A stretch of 64,000 bases of DNA from the NCBI GenBank assembly GCA_024137785.1, contig JAHRHZ010000263.1, positions 13,408,438 to 13,472,437 of the forward strand. The letters are read 5' to 3'. Under the pieces are notes generated by a model. That model worked only from the letters and a program-made list of their open reading frames with translations, was not told the DNA's origin and did no database searches. The translations under genes were made by a program, and so were the position numbers. The stretch is from Ginglymostoma cirratum (lineage: Eukaryota). This document shows positions 1 to 64,000 of the stretch, piece by piece (the first letter of the stretch is position 1; every line of letters starts with the position of its first letter).

Positions 1-97
1 CCTAGACCCTTCATCAGAAGGGTCTAGGCCCGAAACGTCAAGCTTTCCTGCTCCTATGATGCTGCTTGGCCTGCTGTGTTCATCCAGCTCCACACCT
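1..97. mobile_element. Penelope-derived hairpin element (family A), cut by window start
   Basis: Palindromic centre cctagacccttc-atca-gaagggtctagg, followed by the same arm (cccgaaacgtcaagctttcctgctcc...cagctccacacct) as at 16000-16080 and 59310-59390. Confidence 0.85.
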
Positions 98-99
98 AG

Positions 100-235
100 A
101 TTCTGGATAATAATGGATTCAGGAACATGGGTCAATGCAGGAAGATGGAGTGAGGCTAAAGATCAGCTGTGTCTTATTGAGTATTGAAGTGGAACGGCCA
201 AATAGCCAATACCTATTATGTTCTTGTATTCTTAC
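100..235 (+). mobile_element. Decayed CR1 LINE 3' tail
   Basis: Resembles the CR1 3' UTRs at 7620-7770 and 61735-61875. Confidence 0.5.
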
Positions 236-469
236 AGTTCTATTTGATAGCTTGACTCTGCATGTCCAAAACATATTAATCATGCAACTGACTTGCGTTT
301 ATCTGTTGAGTGATCCCACCTATTTCTGAAATACATATTCTCATTTCAATCTTCTTTCCTAGTCCTCCTTGTGGCTTGGTTATCCTTTCAAATTATTGCC
401 CATTCTCCTTACAAATTTATTTAATTCTCTTATAGCATGAGTCCATTTCCACAGTAGGCAATTTTTCCT

Positions 470-790
470 CAATCTTTTGAGATGTAACCCATTGATCTTG
501 CACAGCTTGCTGTTATCCTAAAACTTGCTCCAACATTCCAGGAAGTCTTCCCTTCTACACCATGTCTTCTCCAATTATTAACAGTTTTGTTCTACAATTC
601 CTATATTCAATAACAGATGGCACTGAAAGTAATTCAGAATTTACAACCGTTGAGGGCCTGGAATAATACTACAGGATGTCAATCATTTTTCTCCCTACCT
701 CATTGGGCCTGACAGAAATCATGACTTCTGGCTGTTTCCCTAACTTGCTCAATTTGTTCTGCACCTTAACAGTGGTGTCTTTTACCTTCA
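470..790 (-). mobile_element. Decayed LINE ORF1 SGNH-esterase fragment
   Basis: Minus translation gives VKDTTVKVQNKL..KQPEVMISVRPNEVGRK and TWCRREDFLECWSKF*DNSKLCKINGLHL, matching CR1 ORF1 esterase blocks (compare ORF 12280..12618). Confidence 0.55.
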
Positions 791-1974
791 TTAAAGCTTT
801 GCTTGACAGCCTGAACCTTTTTCAAAAACATGAACTTTAACTCGCTGTCTTTCCTTCATAGGAGTCAGGGAGAGATTTTCCATCACATTTGCACATTTTG
901 AACATGTGCAGGTTGCAGAATTCCTAGTGTATAATCTACACCTGAGTGTGTTTTGATGTTCTTCCACCCTATGAAGATTTAAACAATTATTTTCTTTTTC
1001 CAAAAGACTTCTAAGCAGAGAGAATGAATTCTCAAAACTTTATGCCAAATAAATGAGGAGATATATTTGAATTTATTTCTGTAATAAACTTTTCACAGAC
1101 AGGTAGCACCTGTGATCATCAACACTTTTGATCACAGTTTCTTTGGTAACAGGATAGTTACAGAAGAACAAAGGCGGCGTGTTGAAAAAAAATTCTTTTC
1201 ACTGACCCTGTTTAGCTCTATGGAAAATCCAATCACACAGTTTCTTTTCTCAGCAATGTTAGATGCTTACTGATTTTTTACACGTTAAAAACTTGGAAAC
1301 TGGAACAGATGAATTCAATCTGTAAAATATTGATTATTAATTGATAATTTGTTTATTTATTTCTGGAACTGTGTCATTATTAAAGTCTGTATAAATTGGC
1401 AAACTCAGTTTTTGTGCTAAAGGGTAAATATTTGAATCGAATGCTACAGGTATGTCAACTCCAAAACTACAATGGCATCGCCAAGAAATGCAGAGGGAGA
1501 AAATGTATTCATTTACTCCACGTACTTTGATTTAAATGTATGAGGGAAATGTATTGGGAATATTGAATCATTTACAGGAAAATTATGCCACTAATTATGA
1601 ACCAACTGCCAACGGCTTCATGCACACAATCTTTCCTAATACTATTCTCCTGCACTTTCCAAAAGAAGCCCTCATCAACACAATAGAAATACCCCTCTAT
1701 TTAGTGAGCCTCTTCCTCTGCGAACCTATCCTCTTCTCACCTCTCTCAAATTATTTGATTTGATACTATTTTGACTCTAATTAATATTAGAATAAAGGTC
1801 CTTGTGCATTAACCTAGCTAGCTCACTAGAGTGAGATACAACACAAGTTTGATACAGAGTACAGCATCCTCTAAATTATTCCAACAAGGGGAGGAATACG
1901 GAGGGAGTGGTGTGAGGGAGGGGGGAAAGTGAGAGGAAAGAAGTGGAAGAAAAACTGTGGAGGAGAGAACAACA

Positions 1975-2470
1975 TCAACAATATGCATAATACTGCATCT
2001 TAAATAGAATAAGACAACCCAAGATACTTCATAAAAATATTATTAAACAAAAATTGATGTAAGCTATATGTAGATATTTGGATAGATGGCCAAATCATAG
2101 AAATCATAGAATCCCTACAGTGTGGAAACAGGCCATTCGGCCCAACAAGTCCACAGTGTCTCGAGGTTTAACTAAAGAGAGCAGATTTAAGGAGGGCCTT
2201 GAGGAGGAGAGTGAAGCTAAGGGGTTTAGGGAAGAAATTCCAGAGATTAGCACCTGGTCAGCTGAATGCCTAACTGCTACTGACCAATGTATTAAAACTG
2301 AGCAAGCACAAGAGGCCAAATTTCTCACAGAATTATAAGGCTGCAGAATGATGTAGAGATAGAAAGAGGCAAGGGCATTGGAGGAATTATAATCAGGAAT
2401 AAGATTGTTGATTGATGATACGTTAATGAACTACGATAGCACAGGGGTGACGGATGAACAGACCAGGCAA
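1975..2470 (-). mobile_element. Decayed L2 LINE 3' region with an inserted HE1/CR1 tail (2096-2155)
   Basis: Similar to the L2 3' end at 20825-21330; 2096-2155 is the reverse complement of the HE1 tail (gcctgtttccacactgtagggattctatga). Confidence 0.55.
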
Positions 2471-2529
2471 GATAAAACAGGCTGGACTCTTTCCTCTCAA
2501 AGTGTAAAGATAGTATCTTTTTATTACTC

Positions 2530-3480
2530 TGTATATTTGATTATGGACTGAAATGGAAAAAGGACTGTTTCAAAAACAAAAGATTGTGGAAGGGATTACT
2601 CTACTTTTTAAAAGGCTAACTACACTCATTGTAGGTGTTCTTTACACTGCTGTTTATTCAAAGAGAGGGGAGGTTACTGCAAGTTGTCTGGAACCATGGG
2701 GTGTATACAAAGGGTGGTGACAAGTAGATGATTGATCTGCAGAGTAGTAACTAGTTGTCAGTGACAAAGACCTTCTGCCAGACAACAACAATGTGATTGG
2801 CTCCCAGTAGCTGAACAGCTTGTGGGTGTGAAGGATATGGTCAGAAGACTTCAGGCCTCTGGAAAGGGAGGTGGTGTCCTTCCTGCTGCAGAAAAATATG
2901 CCTAAAGCCTGAAGGAAGCCCTCACCTATTGCTGTAAACTGTTGCCTTCAATCAGTATATCAGAGACTTTATAAGTTGAGAACCAGTTGCTCTGTGCCTC
3001 CTGAGAGCAAGTGAATGGACCTGGAGAAGAGAGATTTCAGAGCAGCAAGTCTTGGCAAGCCAAAAGGATCACCTCAGTGAATCCCACGTTCAGGGATCAT
3101 TGACCTGCATTCCCAGCACTTCCTGCCATCTGTAACACTTGTTTTTTGTCTGTGTCTCTTTGTATGTGAGCACGGGGGAGTTTTAGAATGGGGAGTTGAA
3201 GTTTTAAAACGTAGACTTATATGTCACAAATTCATAATTGTTCACCTGTAACTGGAACCTATTTATCTCTACTAAAATGTAATTATTGTTAAATACATGA
3301 AACTGGCTCATGCTTTCTGTTAACCAAATGTAGAACGCAGTACACAATGAGTAATTGAAGCAATGAGCATTTAAAAATATTTACAAAGAAGCTATAAAAC
3401 CATGTAAGGGAAATCGGAATAAAAAGGTACATTGATAGTTTTAGATGAAGATGGCAGCTCATTAACCGTGTCCATGACTC
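2530..3480 (+). mobile_element. Possible decayed solo LTR
   Basis: Non-coding ~1 kb block beginning TG with LTR-like composition; termini not confirmed. Confidence 0.25.
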
Positions 3481-6400
3481 ACTGGGGCGAATTGTCTGTT
3501 TCTGTGCTATACAGCCCATGTAATATAATGGCATGAATTAGGAAATGAGCAGCAGAGTTTACTGGATCTTGTTTGCATTACATTTGCTTAACAGACATGA
3601 CAAGAAGGCAATTAATGCATACAATGTAATGGTCATTATTGGTTGAGGCCATCATTTTTAATCTGCATTATTGGATAATGAATGACCAGTGAATGAAGTG
3701 CAAATTGAAACCCCCGATGGGTAGCACTACTGAATCAACATGATTACTGCAATTGACATGAGCAGAGCTTCCAAGGAGAGAGAAGGTTCCGTTAATCCAT
3801 TCAGTTTGCATGTGGTTGCAGCCACTTACAGGCTGTGCGTGTGATACACACAATTTCTCCCATCCTTCATTTTTTTTTTGCTGCTGTCCCTATAGCCCTT
3901 ATGACCTTTCAGCCTCCTCTCATTTCCATTACGTTTCTTTCCATAAGTATTAATGTGGCCCACTTTACTCTCAGAGCCCATGACTTTGGACATTACAATG
4001 TATTGTTGTCTCTACAGCGTCCCCATTTAGGGTCAGAGCTACCTTGACCTATTTAAGCACTCCCTTTCTAGAACTCCCAGCCCCCTCTCATTCATTGTGG
4101 GATTGCACCCTATTATCTACATTTGCCCTCTATCACTGACACTATTTCCTTAGTCACTCAGTACAATGAATTCCTAGACTTGAGTTGATTGCTTTCTGCA
4201 TGACTCAATTAACTGTGCCCAGAGGAACCTCCTGACCATTACTTATCAGACTCCTAGAACTGCTGTGGCCCAACCCCTGGACAGATTTGACAGGACAACC
4301 CCGTTTGACCATGGCCTATTCCCCAGGCTGCTGTCTCAACAACGTCTCATCTGAATGACCTATAATTCCCAGATGGCCTGTACTTGACCTACATGACAGA
4401 CTATGGCCCAGACTCTGGTTGGACAATCAGCTTGACTAATTGTGTAACATAGACTGGAACAGTAATAACACCTTGACTGCTTGTGGCAGTACTCCCTGAT
4501 TGACTGTGGTCCTCCTTCACTCCTCTAATGACTGCCCCACTTTTACTTCCGTACATGGCCATTTACTTGAAGCACATGAAAAGTATTTGTCGCGTAATCT
4601 GCTATCAGTTGCTACAGGCCTGATGGTGATATAGCAACCACCCTCTGTGCAGCCCGCACCCCCCCCCCCAACCCCAACTTTGACTGAGTTTTTTCCAGTG
4701 TTCTCCACTATCACAAGCTGCCTCTTCCTCTACACTAAAAATGAATGCAAGCCACGGAGACTGGCATCCTGGAAGTGAGTGCTGTAGATCGTGCACTCTA
4801 AGAAAGCAATGTGAGGCAACAGAAGTTGGCAGCTGTAGGTCAGAGCTGAAGTCAGTCAGTGTGTGCTAAGAAAACAACACAAAGTTTCCAGAGGCTGGCA
4901 GCTTCCAATTAGGTGGTAAAGCGAGCACCAAGAAAACAGACCAAAAGTCATAAAATGCTTGTGTCTGCATGAGTGTAAAAACATTCTGTGAAGATGCGTG
5001 AGATATGTGTGTGCTCCTGCATGCAAAGCCACCTGGCAGTAGTATGGAAATCACCAGTGTCCCTGGGATCTGGAGTAAAGTGTTGAAAGTCCTGTAGCAG
5101 TGCTGGCTGGATGTGGGAGCAGGAATGATGATGTGATGCGGCTGGTCATTTGTAGAAGTCAACTGACATGGATGGAGGTTTGAAGAAGATGGTGTCCACG
5201 GCGTTTGTTGCTGTTGCAAAGCTGCGCAGGATGGCTGGGGCGAGCATTCAATGAGTTTCGGTCACCAGATATACAGACTGATTTATGTCTGGAATTTAGT
5301 TTCATGGTGGAGGAGAGGGGAGTTGAAAGCTGTGTTTCAATAGGGCAAGTAGAGTTTTCGTTGTGAAGTGCCTGGAAATAAGGTAGTTGCTGCTTAATCA
5401 TGAGATTCTAAAGTTGCCATTTTAAGGCTTGAGGGGAAATCAGTCAGACTTCTCTCACTGCCAAGAATCTGATATTTTCATTTTCACCATACTTTCCAGT
5501 TTAACACAATTACTTTTGCCACACCAGGAAGACAATACCTTGGCAAATGTCCAGCTTTATCTAACTATTAACTCTTACAGCTAGCACCTTTGGAAGAAAT
5601 GAAAACAGAAATGCAGGCAGCAGTTAAAAGGTTTGACAGAAGCTGTGGAAGGAGAGTTAATGCTTCTAATCAATATGACCCATCCTTCGGAATGAAATAT
5701 TGTATGGAACAACAAGGACTCAAATTGATGCAAATAAAGATTGAAAGCTAATACCTTGATCAGACACCATTTGCCACAGTAAGAAAATAATATTGGTCAA
5801 TACGCTGCATTGTAAACAAAGTGTAATATAGAGGCAAACACCAAGATGCTGGTAAGCAGACGGAGCGTTTAAAATGCAGCCTCAGTTACCTTACCTATTT
5901 TTAGATTGGGTGTAGGTGGTTGTGACCACAGCTATCTAATATAGTCATTCACAATTTAAAAGCATTTTTCAGATAGTTTTGTTGTCCATCTGAGAGATAG
6001 CACGTACATAGACAAAGATACAGCGGAGACACTTAGGGCTCTACAAAACTTAATTAATTTATGAATTACTTCAACAAATAACACACACTTTTAACTCCTA
6101 GAGATATCTCAATCACTGTCTTTCACTCCTCTGATTTCTGTAACAACCCCAACATTATTACCCAGGAGAGTTGACAGCTGGCCAGGCTGAAACTCTGCTT
6201 AATGTCTTCACCAGGCCACCTGACGTAGGGTACTTTTTTCAATGTTAATCTTCAAAGTGTTGCTGAACAAAAGCATTTCTTCAGGCTCTTTCTACATAAG
6301 CCTCTGTGCCAAGTCTGTGCTTTATTTGGAATTATCTGTGCATGTGACCAATCCTGAATGTTTTGGTCAAATGCATGCCTTATTGGTAGAGACCCAGTCA

Positions 6401-7319
6401 CTGATTTCCTGCACTTTTAACTCATAGTAGACCTGAATGACTCATCATAATTCTATTCGCATCACTGCCCATTGTAAAGCCTCTGACCAGCTCTTGTTAT
6501 CTTCAGCCTTATTCAACAGTTTATTACATGTGTTAAGCAGCAGCAATTAATACAAGATGCATTATTTATTTAGACAAAGAATATATAACCTGAGACAGAT
6601 GAGAAAGTTTTACAAATCCTGAAGTCATTCTGTAAAATAGAGAAGTTGAGGTAATGGATCTCTATGATTTGAAAGTGCTGGACTCCTCATCCCTGAAGTT
6701 TTGAAGTCTTTGGTGTTAGTCTTTGATGATAATAGCCTTTGTTCTTCACTCAAACTCTTGGTCTTCTCCCAAGAAGGCGATGACTCGTCCTCCTGGATCT
6801 TCCCTCTCAAATTTATCCCTTATTGTTGGCGTTGGCAGTCTATGAACTGTCAATCACTTGTCTAACCCTTTCAGTTAAAAACCACAGGAAGCTAGTTGTC
6901 TCGTCAGCATCACTATTGTCCCCTTGTCCACTTCCATTTGAAGGTTGGTTGTCATTCCTTCTAAAATCAAAGCATCTTGTTTCCTCAAACACAGCATGGA
7001 TAATCTGGTGGTTTGATGCCCAATAAGTGTTTGGTGCAAGCTCAATGGAGCATCATGACCCCAATGATCATGGTGATTTTTTTTTAACCAGAGGCTAGAA
7101 ATTTGTTTACACTTGTAGAAGGCTTGTTACTCCTGCAACATTGTTCAATGGGCTCTCATGCTACACAGGAAATACTAAATACAAAACACTGAAAGAATTC
7201 AGTTTTAAAGGGGACCCCAATTTTCAACACCATATATTACCTAGGCATGAACTAATGGCTGTATTGTAATGCTTACCTTTTAAGGCAGAGGATTCTTGTG
7301 GTTGTCAGAAGCGAGACGG

Positions 7320-7770
7320 TCATGCAACTCGTCTGGCTAGGCCTGTATTATCTGAAGTTTAAAAGAGTCAAAGGTGAATCAATTGAAATATTTACAATCC
7401 CGAGCGGACTTGACTGGATGGATGTGGGAAAGATGTTTCTTCTTGCAGGGAAGTCTGAAACTAAGGGTCACAGCTTAAAAATCAGGGGTCTCATATTTAA
7501 GACCGATGAGGAAACATTTTTTTACTTCAGAGGGTTATCAGACTTTGGATTCCCATCCTTAAAAGGCATTGGAATACAGAATTTTGAAATCCTTTTAAGG
7601 CAGAGGTTGGTAGATTCTTGAAGATCACGGGGTTGAAAGACGATTCAGGGTATTCAGGAGTGTAGAGTTGAGTAGAGTTAAAATCAGGGCAGCATGATTT
7701 TATTGAATGGCTGAGCAGATTGGAAGGGCTGACTGGCCTATTCTTATTCCTTGTTCTGTGTTTATAAGAT
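7320..7770 (+). mobile_element. CR1 LINE 3' fragment (ORF2 C-terminus plus 3' UTR)
   Basis: ORF 7298..7621 contains LGLYYLKFKRVKGESIEIF...GHSLKIRG, the CR1 ORF2 C-terminal motif. Confidence 0.85.
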
Positions 7771-9339
7771 TGCTGTGTGGAATAACGATTGCGGAGAGAT
7801 GTAAATCGAAGATTTTCTCCAAGGATCATTGGTCTGAGCCCAGGCAAGGCAAATGGGGTGACACCCATTGAGGAGTGATGACTGTAAAGGAACACAGGGG
7901 TTATCGCACACTCAGACGTTGCCGCCTCGAGTCAGGAAGTGAGTGAGGGAGAAGAACTTCAGTATTCTGTATTGTGGTGATTCACTGTGCCCAGCAGAAC
8001 CTGGTATAGCAGATGACTCTCTTCAGTGTGCCATCTTTTCTGCTGAGGTAGATGAGAGTAAGAGAAAATATATCCCGTGGACAATGACACAGGATGCACC
8101 AATGACAGCAGCGGCTGCAATGCATGTAAAAGAAAGCTGTGGGTCCTTCCATCTGCATGGGATCCAGTTGAGACTCTGTGCCAGCACTGAGTCAGAGTTA
8201 CTCACCTCCTTGTGGATGCCCGGATAGCATGTGGTGCCACACTATGGCAATGGGACACGGGCCCAATTGAAGTCAAAGTCCACAAACCATCTGCCCTTCA
8301 GTCACAGCACCTCTTTCACGCAATCATTCCAAGCCCCTATATCTGACCATGGCCCACCCTGGGAATAAATATCACATGAAATGTTGGAGTAAGGCATCAA
8401 ATATATGTTACCAATAAATCATGCACACAGTGCCATGTAGATCAAATATAGAAGAAAACCATGAGAGCCAGTAAGTGGTGTTGTTCATACATTTGTTTTT
8501 AGGTGGTTCTGCATTGTGCTGCTGGAGCTGAGGGAGGTCCAGCAGAATGCCTTCCTGCTCCAGGGGATTAAATAGCTGTGGCAGATGACCATGGGGCAGT
8601 GGGGCTCATGGTGGTCCTGGGAAAGTCTGAGAAACCTGCATCACTGGTGGAAGCTTTTCTCATATTGCTGAAAGGAGTGTTTGTGTTATAGCCAAAGGAG
8701 CTCCAGTGTCATTTGTCAAAGTCAGGAACAGTGTGAATAAAACTCCAAAAGGCTTTGGCTATCCATTCCTTGGCCTTGCTCCACTCAAGTACTTGACTGA
8801 GGCTGAGTTCCTCCTGGCAATGGGTCCATGCTGTACAGTAAAATGTTAATTAATTATACCTTTACTTTGGGAATAGTTACTGAACTCGGGTATAGGAACT
8901 AGGTTATGGTGATAACAGATCACACGGTGCTGGATCCTGAGTGTGTGGTTTCCTGAAGATATCCTGTCTCACAATTCCCTCTAAAAAGCTATATTCAATA
9001 AAGCTTGTTCACACTGATTCCATCTTATTACCTGGATCTCTGAAGAATCACAGCAATCCAGAACTAAATGTAACTCATGGATGATACATATAGTGCAGTC
9101 AAACATAATGATTGCTGTATCTCTTGGTGGCTTGTCATGTGTGAATTTAAATACAGGTCACCTTTCTCTCAATGGAGGAGGCATTGTGCTCATAAGCCAG
9201 AACCCACAAGCTGTTAATGGGCTGCATTGCACAATATACTTACAAAAGGTCCATCATCCCTCCATGTGGGTACCTGACTTCAAAATCTCACCTTGGGACT
9301 TGAAGCCTTTTTTGCAAAGTTCAGTCCAGTAATGCCATT

Positions 9340-9790
9340 TCAGCTGTGACTCAGCTCAAAGCACTCTTTGTCATGAGTTTCACAGTTCCAGGTTCAAATT
9401 TCATTTGAAGTTTCAAGGATAAAGATGAATGCTGATGCTCCACTAGAGTACTGTGCAAATGCTTTGCCATTAGACATGCATTGCTTTCGATGAGCCATTA
9501 AACCAACTCCTTACCAGCCTGCTTGGGTCAATGAAAATATCCTATATAACCATACTGAAAAAGAAGACATGAGTTATCAAAAGTGTCCTGAAACCACTTA
9601 TTCTTCAACTAATATCGAAAAAGAACAGATTATTTGCTCATTACCACTCTGCTATTTGCAGATATGTGCTGTGTACAGACTGATTCAGTGTTTCTGACAT
9701 TACCACACGTCTCAGATTCTTTATTGGCTGTAAAGTGCTTTAAAATGCGCTGGTGGTCATGGGATGCACTTTAAAAATAAAAGTTTGTTT
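9340..9790 (+). mobile_element. DeuSINE (SacSINE1/AmnSINE1-like)
   Basis: tRNA-like head, Deu-domain-like core (gctttcgatgagccattaaacc...gaagacatgagttatc...gtgtcctg) and L2-type tail (ttggctgtaaagtgcttt...). Confidence 0.7.
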
Positions 9791-11261
9791 CCATTTTTTC
9801 TGAATCTTCACACCTGCTGAGTGCTTCTGTTCCTATTACATCTTTCTAACCTCTACAGTATTTCACTTTTACACAAAAAGTCTAACACAGCTATTAGTCA
9901 ATGAAGCTCATTATTATAAAAACCACTTATGCATTCATCAGGATTGGGCTGAGTTTTTCTGGAATGGTAAAAGTTCAGCTGCTGAGGCTGAAAGCAAGAG
10001 ATAAATCTGATTTAGCCAGTTGTGGGACCCAGGGAGACATATGTTTACGCTCATGCGGGTTCAAGAAAATTTACATCCATGACTAATGTTGCTAAGGAGC
10101 TCTGCTTAATTGTAATTATGAGCTGACCTTATAAAGTACTTCTGTATGCATTAAGAACAAATTAGCATGATATCCAAGTCCCTTCAGAACCATCAATGAT
10201 GTGCTAATTTTATGAATGCCGATATTATTTTACCACATCTGTGCACATCGACAAAACTTGCAGCAAGTTATGGACATCAGCATGATAGAATATCTCAGGT
10301 GTAAATGCAAAATATTGTCTTCAGAAAATTAAACAAATGATCAAAGCTACTCAGAAAACACTGAAATTAAAATCTTAAGATACAAACATCTAATTGGATG
10401 AATAAAAATTCAGGAGATACAAATTGTTTGCTTCTGCAATAGAAGTATGAAGAACAATAATTTGTTAATAAATGTAGGATAAATTTTTGTGGATTGAATT
10501 GTATGATCTAATCAAAATGAGTACAGGGATATCAGTGAACATGAAAAGGCCAAGAAAGTAGTTAATGGATCTTGTCTGATTTTGCAAGGCTAGATCCTCC
10601 TGCTAATTTGAAAAGATTATGTTGTTGTGTGTAACATGTAACACATCATGCAGCTGATTTTACTAGGAGAGGGAACAGGGCACTATTTGTGAGGCGCAAG
10701 GAATTTGTTGCCATGCCTGGATCAACCAGGTTTCTGCTCAATGTGAGAAATGACACAAATTCCAATCAGGAACAACTTTGCTTCCTGCTTCCTGGATGCA
10801 TCTGAGCTACTTTCTAAATTCTAACTAACATCATCATCTTAGGCCCAGCAAAGCAATGCCTGTTGTCATGGGTTCCTTTCTGGGTTTAGTGAAGTATGCA
10901 ATTTTGTAAAGAGTGAAATTCAGCCCATTAATTCCTTTGGGGAAATGGGGGCCATGTAATTCTTTGCCAGACAAGGTACTTCACCTCTTCCTGTCAGTAT
11001 CTCTAAGGTGCAGGGTTTTCATAATAAAATGATTCTGCCCCTAGAAGAGGTTAGGGATGCCCTTCTGTTTGGTGGTCAGTTCCCAGTATGCCATCCTGTT
11101 ACCTTTAGTGCAACAAGAGGAACCAGAATTACATTGAATAGCAAGACATCAAAATGCTGCTAATTTGATGTAGAGTAATGTGATACCTTGTTCACAACAA
11201 GCTACATACAAGACCCTACAATTACAATAAATCTCATAAAGCTTTCTCTCTCATCAGTTTT

Positions 11262-11390
11262 ACAGAAAGATCACTGAAACTTTGACGATGTTTTTTCTAC
11301 AGAGATGCTGCCAGACCTGCTGAGTTTCTCCAGTAATTTCTGTATTTGTTTCAAACTCCCAGCATCCATAGTTCTTTGTTTTTTGTTTCC
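11262..11390 (+). mobile_element. Penelope-derived short element (family C), single arm
   Basis: cagagatgctgccagacctgctgagtttctccag...ccagcatcc, the same arm as at 24632-24816 and 62650-62841. Confidence 0.75.
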
Positions 11391-11544
11391 CTGTAATTTG
11401 TGACTGTGTCCAAAATCAAAAACAACTATCAGAAAACAAATGTTTTCTCGATTCTGATGGAGTTCACAAGGATGGATACCAACTGAGCAGAACCGTGGTG
11501 TTACATCTCTAATGGGAGGAGTGCACTTGTACTCAGGCTCCCTT

Positions 11545-12760
11545 GGCCCGTATGCAGATTAAAATCACCCGTGTTAACTGTGTTGTCCATGCTACATGCT
11601 TCTCTCATCTTCTGATTTATACTGTGCCCACTCTACCACTATTTGGTGACCTATCAATAACTCCAAACAATGTCTGCTGTTCCTTAGTTCCACCCAAACA
11701 GGATCTATATTGTCCTTCTGATGTGACAGCCCCCCTTACTATTGTACTTATCCCATCCCTTATTATCAATGCAACTCCATCCATTTTTCCTTCTTGATTG
11801 TCCTTCCTCAGCATTGAACATCCTTGGATATTTAATTTGCAGTTGGTCGCCATACAGTCTTGGTTTCACTATTGACAATTAGATAATATCCCCATGTATC
11901 TCTATTTGTACCTTGAGACCATCTACCTTGCTGTAAATTCTGTGTACATTCAGGTCGGCTGCCTTTAACTTTGTCCCTTTGACATCATTCCAGATTCAGA
12001 GCAGCCTTGATGTTCAGCTTTGTTTAACCTGTCTTCTAGTCTCCCCAGCATCTTTCTGAGTTCCTATTCTTCATGTTACTTTGCTCCAATTTGGGATATT
12101 GCTCAGGTTCCCATCCTCGTAACAAACTCATTTCAAGTCTGCACTAGCACATCTCCCTGCCTGGATATCATTCTCTGTCCTGTTAAAGCGTCATGCATCC
12201 AGCTTGTACACATCATACCTGTCCCAGAACAGTCACAATTCCTCAGAAATTAAAAATTCCTTCCTTCTACGCCAGTTGTCTATTCATTTTTCAATTGCTC
12301 AATCAAGAGATAACTGTTCTTGATGCCCTGCTTTTGAATTTTCATCCTAACTCCCTGAAATTGGACATCATCCACCTTCCTTCCTACATTGTTGGCACCA
12401 ATGTGGACAATGACTTCTGGCTGATCCCCCTCCATCAGGAAGTTGATCTGCAGCCATTTCATTTCATCCTTGACCCTGCCATCAGGGATGCAATCCACCA
12501 GCCTGGAGTCACATTTACTGCCACAGAAATGCCTGTTTGATCCCCTGACCATGCAATCCCCAAAAGCTATTGTACTTCCTTTCTTTTTCTTCTTCCGCTG
12601 TACATCTGAATTGACCATGGTTCCATGGACTTGGTACTGGATACACTTTTCTCAGGAACCATTGCCCTCACCAGTTTCCAAAATGGAACACTGAATAGGA
12701 AGCAAAATGGATTGAATGGACTCCTACACTACCTGAATAGCTTTCTTAGTTTGCCTGGTA
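11545..12760 (-). mobile_element. CR1 LINE 5' part: ORF1 esterase and start of ORF2 endonuclease, decayed
   Basis: ORF 12280..12618 has GDCMVRG...QPEVIVHIGANNVGRK (SGNH esterase); ORF 11617..11853 has LNIQG..LRKD...GVALII (APE endonuclease). Confidence 0.85.
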
Positions 12761-13931
12761 GTCACCCAGCCTTCTTTGCTTCTAAAACTGACTCAATCTC
12801 AGTATCATGGATCTGAAATTATATTTCAAGTAAGGTGCTTAATACCTGCCATGGACTAAAATGAAAGTATCTTGATAGAAAGGTCGTGGCTTCTTGCTCA
12901 TGATCAGCCAGCCTGTATACTATGCAAAAAGGCATTTCTCCAAACACAACTGTAACAAATATCTGTCCTGTTGAGCTTAAAAAAAACAAAATGTGAGTCC
13001 CCTTGGAGATGTGCAATTCTTCAAGCCCAATTCTTTTCTTGTCTTCTGATCACAGTCATCTCAGTGTGCCCAAATGAGAGGGGGAATTCCCCTCCTAGAC
13101 ACCTCTATTGTCATTGTTAGTCAGGCTATAATATTTTATTCTGAAAAGACATTTACTTGGATCTGTTCTGAGTATGTGTACCCAAGTTGTTTTTACAAAT
13201 TGTGGTGAATTGACCCAGTATTTTTATCTTGCCAATTTTATCTCTTTTTTTTCATTTCCTCCTTTCCTTAACATAAGACCATTAGAGCATAAAACATGGA
13301 AGTAGAAGTTGGCATTAAGCCCATCAATTCTGCTCAGCCATTCAATGAGATCATGCCTGGTCTGATAATTCTCAACTCCAATTTCCTGCCTTTTTCCCAT
13401 AATCCTTGATTCCCTTACTGATTAAAAATGTGTCTATCTCGGCATTGAGTACACTTATTGACTCAACACATGCAGCCCTCTATGGTGGAAAATTTCACAG
13501 ACTCACTATCTGCTGATAGAAGAAATTTCTACTCATCTCAGTTTAGATATGTGACCTCTTATTCTGAGATTATGCCCTCTGGTTCTAGACTTTCCGACAG
13601 GGGAAACAACATTTCCGCCTCTACCCCTCAAGTCCCCTGAAGTATCTTGTGTGTTACAAAAAAGGTCACCTTTTGTTCTTCTAAATTCCAATGAGTACAT
13701 CCCCACTCTGCTCAATGTCTCCTCATAAGGAAATCCCTCCATGCCCAGAATCAACAAAGTGAACCATCTCCAATGACAGTATATTTTCCTTTGATAATGG
13801 GCCCAAATTTGTTCACAGTATTCCAGCTGTGGTCTGGCTCGTGCTCTGTATAATGTTAGCAAAAACCTTCCTTTTTTGTGATCTATTCCCTTTGAAATAA
13901 AAGTCAGCTTTCCATTTGCCTTCCCTATTAT

Positions 13932-14402
13932 TAAAAAATGGTCCATTTCAAGATGGTGGCAGTGGAGTAGGCAGTGTCCAGGTACCTGTGTCCAGGCCTG
14001 TCCTACTTGTCTGCTTTTCCTTTTCTTTTCATTCTTCCCCTTCATCTTCTTAGTTTTTTCTTTTAGTTTTCGCTTATACTTAACTTCTAAAGAGAGCTTC
14101 TTCGGTAGGAAGGTGGCTTTGATGTGTTCTGGAGCGTTGGCATTTCCAGAGGCAGTGTGGCTACAGAGACGGCTGGGCTGTGAAGCCCACAGCAGTGCTT
14201 TAGCTTCGATGTTGTGTAGGCTAATGAAACTCAGAGTGAGAATCTGGTCGCCGAGGAGGAGAAGTTGGACTCTCTTTAAGTTATCTTGCCCTACTTTTTA
14301 TCTTATTTTAAGTTAATGAGAATGATGCTGAAACATGGTGATGGTATAAACTTTTCACTGTATTTTATATTGAATATATGTGTCCATAAATGATTCAATT
14401 CA
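13932..14402 (+). mobile_element. Non-autonomous retroelement with aagatggtggc head and Rex/Babar-like 3' end
   Basis: Interrupts the CR1 with tatta on both sides; ends cttttcactgtat...ataaatgattcaattca; related copy at 31515-31940. Confidence 0.6.
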
Positions 14403-14579
14403 TATTACCTGCTTGAACTTGGGCACTAGTTTTTAAGGGTCCACGCATAAGGACTCCCAAAACCCTCTGTTTTGTGATAGAGATAATAGGAACCGCAGAT
14501 GCTGGAGAATCCGAGATAACAAGGTGTAGAGCTGGATGAACACAGCAGGCCAAGCAGCATCAGAGGAGCAGGAACTCTT

Positions 14580-14607
14580 GATGTTTCGGGCCTAGACCCT
14601 TCATCAG
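14580..14607 (-). ncRNA. Minimal type I hammerhead ribozyme-like motif
   Basis: Reverse complement reads CTGATGA-A-GGGTCTAGGCCC-GAAAC-ATC: hammerhead core boxes around a stem II hairpin. Confidence 0.7.
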
Positions 14608-14904
14608 AAATGGGGGAGGGGAAGAGGGTTCTGAAATTAATAGGGAGAGAGTGGGGTGCGGATAGAAGATGGATAGAGGAGAAGATAGGTGGAGAGGAGA
14701 CAGACAAGTCAAAGAGGCGGGGAATGGAGCCAGTAAAGGTGAGTGTAGGTGGGGGGGTAGGGAGGAGATAGGTCAGTCCAGGGAGGACGGACAGGTCAAG
14801 GGGGCAGGATGAGGTTAGTAGGTCGGAGATAGGGGTGTGGCTTGAGGTGGGAGGAGGGGATAGGCGAGAGGAAGTACAGGTTAGGGAGGTGGGGACAAGC
14901 TGGG

Positions 14905-15557
14905 CTAGCTTTGGGATGTGGTAGGGGGAGGGGAGATTTTGAAGCTTGTGAAATCCACATTGATACCATTGGGCTGCAGGGTTCCCAAGCTGAATATGAG
15001 TTGCTGTTCCTGCAACCTTTGGTTGGCATCGTTGTGGCACTGCAGGAGGCCCAGGATGGACATGTCATCTGAGGAGTGGGAGGGAGAGTTGAAATGGTTC
15101 ACGACTGGGAGGTGCAGTTGTTTATTGCGAACCGAGCGCAGGTGTTCTGCAAAGCGATCCCCAAGCCTCCGCTTGGTTTCCCTGATGTAGAGGAGGCCAC
15201 AACGGGTACAGTGGATGCAGTATACCACATTAGCAGATGTGCAGGTGAACATTTGCTTGATGTGGAAAGTCTTCTTGGGGCCTGTGATGGGGGTGAGGGA
15301 GGAGGTGTGGGGGCAGGTGTAGCACTTCCTGCGGTTGCAGGGAAATGTGCCAGGCGTGATGGGCTGGAGGGGAGTGTGGAGCGGACAAAGGAGTCACAGA
15401 GAGAGTGGTCCCTCCGGAAAGCAGACAAGGGTGGAGAGGGAAAGATGTCTTTGGTGGTGGGGTCTGATTGCAGATGGTGGAAGTGTCGGAGGATGATGCG
15501 TGGGATCCGGAGGTTGGTGGGGTGGTACGTGAGGATGAGGGGGATTCTTTTTTGGTT
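14905..15557 (-). pseudogene. Penelope-like ORF C-terminus: linker plus GIY-YIG endonuclease (frameshifted, 5'-truncated, no RT core)
   Basis: RIPLILTYHP...AFRRDHSL (ORF 15099..15584), then FTCTSANVVYCIHC..CGLLYIRETKRRLGDRFAEH...HFN...LGTLQPNGIN (ORF 14905..15252). Confidence 0.9.
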
Positions 15558-15985
15558 GTCCCATTCCTCAGATGACATGTCCATCCTGGGCCTCCTGCAG
15601 TGTCACAATGATGCCACCCGAAGGCTGCAGGAACAGCAACTCATATTCAGCCTGGGAACCCTGCAGCCCAATGGTATCAATGTGAATTTCACAAGCTTCA
15701 AAATCTCCCTAACCTGTTCTTCCTCTCACCTGTCCCCTCCTCCCACCTCAAGCCACACCCTCATCTCCTACCTACTAACCTCATCCCGCCCCCTTGACCT
15801 GTCTATCCTTCTTGGACTGACCTATCTCCTCCCTACCTCCCCACCTACACTCACCTTTACTGGCTCCATTCCCCGCCTCTTTGACTTGTCTGTCTCCTCT
15901 CCACCTATCTTCTCCTCTATCCACCTTCTATCTGCCTCCCCCTCTCTCCCTATTTATTTCAGAACCCTCTTCCCCTCCCCCATTT

Positions 15986-16013
15986 CTGATGAAGGGTCTA
16001 GGCCCGAAACATC
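15986..16013 (+). ncRNA. Minimal type I hammerhead ribozyme-like motif
   Basis: CTGATGA-A-GGGTCTAGGCCC-GAAAC-ATC. Confidence 0.7.
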
Positions 16014-16819
16014 AAGATTTCCTGCTCGTATGATGCTGCTTGGCCTGCTGTGTTCATCCAGCTCTACACCTTGTTATCTCTCTGTTCTGTAGCTTTTTGC
16101 AGTTTTTCTCCATTTTAATAAGATTCAGCTACTCCATTCTCCCTGCCATAGTGCACAATCCCACAATTCCCCACATTATGTTCCATCTGCTAAATTTTCT
16201 GCCCATTTGTTCAACCTACCTGTATACCTCTACACACTCTTTTTGCCAACCTCATCACTTGGCTTTCTGCCGATTTTCATATCATCTATAAAATTGGCAA
16301 TAGTACATTCCTCATCCAAGTTATATATTGTGAGCAATTGTGGCCCCAGCACTGAACCCTGTGGTAATCCACCAATTATTGCTGCCATCCCGAAAATGGT
16401 GCCTTATTCTATCTAGCCAATCGTCTATCTACACCAATATATACATCCAACACTATGAGCTCTTATCTTACAAAGTAGCTGAATGTGTGATCTCTGATTA
16501 AATGCCTGCTGAAAATCCAAATATATTATATCCATTGCTTCCCCTCTATCTATCTAGTTTATTACCTCCACAAAGAATTCTAGAAAATTGTCAAGCATGA
16601 TTTCTGTTTAAAAACTGAAAGAAATGCGGATTTCTTTTTATCTGCTCATCATGCATCTGTCTAGGTAGTGGAGGAGGGCTTCATCCCCAACTTTAAGCTG
16701 GCATTATCCATTGATCACACTGAAGGATTATAAAATGCTAATTAAGTGCCAGAGACCTGGTTGTGATTCAATGGTAATTAATGGAGCTTTAGCCTCATCC
16801 TGGCTAATGTTAACTAACT

Positions 16820-17146
16820 GGGGTGGCACTTGGTCTCAGTGGTTAACACTGCTGCCTCACAGTGCCTGGGACCCTGGTTCGATTCCACCCTTGGGTGGCA
16901 GTCCGTGTGGAGTTTTCACATTCTCCCAGTGTCTGGGTGCTCTGGTTTCCTACCACAGTCCAAAGATGTGCAGGTAAGGAGGATTTGTCATGCTAAATTG
17001 CCCATAGTGTCCAGGGATGAGCTGGCTATGTGAATTAGCCATGGGAAATGCACAGTTGCAGGGATGGGTAAGGGTGGGACTCTCCTCAAAGGGTCAGTAT
17101 GGATTCGATGGGCCAAATGACCTGCTTCCATTCTGTAGGGATTCTA
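16820..17146 (+). mobile_element. HE1-type tRNA-derived V-SINE
   Basis: A box (tggtctcagtgg), B box (ggttcgattcc), V-domain-like core, CR1-type tail ending gtagggattcta. Confidence 0.9.
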
Positions 17147-18164
17147 GTAACTCAGCACAGACAGGGAGACAAAGTCAAAACCTTCTGGTTTATGTTGCTT
17201 AACTACATGCTGATTTTACTAATTAAGTCTTTGAAAATTAAGTCTTATCATTGGATCTGATTCCCTGTGGTAACTAAGTTACAGTCACAGGATGACACTG
17301 CCTTGAGATAGGCACCCTAAATTGAGCAGAAGGTCATAATGCTGACACTGAGATCACAACAATCCAAGAATTTTCTTCTAAATTACGTTCTTCCTCCATG
17401 TAGGGGTCTTCAGAATTGATAAAATCAGCAAAGAAAATAAAGGAATAAATGATTGAATTGATGAAACTTATTACTTCTGGCTCAAGCCCATTCTAAGGGG
17501 CAAGCTAATAAAGGAACAGAGTAGTGCAATACTGAATGTGAGTTTTAACCAGGGTTCAGTTATACTCAGAATGTACTCCAGCTATCTTACATGCCTCATT
17601 AAAAACACATTGTGTGATGTTATTGGGCAAAAATGACTAAAAATATCTTCAAGTAAAATGATATTAACAAAAAGTTGATCTGGCAAGGATGATCTCAGAA
17701 TCACGCTTGTAGTGAAATATGTTGCCAGAAGAGGAATCGTTAGATTTGAGTGAATACTTTTGAAGGAAAATGATAAGTTTTCATAGAATCATAGAATCCA
17801 CAGGAATTTCCTTAGGAAATGGTTTCTTATCTATCAGAAACTATTAGATAATTACTAAAGCTTACCTAGATTCATTGTGAAGGCACTCTAGCACTTCAAT
17901 GACAAAAAATAAAATAAAATTGAGTTTATGTCAATTATAATGTGATAAACTTACCTTTATGGATATTTTTAATTGTCCTGTTCAGACATGACACACCTCT
18001 GGGCCACCGGCAGTGGAAACAGCACCTATAGTAGGCTGCAAGTTGTATTTATAGGTTTTTCAAGTCAACTTTTTCAGGATGTTATTATGCTGTTCTGGAG
18101 CAGGTGGAACTTTAGCCCAGATCTCCTGGCTTCAAGGTGGGGAGACTACTGTTGCCCAGAAGTC

Positions 18165-20338
18165 AAAGATTTTAATTGGAATTTTAATGGTACGAGACAA
18201 GAACTTTCAAAATTTGATTGGAATAGACTGTTCACTGGTAAAAGGAAGTCTGACAAGTGGGATGCATTCAAGAGTGTGATGACAAGAGTTCAGAGGCATT
18301 ATGTTCCTGTTAGAGTGAAGAGTAAGGCTGATACGATTAAGGAACAATGGATGAATGAAGATATTGAAGTTCTAGTCAAGAATAAACGAGAATCTTATTT
18401 TAGATATAGACAACTTGGTTCAGTTGAATCTCTTTAATCAATATAAAGAGTATAGGGCATTCTTAACAAAGAAATCAGGAAGGCAAAGAGGGGATATAAG
18501 ATAGTATTGGCCAATAAGGTTAAGGACAATCCAAGAGATTTAACAAGTACATTAAGACCAAAAGGGTAACTACAGAGAAGATAGGGCCTCTTAAAGATCA
18601 AGGAGGTCACCTTTGTGTTGTTCCCCAGGAGATGGGAGAGATACTAAATGAGTACTTCACATCAGTTTTTACTGTGGAGAAACAAATGGAGCCTAGAGAA
18701 TGCAAAGAAATAAATTTTGATGCTTTAAAAACAGTTCACATTACAGAAGAGTAAGTTCAAGAGGTCTTAGAGAACATAAAGGTGTATAAATCGAAGGGAC
18801 CTGGTCTAATGTATCCCAGAACATTGTGAGAAGTAAGGAAGGAAATTGTGACACTGTTTACAGAAATATTTGCACCATCTATAACTACAGGTGAGGTGCC
18901 TGATGACTGGAGGGTGGCTAATTTTGTACCCTTGTTTAAGAAAGGATGTAAGTAGAAACCGGGGAACAATAGACCTGTGAGTCTGACTTCTGTTGTGAGT
19001 GAATTGTTAGAGGTGATGATAAAAGATAGGATTTATGGACTTTTAGAGAGGCAAGAATTGATTAGTGATAGTCATCATGGTTTTGTGTGAGGAAAGTTGC
19101 ATCTCACAAGCTTGATTGAGTGTTTTGAGGAAGTTAACAAAAAGATTGATGGTGGCAGTGCAGTAGACGTTTTTTTTTGGATTTTAATAAAGCCTGTGAC
19201 AAAGTTCTGCATGACAGGCTAATTAGTAAAGTTAGGTCACATGCGATTCAGGGTGAGTTTACCAATTGGATACATCAATAACCAAACAGCAGGAGACAGA
19301 GAGTGATGGTGGAGGGTTGCTTTCTGGACTGAAGGCCTGTCACCAGTGGTGTTCCACAGGGATCAGCTCAAGGTCCTGTTTTGTCTGCAACTTATATAAA
19401 TTGGATGAGAATATCGAGGGCATGGTTAGTTAATTTGCAGATGACACCAAAATTGGTGTCATAGTAGACAGTGAAGAAGGTTTTCCAAGATTGCAAAGGG
19501 ATCTTGATCAAATGGGTCAATGGGCTGAAAAATGGCATATGGAGTTCAAGCTGGATAAATGTGAGGTATTGCATTTTGGTGCAACAAACAAGGGTAGGGC
19601 TTATATAATTAATGGTAGGGCCTTGGGTAGTATTGTAGAACAGATGGACCTAGGGGTACAGGTACATAATTCTTTAAAGTTTGCGTCACACAAAGACAGG
19701 ATGGTTAAAAAGGTGATTGGCATACTTGCCTTCATTGCACAGTCTTTTGAGTACAGAAATTGTGATGTTATGTTGAGGTTGTACAGGATATTGGCAAGGC
19801 CTCTTCTGGGAAACTGTGTCCAGTTCTGGTCGCCCAGTTATAGGAAGGATATTATTAAGCTGGAGAGGGTTCAGAGGAGATTTACCAGGATTTTGCAAGA
19901 TATGGAAAGTTTAAGTTATACACAAAGGCTGGAGAGGCTGGGACTTTCCTCATTAGAGCGTAGGAAATTGAGAGCTTTATAAGTTTATAAAATAATGAGC
20001 GATGTAGATAGAGATAATGGTAGTTGTCTTTTGCCTAAGATGGTGGATTTCAAGGCGAGGGGGTACATTTTTAAGGTGAGAGAGATTTTTAAAAAAAATG
20101 TGAGGCAATTTTTTTTTACACAGAGGGTGGTTCATGTGTGGAATGAACTTCCTGAGGAAGTGGTAAATGCATCGTACAATTACAATGTTTAAAAGACATG
20201 GATACATGAACAAGAATGGTTTGGAGGGAAACAGGCCAGGACCAACCAGGTGGGACTAGTTTGTATTGAGATTATGTTTGGCATGGACTGGTTGGACCAA
20301 AGGGTCTGTTTCCATGCTGTCGTACTCCATGACTCTAT
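18165..20338 (+). mobile_element. CR1 (HER1-type) LINE, 5'-truncated, decayed RT
   Basis: ORF 17973..18437 (DWNRLFTGK..WDAFKS), RT motifs GVPQGS and FADD near 19350-19445, ORF 19491..19982, tail ...actccatgactcta. Confidence 0.95.
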
Positions 20339-20824
20339 AAGAGGCTCCAAATTGCACTTGTCTTATGTGGCTCTGATTTTCCAAAGTACTTTAGACACTA
20401 AATAGCTCCTGATGTGGTCAACTGGAGTCATAGCTGAATCATTTGTTTATGCCATGTGTTGTGCAAAACACATTCTTGTTAAATAATTTAAACATACACT
20501 GGTCATAACAATTCAGAGCCTGACTAATGAGCTGATTGACAACTAAATTACCCATGCATGTTCCTAAAGTAAACAGTGGTTTGGTGGCAAGTATTTGTGA
20601 TAATACTTTTCCTAACAGAGACCAGCTGATTTGGAGTAAATAAGCCCTTGAAGGTTTTGAGTGCTACGTAAAAATGCATCACATTTGACAGTTCATCTGC
20701 TCTTGCAACTTTGGAAAGGACATTTGAGACTCGACTGGAGATTTCCTCAGACACGTTGTCAAGACATCACCAATGGCATCTCTCAACATTAATTCTGGAC
20801 AATTTCTGCAGAATCTAACAACAA

Positions 20825-22270
20825 AAGAACTTACATTTACATGGTGTCTTTAACATAATAGAGCTAAATAAGACACTAGTCCAAGTAAGGGGAAGCAAAC
20901 CATTTGACCAATAGCTTGATCAAAGATCACTTAGATGTGTTTAAGTGAGGTAATAAAACAAAGTATGGGGAGGGAATTCCAGAGCTTGAGGCCTAGGTAT
21001 CTGAAGGCAGGGCCCAGGTTGATGCAGTGATTAAAATAACGCAAGCTTTAGAGGCTGGTATTAGAAAATTACAGATATCTTGGGGAATGTAGTTTGTATG
21101 AAACACACGGGAAACAAATTGTTTGGCTATGACTCCACTTTGGGGCAGGAAAAGGTAAACAAGGGATAGGGATGGCTGAGGCTGAGGCTTTTGAAAACAA
21201 AAATGACAGTTTTTAAATGAAGATGTTGTTTGACTTGGAGCCAATGTAGGTTGGTCGCATCAGGGTGATAGAAAAACAAGACTTAGTGCAAATTAAAAAG
21301 TATGCAAGCGACGCAAGATTTGGGATGTTTTCAATATTCCAAAGACAGATTGTGGGATATGACACAGGAGTGCATTGGAATGGTCAAATCCAGAAAAGAA
21401 CAGTGGAATGGATTGGTTGGTTCCATGTTGAATACTATTTGGATATTTCTTTGGATAACATGTGTGCTCTTCTGTACTAGGAGGACTTCCCTCTACCAGT
21501 GAGTGACTAAGGTCTGACTCCTGTATGGTTCTGCAGAACTCCTTTACTTACATTATAGCATATTCAACACTTGTAGGAAAGTAAATACCACTTTGTACAG
21601 ATTGTTACTTCCCTCTCCTCAGACTCTGCTAATGTTACTATTACATCATCAGAGATAACTTTATCTTATTACTTGGAATGAATGAGGGTTTTGGCAGTGG
21701 AAGATCTGCGACAGGGATAAAGTCAGGTTACTGGAACCTCGTAAGAGTAGGAAGTTTGAGTGATGGCACGAATATGTGACCAGAAGCTCATCTCTGGATC
21801 AAATGAAACTTCGAAATTTGCAAATGTTAGTCTCAGCCAGTTTCCAGGAGAGGAGTGGAGTCTGGATTGAGGACCAAAGCCTTTGTATTTAGTCATCCCA
21901 CTGACTAGCTGGAGGACATTTCTGCTCATCGTGCATTGGACATCAGATTAGCAGTCTGATAATTTAGCAGTAGTGGAGGGGGTGAAGAAGGGTTGGTGAG
22001 ATTGAGCTCAGTGTTACGTGAAAATGAATGTTATGCTATGGATTGATATTACCGAAGGTCTACACTGAAATGAGAAATATGAGGAACTGCATAGTAGATC
22101 CTTGAAGCATACCAGAGGTAATTGCGCGGGATCTGGAAGCGAAGACATTGTGAGTGATTCTTTGGTATAATTAGTTCGAGAAAAATGCAACTTGAAGAGA
22201 GCAGTCCGATGATACCAATGATAGTGGAGAACTTTGAGAGCATTGTTATCCAATCGTCTTGCATGAGGGG
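20825..22270 (-). mobile_element. Decayed L2 LINE fragments (20825-21330 and 21715-22270)
   Basis: L2-like 3' end at 20825; ORF 21723..21929 includes FDPEMSFWSHIRAIT, typical of L2 RT C-terminal regions. Confidence 0.6.
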
Positions 22271-22779
22271 CCAATGTTCATTTTTTTTCTCAAGAGGTTG
22301 AGGAACAATTCTTTCATTAATGAAGTTAGGTTTAGTATTATAAATGAATTTCAAAATTTAAAGCCATATATTGCTAACTTTAAAACAATACATAATGACC
22401 ATTAAAAAGTTCCAATTGACAGGACTAACTAATAATATGTTCTTTGCTTTTTGGCATTACAAGCAGGTCTAGAGAGAGAGAAAGAGCTGGAGTGAGACAG
22501 ACCAAACTTCAAATCCTGACCATTGATAATGGTTGGGTTCTAGAGCTGAGCTGACTTTGGATTTAACTAACATGGACCTTGCTTTCACTTCTGATAGTAT
22601 ACAGACCAAGATGGCCTCACGGAATTCATGAGAAATTTATGTTGGAAGCAGATTGTTTTTCAGCCTGAGTTACCATCCTCGTCCAGCCTGCTTCGTGAAT
22701 AGATTTTTGAAAAGGGAAGTCGAGGCGTGAGGTAAGGTTGCGTGTGTCTGGTTCACTCTCCATCTCAGGGTCACACATG

Positions 22780-23050
22780 CTCTCTCTCTCTCTCTGACAC
22801 TCCTTCCCTCCTCCTTTAGACTCAATCCCTACTTTTCTTAAATTCACTCCCTCACAGACTTCCTTCCTCCCTCACAGATAGTCCATCCTTCACAGGCCCC
22901 CTCCCTCACAGACTCTCTGACATCCAGGCTTCCTTCCTCACTCCGAGACACCATACCTACAACACAGACTCAGTCCTTCCCTCTGTCCCAGGTTCACTCT
23001 CTATCACAAACATACTCACACTCAGGCAGACTCCCTCACTCTCTCATACG
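22780..23050. repeat. CT/CA-rich low-complexity region with degenerate ccctcacagact units
   Basis: (CT)n run plus recurring ccctcacaga motifs. Confidence 0.6.
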
Positions 23051-23059
23051 AGAAATGAT

Positions 23060-24380
23060 AATAGTCCAGCATATCTGTCGACCCTGAAAAGACCTTCTGA
23101 ATCCCATCTTGGACCTAGTATGAATATTAGGAGAGCTATTCCACAGGTAAGCCAAGTTACAGTCTAACATGGTGATACTAACCAAACTCACTTTATGGCA
23201 GTGTCCCAGCCATAGCCATCACAATCCTGTTCCACAGAGGGGGTTTTTCAGTGGTATACAGTCAGGAAGGAGTGGCCCTTGGAACCCTCAACATTGATTC
23301 TTGAGCTATGAAATCTAATGGTATGAGATACAAGCAGGGAGGACCTCCTGCTGATTACCGTCAACCACACTGTGTCAATTGATGAATCAGTATCCTCCTT
23401 TGATGGAGAATTAGAGAAAACACCAAAAGTGGCCAGGTCACTTTTATTTTGTTCATCCATGGGATGTGAGTGTTGCTGGATCTGCCAGCATTTATTGAAC
23501 TTCTGATCAGCTTCTCAATGACTATCCTTAAGGCTGGCTCAGTATCACTATTGGTAATATTGAGGAATTAAGAAGGTCATCCCTGTCAGACAAAGCCTAT
23601 AACTGGTGGTGAGAGAACCTACAAGAGGGAAAAATCCACTTGACTTAGTCAAGCCTAGGGGCAGCACAGTAACTCAGTGGTTTGCACTGTTGCCTCACAG
23701 AGCCAGGTTTGATTCCAGCCTCGGGTGACTCTGAGTGGAGTTTACATGTTCTCCCCATGTCTGCGTGGGTTTCCTCCAAGTGCTCTGGTTTCCTCCCCAC
23801 AGTCCAAAGAGGTACAGTTTAGGTTAATTGGTCATGCAAATTTGCCCATGGTGTCCAGGGTTGGGCAGGCTCAGTGGGTTAGCTATGGTAAACACAGGTT
23901 TACATGGATAGAAGTGGGCTGCCGTTCAGAGGGACAGTGCAGACTTGATGGGCCAAATGGCCTCTATCTATACTGTAGGGATTCTATGATTCTAGTTGTC
24001 AACAACCTCCCAATCACTGATCAATCTATTGAAGACAGCATTAGTTGGAATGACCATTGCCCTGTCCTTCTGGAGATTGAGTCTCACCTTCACATCTCAC
24101 CTTCACCACAACATTGTGTTGTGTAGCACTAAAAATGTACTAAGTGGAATAGATAATGAACAGACTTACTCTCACAAAGCTGGACAGTCATGAGGAGCTG
24201 TGGACCACCAACAGGGGCAGAATTACATTTAACTATGATGTGTAACCTTCCATTACTATATTTCTTGCACAATCATTACCATTAAAAGGGGACTAAACTT
24301 AATTCATGAAAAGTGCAGTAGAGCATGCTAAGAACAGCATCAGGCATAACTTAAAACAAGGTATCCACCTGGAGTCCAGC
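23060..24380 (+). mobile_element. CR1-like LINE family B, endonuclease region, decayed and interrupted by HE1
   Basis: Homologous in reverse to 49000-49900; endonuclease-like PTRGKNPLDLV and SWNDHCPVL segments. Confidence 0.65.
23658..23994 (+). mobile_element. HE1-type SINE
   Basis: Same head, core and tail as 51705-52028. Confidence 0.9.
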
Positions 24381-24631
24381 AGAGCTTAGGAGAAGGCATT
24401 GTAGGTGAGAACAATCACTGGGGCTTCTGCCATTTGGACCCATACTCAGGCAGCACCATTCCTGCAGTGAAACCTCAATATAATCACTGTATGTTGCTCC
24501 AGACAAAGGTTCAATGTTCAAGATCCTATTGTCCTGGAGTAAGAGCCTGATTCTGTTTGACCATTTGTTTTCACAGCCAAGGTGTATTCTGGGTAATGTA
24601 ATCTATATCTGTACTTGGTTGGAATTAGAGA

Positions 24632-24816
24632 AACAAGCAAAAGAATTGCGGATGCTGGAAATATGAAACAGAAGCAGAAGTTGCTGGAAAATCTCAGCAG
24701 GTCTGGCAGCATCTGTGGACAGAAATGAGAGTTCACTGCACCTGAAATGTTAACTCTGATTTTCTCCACAGACACAACCAGACATGCTGAAATTTTCCAG
24801 CAATTTCTATTTTTGT
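24632..24816. mobile_element. Penelope-derived hairpin element (family C)
   Basis: Inverted arms (gttgctggaaaatctcagcaggtctgg / ccagacatgctgaaattttccagcaat); TSD ttggaattagaga (24619-24631) / ttggcattagaga (24817-24829). Confidence 0.8.
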
Positions 24817-25109
24817 TTGGCATTAGAGAGCTTTTTATTGCCCTGATTGGCTGACATTTCAGTTTGCTGATTGGTTATTTGTCCCAAATGCTCCGACTGG
24901 CTCTTCAGAGAATCTGGCTCCCTGTCAAATACAGTTCCCTCTTTAGAATTTGTTTGATTAAAAATAAACCATATTTTTCTGAACTGCATTTAAATCTCTC
25001 CATGAAAAAGAAATTTCAACTTCTGTGATTTGAACATGAATTATTGCAAAATAATTTTTTCGGCACAATCTGCCAATTAAGCAGGAAGAGAAAATAGCAA
25101 AAACTGTAT

Positions 25110-27095
25110 TTATTTTTTATTCTTCCATGGGACAAAGACATTATTGACCAAGCCTTGCATTTATTGCCCATTCTAATTGACCTAAAGAAGGTGGTGATGA
25201 GCTGCATTCTTGAACCTCTGCAGCTCTTAGGGTGTAGGTAGACTTTCAGTGTTGTTAAAGCATTTGGTCCTGACAACACAGATGGAAAAATGACATAGAG
25301 TCATAGAGCTGTACAGCACAGAAACAGGCCCTTCGATCCAACTTGTCCATGCCGACCAGATATCCTAAATTAATCCAGTCCCATTTGCCAGCATTTGGTC
25401 CATTTCCCTCTAAACACTTCCTACTCATCTACCATCCAGGTGCCTTTTAAATGTTGTAATTGTACCAGCCTCTATCACTTCTTCTGGCAGCTCATTCCAT
25501 ACAAGCACTGCCCTGTGCATGAAAAAGTTGCCTTTTAGGTCCCTTTTAAATCTTTCCACTCTCACTTTAAACATACCCCGGAGTGGGGGTTGGTGGGGGA
25601 AGATCTCGGCAATATACTCTATCAATGTCCCTCATGATTTTATAAACCTCTACAAGGTCACCCCTTAGCCTCCGATATTCCAGGGAAAATAGCCCCAGCC
25701 TATTCAGCCTCTCCCTATAACATAGCTCAGAAAGGGTGAACGCTGGGAAGTTGTTTCCGTTAGGTGGGGATACTAGGACCCGTGGGCACAGCCTTAGAAT
25801 TAGAGGGGGTCGATTTAGAACTGAAATGAGGAGACATTTCTTCAGCCAGAGAGTGGTGGGCCTGTGGAATTCATTGCCACGGAGCGCGGTGGAGGCCGGG
25901 ATGATAAATGTCTTCAAGGCAGAGATTGATAAATTCTTGATCTCGCAAGGAATCAAGGGCTACGGGAAGAGTGCGGGTAAGTGGAGTTGAAATGCCCATC
26001 GGCCATGATTAAATGGCGGAGTGGACTCGATGGGCCGAATGGCCTTACTTCCACCCCTATGTCTTATGGTCTTATGGTCTTCTAACACAAACCCTCCAAC
26101 TGTGGCAACAGCTTTGTAAATATTTCCTGAATCCTTTCAAGTATCACAAGATCTTTCTGATAGGACAGAGACCAAAATTGCGTGCAGTATTTCAAAAGTG
26201 GGCTAACCAATGTCCCATACAGCTGCATCATGATTTCCTAATTCCTATTCTCAACACACTGACCAATAGAGGCAAACATACCAAGTGCCTTCTTCACTAT
26301 CCGTTCTACCTATGACTTCACTTTCAAAGAACTATATCCTGCAGTTCAAGGTCTCTGTGTTCAGCGACACTCCCCAGTGCTACCATTAACTGGATAAGTC
26401 CTGCCCTGATTTGCTTTTCCAAAATGCAGCACCTCACATTTTTCTAAATTATCTGCCACTCCTCAGCCAATTGGCCCCTCTGATCAAGATTCTATTGTAC
26501 TCTGAGGTAACTGTCGCTGTTCACTACACCTCCAATTTAGGTGTCATCTGCAAACTTACTAACTATGGCTCCTATGTTCACATCCAAATCATTTAAACAA
26601 ATGAAGAAAAGCAGTGGACCCAGCAGCGAACCTTGTAGCACACCATAGAACACAGGCTTCCGGTCTGAAAAGCAAGCCTCTGCTACCACCCTTCTTCTGT
26701 TTTCTTACCTCCAAGCCAGTTCTGTATCCAAATGGCTAGTTGTCCCTCTGTTCATTGTGATCTAATCTTACTAATCAATCTACCATGAGGAACCTGGCCG
26801 AACACCTTACTGAAGTCCATATAGATCATATCAACTGCTCTGAATTCATCAATCCTCTTATTTACTTCTTCAAAAAACTCAACCAAGTTAGTAGTTCCAA
26901 GTCAGGATGGTGCTTGGACAGGAGGTGGTGATGTTCCCATATATCTGTTGCCCTCATGCGTCCAAAGGTAAATATCACGGGTTTGGAAGATGCTATTTAA
27001 GGAGCCTATTTTCTATATTTCAACAGATCCAGGTAATGCTGAAGTCGATGCTGTGTGGGCCTGATAGAACCCAAACTGGCCATCAGTAATTATAT
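25110..27095 (-). mobile_element. Family B LINE 3' end (25110-25292, 26893-27095) interrupted by a HER1-type CR1 (25293-26892)
   Basis: Family B sequence (compare 40150-40440) resumes at ttccaagtcaggatgg after the insert; the insert carries RT motifs and a ctatgactctatg tail. Confidence 0.85.
25726..26078 (+). mobile_element. Young CR1 3' fragment nested antisense in an older CR1
   Basis: Clean ORF 25736..25990 (TRTRGHSLRIRG..FFSQRVVGLWNSLP); (cttatggt)n tail. Confidence 0.9.
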
Positions 27096-27969
27096 TTAAT
27101 CTGTAGGAGCTAAAGGGGGAGAAAGACCAATTGGAGCAGCAAAAAGCTCTCAAGTACGAAGCTAATCTGTGATTGAAATTTTCTCTGTTTCTATGATAGC
27201 AGCTCAGAGTCTAATTAAAATGATGTGGTGAGATATGTCTTAATTAGTTGGCCCTTAACGTGGTCTATGATATGAGGGCAATCAATGGAATGTGGTACCA
27301 GTTGACATTCTGGCTGCATAGTGTTCGATTATAATGTAGAAATTAAATGTATATCCTAGCTTGGTTGTAAATCAGTTGTACTGAATGTGTTGGAAGGTTT
27401 TTGAAGGGGTCTGAAAGATAAACAGGAAAAGTGGGGAAGGTTGAATTACTCTAAAGGGTGGTAGTGTTTCTCTATCATGCATCAAAATGTGTCAGGTACA
27501 ATTAGTTATTTTGGAAGGCAATTGCTTATCTTATGGAAAGAAGCCAGAGGCAAATGTGACACAAAGTGAGATTCCATTAAAAAATGGAATAAGTGACCAG
27601 TGGATAAATGAATGCAGTCAGCGTGATTGCTTCTGGGAGTTAGGATTGGCATTGAGTACATTCGAGGAGATAGGAGGCAGAATCTTGCTTTTTTTCAAGA
27701 ATGCATGTTGAGACAAGCCTAAAAGGGGGTGTATTTCCATTCAGGGGTGGGTTGTATTTTCTTGTGTATTTCAGTCTTCTCAGCTCATTTCTTACGCATG
27801 CGTGGATAAAATGTTAAATTATATGGGCAGATGGTAGGATGTTGCGGACCTCAGCAGGAGCTTTCAGGCACCATAACTAAAAAGCACCCAGTCAGCACTT
27901 CAGACACTCTGGAGCCCAGGGGTGTGAGGAAGCTGTGTTCATCACCACACCTACCTACCCCTATTAGAG

Positions 27970-28130
27970 GCCAGGCTAAAAGCTGCACTACACTTTACTG
28001 AAACCTCCCTAGAGGCTCTCATGAAAGCTATATGGAGAGAAAGGAAGTTTTTGTTTTCACTGGAGATGGCAACAAAACAGATGAAAACAACCTGGACTAA
28101 GACTCCAACTGCAGAGGATTGTCAAACGAG
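27970..28130 (+). mobile_element. Harbinger transposon Myb/SANT-like ORF remnant
   Basis: Translation KAALHFTETSLEALMKAIWRERKFLF..KTTWTK resembles the start of Harbinger DNA-binding proteins. Confidence 0.45.
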
Positions 28131-28467
28131 ATTGAGTACCAATGTTTGGGCTTTGTGAATGCATGATGGAACTGCATTACTTGTGAGCTGACCAGTCTGG
28201 CAAACATCTTTAGGGTTTTTTTTGTGTGTGTACAAGAGTGTGTTTTGATTATTTTGAAATAAAAATGTTGTTAACTCATGATTATTGTCTTGTGTCAGTT
28301 TAAATACTATGGTGTCTACGAAGCTATTGGTTTCTTCTTAAGATGTGCTTTTAAGTTTAATGTGGAGTTTATCATTATTGAGGATATCAATGAACTACTC
28401 TAATTTTCTTGCTGGTTCAGTCCAAATATCCCATATGTCAACATAACTATAACATAACAGCAACTAC

Positions 28468-28750
28468 GGGGTGGCATGGTGGCTAATGGTTAGCACTGCT
28501 GCCTCACAGCGCCAGGGACCTGGGTTTGATTCCAGCCTCGCGCGACTGTTTGTGTGGAGTTTGCACATTCTCCCCATGTCTGCGTGGGTTTCCTCCAGGT
28601 GCTCAGGTTTCTGCTAAGGTAAGTTGCCCGTAGTGTTCAGGGATGCCTTGATTGCGAGGATGGGCCTGGGTGGGATTCTCTGAGGGTTGGTGTGGACTTG
28701 TTGGGGCAAAAGGCCTGTTTCCACATTGTAGGGAATCTATGAAATTCTAT
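28468..28750 (+). mobile_element. HE1-type SINE with internal deletions
   Basis: Head ggtggcatggtggctaatggttagcactgctgcctcacagcgcc; tail ggcctgtttccacattgtagggaatcta. Confidence 0.9.
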
Positions 28751-30788
28751 AAACACAGAAGATATTGTTACTATATGTCAATAAGTGAGAATATAAAAGG
28801 CACCCCAAAAGTCAGAAATAAAAGTGAGGCCCTTTATTGAGCCAATTTAAGAGAAAGATGGTAGCTGTTAGCTGTTTTCAAGTTGTTCACCCTTTACTGA
28901 CCCTGCTAGAATACAAGTTGCCATCCCATAACTGTAAATCACCTTCTCCTTTTTTCTTGCATGCTCTCTGTTCTTCTTCGGCTTTCCCCAGTAGACCATT
29001 GACTATTGATTTTCCTATCTGCCCTCAATCCCATTCCCCTTCAGACCTTTACACGTTACAGCCTTATGGCATTCCTTATTCAATCATCTGTTATTGCTCC
29101 TTCCACACCTTATTATCCCATTGTGTTCCCCACCCTAAATATGCAGATCACACCCCTCCTTTTTCCTACCACCATGATTATTCCCTCTGCATCCCAGTTC
29201 CCTCAGTCCATTCCTAACAACCCTTCCACTTCCCCAACCAACCTCATCCTTTATGTTCCATTCTCCCTATCTAACCTATCTTTCCCTAAACCCTTTTTGA
29301 GTTCAGCCTTGCTTGCTTTCCCCAGTGAGGTTTGCTAGAATTAGCCAGCTGAACATTACTTTGAACAACAACAAAGAAAACTGCATATAGCTGAGACTTC
29401 TCATGATTTGGTTGCCCTGGTTTGGTTTCATCCCTCAAACTGTAAGCATTCATGCAAAACGAAGTACACTAGTTATGAAACAGCCAAGAACTGAAGAAGT
29501 TTGTACTCAACACAGCTTGGAGGCAGAAGTCTACCCAACCAAATACATGTCTCATAAGTATATTTTGGCCTGTGAATATGAGTTTCCCATTTTTGCCTGA
29601 CAAAATTGTGCCTGTTAACACAATTCTAGCAGACTAATGTGTTAATGAGTATTGTCATCATGCTAATGAATGAAAAAGAGGTTCCTGTCCATCTAAGTCA
29701 GGAAAGATAACATGCCTGAAAAGTTCTGAAAATCTTAATACTAAAACTTTAAACCGCAGTTGAGAAAATGATTTTGTTGCTTCCTGGTCAATTAATTGCC
29801 TTACCTATGCTCTCCCATCTTGGACTACTTTAAAAGCTTTGAAAGGGCCTGGAAGATTCCACCTAGACCATCATTCTGTCAAAGAGATGGAGGGAGTGAA
29901 TGTGTTTTCTTGTAGAACTGTCTTTTCCTAGATATTATGTTAGATTATGGGTTTTCACAAGATTTGGGGACACATTGCTAAATGCTGAGATCTACTTTGC
30001 TAGTAGAGATATGACCGTTCTAAAAATATAACATTGTAATAGCATGCAAGCAACAATTCTGGAAAGAAGGAATTGAAATTTTGCATTTTTTTGAATGTGG
30101 AAAGTGTGGACTTCAAATAAAATGCATCCCTAGAATCCCCAAGGAGACAATCAAAGCTTTTGGGCCATATAGTCAATCAGGGCATTGAATGGTCAACCAA
30201 ACAGGGCAATGAAATACTGTCTTATGTCAAACGAACATGGGAAAGGAAAGTTCACTGACAGACATTGTCCCACTGAAGTACTCCATGTACTATTTCAGAC
30301 ACACTATCCTTGTGGGTGACTTAAATGGGCTTGGCAGAGTGAAGATACAGGTGAATCTTATACATTTCTTGAGTTTCTATTTCTCTCTCGTATGGTTTCC
30401 TTTGATTTGTTGAAATAGTTTTAGCACTGTTCAGGGTATATTCATACATAATGGCTCTGAATTACCAATGGATCATTTCTCTTTTGTTTGTCTCCTTCTC
30501 TCAGTGTTTTTACTTCTCTTCTTTGATTATTAATGACAAATATCATTGCCTCATATGTGTGATGTACATGGGTTGTCCTTAGTAACTATATTATAGATGT
30601 TTTATGAAACCTATTTATCAATTATTTGTCACTTAACGTGCTCCTATGTAAACTATTTCATTACAAAATCAAAACTTAGTTCCTTCTCGGTGTTGTTTGT
30701 CCTTGTGACAGGCCTTCATGACTTTGTCTTCTCCCTTTCGATGGTGAGGAGTCAGAGTGAATGTGTGGGAGTGAGTGTGAACCCTGGA

Positions 30789-30820
30789 ACACACACACAT
30801 TCGCACGCGCGCACACACAT
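30789..30820. repeat. (CA)/(CG) alternating microsatellite
   Basis: acacacacacattcgcacgcgcgcacacacat. Confidence 0.7.
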
Positions 30821-31179
30821 TTAGAGCCAAGTTTCTCTCTCTTTCTGTATCATTTCTTCTTTAGCAGAAAGGCAAAAACAAGATTTTATTAGTTAGCTCT
30901 GCTACTTAGCACCTTCTATGGCTATTTTTATTCTTATTATGTAAAATGATTAATTTATTGCTGTGACATTGATTTCTTTTTGCTCAATAAGTTGTTCTTT
31001 TCTCCTCAAAAAAATAGTAATTATGTTTAATGTGGTGCTAAACCAGGTCTCAGGCAGTTTCAGCTGGGTTTCTTACTGAAAAGGAATAAAAGGCTCAGCA
31101 AGAAGTCTGAGTGTTTTTTGAAATGTTGGAAAAAGGCATTATATATCAAAGGGGATGTGTTGGATATACTCAATATACC

Positions 31180-31345
31180 TGGTGGCATCTGTACAGAGAA
31201 AAACAGAGCTCAGCTGCCTTTCATCAGAACTATTGAACATTGTGTACATAAAGTGTTCACTCAGTTTCTCTCACAGTTACTGCCTGGCCTACTAAGCATT
31301 TCAGTATTGCCTTCTAATATTTCAGATTTCCAGCATCAAAAGGAC
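31180..31345. mobile_element. Decayed Penelope-derived hairpin element (family C)
   Basis: ggcatctgtacagagaaaaacagag...ttcatcag on the left; tttctctcacag...ttcagatttccagcatc on the right. Confidence 0.55.
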
Positions 31346-31514
31346 TTTGTTCTATTGTCACATGCTCCATTCTGGGCATCTGTAGGCTCAGTTAATTTCA
31401 ACTTAACATGAGAAAATATTATCACTGACTGCAAAGTGCAGTATCTCCGTTAACAGAAGTCTTTTGGATTTGACCATCCAGATTTGCATAGAATTGGATA
31501 GCAATTTCCACAAA

Positions 31515-31940
31515 CAGTGGATGAATGATTTATTGTCACATATATCTTGGGAAATACAGTGGAAGGTGTTCTGTCGCCAGAAAAAGGCACCATTTTGAGG
31601 TAGAAAAGAACAAAAAGAAATAACTTAATAGAGTTTGTCTTGATCAGCCGAGATCCCAAATACACCTCCAGGACTTTTGCAAGGTCCGCGGTCTGGGCTT
31701 TCTGCCACCAGGGCTCCCCACTCCTTCATCACTGCAATCCATGACGCCAATTCCAGGAATCCACACAATGGGGCTAGGAAGCCAGAAGTCCTCACTCCAG
31801 TCGCCGCCGACATCGTTTCAGCCTCCCTGCACAGCAGGAAGATGAAGAAAAGCAAAAAGAAAGGAAAGGGAGAGAGAAAAAAATGGATATGGCCAGCCTT
31901 GAGCAGATGGGCCTACCGTGCCAGTGCCACCATCTTAAAC
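31515..31940 (-). mobile_element. Non-autonomous retroelement related to 13932-14402
   Basis: Minus strand starts aagatggtggcactgg and ends ccttccactgtattt...gtgacaataaatcattca. Confidence 0.6.
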
Positions 31941-33274
31941 AGCTGGGCCAGCTCTCACCTCTGCACTGCATGGCTCTCTCTCCAGCTGTCACCACATGCT
32001 GTAAAGTCGTCGATAAGGTATATCATACTGAAACCTGAGCTTTCAATTAGCTTTATGAATAGAAGAAAAGCGTATGATTCCAAAAATCCTAAGCCCATGT
32101 AAAACAGTTCAACTCCACTTTAACTATAGTTCCTGATCCTTGCCACAGGCAGCACATGGGTTCATTGGGGTGGGGATGGGGAGGATTTATTCCAAGATCT
32201 GGAAACAAGTGAAGCACCAGGATATTGATTTCTCTCCCTGGATCTGGCTACAACTTTGGACTACACACATGCTAAACAGTGGTTATCATGGCTGGATGGA
32301 AGTTATGCCACAACAGCATTTACTGCCAACTCTCCTTGCAGTGTTAACTTCATGCTTGGGACTATATTATCTACCTACCCAAATTCAACTTGTGTCAACT
32401 TTTTCTGAAGTCATGCTCACTTGATCTCTGTTGGGAGTCATTGCTGCTTTGGTTACACTAAGGGTGAGGGATTCATAATGTCTCAGGCCTCATGTTGAAC
32501 TCACCATGTTGGCTTGCCTCTTGCCCCACATCCCACCTGCAATCTGCCCAAAGTTAAAAAAAAACAAATCTGACTGTAACATTGTGTCCAGAAAGGAGAA
32601 ATACGATTGACAAAATCTACACACTTTATTGCTTCACACATCCTTAACTGCAACTTATGTTAAAAAGAGCTCTCAAATAACTAGTCTGTCGTTCATAAAT
32701 ACCGAGGGCAACTGTATAATTTTGAATAAATTACATTATGCAGGGCTCAGTCAATCAGGCTTTCCAAAGGTAATGGGCTGAAACAGAAACTCACTGCGAT
32801 ATAAGAGCTATTTCAGAGTGAGTTAAATCTATTTCTCCTCCTAAATGAACATCCCAGACATGGATCCCAGATAATTAATTATTCAGATGTAATTAAATCA
32901 TCGATAACTCCAGCATATTCAGCACAAACTCTGATATTCAGTGAAAGGCTGAAACTCACTTCAACTACCTACAACATTTCAATATAGGACATCAATCAAA
33001 ATGATGTCTACTGTAATAACATTCTAATCAGAGTTCATGAGGTTATATATATCTAACTAGTTCCCATGGTAATGGGCATCCCAGGAACATCAAATCATAC
33101 TTCTTTCAGTCTTTGAACAATAAGTTTCATCTATCTCTAACTATATCAATATTGCTTTAAAGAAACTAAATAAACATCATTAACCAGAATAATATATAAT
33201 TTAGAACTCATGAGGTTATCAGATACTCATTAAATGATAAATTAGAAGAAAAACAATTCAGGGAGATGACAGAG

Positions 33275-33962
33275 CTAGATGTACAGCAGGCAGTGAAGAA
33301 AGCTAATGGCATGCTGGCCTTCATAACAAGAGGAATTGAGTATAGGAGCAAAGAGGTCCTTCTGCAGCTGTACAGGGCCCTGGTGAGACCGCACCTGGAG
33401 TATTGTGTGCAGTTTTGGCCTCCAAATTTGAGGAAGGACATTCTTGCTATTGAGGGAGTGCAGCGTAGGTTCACGAGGTTAATTCCCAGAATGGCGGGAC
33501 TATCATATGTTGAAAGATTGGAGCAACTGGGCTTGTATACGCTTGAGTTTAGAAGGATGAGAGGGGATCTGATTGAGACGTATAAGATTATTAAGGGATT
33601 GGACACTCTGGAGGCAGGGAGCATGTTTCCGCTGATGGGGGAGTCCAGAACCAGAAGACACAGTTTAAAAATACGGGGTAGGCCATTTAGAACAGAGTTG
33701 GGGAAAAACTTCTTCACCCAGAGAGTGGTGGATATATGGAATGCTCTGCCTCAGAAGGCAGTGGAGGCCAAGTCTCTGGATACTTTCAAGAAAGAGATGC
33801 ATAGAGCTCTTATAGATAGTGGAATCAAGGGTTATGGGGATAAGGCATGAACAGGATGCTGATTGTGGATGATCAGCCGTGATTATAATGAATGGTGGTG
33901 CTGGCTCGAAGTGCCAAATGGCCTACTCCTGCACCAATTGCCTATTGTCTATTGTCTATTGA
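33275..33962 (+). mobile_element. Young CR1 LINE 3' fragment
   Basis: Uninterrupted 194-aa ORF 33266..33850 (KKANGMLAFI..LVRPHLEYCVQFW..RRMRGDLIETYKI); (ctattgt)n tail. Confidence 0.95.
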
Positions 33963-34464
33963 CTTCCCACTTATTTTAGTTCAGCGGCAACCAGTACCTC
34001 AGACAGCATTGATTTACTCTTCAGGAGTCACACCAAACCTGTTTTTTTTCCATTCTTTGCTTTAGCAAACCCCTCACACCAGTTACTCATTGGAAATTTA
34101 CATCTTAATTGTACACTCTGCTATGTTTCATTAAAGTTACAGACAGTCCCATGGGTTATAAACCAGATTTATAATTCAGCTGCAGAAACACAAGATGTGG
34201 AAATTAAAGATGGCTTTTGAGTGATTTAAGCACTTGCAATAATCCACTTAAGCCACAATCTATGTAGCTCGTACACACTGAAATTGCTAAGTATTTTGTC
34301 TTATATTATTTAGAAAATTGTTCATTAATCTCACTGCTTCGCCTTGTTGATTTTCTATAAATGACATTACTGAAGCATTTATTGAGATCATGGTGATACC
34401 TGAGCAACTCTGCTGTTTATTCAACGTAGTTAATGTGTTCTGATTGACAACAACAATACTAGTA

Positions 34465-34890
34465 ATAACTTGGTATGTATAATGCCTTTAACATAGAAAA
34501 ATGCCTCGGCATTCTGCAAAATTACAGGAAGAAAGAAGAAAGGGAAGTGGAAGAAAAAAATTATGAGCAGTCTTCACAGTCTGTCAGCCAAAGGAATAAT
34601 TTTGAAATCTAGTCAGTGTTGTGTTCTAGGAAAAATCCAAAACCAAGTTTAAAATTGATAAGTACCATATAATCCTGTTTTAACAATGTTGGCTAAGGAA
34701 TAAATGTTGATCAGGATGCTGGGAGAACTTCAATGTTCTTGTCGTAAAGTAGCACAGAATTCTGTAAGTTTACTTGCCAGGTGGGGTTCAAGTTAAAATC
34801 TTTTTTGAAAGCTGGCACCTCTCTGGAGTAGGGTTCAAGCCTACAAACCTTAACTCAGATACCACCGCCCACTGAGTCATGGCTGGCACT
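34465..34890 (-). mobile_element. Decayed DeuSINE
   Basis: Reverse-complement similarity to 9340-9790 (tRNA-like head near 34880, Deu core near 34690-34820). Confidence 0.5.
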
Positions 34891-34919
34891 TCATCATCAG
34901 TAATTTTATTCCAGGAGAT

Positions 34920-36268
34920 CACTAGGAGCTGTCTTATGGCAAGGATCTTATGGCAAATTATTGACGTGGTTAGGAAATCGATTGATTGGCAGGGAACAGA
35001 GAGTTGGAATAATGGACTAAGTACTCAAATTAACAGGACGTGGCTAGTGGTGTCCTGCATTGATCTGTGTTGGGGCCTCAGTTAATCATAATATTCATTA
35101 CTGATCTGAATATTAGTAGAAAAAGTCGAATATCCAAATTTTCTGGTGACACAAGATCGGGTAGCATTGTAGACAGTACTAATTACAGCATAAAATTACA
35201 ACAGAATATTGATAGATTAGGTAAATATGTAAAGCTGTGGCAGATGGATTTTAATGTAAGCAAGTGTGAGGTTATCCATTTCGGACTGAGAAAGGATAGA
35301 TCAGTGTATTTTCTAGAAGGCACAAAAGTTAAATACTGTGGATGTCCAACAAGGTTTGGGGGTTCAGTTGCATAGGTCTCTAAAATGCCACAAACAGGCA
35401 CAGAAAATAGTCAAAGGAAGCTAATGGAATGCTGGCCTTCATGTCTAAGTGGCTGGAAATGGGGACACATGCATTATGATGCAGCGAAACAAAAATTGAG
35501 TTAGACCTCTTCAAATACCATGAGCAGATCTGGACACCACACCTTGGGAAGGATGGTTTGGACCTGGGGGTAGTTCAACACAAGTTTACAACGATGATAC
35601 CTGGACTTAAAGAGTTAGGATATGAGGCGACGTTAGACAAATTAGGCCTTTATTCTCCAGAACTTAGAAAGTTAAGGGGTGATCTAATTGAGGTCTTCAG
35701 GATATTAACAGGGAAAGGCAGGGTAGTTAAACTATTTCCTGATTGTCAAGTCAGAAGGCATAGTCTGAGAATTAGTGCCTGACCACTCAGGGGAGATGTT
35801 AAAAAGCACCCCTATACACAGGGAGTTTTGGAGGTTTGGAAGTTTCTTCCTCAAATAGTGATCAATGCTAATTCAATTGTTAAATTTAAAATCTAAGACA
35901 GACAAATTTTTGTTATGATGTGGAGGTGTCGGTGTGGGGCTGGGGTGGACAAAGTCAGAATTCATGGGACACCAGGTTATAGTCCAACAGGTTTATTTGA
36001 AATCACAAGCTTTCGGAGCGCTGCTCCTTGTTCAGGTGACTTTACCTGATGAAGGAACAGCACTCCAAAAGCTGGTGACTTCAAACAAAATGTTGGATTA
36101 GAACCTGGTGTCGTGTGACTTTGGAATTTTTTATTAAGCAAGGGTATCTTGGGATATGGGCCCCCAAGGCAGACAAATGGAGTTAGGCCACAGTTCAGCC
36201 ATGGTTTTATTGATTGATGGAGCTGGCTCGGAAGGCTAAAAGGCCGATTCCTGTTCCTATGTTCTTAA
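34920..36268 (+). mobile_element. Decayed CR1 LINE RT and 3' end
   Basis: ORF 35067..35375 (LGPQL..ISKFSGDT..WQMDFNVSKCEVIHFG) and ORF 35558..35782. Confidence 0.88.
35916..36122. mobile_element. Penelope-derived hairpin element (family D) inserted in a CR1
   Basis: Arms gacaccaggttatagtccaaca...tcaggtga / ttacctgatga...tgttggattagaacctggtgtc; hammerhead-like cores at 36007-36035 (-) and 36046-36075 (+). Confidence 0.85.
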
Positions 36269-36839
36269 AATTAATGATCTCCCATTGGTAAATGGCATAA
36301 TCAACTCTCTGTGAGCTCACAATTACTGGGGTATCACTCAGTCCAACTCTGCTTGGCCCTCAAACTTGAGAACTGCAGATGTGCTACAGCCTTGGCCCCA
36401 GTTATTGGGCCTTGATGTATTCCTGTGTCCTAGGTCCTGCCTGCACCCATTCCTATTACGCTCCACTTTAACTTATTCCAGAACAGGCTGGTGTACAACC
36501 ACACAAAGATGCCTAAGACTGGTGGAAGTGTGCATGACATCAAGATCCTCACCTCCTTTAAGTAGGGGGGCTATACAGCTGGGCAAAGCAGACACAGACC
36601 ATTCCTATGGCAATAGGAACACAGGAATGCGTCAGAAATCCAGCAAGAAACAGTGCACTCTGCTCTCCTCGGATGAGAAAGGTAAACTGTCACGATTCAC
36701 TGGCCGATTAAAAATATGTTTTCTGACAAAATATGGGATAGAGAAACAACAGAACACAAGATTTACATCCATTAGTTCTTCCTTCCCCCTTATGCAATCT
36801 TACATGGTTTTGTAAACCTTTAATCTATTTCAGTATTTT

Positions 36840-37125
36840 ACATTTGGAATAATGCATCTGAAGTCACATTATCTTTTCCAGTGATAGTAATAATCTTTAT
36901 TTTAAATGGTTGAAATAAAAGACTCGATATGAATTGTTTTACATTCCGAGTTTCAAACTTTTCGTTGAAATGTTATGAACAGTGTAAATTAGTCTTCCCT
37001 GGTTTCAATGTCAGACTCAGATTTTGAAATATCCAAGGGCCAACAACAATCCAAAATTCTCTTTTTCCATGATGGAGTACTTCTTCTGATGCTGGCTTAG
37101 TTTCTTACAGAAGTTTTATATTTCT
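36840..37125 (-). mobile_element. Gypsy RNase H C-terminus remnant (Gmr1-like, pol ends after RNase H)
   Basis: Minus translation FCKKLSQHQKKYSIMEKENFGLLLALGYF...SLLFQPFKIKIITITGKDNVTSDALFQM*. Confidence 0.65.
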
Positions 37126-37127
37126 TA

Positions 37128-37620
37128 TCAAAGTTTATAAAATCATGAAGGGTATAGATAGGATTAATGGTAGGTATCTTTTGCCTAGGATGAGGGACTA
37201 GGAGGCACATTTTTAAGGTGAGCAGAAAGAGATTTAAAAAAGATGTGAGGGGCAATTTTTTGCACAAGAGGGTGGTATGCATGTGGAATGAACTTTCTGA
37301 GGAAGTGGTGGATGTGGACGCAATTACAAAAGTTAAAATATGTTTGGACAGGTACATGAATAGGAAAGAGACAAAAAAAATGCAGAGGCTGGAATCTAAG
37401 GTAGACAAACGGGAGGCTGGAAGAACATAGAAAGCCGGGAAGCATCTGGAGGAAAGGAGCAGTTAACATTTCAGATATAACCCTTCTTCAGGTCAGGAAA
37501 GGTTGGCGGGAAACAGGCCAGGAGCAGGCAGTAGGACTAGTTTACTTTGGGATTATGTTCAGCATGGACTGGTTGGACCGAAGGGTCTGTTTCTGTGCTG
37601 TATGATTGTAAGACTCTGTA
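37128..37620 (+). mobile_element. HER1-type CR1 3' end containing a Penelope-derived arm (37369-37494, minus)
   Basis: ORF 37218..37430 (RGNFLHKRVVCMWNEL); insert flanked by aggaaag (37362-37368 / 37495-37501). Confidence 0.85.
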
Positions 37621-37621
37621 A

Positions 37622-39557
37622 GTCCCTCACTGGCATCACAATTCCTCCAGATCATTAACATCATATTGCATCTATGTACTTGACTTTGGCACCTTTAATT
37701 TTCAGTTTTCCTTGTAAGAAAGCTGCTGCTGCCATCCAACTTCAATTGTTATTAACTATCTTTTGCATCGAGGATGGTGACAAATTTTGCTTTGCAAGTT
37801 GTGATGAAATTCCTTCAATGGTTGGCAATGGATATGAAGATCTCTTCAGGCATTAATTTAGATTCTCTGTGTCAATGCATACTCTAAGCTTTCAGGTTGC
37901 TTCACTGTTACCATGCTGCTAGTCCATTCTGTAAGAGTTGGCAATTTCTTGATTATTCCTTTCTGTTTCAGCTCTTCTCCTGCCCTGCTTTTTAGGCTGA
38001 GCTTGAGAGTAGCTGGAACCTCCTTCAGCAGATGCTGAATTGGCCTTGTATTCTTGTTTATTTCAAAAAGACATTCTCCTGGAAGATATCCCAACACTGT
38101 AGGCACACTTTTGTCCACATTTAGGATGTATTCCATGGCCAATTGTTTAATGTGCTTCACTAGTTGCAAATTTATTCATTGGGGATTTCCAGTGTAAGAT
38201 TTAAACTTGATCCAGCTGAAATAAGTTGCATTTGCTTGTTACCTATGATTTGAAACTCCAGGTCTTCCTTCACGTTGTTGCAATGAGCTTGCAGAGTAAT
38301 CTTGCCTTTCGGCATGAGTATAGAGTCATCATGTTGCCTTAACCTTACTTTTGAGGATTTCGTGTTTGGATCTCTACGTTGATCTATTTTGCACAGGTTT
38401 GCGAAGGTCATGAAGTTGTATGACATACCAATGTCCATCTGATAGTTTATGTTGACCTAAAGTTCTATTTCTACAGTTGTCATTCCAACAGTCACAAACC
38501 ATGTTTCACCTCTTGACCTGACTGAACAAACCTGCAGTATGTTATCTCATGATTTGTCAGAGTCTTCAGCTGCCTTCTCTCCACTGCCCATCTGTACTAG
38601 CTTGTTGTGTTTCTTTTTAGCCAGACACTGACACGCAAGTTGACAAAGATTCAGAACAGTTGTTTCTCCATGTGGGACATGCCTTCTCCTCTTCTGCATG
38701 TTTTCCACAGTATTTGCTTCCTGCCATTTGTCTTTGATTGTTCTGTGCTGTGTGCCTGTTATCTGTCAGCATAATGCAATACCTGGTCTGTGTTGACATG
38801 AATATTTCTAGTTGATGATTCATAATTTTGGTTCTTCTGCATAGGTCAATTGCTCTTGAGTGTCAAATTGTCTTCTCTCAGTAGGTGTGCTTTCACTTTT
38901 GTACCCCTTATTCTAATTACATTCCTGCCTATAATTAGTTCATCCTTTAATAATGCACATTTCCAGGTTTTACAACTTAAGTTAATCAATTAACTTTTTA
39001 TTAAACTTAGTACTGAATATGTATTTTTCAGATGCAACATTCATATGGGAATGAAAGTGTGCCTTCTAAGCTTTTAAAATTCTGACTTGTGATTTTACTA
39101 CTTATCAGAAAGATTTACGGTGGAATATAATTTGAAACCGCCTTTTTCTCACAACAATAAAAGTGTAGCAACTCGTACCCATTCTTGTTTGCTGGAGCTA
39201 TTGCATAATTGTGCCTTTGTCCATGGAAGAAACTCTAGTTCTTCTGCATATCCCCAGTAATTTGAATAGGAGCTGGAAGGGGAGAAATTGCAGCCATTAT
39301 CTCCTAAGCAGTCCTTTCACTCTGATCGTAATTTCTTTCTTTTTCATTGTACAGCTATGCTTTTTGTTACAGTTCTGGACAGACTTCACATCTGACACTA
39401 TGTTTCTAGTGTACAGAGCAGCAGCATGTTCAACGCAAAGACTTTATTGAAGTGAAATTTAACACGTCTCCCTACAGGGCTTACTTCATGGTAAAGGGCA
39501 CATGAATACAGCAGACGAGGACAGATATCTGTACATAATTGCATTTCAATCCAAACA
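37622..39557 (-). mobile_element. Ty3/Gypsy LTR retrotransposon 5' half: LTR, PBS, decayed gag, protease and RT start
   Basis: LTR 39401-39557 (TGTTT...AAACA, with AATAAA); PBS tagtgtcagatgtg at 39387-39400; protease-like MDIGMSYN (ORF 38172..38438); RT-like TEWTSSMVTVKQP and YPLPTIEG. Confidence 0.85.
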
Positions 39558-40149
39558 ATTTACACCCCTGTTTTATCCTGAGTGCCCCTGACCATTGAAG
39601 TACCAACACTTTTGCTGTTCCTGAACCTTCCCAGATTGAAACCAGAGTGACATTTGCCTTGACCTCCCATTTGAGACATTTCAACCCTGTCCCTTATCCT
39701 ACCATTCTACTATCTTCAACTTCTCCCATGACTGTAACCATTCTCTCTTCAAGTGAATACTGCCAGGCCAGTCCCTGGACTTGTACAGCCTTACAATCTT
39801 GGTGAGCCATTGACAGACACCAGAAACACCCCGCTTTGGATTACGTTGGACCCACCCCTCAACTGAAATTGAAGATGACCGTTACTGACCAACCAGCAAG
39901 TTTCCCATCTCCCATTCACATATATTGCCATGCTTTTCATACCCATGCGCATTTTTTTGTCACACACCCTGCAGATACATTCACCATCAATGATGCAGTA
40001 CCATGTCCTTGAGAGGCATGTACCCAATTCCTTATACATTGACATTTCAATGTTTCCTATATCCACATACTACTGCCTTGACCTCTGCATTATTGTGTCC
40101 TTTTCAGGCACAAGGTTTGCCTCCTACAATAAGTCACCACCTATTTTAC

Positions 40150-40440
40150 TTTCATTTTTGTGGGATGTGGGCGTCGCTGGCTGGCCAGCATTTATTGCCC
40201 ATCCCTAGTTGCCCTTGAGAAGGTGGTGGTGAGCTACCTTCTTGAACTGGTGCATCCCACCTGCTTTGGGTTGACCCACAATGTCGTGAGGGAGGAAATT
40301 CCTGGATTTTGTCCCAACGACAGTGAAGGAATGCTGATATATTTCCAAGTCAGGATGGTGAGTAACTTGGAGGAGAACTTGAAGCTGGTGGCGTTCCCAT
40401 GTATCTGCTGCCTTTGTCCTCCTAGATGGGAGTTGTTGTG
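40150..40440 (-). mobile_element. Family B LINE 3' end
   Basis: ORF 40205..40651 ends FKKVAHHHLLKGN*, followed by gggatgggcaataaatgctggcc. Confidence 0.85.
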
Positions 40441-41276
40441 AGTTTCTCCATTTGGCATCTGTATTTATGTTCTGATAGTTCAGATGGTCGATTGAAGCCT
40501 TGATCACACACAGAACATGTGTACCAGCTTCTCTCCACTGTGAATCGGGCTTTTTTCTTTCCATGTTGTTTAGGTAACAATATGCTGGATGGCCCTGTAA
40601 GATCCTGATGTGATGTTTGGTTTGGAGTTTTGTGACTACAAATTCATTCATTCTAAACTCTTGTTGAGCCTGTGCAATGAGCTGCTAGCTGCGAAACAAA
40701 AGTTGGTGTGCTAACTTTCCTCAATTGTCTGTAATGAGACAGAGACACATCTTGCCTTGATTCCCACAGTCACACCTCCTGCAGTTGTGGTGTTAACAGC
40801 AAAACTGAAGACCAGGACCCTTGAGAAGGATTCATTAGAGGTCATAGAGCTGCCCAAATTGGAGGCAGAAGAACAAAGTTGACAATTATATACTTGGTTA
40901 ATGCAGCTGTGCTTCTGAAGTATCGAGTAGCTCAATTGGGCCGAGTTATTTGTGAAGGGGAAGTTAATTCTGGCAAAATGTGCAAATAATGAGCTGCAAA
41001 TGCATACAGACTGGGTTCTTGCCACTTGATGGAGAGAGAAATATCTTGGCATCCAAGGAAGGAGGACTTAATTGTGAAAGTTTATCTTTGACAGCAAAAA
41101 TCTGGCTTTTTGGATCTCTGCCTGATTAAATCATCATGCTCACCGTTCTTCTCAACAGCTGAAAGAGGGGTAAAGCATGCTTTCAACTGGCACAAATGCA
41201 ATTAATCCTTTCAATGGCAATAATGAAAAGAGTTTCCAAAAGTGTTTTGATCTAAAAACACCAGTCTTTGAATCCA

Positions 41277-41456
41277 AAGTGTGGAGCTGGAGGAACACAG
41301 GCAGCATCAAAGGAGCAGGAAAGTTGACATTTCTGAAGAAGGGTCCTGACCCGAAACGTTAGCTTTCCTGCTCCTCCGATGCTGCCTGGCCTGCTGTGTT
41401 CCTCCAGCTTCACACTGTGTTCTCTCAGACTCCAGCATCGGCAGTTCTGGCTATTT
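41277..41456. mobile_element. Penelope-derived hairpin element (family A variant)
   Basis: Perfect 15-bp TSD cagtctttgaatcca (41262-41276 / 41457-41471); core ctgaagaagggtcctgacccgaaacgtt at 41333-41360. Confidence 0.9.
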
Positions 41457-42234
41457 CAGTCTTTGAATCCATTAGCTCTTCACAATTGGTTTGAGAGGTG
41501 AAGGTATGAAGGGAGAAAAGGGGGTTTGATAAAACAGTTTGGATCATGGATTATTCTTTACCTCTGCAACAATCCTGTTATTGCAGTAGGATTTGTCTTT
41601 AAAGAATGAAATACAATGTTACTTCATGTAATCCAGCAGTGTTTGACAGTGACGACAAGACAGTAGAGAATGAAAGTAGAGGTTGTGGTGTCCTTAACAA
41701 ATTTGGGTACCATATGGAAAAAAAAAGCATGTATTAACCTCAAGTGCTTAATTTAAACAGTGAATTTATTTGACTTCATCTAATGTTTTACAGCTTCAGA
41801 TTTACAAAAGGACTGAATCCCAGAGGCACAGAATCTGTCATATTACATTGTAATTAATTCCACCACTATTGCTGTGACTCTCACCTATGTTTGAGACCAG
41901 GAGTGTTGATGAGACAGTTTGCCCTCTGTATATATACCTGTGGGAACAGAATGTGCCAGAGATGTAAGTCTTTTCTTTGCTTAGTTGAGACAGGAAGGAA
42001 AATTTATGAAAGATTGTCTAGAGATTCAAAAGGTTCCGACAGGGCTGACAGACTTCATAACGGGCCTTTAATTCTCGTAGAGGCAAGTATTTCATGGTTC
42101 ATTAATGCTGAGTCCTCTAAAACAATAAAAATGAACTACTGATAAGATTTTAACGTATGTTACCATCAAGAAAAATCATGAGGAAGAGCAATTTTGAATA
42201 TTTTCACTGAAAGAATAAAGAACATCATTTTACT

Positions 42235-42540
42235 CAACATGCATGAACATATGTTAATATCTGAGCTCATAGAATAAGTTGATACAAAATTGACTGAGTG
42301 ATCAGAGGCAGAAAGCCATTATTAATGCATATTTTTAGGCTGAATGAAAGCTTGAAATGGAGTTCCCCAAGTCAGCATTGGCGACTTTGTTTTTCCTGAT
42401 CTACACAATAATGACCTAGATCTTGGGGTACATGCGATGATATCAAATTTTGACATGTCAAACAAGTCATTGTCAAAGATGACACAAGGCTTGGGAGTAT
42501 TGTCAACTGAGGAGGATAGTGTCGAACATCAAAAGGGCAT
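42235..42540 (+). mobile_element. Highly decayed CR1 RT fragment
   Basis: ggagttccccaag (GVPQ) and gatgacacaaggcttgggag (DDT..G) remnants. Confidence 0.55.
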
Positions 42541-43104
42541 TAAAATAAAAGCAAAGTACTTCTGAAGATGCTGGCTATCTAAAATAAAAGCAGGAATAAA
42601 AGGAGAAAATCAGCAACATGTTTGGAGGGAGACACAGAGTACTCACATGAATACAAAGAAAAGTTTACAAGTCACCACTTACAGAGCCATCTTAGGTGCA
42701 AGTGTATCTAGGTACAGATTCTTAAGTACAAATTCATAGGAAAAAAATTAGAAAAATAAAGAAATAAAAAGTTCAGCATTACAGACCTTCACACCATTTT
42801 TAGGCGCAAAAGTACAAAATCGTAGGAATAAATTAGAAAAATGAGGCCCATTATGAATCTTCTTGATTGGAACAAGCATCCAGTTGATAGGGCCTCACCA
42901 GGAGTGGTCTGGACAGGGTAGAATGCCGCTTGAGTCCAAGGAGTCATGACAAGTTGAAGTTGGTTGTGACGTGGATGTTAAGCTATTGGCGTTCCCATGG
43001 TTGACGGGAACTAAAGAAAGGATGACTGTGACAATGCTGGCTCTCAACACTATTTCTCTACTGTTCTTCATATCCATGGAAGCTCAGTTTGCAAAGACGA
43101 TTTT

Positions 43105-43430
43105 TCTTTATTTTTTCATGGAATGTTGGCATTGCCAGTAATGTCAGCATTTGTTGCCCTTTCCTATTTGTCGTCGAATTTCTGTGGGTCTGCAGTCACA
43201 ATCAGGTCAGGCGAGGTAAGGTCAGCAGATCTCCTTCCTTAAGGGACACCGGTAGACTAGATTAGTTTTTACAGCAGTGGATGATAGTTTCATCATTGTC
43301 ACTACTGACATTAGCTTTTAATTTCAGATTCATAAATTCTACCAGCTGCCATGGTGGGCTTTGAACCCATATCCCCAAAGTATGACCTGGGCCTCTGGGT
43401 TACTAGCCCAGTGACATTAACGTCACATCA
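43105..43430 (-). mobile_element. tRNA-headed SINE associated with family B LINE
   Basis: Homologous to 48352-48697; B-box-like gggttcaaagccc on the minus strand. Confidence 0.75.
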
Positions 43431-43431
43431 C

Positions 43432-45690
43432 TGTTGTGTTGTTGCACAGATCTCAGAAATACCTTGCCTTTAAGATAGTCAGATAACATGATAACATGAT
43501 GATATAGTGTGAAAGATAGCGTAAATTGTTCTGTATGTTCAGTCGGTTAGTCAGCCAATCAACTATGTATGTAATGTAATCATAATCTAACTGGCATATA
43601 ACCTAGACTGTCTATGTAAGTCTGAGACATCAGACTAGTGTCATTGACATTGGCAATCACTCACTAACAAATATGATTGTCCACTTAGGAAATTCTGTGT
43701 CACTTGTCATGGGTTCTGTGGGTCATTGCATTACTGAGCATACATGGTCAGTCGTTAATAAATTTCCAGATATTTGGCTTAATATTATTCTGGCTTTCTG
43801 TGATACATGTTACTCAGGCTAAGATATATTAAACCACGAGCACATCATGGTACCAGATGATGGTGACAGCAAGTATGTACAAGAAACTGGAGACAGCAAA
43901 TTTGTACAAAGCCTAAAAGAAGCCTTCAAGTATGGCAGTTTTCCTAATAGTTGCCTAAGACCTGTTCAACTTCAGAGCTGAAGTTAATGACTAAGACTAA
44001 TATGTAACAATGAAGACTGAAGGTGATAACAGCACTGAAGCAAGAAAAATTTGTGAGTATTCATTCTCTTTTGAAAAAGGAGGGAATAACTTTTTTTTTT
44101 AAAAACGGGACCTTTAAAAGGTGCTGAAAGAACAGCTTCCACTTACCAAAGCACCAACATACTTTTTAATCTCTCAAGAATCTCTAACTGCTAGTTAATG
44201 TATAATATCCTCACTATTATGATCCCACCAAGCATACCATGTGGATGCATCCTAGAAAGCCCTGGGAGCATGTCTATGACAGGATGCTGAGCCTATTGGC
44301 TCTAAACTCCTTGTGAAACCTCAGGTAAATTATTGTGATATAAAAAAGGGGAACTCTTGGATTTTGGAACAGAAATGTTAGTCACAGACTCACTTGACAA
44401 GAATTTCATGGTTTGTGCTAACCAGAAACCATTAAAGTGATCTGTTCAAAACATCTCACAAGTGCATCTCCACACCTACGAAATCTACTTATCAAGATCA
44501 AAGGGTATGATATCGAAGAACAAAACAAACAAAGCTCACAAGTGATGATTTCTGATGCTCATGGCAGACTTCCAAATCCAACTAAGAACAAAGATGTCCT
44601 AGATTTTTGAGTGCATATTGTAATGGTAGTGTCCTGGGGAGTGTTGCCAAACAAAGAGACCTTGTGGTGCAAGTGCGTAGTTCCTTGCAAGTGGAGTTGC
44701 AGGTAGACAGAGTAGTGAAGAAGGTGTTTGGTACACTTGCCTTTATTGCTCAGTGCATTGAGTATAGGAGTTCAGATGTCACTTCGAGACCATTCTGTTC
44801 AATTCTGATCTCCCTGCGGTAGGAAAAATGTTGCTAAACTTGAAAGAGTTCAGAAAAGATTTACAAGGATGTTGCTAGGGTTGGAGGGTTTGAGCTATAG
44901 GCTGAATAGACTGGGGCTATTTTCCCTGGTGCATCAGAGGCTGAGGGGTGACATTATAGAGATATGTAAAATCATAAGGAACATGTATAGGGTGAATAGC
45001 TAAGGTCTTTTTCCTAGGGCAGGGAAATCCAAAACTAGAGGGCATACATTTAAGGTACAAGTGGAAAGATTTAAAGGGATCTAGGGGGCAACTTTTTCAT
45101 GCAGACTGTGGTGCATATATAGAATGAACTGCCAGACGAAGTGGTGGAGGCTGATACAATGACAATATTTAAAAGGCATCTGGATGGGTATATGAATAGG
45201 AAGGGTTTAGAGGGATATGGGCCAAATGCTGGAAAATGGGACTAGATTTATCTAGGATATCTAGTCGGCATGGACAAGTTGGACTGAAGAGTCTGTTTCT
45301 GCGTAGTGCATCCCTATGACTCTCTGTCTAAGTCCAAATTCAAAAAAAAGTTTGCACATCAATCTCATTCATTTTGGTCATAGGTCAGCAGAGCAAATCC
45401 AGCAAGTGACATGTGATGATGTCCAGTTACAACAGCTCAATATGATCATCAGCAGCCACTGACCTGAACACGTTCAATTTCCTGAGCAAGCGTCTTCATT
45501 CTAATTATTCAGACATGCACTAGGACTCTCTAGAAATGTAATTTTCAAAGGAAAGCAAGGAATTGTTCCACAAGTTCCAGTTCAAGATTTGAATGCAGAA
45601 AAAGACAAGAACTTGGCACTTGAATCTATCTATTGGCCAGGCAGCAGTGAGGACATCGATCAATGAATTAAATTGCATGAAACATATTGG
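43432..45690 (+). mobile_element. Internally deleted Ty3/Gypsy element: LTR, PBS, RT/RNase H and integrase zinc-finger remnants
   Basis: LTR 43432-43847 (tgttgtg...cacatca); PBS tggtaccag at 43848; YYDPTK..VDAS*KALGACL; KHLTSASPHLRNLLIKIKGYD; after a CR1 insert, LALESIYWPGSSEDI. Confidence 0.8.
44608..45325 (+). mobile_element. HER1-type CR1 3' fragment inserted in the Gypsy pol
   Basis: ORF 44607..44822 (QRDLVVQV..QVDRVVKKVFGTLAFI); tail ctatgactct. Confidence 0.9.
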
Positions 45691-47384
45691 GCCAAATCTT
45701 ACCAGGCGTGCCCTCCTGCACTTCCCATTGTGCTAGAGGTGATCCCCTGGCTTGATGGTAATGGTTGAGTGGGGAATATGTTGGGCCATGAGGTTGCAGA
45801 ATTATGTGGGTACAATTCTGCTACTGTTGATGGCCCACAGCACCTCATGAATGCCTAGCCTTGAGTTGCTATATCTGTTTGAAGTCTGTCCCATTTAGCA
45901 TGGTGAATCGGTTATGTGCCAGAGGGTTCATCAAGGCTGGCACATGTTGAATGCCATTGTTTGTAAATATATAATACATATGGCCAGTGCCCATGGAATA
46001 GACATTGGTGCCTGGTGTGCAACATGGGAATGTTTTGAAATATGCAGAGATTTGATTTGCTTTGGCTTTCAATTTGAGTTCTCCCAACAATTAGTGTATG
46101 GGCAGTTTGATAAGATTGCAACCCGCTGTGAGTTGGGCTCATAATAAGGTATTTAATAAGCAATAATGAGTGTCAATTGGGAGCCAACTGTTGCCTGGCG
46201 ACAAGCACTCTCATTATTGAGAAAAACTGCAGCAAAATGGCCTTGACTTTGAGATGGGTTTCTCAGAACATATCACCCAATTCCACCACTCAACTCGCCA
46301 TAGCCCATGTTGCTCAGAGCCTGGTAAGATTCTGTACAAAGTTTTCTCTATTCCCTAAAACCATCATTTTACAGTAATCACACTGCATAGATATTATTTT
46401 TATCAACAAATTTCAATTTTGACATAATTACTTCCCATCAGTTCTGTCCTGTGAACGATGAAATCTTTTCGCGTGAATACTTGCAAAACTGGAAGCATAG
46501 ACATTATCAGTCTTTTTAAAAACCTGCAGATTTCTAACCAAACATTCTGGGTCCAGAAGTTGCATAAATTACCTTTCCACCAACGTAATTTATTCTCTGA
46601 ACAGTGCTATACTCCTTCCTGGGAGATAAATTATGTTGTGCTTCTACGCACACTCAGGTCACCTCTAAAACTACCAAAAAAATCTTCCCATTTCTCAGCT
46701 TCCTAAGCTAAAATCAAATCTTCATTACCTTAAACCAAAAACAAGTTAATGCCTTCAATGTTCACACACTTGGCTGTAAATTCAGCATGAAACAAATCAA
46801 GTCCCATTCACACTTGAGAGTGTTCCCCAATATCTGATATATATATAGGATTAAGCAATAATTCCAGACAGACTGACTAACCTATTTTACTTTTGAAATG
46901 CTTCTCCAAAGCAAGCAATATCAGTATGCTACTAGTTTAGAATTCAAACTCAAAAAAATGAAATCAAATATATTTGAACACAATTGTTAATTATAATAAA
47001 CCTCAAGTGTCAAATTCAATATGAATCCAGTTCTCTGTGGTATATGTTATGTGGTCTAACATATGGAAAACCACAAAGCGCATCTGTCGCTCATTCCTGA
47101 GATTGGGATAGGGAATAAAGAAAATTGATACGGTACTATGACTTGGCATTCCTGCTGAAAACAAGGCATACTGATAAGATTGATTTTCAAAAATTATTTC
47201 ACAGGATGTGGGCTTTGCTGCAAATCTAGCTGTCCTTGAGAAAGTGGTGGTGAGCTGTCTTCTTGAACTGTTGCAGTCTATTTGGTGAAAGTGCGCCCTC
47301 AGTGGGGGATTCAGTGATGGTAATGCCATTGAATATGTGATGGTTAGGTTCTCTTTTGTTGGAGACGGTCATTGTCAGGAACTT

Positions 47385-47595
47385 GATTTGATTTATTATT
47401 GTCACATGTACTGAGGTACAGTGAAACGTATTGTTTTGTGTGCTAACCAGATGAAACATACCTTACAAAAGTAGATCAGAATAATAGACCAGAAAGCAGA
47501 ATATAGAGTTACAGCTACAGATAAGGTGCAGAGAAAGAGCGACTCTAATTAATGAGAGGTCTGTTCACAAGTCTGATAACAGTAGGGAGAAACAG
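47385..47595 (-). mobile_element. Rex/Babar-like LINE 3' end
   Basis: Ends tttcactgtacctcagtacatgtgacaataataaatcaaatcaa on the minus strand. Confidence 0.55.
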
Positions 47596-48351
47596 CAGGG
47601 ATTGGTGTGGCAGAAATGTTATTTGCTACTTGTCAGCCCAAACTTTGATATTGTCCCAATTTTAATGCATTTGAATACAGACTGCTTCAATATCTGAGGA
47701 CAATTGTGAATGGTGCCAAACATTGTGCAAACATTCCCACTTGTGATCTTGCGATGGCAGGAAGGTCATTTATGAAGCAGCTGAAGAAGGTTGGGCCCAG
47801 AAAACAGTTCTGAGGAACTCCAACAAAGATATTCTGGAGCTGGGATGACTGAGCTCCTGTAACCTGAACCATCTTCCTATGTGCCATTTCTGATTCCAAC
47901 CAGTGGAGAGGTTTCCCCCGATTCCCATTGATTGGGTCCAGTTTTTCTCGGGTTCCCTGATGGCATATATGATCAGTTGAGACCTTGGTGTCAAGGGCAG
48001 CCACTGTCACTTTACCTCTGGATTTCAGTTCTATTGTCTATGTTTAATACAGGGCTATAATGAAGTTAGGAGTGGCCTTGGTTGAACAAAGACTGGAAGT
48101 TACTGAGTAGGTTATTGCTAAGTGATCACTGCTTGATAGCATTGTTCTTGACCACTTTCATTGTTTTGATAATTGAGTGTAGACTGATGAGACAGTAATC
48201 GGTTGGGTTGAATTTATCCTGCGTTTTTTGTACAGGACGTACAGAGATCATTTTTTATATTGTCAGTTAGATGTCAATGATATAGATATTCTGGAACAGA
48301 TTGGTCAGGGAACCATATATCCTCAGTGTTACTGTTGGAATATTGTCATAC

Positions 48352-48697
48352 TTTTTTTCTCCTTTATTCATTAAAGGATGAGGGTGTCGCTGGCTAGGCA
48401 GAATTTATTGCTCATCCTTAATTGCCCAGTCAACCACATTGCTGTGGGTCTTGAGTCACACGTAGGCCAGACCAGGCAAGGATAGCAGTTTCCTTCCCTA
48501 AAGTGCATTTGTGAAACAGATGAGTTTTTCCTGACAATCGACAATGGATTCATGGTCATCATTAGATTCTTAATTCCAGATATTTTACTGAATTCGAATC
48601 CCACCATCTGTCGTGGCGGGATTCAAACCCAGGTTCCCAGATGTTATCTGGGTCTCTGGATTAACAGTCCAGTGATAATACCACTGGGCCATTGCCT
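48352..48697 (-). mobile_element. tRNA-headed SINE associated with family B LINE
   Basis: Minus strand has A box tggcccagtgg, B box gggtttgaatccc and tail gagcaataaattctgcctagccagcgac shared with the family B LINE 3' end. Confidence 0.85.
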
Positions 48698-51600
48698 TCT
48701 CTTTTGCAGTATGCAGTGCCTCCAACTGTTTCTTGATATCACGTGGGATGAATCAAATTGGCTGAAGACTGGTATCTGTGAAGCCGAAGGAGGCTGAGAT
48801 GGAGATCCACTTGGACTGCTTGCCTGAAATTATTGTAAACACTTCAGGCTTAACTTTTGTGCTGATGTGCTGAGCTCCTTCATCATTGATAATGGGAATA
48901 TTTGTAAAGTTGGTAATTTACACCACAATTCATGAATGATGTGGCAGGACTGCAGAGCTTAGGTCTGGACCATTGGTTGTGGAATTGCTTGGACTTGTTT
49001 ATCCCTTGTTGCTTATGCTGATTGACACACAAGTAGATTTATGTTCCAGCTTCTCCATGTTGAATCATCAATGCTATTCATGCCTGGTGCTGCCGCTGAC
49101 ATACCTTGCTGCATTCTTCATCGAACAAACGTTGACCCCTGGTTTGATGGTGATGTTAGAATGGGAGATATGTTGGGCCATGAGATTACAGATTGTGTTA
49201 AAATATAATTTGACTGCAGCTGATGGTGTGTGGAACGTCATGGATGCCCAGTCTTGCTAGATCTGTTTGAAGTGTGTCCTATTTAGCACAGTGATTTTGC
49301 CACACAACCTGTTAGATGGAATTTTCAATGTGAAGATTTGACTTTATCTTCCCAAGGACCAGGAATTACTCTTTCCTACCAGCAATCTCATGGACAATTG
49401 CATCTCCAGCTGGCAGGTTGGTGAGGATATGGTTAATATTTTGTTTTTTTCACTGTTTGCTCTCTTGTTGATTCCCTCACTTCCTACTCCATCCAGCAAC
49501 TATGTTCTTTCCAACTCACACAGCTTGGTCAGTAATATTTCTGCCAAGGCTATCTTCGTGATTGACAATGGTCCGCCACCCAAAGTACATTTTGCACCCT
49601 TTCCACCCTCAGTGCTTCCTTCAAGAGGCGTCAACATTGAGGAGTGCTGATCCGTCAGCTTAGGGACGGTGGTACTTGGTAAACTGTAAGAGGTTTTCTT
49701 GTTCATGTTTAACCTGATAATGTGAGACTTCATGGGATCCTAAGCATTGCATTTTGCCCACCCCTTGTGGGTTTGTCCTGCTGGTGAGATTGGACATACT
49801 CAGTGATGGTGATGGTGTTGTGTATGATATGGGCTGTAAGTCACGGTTTAATGAGTATGACTATGTCACTGCTGTTGTTTGACTAGTCTGTGAGCCCTAG
49901 ACTCCAGATGTTAGTAAGGACAAGGCAGGGTTGATAGGTTAATTTTGCTGTTGTAATTTCTAGTTCAGTGGCAGGCATTCTGTCCAGTTTCAATTCTTTT
50001 TTTGGAATGTTTTAGCAGTTTGATATAACTGAGTTACTCACTAGGCTATTTCAGAGGACAGTTATGACTCAACCACAATATAAGACATTGCAACCACATG
50101 AGTCACATGTAGGGCAAACCAGGTGGGGATGACAGACTTCCTACCCTGAAGGACATGAGTGAACCAGATGGGCATTTACAACAATTGACAATGGTCTACT
50201 TCCAGCTATGATTTTCCAGACTTGTTTTGAATTCACATTGCACTATCTAGTTCAAATCCGGATCCTCAGATCATTATCTGGGTTTCTGGTCAACAAGGGC
50301 AGCAACGAATCCAATACCATTGCCCTGTCCAACAGGCAAGTCCTTCAGAAGTTGACCAGTTTTCCCAGTCAAGGTGTTAGCAAGCAACTATAGCAAAACA
50401 ACTGTAGGCCTCTCCAGTCCACAAAACCATTGATTTGAGACTAGGAGTTGAGCTCTCAATGTTTATTTTTGGCGTTTTGCAGTTTTGGGTAAAAGTCACC
50501 TGTTGCAAATTTGTTAGTGTTTTTAAGATAACCTCTTACAAGTTGGTATTTATAGACCGAATATCAGTAGAATAAAAGACCATTGTGCTAGAATGTTATA
50601 CGTTCTGTCTGCTTAAATCCTGTGCTACACAACCGTCACAGCGAAAAATCCTGAAAACATACCAAACCGTTCTCCCAAGAACAAGAGCATTTACCTGTTT
50701 GTAACATCTGTTAAAACAGGAGAGTTAAACACAAATCAAAACCAATCCTTACCAAATAGTTTTTAAGGAAAAATATCTTTTGAACTCAGAGCTCAAACTA
50801 AAATTTCTGACAATAACAGTGATATCACACCTCATATTTAAGTGATTGAGATAAAGATTTAAGGGATACAATATCAAACCTACAGATCAAACTAAAATTG
50901 AGATCTTGAATAGTTGTGAAGTGGATGCGAGTTTGGGCAAATAGATAGCAGATGAAGTTAATGCATTGATATATACGATCCTAAATTTATTAGTGCTAGA
51001 AACTGAGTCTGTTCCCAGTGCTACGCAATGATAGAATGATAAAATGGAGCAGCTCAATCATAATCCTGATGTTTGTCCTTTGTGCTTTTCATCATTATTT
51101 TATTCAGTCTGAGAAAGAGGATGAGGCATGGATGATAGTTGTTTCATATAGTTCTCCTGCTCTTTTCTGTTTCACAAAGAAAGACAAATCTCGAAAGTTT
51201 TTGGACACTTTTCGGATCAGCCTTTTAGATGTCCCAATAACACCCGATGATTAAGTCCCTCAATGTTCTGGAATACTTACTGAAGGCTCCAATTTTGTAT
51301 ACCCAAGTGACTGAATGTCAGCAGTTATGTAAGTGTGTTTCAATGTTAAAATAATGTCCATGCTCATTTCCGTAGGCTGAATACCTGTGCAGTTTTGGAA
51401 GCAGTGTTCTGCCTGCCAACTCTCATTCTCTTTACATCCAAATATGGGTGCAACAATGTTGAACTTGTACTTTGTGGAATGATACAATTTATGAAAAAGA
51501 ATAAACCTGTGGTCATACATGACATTGGTAAGCCTCAGGAGGAGGAGAGATGCAGAGAGATTACACATTGTGGGATGTGTGACTTCAAAACTTAAAGACG

Positions 51601-51704
51601 ACATTGATACGACTCACAGAAAAGTGCACATGGAATTCCAGATTTTACAAATTGATACAATTCAGTACAAAAGCAAAAACATTAGGGGAAAAAAGTGAAA
51701 TAAC

Positions 51705-52028
51705 GGGCAGCACGGTGGCTCAGTGGTTAGCACTGCTGCCTCACAGCACCAGGGACCTGGGTTCGATTGCAGCCTCGGGTGTCTGTCTGTGTGGAGTTTG
51801 CACTTTCTCCCCGTGTCTGTGTGGGTTTCCTCCGAGTGCTCCAGTTTCCCCCACAGTCCAAGGATGTGCAGGTTAGGTGGATTGGCCATGCTAAATTGCC
51901 TGTAGTGTTCAGGGAGGTGTAGGTTAGCTGGGTTGTTGGAGGGGGTGGGTCTGCGTGGGATGCTCTGAGGTTCGATGTGGACTTGTTGGGCCGAAGGGCC
52001 TGTTTCCACATTGCAGGGATTCTATGAT
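51705..52028 (+). mobile_element. HE1-type SINE, near full length
   Basis: ggcagcacggtggctcagtggttagc...gggttcgattgc...gggcctgtttccacattgcagggattctatga. Confidence 0.93.
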
Positions 52029-52170
52029 AACTTGTTAGAGCAGAGTTATAATATTCTGAAAAACTGTCTAGTCCTCAAAGTAGACATCTAATATAGAGTG
52101 CTGCCTCCTGATTATTGAACATTTGTGATTTTCCTTTTGTTTACAATGGGCACATGATTTGTCTTACAAG

Positions 52171-52325
52171 ATCAGAGAGAAACAGTTAATATTTTGAGTT
52201 AACATTCAGAACTCTGAAATGTTAGCTCTGATTCTCTGTGCACAGATGCTGCCAGGCCTCTTGGGTTTCTCTAGTATTCTCCCTGAGTTCAAATTTCCAG
52301 CGTCACAGTGTTTTACATTTATTAC
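52171..52325. mobile_element. Penelope-derived hairpin element (family C)
   Basis: Short left arm and full right arm; flanked by cttacaag (52163-52170 / 52326-52333). Confidence 0.7.
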
Positions 52326-53375
52326 CTTACAAGGTGACTGCACGTGCAGTGAAAAAGCAAACCTTCCCACTTAGATCCATTTTTGGTGCATCTAGTTGAA
52401 TACCAAGGCCATGGAGAAGAGGCAGAGAAGATTTACTTCAAGAGAAATGGTTTCCTACCACATCAATTATTCTGGAACAGAGTGGGGACAAAAGCACCAA
52501 TCTTCCATTTTCAATTTTCAAGAAAGTTCAAGCATGCTGAAAATGTGTCCAGTGCCAAATTGGGTCAGGTGATGCTCAGGCATACTAGCATCTGCCTAAA
52601 TTAGACATTTAGATTTTGTATATGTTAGTAAGAGACCTAATGCCTTATTTCAGAACCATGGCTCAAAGTTTGTTAAGACTGAGCTGGGCAGGGCTTTGGC
52701 TCCTCCAACGACCTAATCAACAGCACGTACCATGAAATTTTAAAGCAACTATTGCAAAAGTAGACTTTCCTCAGGAAATAGCTTCTGAAAATAGCAAACT
52801 AGAAAATATACTATCGTACTGAAAATGAACACATCAAAGATGTGGCAAAAAGGGGATATTTTTGATCCAAGGGCTGTAAATTATTCCAAATTTAACAGAT
52901 AAATGTCACAGTTATAAACATGAATGGTAACAAATAAAGGTAGAATTTTAAAAAGCATCAAAGCTTACAAAATGGAAGGAAGGCATCCATCCAATATTCT
53001 AACTGCTTTCTAGAAAAATCCAAAAACTATGTGTAATGCCTCAGTCTTAACCATTGTGCTCTGCTACTCTGCAGGCATAATTTTGATTTTATGTGATACT
53101 ATAAAATGTACAATATTGCTTAAGTTGCCCATTACATATATCTATTAATTTTCAGTCACACTGTACTTTTCTTTACATTTTAATTGCACTGCATTCTCAT
53201 CAATTTTGGTACAGAGTTTGCTGCTGGTGATGAGGTTCCTTATCCTTTGTAGAGATGCCATTGCACCTTTAATGTTCTGCATACATGCCTAATTTTTGAA
53301 CTTAAGTTCGTTTTGGAAAGGAATTTATATAGCTTGCTGTACTACATTCAATTTCTATTGACTAAAAACCTCTAA

Positions 53376-53641
53376 GTGGCATGGGGGCTCAGTGGTTAGC
53401 ACTGCTGCTTCCTGGGTTCAATTCCACCCTCAAGCAACTGTCCGTGTGGAGTTTGTACATTCTCCCCATGTCTGTGCGGGTTTCCTTTGGGTGCTATGGT
53501 TTCCTCCCACTGTCCAAAGATGTGCAGGTTGGGTGGTTTAGCCACGTTAAACGCAGAGTTACAGAGGTGAGTCTGGGTGGAATGCTTCTTGGAGAGTTGG
53601 TATGGACTCAATGGCTTGCTTCCACACTGTAGGGATTCTAT
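53376..53641 (+). mobile_element. HE1-type SINE
   Basis: Head gctcagtggttagcactgctgc; tail cttccacactgtagggattcta. Confidence 0.88.
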
Positions 53642-53789
53642 AAGCAAAAAAATCCAGTTGTTGGAACTTATTCGCTTTATTCAATGATTATGTTAACTGA
53701 CAGTATAGTTGTGACTTGGCTTGTCAATACTGTAATACTAGAGAGTCTGATAGACTACAGATGAAGTTGAAAGAGATCTGGTAGTTTTA

Positions 53790-54170
53790 TAATACCTCAG
53801 GTTTAACTAAGAACAAAACAAAGAGAATGTTGAACTTTACAACAGACTACAAACTGGAAGCAATCATGTTTAAATCACACAGTGCTCCAGGGATCTAATG
53901 AGACCACACCTTGAGGACTGTCTCCAGAATGATTACAGTTAAAAAGAAGACATTTGTGCCTTAAAACCTCTACAGAAAGCTTCTACAAGGCTGATTTCTA
54001 TTGTCAGAGTACTTAGTAAAAATGAAGAGCCAGAGAAACATGCAATTATTAGCCTTGAAATAACGGAATTGGAAGGTGATGTTATAAAGCGTTGATAAAG
54101 ATAGGTCCAGAAAATGACTTCAAATCAATCTGTGGAATTATAAGGTAACACAGCTTCAAACTGGTGAAAG
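53790..54170 (+). mobile_element. Ancient CR1 3' fragment
   Basis: agaccacaccttgaggactgt (RPHLE.C) and ggtgatgttata remnants. Confidence 0.5.
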
Positions 54171-54584
54171 ACGAAACTTGATCTGTGCTTGGGCTGAATA
54201 TTCTTTTGAAAGGAAAATTTAGGAAACAATTAAAATTGGTGTCCAGAATGGAGACAGTATAAAGGCCTTTCTGCAAGGTGAGCTGAGCTGAGTCTTTCCT
54301 CATCAACACCATCTTACAATCAAAATGGCTGGATCCTTGCTGGAATGGGGCATTTCAGTGTGTGCAGCCTTGAGTTCAGAAATGTATGTGCTGCACCTTG
54401 TTGGAAGTGAGAGTTGACTGAGACATTAAAATATCTGACACCTTTGTGAATGGCAGGAATGATAATACATTTCCCTAAATAGTGACGAGTATGGATTATG
54501 AAAGAAACAGAAGAATGAATGAGACGAAGGGTTAAATTACAGTCAAATCAGTTATAGAATGAAATTTAAATAGCTGAAAGTTTA

Positions 54585-55035
54585 GACTCGTAGAGCGAAA
54601 GAGTCAAATAGCACAGAAACAGACCCTTCGGTTCAGCTAGTCCATGCCAACCAAGTTTTCCAAAATAAGCTAGTCCCACTTGCCTGCGTTTGGCCCATAT
54701 CCTCTAAAGCTTTCCTATTCATATGCCCATCCAGGTGGCTTTCAAGTTATAATTGCACCCACCATTTCATCTGGCAGCTCATTCCATACACGTACCACTC
54801 CCTGTGTGAAAAATTACCACTCAGGTCCTTTCTAAATGTTTCCCCTCTCATATTAAACCTATGCTCTCTAGTTTTGGACTCCCCCACCCTAGGACTATTC
54901 ACCCTATCCATGCCCCTAATGATTTTATAAACCTCTATAATGTCCCCACCCCACCCCCACCCTTCAGCCTCTAATTCTCCAGGTAAAAAGGCCCCAGTCT
55001 ATTCAGTCTTTCTCTATAACTCAGATCCTCCAGTC
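54585..55035 (-). mobile_element. HER1-type CR1 3' end
   Basis: Reverse complement of the 3' ends at 20000-20338 and 44900-45325. Confidence 0.85.
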
Positions 55036-56049
55036 GGATTAGGAGGAAAAAAAGCAATCAGAATAGGAAAATTAGAAATAACATTAAAATTCATAATTTG
55101 ACATTTTAAAAATGTCTAACAAGTTATCACCTGAGTGAATTAGATTTCTCAGTTTAAATTGTTCTTTTTCTGGATTAAGGAGGCTGACTGGCATTGCATT
55201 AGCAATTCTCCTGTTGTTCAAACAGTAATTACCAGACATGATATTTGAAGCAAGTTTGTCAGGTAATTAATGTGATAGACCAGCAAGTTCTTGGAAATAA
55301 CTGAAAGTCCAAGGATAGAATGCTGCTGTCTGTGCAAAGCAAACAGCGGAGATATGTAAAGACACCTGCTAATTCTGGAAATTCAGAACTCATGGCATAT
55401 ATCGTGGCTTTAATTTGCTAGACAATTTGCGCGTTGTTAAAGTTATGCATTGTTCGCACAGGTATTTCTCTAACAAGGAATGGCCCTGTGATTATTACTA
55501 TGGATGCAATCTTACTTTTTCTGAACTTGTTTTTATCCCATCTACGACTACCCACCACATTTCCCCACACCCCAACTCCCATTGACAGCTTTCTCTATCA
55601 CTACTCGCTAAAAACCTGCTACGTCTCAGATTTTTTCCAATCCAGACAAAAAGTCATTGATCCAAACTACCAACTCTGTTTTGCTCTTTGCACATATTGC
55701 TTGACCTATTCAATAGTCTCAACATTTTCTGTTTTATTTCTTTTCTTCGTTTGTATTTTACTGCAATTAACAAGTAACTGATTATTAGCATCAATCATTG
55801 CCTGCAAAAACTATCCACAATTAATATCACACGTTACTAAACAACACTAAACTACCAATTATAACATCTGCAGTGTAAATACCATATACCAAATACTTCA
55901 ACCGGGCAATCTGTGAATTAAGAATTTCTACAAGCTTATGTGTACTCATATGTAGGCCCTTTTAGTTTTTGAGTGTTTCAATTTAAAAATAACCAGAAGC
56001 ACAACTTTATGTTAGAAAGAAGATGAAAGTTTGTCTAACTGTACAATTA

Positions 56050-58290
56050 GAGCATAGAATATAGAGCAGTACAGCACAGTACAGGCCCTTCGGCCCACGA
56101 TGTTGTGCCAAACTCTTACCCTAATCCTAAAGTCTATCTAACCTCCACCCCTACCTCATACTATCATCCATATGCCTATCTAATAGCTGCTTAAATGTCC
56201 CTAATGAGGCCGACTCCACTACCTTCTCCAGCAATGCATTCCACGCCCCGACCACTCTCTGAGTAAAGAACCTACCTCTGACGTGTCCCCTATATCTACC
56301 TCCCCTCACTTTAAAACTATGCCCCCTCATAATAGCTACCTCCACCCTAGGAAAAAGTCTCTGGCTGTCTACTCTATCTATACCTCTGATCATTTTGTAC
56401 ACTTCTATCAAGTCACCTCTCATCCTTTGTCATTCTAAAGAGAAAAGCCCTAGATCTCTCAAACTTTCCTCGTAAGACCTTCCCTCCATTCCAGGCAACA
56501 TCCTGGTAAATCTCCTCTGCACTTTTTCCAATGCTTCCACATCTTTCCTGTAATGAGACGATCAGAACTGGACACAACACTCCAGATGTGGCCAAACCAG
56601 GGATTTGTATAGCTGGAGCATAACTTCACGGTTCTTGAACTCAATCCCTCTATTAATGAAAGCTAACACAACATACGCCTTCTTAACAACTCTATCCCCC
56701 TGGGTGGCAGCTTTCAGGGAACTGTGGACATGAACCCCGAGATCCCTCTGCTCTTTTACACTGCCAAGAATCTTTCTGTTAACCCTGTATTCTGCTTTCA
56801 AGTTTGTCCTTCCATAATGAATCAACTCACACTTTTCAGGGTTAAAATCTATCTGCCACACTTCTCAGCCCAGCTCTGTATCCTATCAATGTGCCTTTGT
56901 AATCCAGAACAGCCCTCCGCACTGTCCACAACGTGACCCACCTTCGTATCGTCTGCAAATTTACTAATCCACCCTTCCACTCCTTCATCCAAATCACTTA
57001 CAAAAATCACAAATAGAAGAGGACCCAGAACAGATCCTTGTGGTACACCACTCGTAACTGAGCACCATGTTGAATATTTTCCATTCACTACACTCTTTGT
57101 CTTCTGATGGTCAGCCAATTCTGAATCCAATCTGTCACATTTCCCCCTATCCCATGCCTCCTTACTTTCTGCATGAGCCTACCATGGGGAACCTTATCAA
57201 ACAGCTTACTTAAATCCATGTATACCACATCCACTGCTCCACCTTCATCCACATGTTTGGTCACCCCTTCAAAGAATTCAATAAGGTTTGTGAGGCATGA
57301 TCTACCCCTCACAAATCCATGCTGACTATCACGAATTAAACTGTGCCTTTCCAAGTGATCATAAATCCTATCTCTCAGAGCCCTTTCCAATAATCTGAAG
57401 TAAGACTAACTGGTCTGTAATTTCCGGGGTTATCCCTATTCCCTTTTTTGAACAAGGGAATGACATTTGCCTCTCTCCAAACTTCCGGCACTGTACCCGT
57501 GGACAGTGAGGACAAAAAGATCATTGCCAAAGGGCCTGCGATCTCTTCCCTCGCTTCCCATAGAATCCTTGGATAAATCCCATCAGGCCCGGGGGACTTA
57601 TCTATCTTCAAGTTCCTCAAAATTCCTTGAACATCTTCCTTACTAACATTGACCTCCTCTAGCCTACCAGCCTGTTTCACACTGTCCTCCTCTACAACTA
57701 GGTCCCTCTCAGTTGTGAATACCGAAGAAAAGTATTCAATAAGGACCTCTCCTATCTCTTTAGGCTCCGTGCACAAATTCCCTTTACAATCCTTGATCGG
57801 CCGTACCCTTTCTCTGGTCGTTCTCTTATTCCTCACGTAAGTGTAAAAAGCCTTGGAGTTTTCCTTGATCCTATCCGCCAAGGTTTTCTCATGCATCCTT
57901 ACAGCTCTCCTAAGCCCTTCCTTCAGCTCCTTCCCGGATAACTTGTATCCATCTAGAGTCTTTTCCGTTCCTTGTCTCCTAAACCTCATATAAGCATCCT
58001 TCTTCCTCTTAACCAGTCGTTCGACCTCTCTTGAGAACCAAGGCTTCCTCACTCGACCACATCTTCCCTGCCTGCTAGGGACAAACATATCGAGCACACG
58101 CAGTATGCGTTCCTTAAACAATCTCCACATTTCAATAGTGCTCTTCCCTGACAGCATCTGTTCCCATTTTATGTTACCCAGTTCTTGCCTAACAGAATTG
58201 TAATTACCCTTCCCCCAATTATAAACCTTACCCTGATGTATGTACCCATCCTTTTCCATGACTATTGTAAAAGTAACAGAGTTATGATCT
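56050..58290 (-). mobile_element. Young CR1 LINE, 5'-truncated; ORF2 broken by a few frameshifts
   Basis: ORFs 57375..58310 (KSPGPDGIYPR..NYRPVSLTS), 57088..57390 (QHGFVRGRSCLTNL), 56849..57130 ([14 protein letters not shown]), 56562..56861 and 56151..56423. Confidence 0.97.
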
Positions 58291-58367
58291 CTACAAATTA
58301 TTGCTGACAATTACTTTAGTAAAGAGTGGTAAAATTATTAGCTAAAATGCACACATATCATTGTTGG

Positions 58368-58445
58368 TAATCATTCACTAATGAGTATGATTGTCCACTT
58401 AGGAGCTTCCATGTCACTGGCCATAGGTTCTGTGAGTCTTTGAGT
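58368..58445. repeat. Dispersed repeat shared with about 43654-43728
   Basis: aatcattcactaatgagtatgattgtccacttagg...gttctgtgagtc versus aatcactcactaacaaatatgattgtccacttagg...gttctgtgggtc. Confidence 0.7.
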
Positions 58446-58778
58446 GGCAGATGATCCTGATCCTAGTGCCGCATCTCAGACCACAGCTATTTCTGGGAGG
58501 TGGAATTTGTCCGTGGTCTTGAGATTGTTGACATTCCTTTCTGCAGTTCCTTTTCTGCAGTTCCTTTTGTGGGCTGGTATTTTCGAAAAATTGTGTCCCT
58601 TCATACAGGAGCTTCCTCCAACTCAATTTATTCAAATATGGTTAGTTAAAAGTTTCATAAAATTTTTACTTCTTCAGATTTATTGTGATATTACTTAATA
58701 GCTGATAAATTCCTTAGATTTTTTATTCTGTATCCTAAACTACTCTTGCCTGAAAATATGTTCTTTCCACAGAAATAA

Positions 58779-59430
58779 AGAGATAACAAGGTGTAGAGCT
58801 GGATGAACACAGCAGGCCTAGCAGCATCAGAGGAGCAGGAAAGCTGACGTTTCGGGCCTAGACCCTTCTTCNNNNNNNNNNNNNNNNNNNNNNNNNNNNN
58901 NNNNNNNNNNNNNNNNNNNNNNNNNNNNNNNNNNNNNNNNNNNNNNNNNNNNNNNNNNNNNNNNNNNNNNNNNNNNNNNNNNNNNNNNNNNNNNNNNNNN
59001 NNNNNNNNNNNNNNNNNNNNNNNNNNNNNNNNNNNNNNNNNNNNNNNNNNNNNNNNNNNNNNNNNNNNNNNNNNNNNNNNNNNNNNNNNNNNNNNNNNNN
59101 NNNNNNNNNNNNNNNNNNNNNNNNNNNNNNNNNNNNNNNNNNNNNNNNNNNNNNNNNNNNNNNNNNNNNNNNNNNNNNNNNNNNNNNNNNNNNNNNNNNN
59201 NNNNNNNNNNNNNNNNNNNNNNNNNNNNNNNNNNNNNNNNNNNNNNNNNNNNNNNNNNNNNNNNNNNNNNNGACCCTTCTTCAGATGCTTCTTCAGATTT
59301 TCTGAAGAAGGGTCTAGGCCCAAAACATCAGGTTTTCCTGCTCCTCTGATGTTGCTAGGCCTGCTGTGTTCATCCAGCTCCACACCTTGTTATCTCAGAT
59401 TCTCCAGCATCAGCAGTTCCTACTATCTCT
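58779..59430. mobile_element. Penelope-derived hairpin element (family A) spanning the assembly gap
   Basis: Inverted arms on both sides of the Ns; candidate TSD tctttccacagaa / tcttttcacagaa. Confidence 0.85.
58872..59271. other. Assembly gap (400 N)
   Basis: Run of N. Confidence 1.
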
Positions 59431-59687
59431 TCTTTTCACAGAAGTTTTGTTTTATGAAATGCTGTTATAATTCAAATTCCACAAAGACCAATGTCTACAT
59501 TCCTGCAAAAAAGTCTTTTTAAAATCTCTGCACACCTCTCTGATTCTTCGAAAAAAATGCTAAAGGCTGAGTTTTGAATTAAGCAGTGCTAGTTTGAAAG
59601 ACATCAGCCTGAACTTTATTCTATTACATAAAACTACTCAGTCTCTATGAATTACTAATTAATTAAGAGTTTGCCTAAGTACTCGCT

Positions 59688-60190
59688 CATAAAGTCATAG
59701 CATTTTACAGTGTGGAACCAGACCCTTCAGTCCAACCAGTCCATGCTGAACACAATTCCAAACTGAACTATTCCCACCTGCCTAAACCTGGCCCATACCT
59801 CTCCAAACTTTTCCTATTCACGTAATTATCGAAATGTCTTTTAAATTTTGTAACTGTACTCATATCCACGAATTCCCACATGCGAACCACCTTCTGTGCA
59901 AAAAAAAATTGACCTGCATGTCTTTTTTAAATCTCTCTCCTCTTACCTTAAAAATATGCCCTCAGTCTTGAAGTCCCCCATCCTAGAGAAAATAAGCCTA
60001 CCATTAACCCTGCCTGTACCCCTCATGATTTTATACTTCTCTATAGGGTCACCTCTCAATCTTCTATGCTCCAGTTAAAAAGTCCCAGCCTATTGAGTCT
60101 TCCTTTTTAACTCAAACCTTCCATACCCAGCAACATCCCTTCATAAATCTCTTCTGAACCCTCTCTAGCTTCATAATATCCTTCCTATAA
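59688..60190 (-). mobile_element. HER1-type CR1 3' end
   Basis: Reverse complement of 19840-20338. Confidence 0.88.
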
Positions 60191-61099
60191 ATCTCCTGGA
60201 TTTTTTATTGTATGTCCTAATCTGCTCTTCCATTATCTTATCTCACTTATTTTGCTCAAATTTGGCAAGGAATTGACTTCCAAGCTATTGTGAGGTCAGA
60301 AATTCAAGACAAAGGGCTTTTCTGAATGTCCCCAATTTCTAGTAGCTAGGTGCACTTAACTGTTTTACTTCCAGGTTTCTGATTGACAGGTTGGAATCCT
60401 TTCCAGCACGGTCATAGCCTTCAAGAGTATGTAGGTGTATTGCAGAAATGGGAGTGATTAGGTGTGCGTGGTTGCTGTGGGGCTGCAGTGATCCCATCTG
60501 AGATAGGATCATTATCAATGGTGCATTTTACATCCCTTTTCTTTGACGTAAATGGACTGATCACACACAAGGATTGGTGAAACCATAATGTGGGTTCTTC
60601 ACTCGAAGATAAGGCTCTGCACAGATAAGTTTCACTAGACGCTAAGTCTGGTACATTCAATTTCTATCATTTCTTCAACTGTCTCACAAGTCATGGAACT
60701 AAAGCAACAGATCCTCTAAAGGAAGGTACAAACAAAGAGTGATTTTAAGATGCATTCTCTAAAAAGTGTATGTCATCATTTCACAATGGTAGGATTGCAG
60801 ATCACAAGGTGGAAGTCTAGTGGAACTCAGAGAGGGGGGTGATCATGATGGTGGACCGGCAGTCTAAGAGTGGTTAATGTTTTGCTGTGCATTCTAGGTT
60901 TAGTATGCTACTTACGTCCATGGCCTTTTTATGTAAACAGTCCATAGATACACCTCGTTCTTTATATCCATTCTCATTACGTGGGATAATGGGACCCTTT
61001 CCTAATCACCCTACCTTCTCATATGACTCTGCCATCATTTCTCTATATCTGCCCTTTATACTTGATGTCTATATTTCTTTGATGTCTATATTTTTATTT

Positions 61100-61233
61100 T
61101 CATTTTCTGATGAAGGGTTTAGGCCCGAAACGTCAAGTTTTCCTGCTCCTATGATGCTGCTTGACCTGCTGTGTTCATCCAGCCCCATGCTTGTTATCTC
61201 GGATTCTCCAGCATCTGCAGTACCTTTTATCTC
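61100..61233 (+). mobile_element. Penelope-derived single arm (family A) with hammerhead core at 61107-61134
   Basis: ctgatgaagggtttaggcccgaaacgtc; 16-bp direct repeat tgtctatatttctttg at 61066-61081 and 61234-61249. Confidence 0.88.
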
Positions 61234-61734
61234 TGTCTATATTTCTTTGTTCCTTTCATATTCGCTTCCTATATGCCTCTCATCCCAAAGTTTCAGACTA
61301 CACAGGGTTAGGCTCTAGGGTGCTTTGAATAATCTCCCTGATCTGATTCTGATCTCATCCTGAGGTCAAGGATACTCTGCATTCTCCCTTCTGTTGGTTT
61401 GAGTGTTCTTCTCCAGGGTAGTTGGAGAGTTGTTTCTTCTTCTTCTAAGTAGTCCAAATTTCTACCGGTTTCCTGTTTTATGAAACTAATGTATTAAAGT
61501 TTTTACCTTATATTGTCATGGTGTCTCTCAACCACTACCTCAATAACAGCACCTTGATATCCTTTCAAAACATCGTCGAGGATATACAAGGGTTAAAGAA
61601 TATGGTACAAAGTTGCGACAATCAGTTTAGTGGCCATGTGAGCTTTGTTGTGTTCGTTTTCAATATTTGAACCTTCTTTTTATTGCTATCATCACCTCAG
61701 GCTTCAGCTGTCCTAATAGGCTCCTGTACAGTGG

Positions 61735-61875
61735 GGGAATCAAGAGTTGTGGGGAAAATGTAGGAAAGTAGAGGTGAGGGATGATGGATCAGCCATGATC
61801 CTATTGAATGTTACAGCAGGCTGAAGGGACTAAATGACCTACTCCTGTTCCTACTTCTTACAGTGTTATGATCTT
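61735..61875 (+). mobile_element. CR1 3' UTR tail
   Basis: gggaatcaagagttgtgggg...gatcagccatgatc..attgaatg...cctactcctgttcct. Confidence 0.7.
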
Positions 61876-62649
61876 ATAAGTCTTGAACTCTGTGCCTGTT
61901 ATTGAGGTTTTGAGCCTGGTTGCCCCTTTGTTCTTCCTTCTGCTGTTTTACTCCCCTGTGGCCATCCCCTGTAATGTTAGATTTTAATGTGTGAGACAGA
62001 GATCGAAGCTGTGCTCTCAAACTCCAACCACCATTAATCCTGTGGGTTGGCAATCCATCCTGTATTGATTAGCATTATAACTCAATAAAGCAAGTTTCAG
62101 GTCTTTGTTTTTGTTCAAAAACCTTATGCATTAATGCCTGTCTCTCAGCTCCTCAATTTTCTTTGAGGACAGGGAGGTGGACTGGTCCCACAAACAAAGT
62201 CATACTCATGTGTGAAAGTTTATAATTGCATATTTGCAAAATTGTGTCCATTGTCTGACACCTTAATGACCGAATCCCATGTTTTGAGTAAATTCATTTA
62301 TATTGAAGGATTGAACGACTCCATTGTTAGGATATTCTTCAAATGGTTAACCAGATTCCATATTGAATAATAATTAATAACTATAAATGAAGCTATTTTT
62401 ACCTTGAACTCAAACAACTGATCGTGGTTCATTTTGTTCTCAGTTGTTTGCAGCACCTGGAATACAGTTAACAAACATTTCTTGTATAAACTGAGTGGCA
62501 TGTGGCCACTAAACTGATTGTTGCATCCTCGTACCATACTTTTTGTTTAATTCTTATATATCCTTGATGATGTTTTTAAAGAATATCAAGCTGATGTGCT
62601 CTTGGTAAAACCAATCTCTCATTCAAGACCAGGAAGTTGTCAATGACAG

Positions 62650-62841
62650 TGAAATAAAAGCACAAAGTGCTGGAGAAACTCAGCAGATTTGGTAACACCT
62701 GCGGAGACAGAAACAGAGTTAACATTGAGACAAGACTGGACTTGAGATCTTAATTGCGTTTCTCTCTGCACAGAAGCTGCCAGACCTGTGTTTCTCCAGC
62801 ACTTTCTGATTCTTTTTTCCAGCATCTGCAGCATTTTGCTT
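62650..62841. mobile_element. Penelope-derived hairpin element (family C)
   Basis: Inverted arms; perfect 13-bp TSD ttgtcaatgacag (62637-62649 / 62842-62854). Confidence 0.85.
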
Positions 62842-63237
62842 TTGTCAATGACAGCAAGATGCTCAATGCTGTCCAGATTATTGGAGTAATTTCAGATTAT
62901 TGGTACATACTCTGGTCATCCTTCTAGACAATATTTGCAGATTTGAGTACATTCTTTAACTTGTTCTTAGAGACTTGCAACTTTCTCTCAGGGGAGATTC
63001 TGTGATAAGCATGTGTAGCTTTCAATTTCCTCAATGAAGTTATTCTGTTCAGTTTCATGGGTGGCATCCTAGAAAATGTGTCTCATGTTGTATGGTACTT
63101 TCCATGCACATATTCAGTGATTGAATTACACCTCATAACTGTTAATCTGAATTCTGGGCAGCATCTTGGTGATTTAGTTTAAGTTCAGAAGAATGACCAA
63201 TGGTTTATGATTAATACTTGATTTTGAACCCATCACA

Positions 63238-63568
63238 TTTTTTTATTCATTCATGGGATGAGGGCATTGCCGGCTAGAACAGCATTTATTGTCCATCCCT
63301 AATCGCCCAATGGGTAGTTAAGAGTCAACCCTGTTGCTGAGGATCTGGAGTCACATGTAAGCCAAACCAGGTAAGGATGGCAGTTTCCTTCCCTAAGGGT
63401 CATTAGTGAACCAGGTGGGTTTTTCCAACAATTGACAATGGATACATGCTCATCGTTTGGATCCTAATTCCAGACATCATCATGGCATTTGAATCTGGGT
63501 CCTCAGAACATTACATGGGCCTATGGATTAACAGTCCAGTGATAACGCCACTGAGCCATTGCCTCCCC
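63238..63568 (-). mobile_element. tRNA-headed SINE associated with family B LINE
   Basis: Closely similar to 48352-48697. Confidence 0.85.
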
Positions 63569-63661
63569 ATGACTGGCAAAATTTCACACATCCCCGTTAA
63601 TGTTAAAGTTCCTGTTTCTATTGTGATATAATGTTGTTTTGCCTTTATTTTACATGATCTC

Positions 63662-63830
63662 AGGGGAACAGTAAATTGTCCTGTGGTGTCCAGGGGTGTG
63701 CAGGCTAGGTGGATCAGCCATGGGAAATGCAGGGTTATGGGATAGGATAGGAGAGTGGGTCTTTGGAGGGTCAGTGCAAACTTGTTGGGTTGAATTGCTT
63801 CTATCTGTAGCGGAAGGCTTCTATGATTCA
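63662..63830 (+). mobile_element. HE1-type SINE, 3' half
   Basis: taaattgtcctgtggtgtccagggg..caggctaggtggatcagccatgggaaatgc...ttctatgatt. Confidence 0.75.
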
Positions 63831-64000
63831 GACAATGTATCTGCCAGTACTGTACTTGGTAAATGTGGATCGTAATGTGCTAAAATTTCCAAAGAGATTA
63901 AAAGTTTTTTAATCCTTTCAAAAGCAAGGTCCACATTCCAGCACCATTGTTGACCCTGTCTCCAAAGCTGTTCTAAGATTTTGTTGCCATCTGCCAAACA

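Follow-up and report, generated by a model that had tools for sequence, protein, structure and literature searches.

Decayed and probably silent minimal hammerhead motifs on both strands of inverted Penelope-like insertions in a shark genome

The occurrence of hammerhead motifs on opposite strands of Penelope-like elements, or PLEs, has stood in print since 2014, when Cervera and De la Pena (PMC4209133) described dual motifs lying 100-700 bp apart on opposite strands in Schistosoma, and a 5'-truncated PLE of Cotesia bracovirus whose opposite strand bears a second motif; sharks are absent from the entries of supplement file 2 of that study. The role of PLE hammerheads is described as still open by Craig et al. 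(2021, PMC8557442), who give a CX2-5CxxC linker together with a GIY-YIG endonuclease carrying CCHH as the mark of Neptune/Nematis-type PLEs, and the vertebrate PLEs surveyed in bioRxiv 2026.07.22.740005 belong to Neptune or Poseidon. Inverted 5'-truncated copies and tails are presented as standard PLE features (PMC8557442; Arkhipova et al. 2013, PMC3846280). For the Anolis Poseidon element PAc, Frangieh et al. (2024, PMC11167929) report two internal reverse transcriptase (RT) start sites that bound the tail and a protein that cuts and extends both strands; in its in vitro reaction, the one reconstituted for a PLE, uncleaved RNA is the main template and ribozyme mutants insert equally. Type I hammerheads are also described in non-LTR retrozymes, short non-coding PLE-derived units in head-to-tail tandem arrays that enable dimer cleavage in cis (PMC7229834; bioRxiv 2026.07.22.740005), and the latter source reports hammerhead retrozymes in one chondrichthyan. 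Subscription papers and Repbase aside, we found no paper on the shark PLE family described here or on the pile-up of its 5' ends.

The sequence analysed is a 64,000-nucleotide stretch of the Ginglymostoma cirratum genome, hereafter the window. The motif CTGANGA-A-stem II (4 bp)-GAAA-C-R-T-Y is present at 14580-14607 (-), 15986-16013 (+), 41333-41360 (+) and 61107-61134 (+), exactly where, and on the strands on which, a sequence-only reading had placed four full copies. The first two fall within 14479-16080, which is one 5'-truncated, head-to-head inverted Penelope-like insertion and hence has a motif on each strand. Its left arm (14479-15559, -) is a 5'-truncated element that contains, in order, the end of the RT thumb, a Zn-finger linker, a GIY-YIG endonuclease, a pyrimidine-rich 3' region, the hammerhead and a 34-nt tail (14479-14512, -) that the arm alignment places in this arm only. 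The right arm (15559-16080, +) repeats the 3' part in inverted orientation; it is shorter, has a deletion of 47 nt, lacks the tail and differs from the left by 29 substitutions over 522 aligned columns; the 3' ends of both arms face outward. The left core (14580-14607, -) has ACAT, the palindrome being lost, with the triplet AUC and a stem I of 3 bp, and the right core (15986-16013, +) likewise has ACAT and AUC. Probable target-site duplications (TSDs) at 14465-14475 and 16080-16090 (both +) match at 10/11 positions, a score (8) that was equalled by 2.3% of 396 random pairs.

Two further properties of this insertion concern its RNA. If transcribed, 14513-15081 and 15559-16080 would form a duplex of ~520 bp, which is likely to be a substrate of ADAR or of small-RNA pathways rather than of self-cleavage. 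Some 27 nt upstream of its core, each arm has a pyrimidine tract that ends in TTTCAG (15953-15959, +, and 14634-14640, -) and resembles a splice acceptor; in Penelope of D. virilis the end of an intron is reported to coincide with helix I (PMC4209133).

Judged by its coding remnant, the host element is an EN+ PLE of the Neptune/Nematis type. The degenerate ORF end of the left arm (14905-15557, -), with a frameshift between 15381 and 15339, encodes a C-terminal GIY-YIG endonuclease with CCHH and a C-X4-C-X2-C linker, in which VVY..YIR stands in place of the YIG of its relatives (alignment A1), and its Pfam GIY-YIG match (E 0.026) lies below the cut-off. By tblastn the ORF aligns with Rhincodon protein P0121 at 88% and 93%, and among named relatives the closest by protein is Rhincodon typus (90%), ahead of Stegostoma tigrinum (83%) and then rays, an order that makes the host very probably a carpet shark. 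The RT is missing from the truncated window copy and is carried by relatives (YIDD in P0121, RVT_1 in P0132). The hammerhead follows the endonuclease ORF by ~300 nt and is itself followed by the tail. Like the Neptune/Nematis EN+ PLEs of Craig et al. and Arkhipova et al., as far as those papers describe them, the element thus combines GIY-YIG with CCHH and a CX2-5CxxC-type linker with 5' truncation, an inverted 5'-truncated copy, a tail of 30-40 nt at one end and a TSD. Protein searches with the reading frame of the hammerhead region returned no homologues, or unrelated repeats only. One of 145 proteins, from Stegostoma, reads through the motif as LMKGLRPKRQ, which is consistent with an intact core.

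The family motif is very probably a genuine PLE minimal type I hammerhead, as sequence comparison indicates. Its closest counterpart in the published PLE set (PMC4209133) is the Neptune motif of Acropora digitifera, with which it has in common a U-rich leader, CUGANGA plus one extra nucleotide, G10.1-C11.1, a 4-bp stem II, GAAA-C-G-U-C without loop III, a 3-bp stem I and a position after the endonuclease ORF. Against that set as described, few stems I are as weak as that of the shark (UUU/AAG), and the two copies of the long insertion are decayed. The CUGANGA box with its extra nucleotide is found in 6/6 window cores in alignment A2, and stem II (GGGU/RCCC, 4 bp, closed by G10.1-C11.1) is followed by GAAA in four of the five young cores, that at 59302 being without G12; stem I comprises 2-3 bp including G-U. 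A descriptor with a 4-bp stem II matched six times in the window compared with 0.35 +/- 0.55 times (maximum 2) in 300 dinucleotide shuffles, and the exact motif of the sequence-only reading four times compared with 0.003, these matches being copies of one repeat family and not independent events. The loose pattern CTGANGA..GAAA barely exceeds chance (12 versus 6.6 +/- 2.6). One descriptor match, at 58649-58677, is AT-rich, has no stem I and is probably due to chance.

Relatives outside the window bear on the same question. An exact-pattern scan of prokaryotic genome contigs yielded five loci, two of which lie in long reading frames, have 0-1 Watson-Crick pairs in stem I and were discarded as chance before covariation was counted; the other three have 4-5 Watson-Crick stem I pairs, although the pattern did not require stem I. 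At one of these (L004; GenBank contig CBDDTI010000588, 601-1228), which is probably animal DNA contaminating a GTDB genome MAG, the core lies ~100 nt past a related PLE endonuclease (E 1e-48) and its 4-bp Watson-Crick stem I differs from that of the shark. The others (L002:601-627 and L005:601-626) are minimal hammerheads with perfect stem I in prokaryotic MAG contigs. Over six window cores and the three outside loci, hand-chosen rows that make the result supportive only, 88.7% of cells pair and all four stem I pairs show two-sided changes, a score that 0/500 shuffles reached.

A protein-binding or terminal element sequence that merely resembles a ribozyme would account for the very weak stem I of the shark family and for a stem II that covaries hardly at all within the window. 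It would also account for the outcome of the covariance-model check that the sequence-only reading proposed: among the 8 and 4 matches to Rfam models at E up to 10 there was no hammerhead family. We nevertheless consider such a look-alike very unlikely, given that every published PLE consensus feature is matched, and the Acropora motif closely so, that the L004 core beside a PLE endonuclease has a different 4-bp Watson-Crick stem I for which the pattern did not ask, and that two-sided changes affect 4/4 stem I pairs in the chosen rows. The identification as a Penelope-associated minimal type I hammerhead of the dimer-dependent kind thus holds, since the motif fits the published consensus and is shared by an independent relative with compensatory stem I changes. 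Matches to miRNA families at 41.3 kb were dismissed, as they merely reflect the fold-back.

Conservation beyond the level of the flank, on which the sequence-only reading had also made the identification depend, was found in part. Among seven young arms, core and stem II together differ at 2/127 sites compared with 40/590 downstream (p=0.02), whereas the core alone differs at 1/71 (p=0.11); the CpG of stem III differs at 3/14. The better preservation of core and stem II fits selection in the source elements, and some later constraint may have contributed.

The individual cores differ in their state. ACGT, which the sequence-only reading had taken as the palindromic stem III throughout, is retained at 41333, 61107, 58846 (-) and in the + arm at 17-39, whereas the tetramer at 14580, 15986 and 59302 is ACAT (GAAA-CATC). 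The palindromic 15.2/16.2 pair is kept in four of seven aligned young arms and hence characterises the family, and it is lost from both cores of the long insertion. These two cores keep the catalytic boxes CUGAUGA and GAAA and U16.1 intact. The cleavage triplets of the young cores (AUC at 14580, 15986 and 59302, GUU at 41333 and GUC at 61107) all follow NUH, the rule for permitted hammerhead cleavage triplets, to which AUC conforms. The sole core that is both intact and unmasked is that at 61107, with ACGT, GUC and a weak 3-bp stem I. The change from ACGT to ACAT reads as CpG decay at G16.2, as does the loss of G12 at 59302. The decay postdates insertion, because the sister arms at 59 kb differ at both core CpGs; between the long arms CpG state differs at 8/10 surviving CpGs, and ACAT, which is common to both, may derive from the template. 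In the young family, stem-loop II (15994-16005) has a palindromic CUAG loop that could support a 12-bp duplex between two molecules; this duplex dominates the predicted dimer, and the copy at 41 kb is without the CUAG loop.

In profile searches the family amounts to 11 insertions in the window, occupying ~3.2 kb of 64 kb, plus one weak match near 42.6 kb. No full-length copy is present in the window, and most insertions are mirror pairs of 130-200 nt centred on the hammerhead, a respect in which they are unlike the Neptune/Nematis EN+ PLEs of the accounts cited above. At the window edge, a short head-to-head pair (1-97) has a - arm at 19-1 and a + arm from 17 without CUGA, with a junction overlap of 3 nt; 1-39, formerly listed as decayed or partial, is the fold-back junction of this pair, truncated by the edge. 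A short hairpin insertion at 41275-41456 consists of a tail-less - arm (41333-41275) and a tailed + arm (41328-41456) within a 15/15 TSD at 41262 and 41457; its core (41333-41360) has ACGT and GUU, and the GAAA/GUU half pairs with the opposite arm.

Another short hairpin insertion (58780-59430, TSD 13/14) is divided by an N gap (58872-59271). Its - arm is tail-less, with GAAACGTC intact, and continues beyond the gap that follows, and the + arm (59299-59430) is tailed, with CpG decay at two sites of its core (59302-59329; loss of G12, ACAT). Both of these cores had been called decayed or partial, which is correct for 59302; that at 58846-58871 is not decayed and is interrupted by the gap. The 11 nt flanking the gap on either side overlap, so the hairpin may have given rise to the gap as an assembly artefact; at the junction (59272-59300) 10 nt of the arm's 5' end recur together with 2-3 additional bases, as if primed twice. 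A single short arm with tail (61104-61233, +) contains the core at 61107-61134 and has a 16/16 TSD at 61066 and 61234, with 22 nt of filler (61082-61103) between the left TSD and the arm that partly repeat the target site.

An older core, the fifth, and five further decayed insertions had escaped the sequence-only reading. This core (37465-37491, -; ATGT, no stem I) belongs to an older-subfamily copy at 37372-37491 (-) with a TSD of 7 nt. Three of the remainder are older head-to-head pairs, at 24632-24812 (centred on the hammerhead's 3' half, left arm tailed, TSD 15/17), 62650-62841 (right arm tailed, TSD 13/13) and, more decayed, 31150-31350 (- arm starting near CUGAUGA, right arm tailed, TSD search negative). 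An older decayed copy with the remnant of an inverted arm lies at 52172-52312, with a doubtful TSD of 8 nt, and an older decayed single arm at 11262-11385 (+), where no TSD was found. Leaving aside the long pair, of nine insertions tested at both ends five (at 41, 59, 61, 62 and 24 kb) have TSD scores of 11 or higher, compared with 0/396 random pairs; at the other four the search gave none at 31 and 11 kb and only 7 nt at 37 kb and 8 nt at 52 kb. The tail is confined to one arm in all six readable pairs (14, 41, 59, 24, 31 and 62 kb). Descent of the hairpins from one master hairpin element was rejected, as the junctions differ from pair to pair.

Given this anatomy, the copies in the window would, on the modelled folds, probably not cut, and the two cores of the long insertion are very probably silent, presumably also in vivo. 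Because ACAT is not palindromic the dimer helix is broken, only two of four intermolecular stem III pairs being allowed. The active-dimer fold is predicted at +6.2 kcal/mol for these cores; 61107 has -3.5, and the three outside relatives range from -11 to -20, by nearest-neighbour energies that omit the tertiary contacts of the core. The core is also masked in either direction, because a transcript crossing a head-to-head pair yields the antisense arm first: when the complete 1681-nt sequence is folded, 15986-16013 pairs with 14607-14580 and the probability of stem II is 0 on both strands. In the fold at 41.3 kb the opposite arm pairs GAAA and C3, and the fold-back was for this reason rejected as a source of a better stem I. 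Each transcript moreover contains one sense core per insertion and so no partner inside the same insertion. As PLE-derived units that are short, non-coding and equipped with type I hammerheads, the copies resemble retrozymes (PMC7229834; bioRxiv 2026.07.22.740005); unlike the head-to-tail arrays reported there, all copies in the window are inverted pairs or single, and their head-to-head arrangement masks the core. These are predictions of equilibrium folding, and helicases, ADAR editing, splicing or an internal transcript start could free a core; a transcript initiated between the arms would bear a sense core without the antisense arm. Nor is ACAU proven dead, because in the published alignment one representative, Latimeria 3, has C-A at 15.2/16.2 (PMC4209133).

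The sequence-only reading had suggested that a transcript in either direction would contain a self-cleavage site, and that such sites could cut host pre-mRNA. That the inserted copies are live bidirectional sites cutting host or read-through transcripts is, in our judgement, highly improbable. The intact CUGAUGA, GAAA and U16.1 of both long-insertion cores and their permitted AUC would allow it, 61107 is fully intact, and trans partners could exist in a family as dense as this one. Against it stand the lost palindrome and the antisense masking in both directions, a stem I of merely 2-3 bp with G-U, and reports that the minimal hammerhead monomer tested was inactive and dimers weak (PMC4209133), that cleavage failed in 8/9 retrozyme dimers from Xenopus (bioRxiv 2026.07.22.740005) and that RNA-seq reads are absent at the PAc cleavage site (PMC11167929). 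No host exon was found in a scan that covered part of the frames, and 61107 alone is both intact and unmasked. Pfam yielded no credible host domain in either 150/164 stop-free frames of at least 72 aa or 150/267 unmasked ones of 45-71 aa. Weak matches to TRADD_N and Med25 were unsupported by a PDB sequence search; the former reads like LINE debris, or so we assume.

The ends of the insertions bear on a further suggestion, that cleavage defines the ends of the retrotransposition template. The two sides of the cleavage site are +27 and +28; of nine young arms none ends at the former or has its start at the latter, so that the termini of these inserts were not set by cleavage. The 3' ends lie ~60-100 nt downstream of it; relative to C3 the clean ones are at +94 (two tail-less arms, exact) and at ~+122 to +128 (tailed arms). 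Two tail-bounding RT start sites downstream of the hammerhead are likewise described for PAc, and uncleaved RNA as template, measured for PAc, may apply to the shark family also; PAc is of another clade and is described as without the Zn-finger linker (PMC11167929).

The anatomy, TSDs, tail asymmetry, sequence defects and predicted masking lead us to favour strongly the explanation that these are decayed, antisense-masked PLE hammerheads and that paired insertion places the motif on both strands as a geometric by-product, the mirror-image pairing itself being known, and probably without harm. We propose that the terminal repeat (pLTR) of a cartilaginous-fish PLE contains a minimal type I hammerhead, which in the active source element would, by analogy with other PLEs, probably cleave weakly and as a dimer through the ACGU palindrome, perhaps assisted by the element's protein. 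Insertions would be copied from RNA uncut at the cleavage site, with starts at two sites that lie ~+94 and ~+128 relative to C3. After a staggered cut, one cDNA may be primed by each strand, or the first cDNA may fold back, and head-to-head joining of the products would leave an inverted pair within one TSD with the tail on a single arm. We favour priming on both strands at the two start sites, with joining via 1-6 nt of microhomology, over the alternative of self-priming, which has been proposed for rotifer PLEs (PMC3846280). After insertion the copies would decay neutrally, with CpG loss at G16.2 and G12, while the antisense arm masks each core.

The 5' ends show a different pattern. Relative to C3 those of the young arms lie at -2, +5, -5, +20, -1, -3 and -3, and those of the long arms at -474 and -953, so that the start falls 1-5 nt upstream of CUGANGA in five of these nine, and four of five insertions have such an arm. 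Under a geometric truncation null the cluster has P below 5e-4 after allowing for 200 windows; this null is crude, and the nine arms come from one window, are paired and perhaps derive from few source genes. Older pairs are likewise centred on the hammerhead. The clustered ends are at 19, 41328, 59285, 59299 and 61104, with an older one at 31229. G-quadruplex-like tracts were rejected as the cause of the stop, the nearest lying at ~-276.

The cluster would be expected if RT started just downstream and ran off at the UUU before CUGA to give a strong-stop-like cDNA, with cleavage at GUC forming the RNA 3' end, the core serving as a terminal repeat for strand transfer and the short hairpins being failed transfers. 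The position of the ends just before CUGANGA in four of five insertions, the low P under geometric truncation and the centring of the older pairs all speak for this possibility. We regard it as unlikely, in view of the sample of paired arms and the crude null just mentioned, and because equal ends would result from an RT pause at the U-tract before the C-tract or from junctions favoured by local GAAA/TTTC complementarity; in the PAc system, moreover, the main template is reported to be uncleaved RNA and the ribozyme dispensable in vitro (PMC11167929). The fuller version, in which the hammerhead is an RNA terminal repeat whose 5' edge is the first-strand cDNA stop and whose cleavage site is the RNA 3' end, serving a retrovirus-like strand transfer, and in which the ACGU palindrome may pair two template RNAs per particle, one per target strand, is more doubtful again. 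If this is true, aborted strong-stop products would be preserved as a fossil record in the abundant short mirror pairs, and PLE hammerheads would gain a first concrete role.

For the favoured explanation, a geometric by-product of paired insertion, the window adds a shark example of decayed minimal hammerheads in inverted Penelope insertions, and a caution that motif scans count masked, CpG-decayed copies as ribozymes. With 5' ends at the ribozyme edge, 3' ends at two fixed sites and ~11 insertions per 64 kb, such a density of junctions means that a shark genome could test models of PLE integration with very many natural junctions.

The window contains other repeats. A second abundant family, whose members join a tRNA-like head to a LINE-like tail (16840-17150, 23700-23990, 28487-28745, 51724-52030, 53379-53640 and 63670-63830), is probably a shark SINE, perhaps HE1; ARAGORN found no tRNA gene in the window. 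A lone C2H2 zinc-finger-like stretch (40425-40643, -; Pfam E 2e-4, below the cut-off) lies amid repeat-like sequence. LINE fragments, presumably CR1-like, occur at 56852-58310, 19434-19979 and 44586-44819, with RVT_1 matches at E 1e-10 and 4e-12 at 56.9-57.4 kb and a weak one at 19.4 kb.

Follow-up and report, generated by a model that had tools for sequence, protein, structure and literature searches.

The inverted repeat at positions 35915-36121 of the window (the whole stretch of DNA that was analysed, 64,000 nucleotides in length) was found to consist of two facing-away arms of one repeat, placed head-to-head, and is almost certainly one dead Penelope-like stub pair. As the best explanation, we consider it likely that such a pair represents two 5′-end copies laid down in one insertion, in which both DNA ends primed cDNAs that ran off at a capped start. 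The window element itself is an ordinary dead repeat. Its features are given below, with arm positions counted from +1, the putative transcription start, which is an A seven bases before C3 of the ribozyme core; motif positions follow the established hammerhead nomenclature.

35400..36270, plus strand: older LINE-like remnant hosting the insertion, possibly CR1/L2 by a translated motif; both flanks are collinear with locus L076 at 72-74%
35904..35915, plus strand: left-hand copy of a target-site duplication, about 11-13 bp long and decayed, deduced from the uninterrupted related LINE in L076
35915..36039, minus strand: long arm, pseudo-LTR positions +4 to +128, including the tail, which ends at the start codon of the element
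36003..36039, minus strand: the long arm's minimal type I hammerhead motif, with C3 at 36035 and G8 missing; cut predicted between 36007 and 36006
36036..36045: head-to-head junction, at which the arms overlap by 1-2 bases
36039..36121, plus strand: short arm, covering +1 to about +84 of the pseudo-LTR, without tail; the end is decayed and possibly lies at 36125
36039..36078, plus strand: the short arm's minimal hammerhead motif, with C3 at 36046, A in place of G12 at 36067 and G at position 17 (36074)
36125..36136, plus strand: right copy of the decayed target-site duplication

Comparison with the majority sequence of the repeat, designated family C, showed identity at 115 of 125 bases for the long arm (36039-35915, minus strand) and at 73 of 83 bases for the short arm (36039-36121, plus strand). 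The window hairpin is lopsided, its minus arm exceeding its plus arm by about 40 bases. The G at 36038 is ambiguous and may be either a base of the long arm or a cap-derived G of the short arm. The target-site duplication scored 7, below the cut-off of 8. Two back-to-back hammerhead cores had been claimed for the centre of this hairpin in a preliminary description, and they were located where claimed; a relaxed core scan detected 9 hammerhead-like cores in the window, and none of 20 block-shuffled versions contained any.

Both window copies of the ribozyme are broken: G8 is missing from the minus motif, and in the plus motif A replaces G12, cleavage position 17 is occupied by G and stem II contains a mismatch. 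By established hammerhead chemistry, G8, G12 and position 17 are needed for catalysis, and neither copy retains an intact catalytic core. An Rfam scan of the window gave no hammerhead match, minimal motifs seeming to score below the Rfam models, and single-strand folding gave no significant z-score for either window motif (minus motif, z -1.19 against shuffles). At the level of family C, the sequences conform to a minimal type I hammerhead, with the conserved boxes, stems I and II, an extra base before 10.1 and a palindromic stem III. The first description of stem II and of the AGCT palindrome was confirmed for the family, 15.2-16.2 being G-C in 116 of 120 cores, and the boxes CUGANGA and GAAA, which a consensus might have lacked, are kept in the family majority. 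Exact intact family C cores numbered 148 genome-wide, compared with 0 for the reversed control pattern.

The preliminary description had further read the change of all sequence outside the boxes and the palindrome as the covariation of a functional RNA structure. Six helix pairs not imposed by the scan (I.1, I.2, I.3, II.3, II.4 and 15.2-16.2), and weakly a seventh, did co-change between families A, C and D while staying paired, in a sample limited to three families (34 cores of A, 120 of C and 5 of D); MAFFT across families put the boxes out of register, so the pairs were counted on anchored positions. The co-changes support selection for a functional structure in the source elements and not in these copies, which decay freely: all 11 core bases are kept in 13 of 45 unselected arms.

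In the genome of 4.36 Gb, a first-look search with the window element returned 3,652 candidates. A 31-base mid-arm stretch had 2,439 exact matches genome-wide (reversed control, 0), and some 46,000 arms are roughly estimated, a figure resting on the presence of the exact 31-mer in 8 of 152 arms. Exact head-to-head core pairs of family C numbered 83 genome-wide, again with 0 for the reversed control. Family C is old, since its arms are only about 90.6% identical to the majority. A second subfamily (L064, L218, L250, L252 and L276) has a different stem II loop and its +1 eight bases before C3; a head-to-head search for it found 6 sites only.

A coding Penelope partner with the same terminus, sought as the preliminary description had proposed, was found for family C. 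The arms are the pseudo-LTR of an element encoding reverse transcriptase (RT) and a GIY-YIG endonuclease, found as broken full-length copies, and the termini belong to this Penelope-like element and to no DNA transposon. At locus L006 the long arm continues into an ATG and coding sequence, and the tail runs into the ORF also at L064 and L065; following the L006 coding sequence gave ten larger loci, all broken. As in Penelope-like elements, pseudo-LTRs flank the ORF, both directly (L065, arm-ORF-arm, the direct pair about 3.1 kb apart) and inverted (L062, inverted arm, direct arm and ORF). Five fragments were tested for protein domains; the one from L068 matched RVT_1 (E 4e-08), the other 4 matched nothing, and GIY-YIG was undetected by Pfam on the broken fragments themselves. 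A turtle protein carrying RVT_1 and GIY-YIG (P0028) aligned collinearly over L064, L065, L067 and L068, through residue 787-795, and this match together with RVT_1 on L068 indicates a single ORF with RT followed by GIY-YIG. The best identities of the partner fragments were to shark proteins (about 78-80%). A C-x4-C-x2-C linker, agreeing with the CX2-5CxxC linker of Neptune, was present in L063, L065 and L068. According to the main text of PMC8557442, this linker between RT and endonuclease is common to Neptune and Nematis; it fits either, and the partner appears to be a Neptune-type Penelope-like element. The 3′ ends of the arms peak at +89 and +128, leaving a one-sided tail of 30-40 bp.

Adjacent arm pairs (n = 155) were collected from four samples, two of them selected for inverted pairs; 147 were head-to-head, 8 tandem and 0 tail-to-tail. 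A long arm was combined with a short arm in 112 of 113 classed pairs, against 56.5 expected (p 1e-32), 34 pairs with an unclassed end being excluded from this table. Target duplications of 8-16 bp, mostly 10-14 bp, flanked 54 of 112 pairs and were found in 0 cases in three shuffled pairings. The junctions were 2-29 bases long and 45 among 47 were different; each pair was thus likely assembled at its own insertion. Position +1 was reached by the short arm alone in 34 pairs, by the long arm alone in 28, by both in 13 and by neither in 37. An adjacent inverted partner was present for only 30 of 71 arms and absent for 41. At L035, L046 and L055 (around position 1500), arms and short ORF-start pieces are followed by promoter-side sequence, giving complex three-part insertions.

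The starts of the arms were determined in 71 arms picked on a mid-arm motif. A templated upstream continuation was seen in 17 of them; among the other 54, 34 started at +1 to +7 (14 at +1), 18 at +8 to +33 and only 1 at the predicted cut site (+36 to +38). Some of the 20 arms starting downstream of +7 are decayed cores or members of a poorly aligning subfamily. In 36 of 41 templated family C copies, the first base of a TATA box lies 29-33 nt before +1, and the second subfamily keeps a spacing of 31 bases in 9/9. The +1 position is in a pyrimidine-A-pyrimidine context, like the initiator consensus. In family A, which is unrelated in sequence, a TATA-like box (read by eye) lies 31 nt before the A where the arms stop. 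An AATAAA follows the ribozyme at window positions 35982-35987 (minus strand), corresponding to arm positions +46 to +51. The order in retroviral LTRs is U3-R-U5, and the pseudo-LTR, with TATA upstream, a start at +1 and AATAAA, resembles it by analogy.

A set of 170 arms reaching +1 comprised 28 with templated upstream sequence, 50 ambiguous and 92 unambiguous. The base at -1 was C in 25, T in 3 and G in 0 of the templated copies; in the unambiguous arms it was C in 46, G in 35, T in 6 and A in 5. With possible tiny partner remnants dropped, G made up 21 of 31 non-C bases at -1 (p 1e-5). Whole-genome counts at -1 in a fixed context gave 32 G versus 19 A/T (p 7e-7), and the context least likely to arise by mutation of the common junction gave 15 G versus 9 A/T. 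At L140, an untemplated G was present on both arms. In family A, scoring of the extra G is confounded by the many junctions that may equally reflect re-priming at the core. Splicing to an acceptor at +1 was rejected, since the templated copies carry C or T at -1 in place of AG and the sequence preceding the extra G varies between copies. Untemplated G at full-length 5′ ends of L1 and SVA has been attributed to copying of the cap (main text of PMC3287187). From the spacing and the extra base, we regard it as quite likely that the arms are joined at a capped transcript start; a transcript beginning just 5′ of the core is the most likely reason for their stopping at that point. Terminal transferase activity at the end of an uncapped RNA is another possible source of the untemplated G. 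A capped start is also opposed by the templated C found at -1 in 46 of the 92 arms, by the 20 of 54 arms that start downstream of +7 and by the promoter of Drosophila Penelope, in which the start site lies in the pseudo-LTR and which is described as TATA-less in the main text of PMC2377424. The 41 of 71 arms that have no adjacent partner count against the pairing mechanism set out below.

Exact matches of family A far outnumber those of family C (17,856 matches and 822 head-to-head pairs), and in the window its cores occupy 14581-14607, 15986-16012, 41333-41359, 59302-59328 and 61107-61133. The 3′ ends of its arms fall at two points separated by about 33 bases, and repeated short pieces in many of its centres suggest repeated template jumps. 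The only N run in the window (58872-59271) lies exactly between two family A arms, and an N run between arms was also seen at L025, L068, L194, L210, L284 and L287; it seems that young hairpins give rise to gaps in the assembly at their own centres. Family A was found inside family C arms or ORF starts, together with mixed A-C arrangements, at L089, L132, L210, L315 and L048, suggesting that families A and C often land in each other. Two inverted pairs at 24666-24818 and 62652-62817 of the window, probably of family D, have centres without ribozyme cores.

Two-ended priming, which we hold to be reasonably probable, would proceed as follows. Both ends of one staggered DNA cut would prime reverse transcription on sense RNA, from one molecule or two, that would start at +1 and carry a cap. 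One DNA end would prime near +128 and the other near +89, each cDNA would run off at the capped RNA start, and the two cDNA 3′ ends would undergo blunt joining, joining through a microhomology of 1-3 bases, or joining with filler. The ribozyme would be copied as the front part of the RNA, the templates being uncleaved. A transcript of one pseudo-LTR could yield only stubs, and full-length copies would need read-through into a downstream pseudo-LTR. The main text of PMC11167929 reports that the protein of an Anolis element cuts and extends both strands, that two internal RT start sites bound the tail, and that in vitro ribozyme mutants insert normally, uncleaved RNA being the substrate. This supporting in vitro work concerns a Poseidon-clade element, which counts against the model for the element studied here. 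Somewhat better than an even chance is given to a broader reading, in which two-ended priming would be obligate, with an asymmetric enzyme pair, two internal starts and a capped, uncleaved sense RNA copied to its 5′ end; as part of the same reading, the shark hairpins, in their tens of thousands, would be strong-stop products mapping the transcription start of each family.

Fold-back priming would also give inverted arms: the 3′ end of the cDNA snaps back, or an antisense RNA primes itself, the second arm copies the first, and an endonuclease trims one side, leaving the tail. Antisense self-priming has been proposed for rotifer elements (main text of PMC3846280) and resolution of the tail by the endonuclease in the main text of PMC8557442, and among the shark pairs the centre is commonly short, with an overlap of 1-2 bases. 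Copying of one arm from the other would agree with the allele at +90, which is common to both arms in 35 of 46 pairs (Fisher p 0.001); the remaining 11 pairs are discordant, of which decay explains about 7 at most, and 22 would be expected if the arms were independent. A copy cannot exceed its template in length, however, and either arm may be the one that alone reaches +1 (the short arm in 34 pairs, the long arm in 28). The 13 double-complete junctions, in which two full ends have 0-2 bases between them, leave no loop, and the untemplated G on both arms of L140 likewise speaks against folding back. An antisense template predicts neither a stop at the position of the sense TATA and initiator nor an extra G. 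Fold-back priming is accordingly considered unlikely.

That the ribozyme itself sets the boundary, with self-cleavage or stalling of RT at the hammerhead fold truncating the copies and inversion following, had been implied by the preliminary description and draws on the ends of family A and C arms, which lie within a few bases of the core, and on the stem I pairing conserved between families. Truncation by the ribozyme did not hold up: cleavage takes place on the 3′ side of the core and predicts coreless arms from +37, seen in 1 of 54, whereas the arms end 5′ of the core. At +1 to +7, every helix has already been copied through, so that stalling does not account for the ends; the TATA spacing and the extra G are both left unexplained, and the normal insertion of ribozyme mutants in vitro (main text of PMC11167929) also counts against such a boundary, which appears quite improbable. 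Least credible, and given very little weight, is the idea that master hairpins are copied whole, as a non-autonomous element of a MITE-like or retrozyme-like kind. The occurrence of similar hairpins in the thousands, with target duplications, would agree with this, but the 45 different junctions among 47 and the unequal arm ends, which are not terminal inverted repeats, do not; arms within one element are hardly more alike (84.6%) than arms of different elements (84.1%), and the arms run into a retrotransposon ORF. Among the 47 sampled junctions there was no large set of copies in which an identical junction went together with shared diagnostic variants on the two arms. As specific candidates, a MITE or DNA transposon fails on the unequal ends, the varied junctions and the RT partner, and a non-LTR retrozyme fails on 8 tandem versus 147 head-to-head pairs, in a collection with two of four samples selected for inverted pairs.

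Priming from two DNA ends, the preferred explanation, has a likeness in L1 twin priming, in which two DNA ends prime two cDNAs that are joined by microhomology. The cDNAs of twin priming cover different parts of the RNA, one of them starting from the poly(A) tail, whereas both shark cDNAs would have internal starts and cover the same 5′ stretch. The extra G at full-length 5′ ends is common to the shark arms and to L1 with its cap-derived G (main text of PMC3287187). The main text on the Anolis Poseidon element PAc (PMC11167929) describes the same two internal RT starts bounding the tail, cutting and extension of both strands and an uncleaved substrate; PAc belongs to the Poseidon clade, unlike the Neptune-type element here, and that main text is silent on the 5′ junction, cap copying and strict long-short pairing.

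For endonuclease-bearing Penelope-like elements, the main texts of PMC8557442 and PMC3846280 give an insertion unit with a pseudo-LTR, an adjacent inverted 5′-truncated copy and a tail of 30-40 bp on one side, and in rotifers the pseudo-LTR carries a TATA box and an initiator-like TCACT (PMC3846280). The shark units share with these the head-to-head inverted pseudo-LTRs, the one-sided tail reaching the ORF start and the target duplication; they differ in being reduced to the two ends, with the join tied to a putative start site and an untemplated G. The published units were explained in those main texts by antisense self-priming with endonuclease trimming, unlike the start-site reading proposed here. 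Compared with the minimal type I hammerheads of metazoan Penelope-like elements in the main texts of PMC4209133 and PMC6765202, family C has the same core boxes, the extra base between 9 and 10.1, G10.1-C11.1, a palindromic 15.2-16.2, a short stem I, many families per genome and pairs on opposite strands. It differs from the hammerheads in those main texts in having AGCU and a U at position 17; the supplementary alignments may hold shark families. Animal non-LTR retrozymes (main text of 10.64898/2026.07.22.740005) are likewise short non-coding, hammerhead-bearing derivatives of Penelope pseudo-LTRs, but they are direct tandem repeats copied as units, whereas the shark arms form inverted pairs, each with a junction of its own. 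The ribozyme, the inverted pseudo-LTR and the one-sided tail are thus already published for Penelope-like elements; in a literature search covering main texts without supplements and few subscription journals, no paper was found tying the junction to the start site or the cap.

Penelope-like elements are the closest retrotransposon relatives of telomerase, and the copies described here, taken as a population, bear on the origin of the inverted ends and of the one-sided tail. The strict pairing of long with short arms and the TATA-spaced, G-marked junction offer a concrete mechanism, testable in the in vitro system already available, and speak against processing of the inserted RNA by the ribozyme. 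If true, obligate two-ended priming would explain in one scheme why the pseudo-LTRs are inverted, why the tail is one-sided and why tandem copies are needed, and would replace antisense self-priming.
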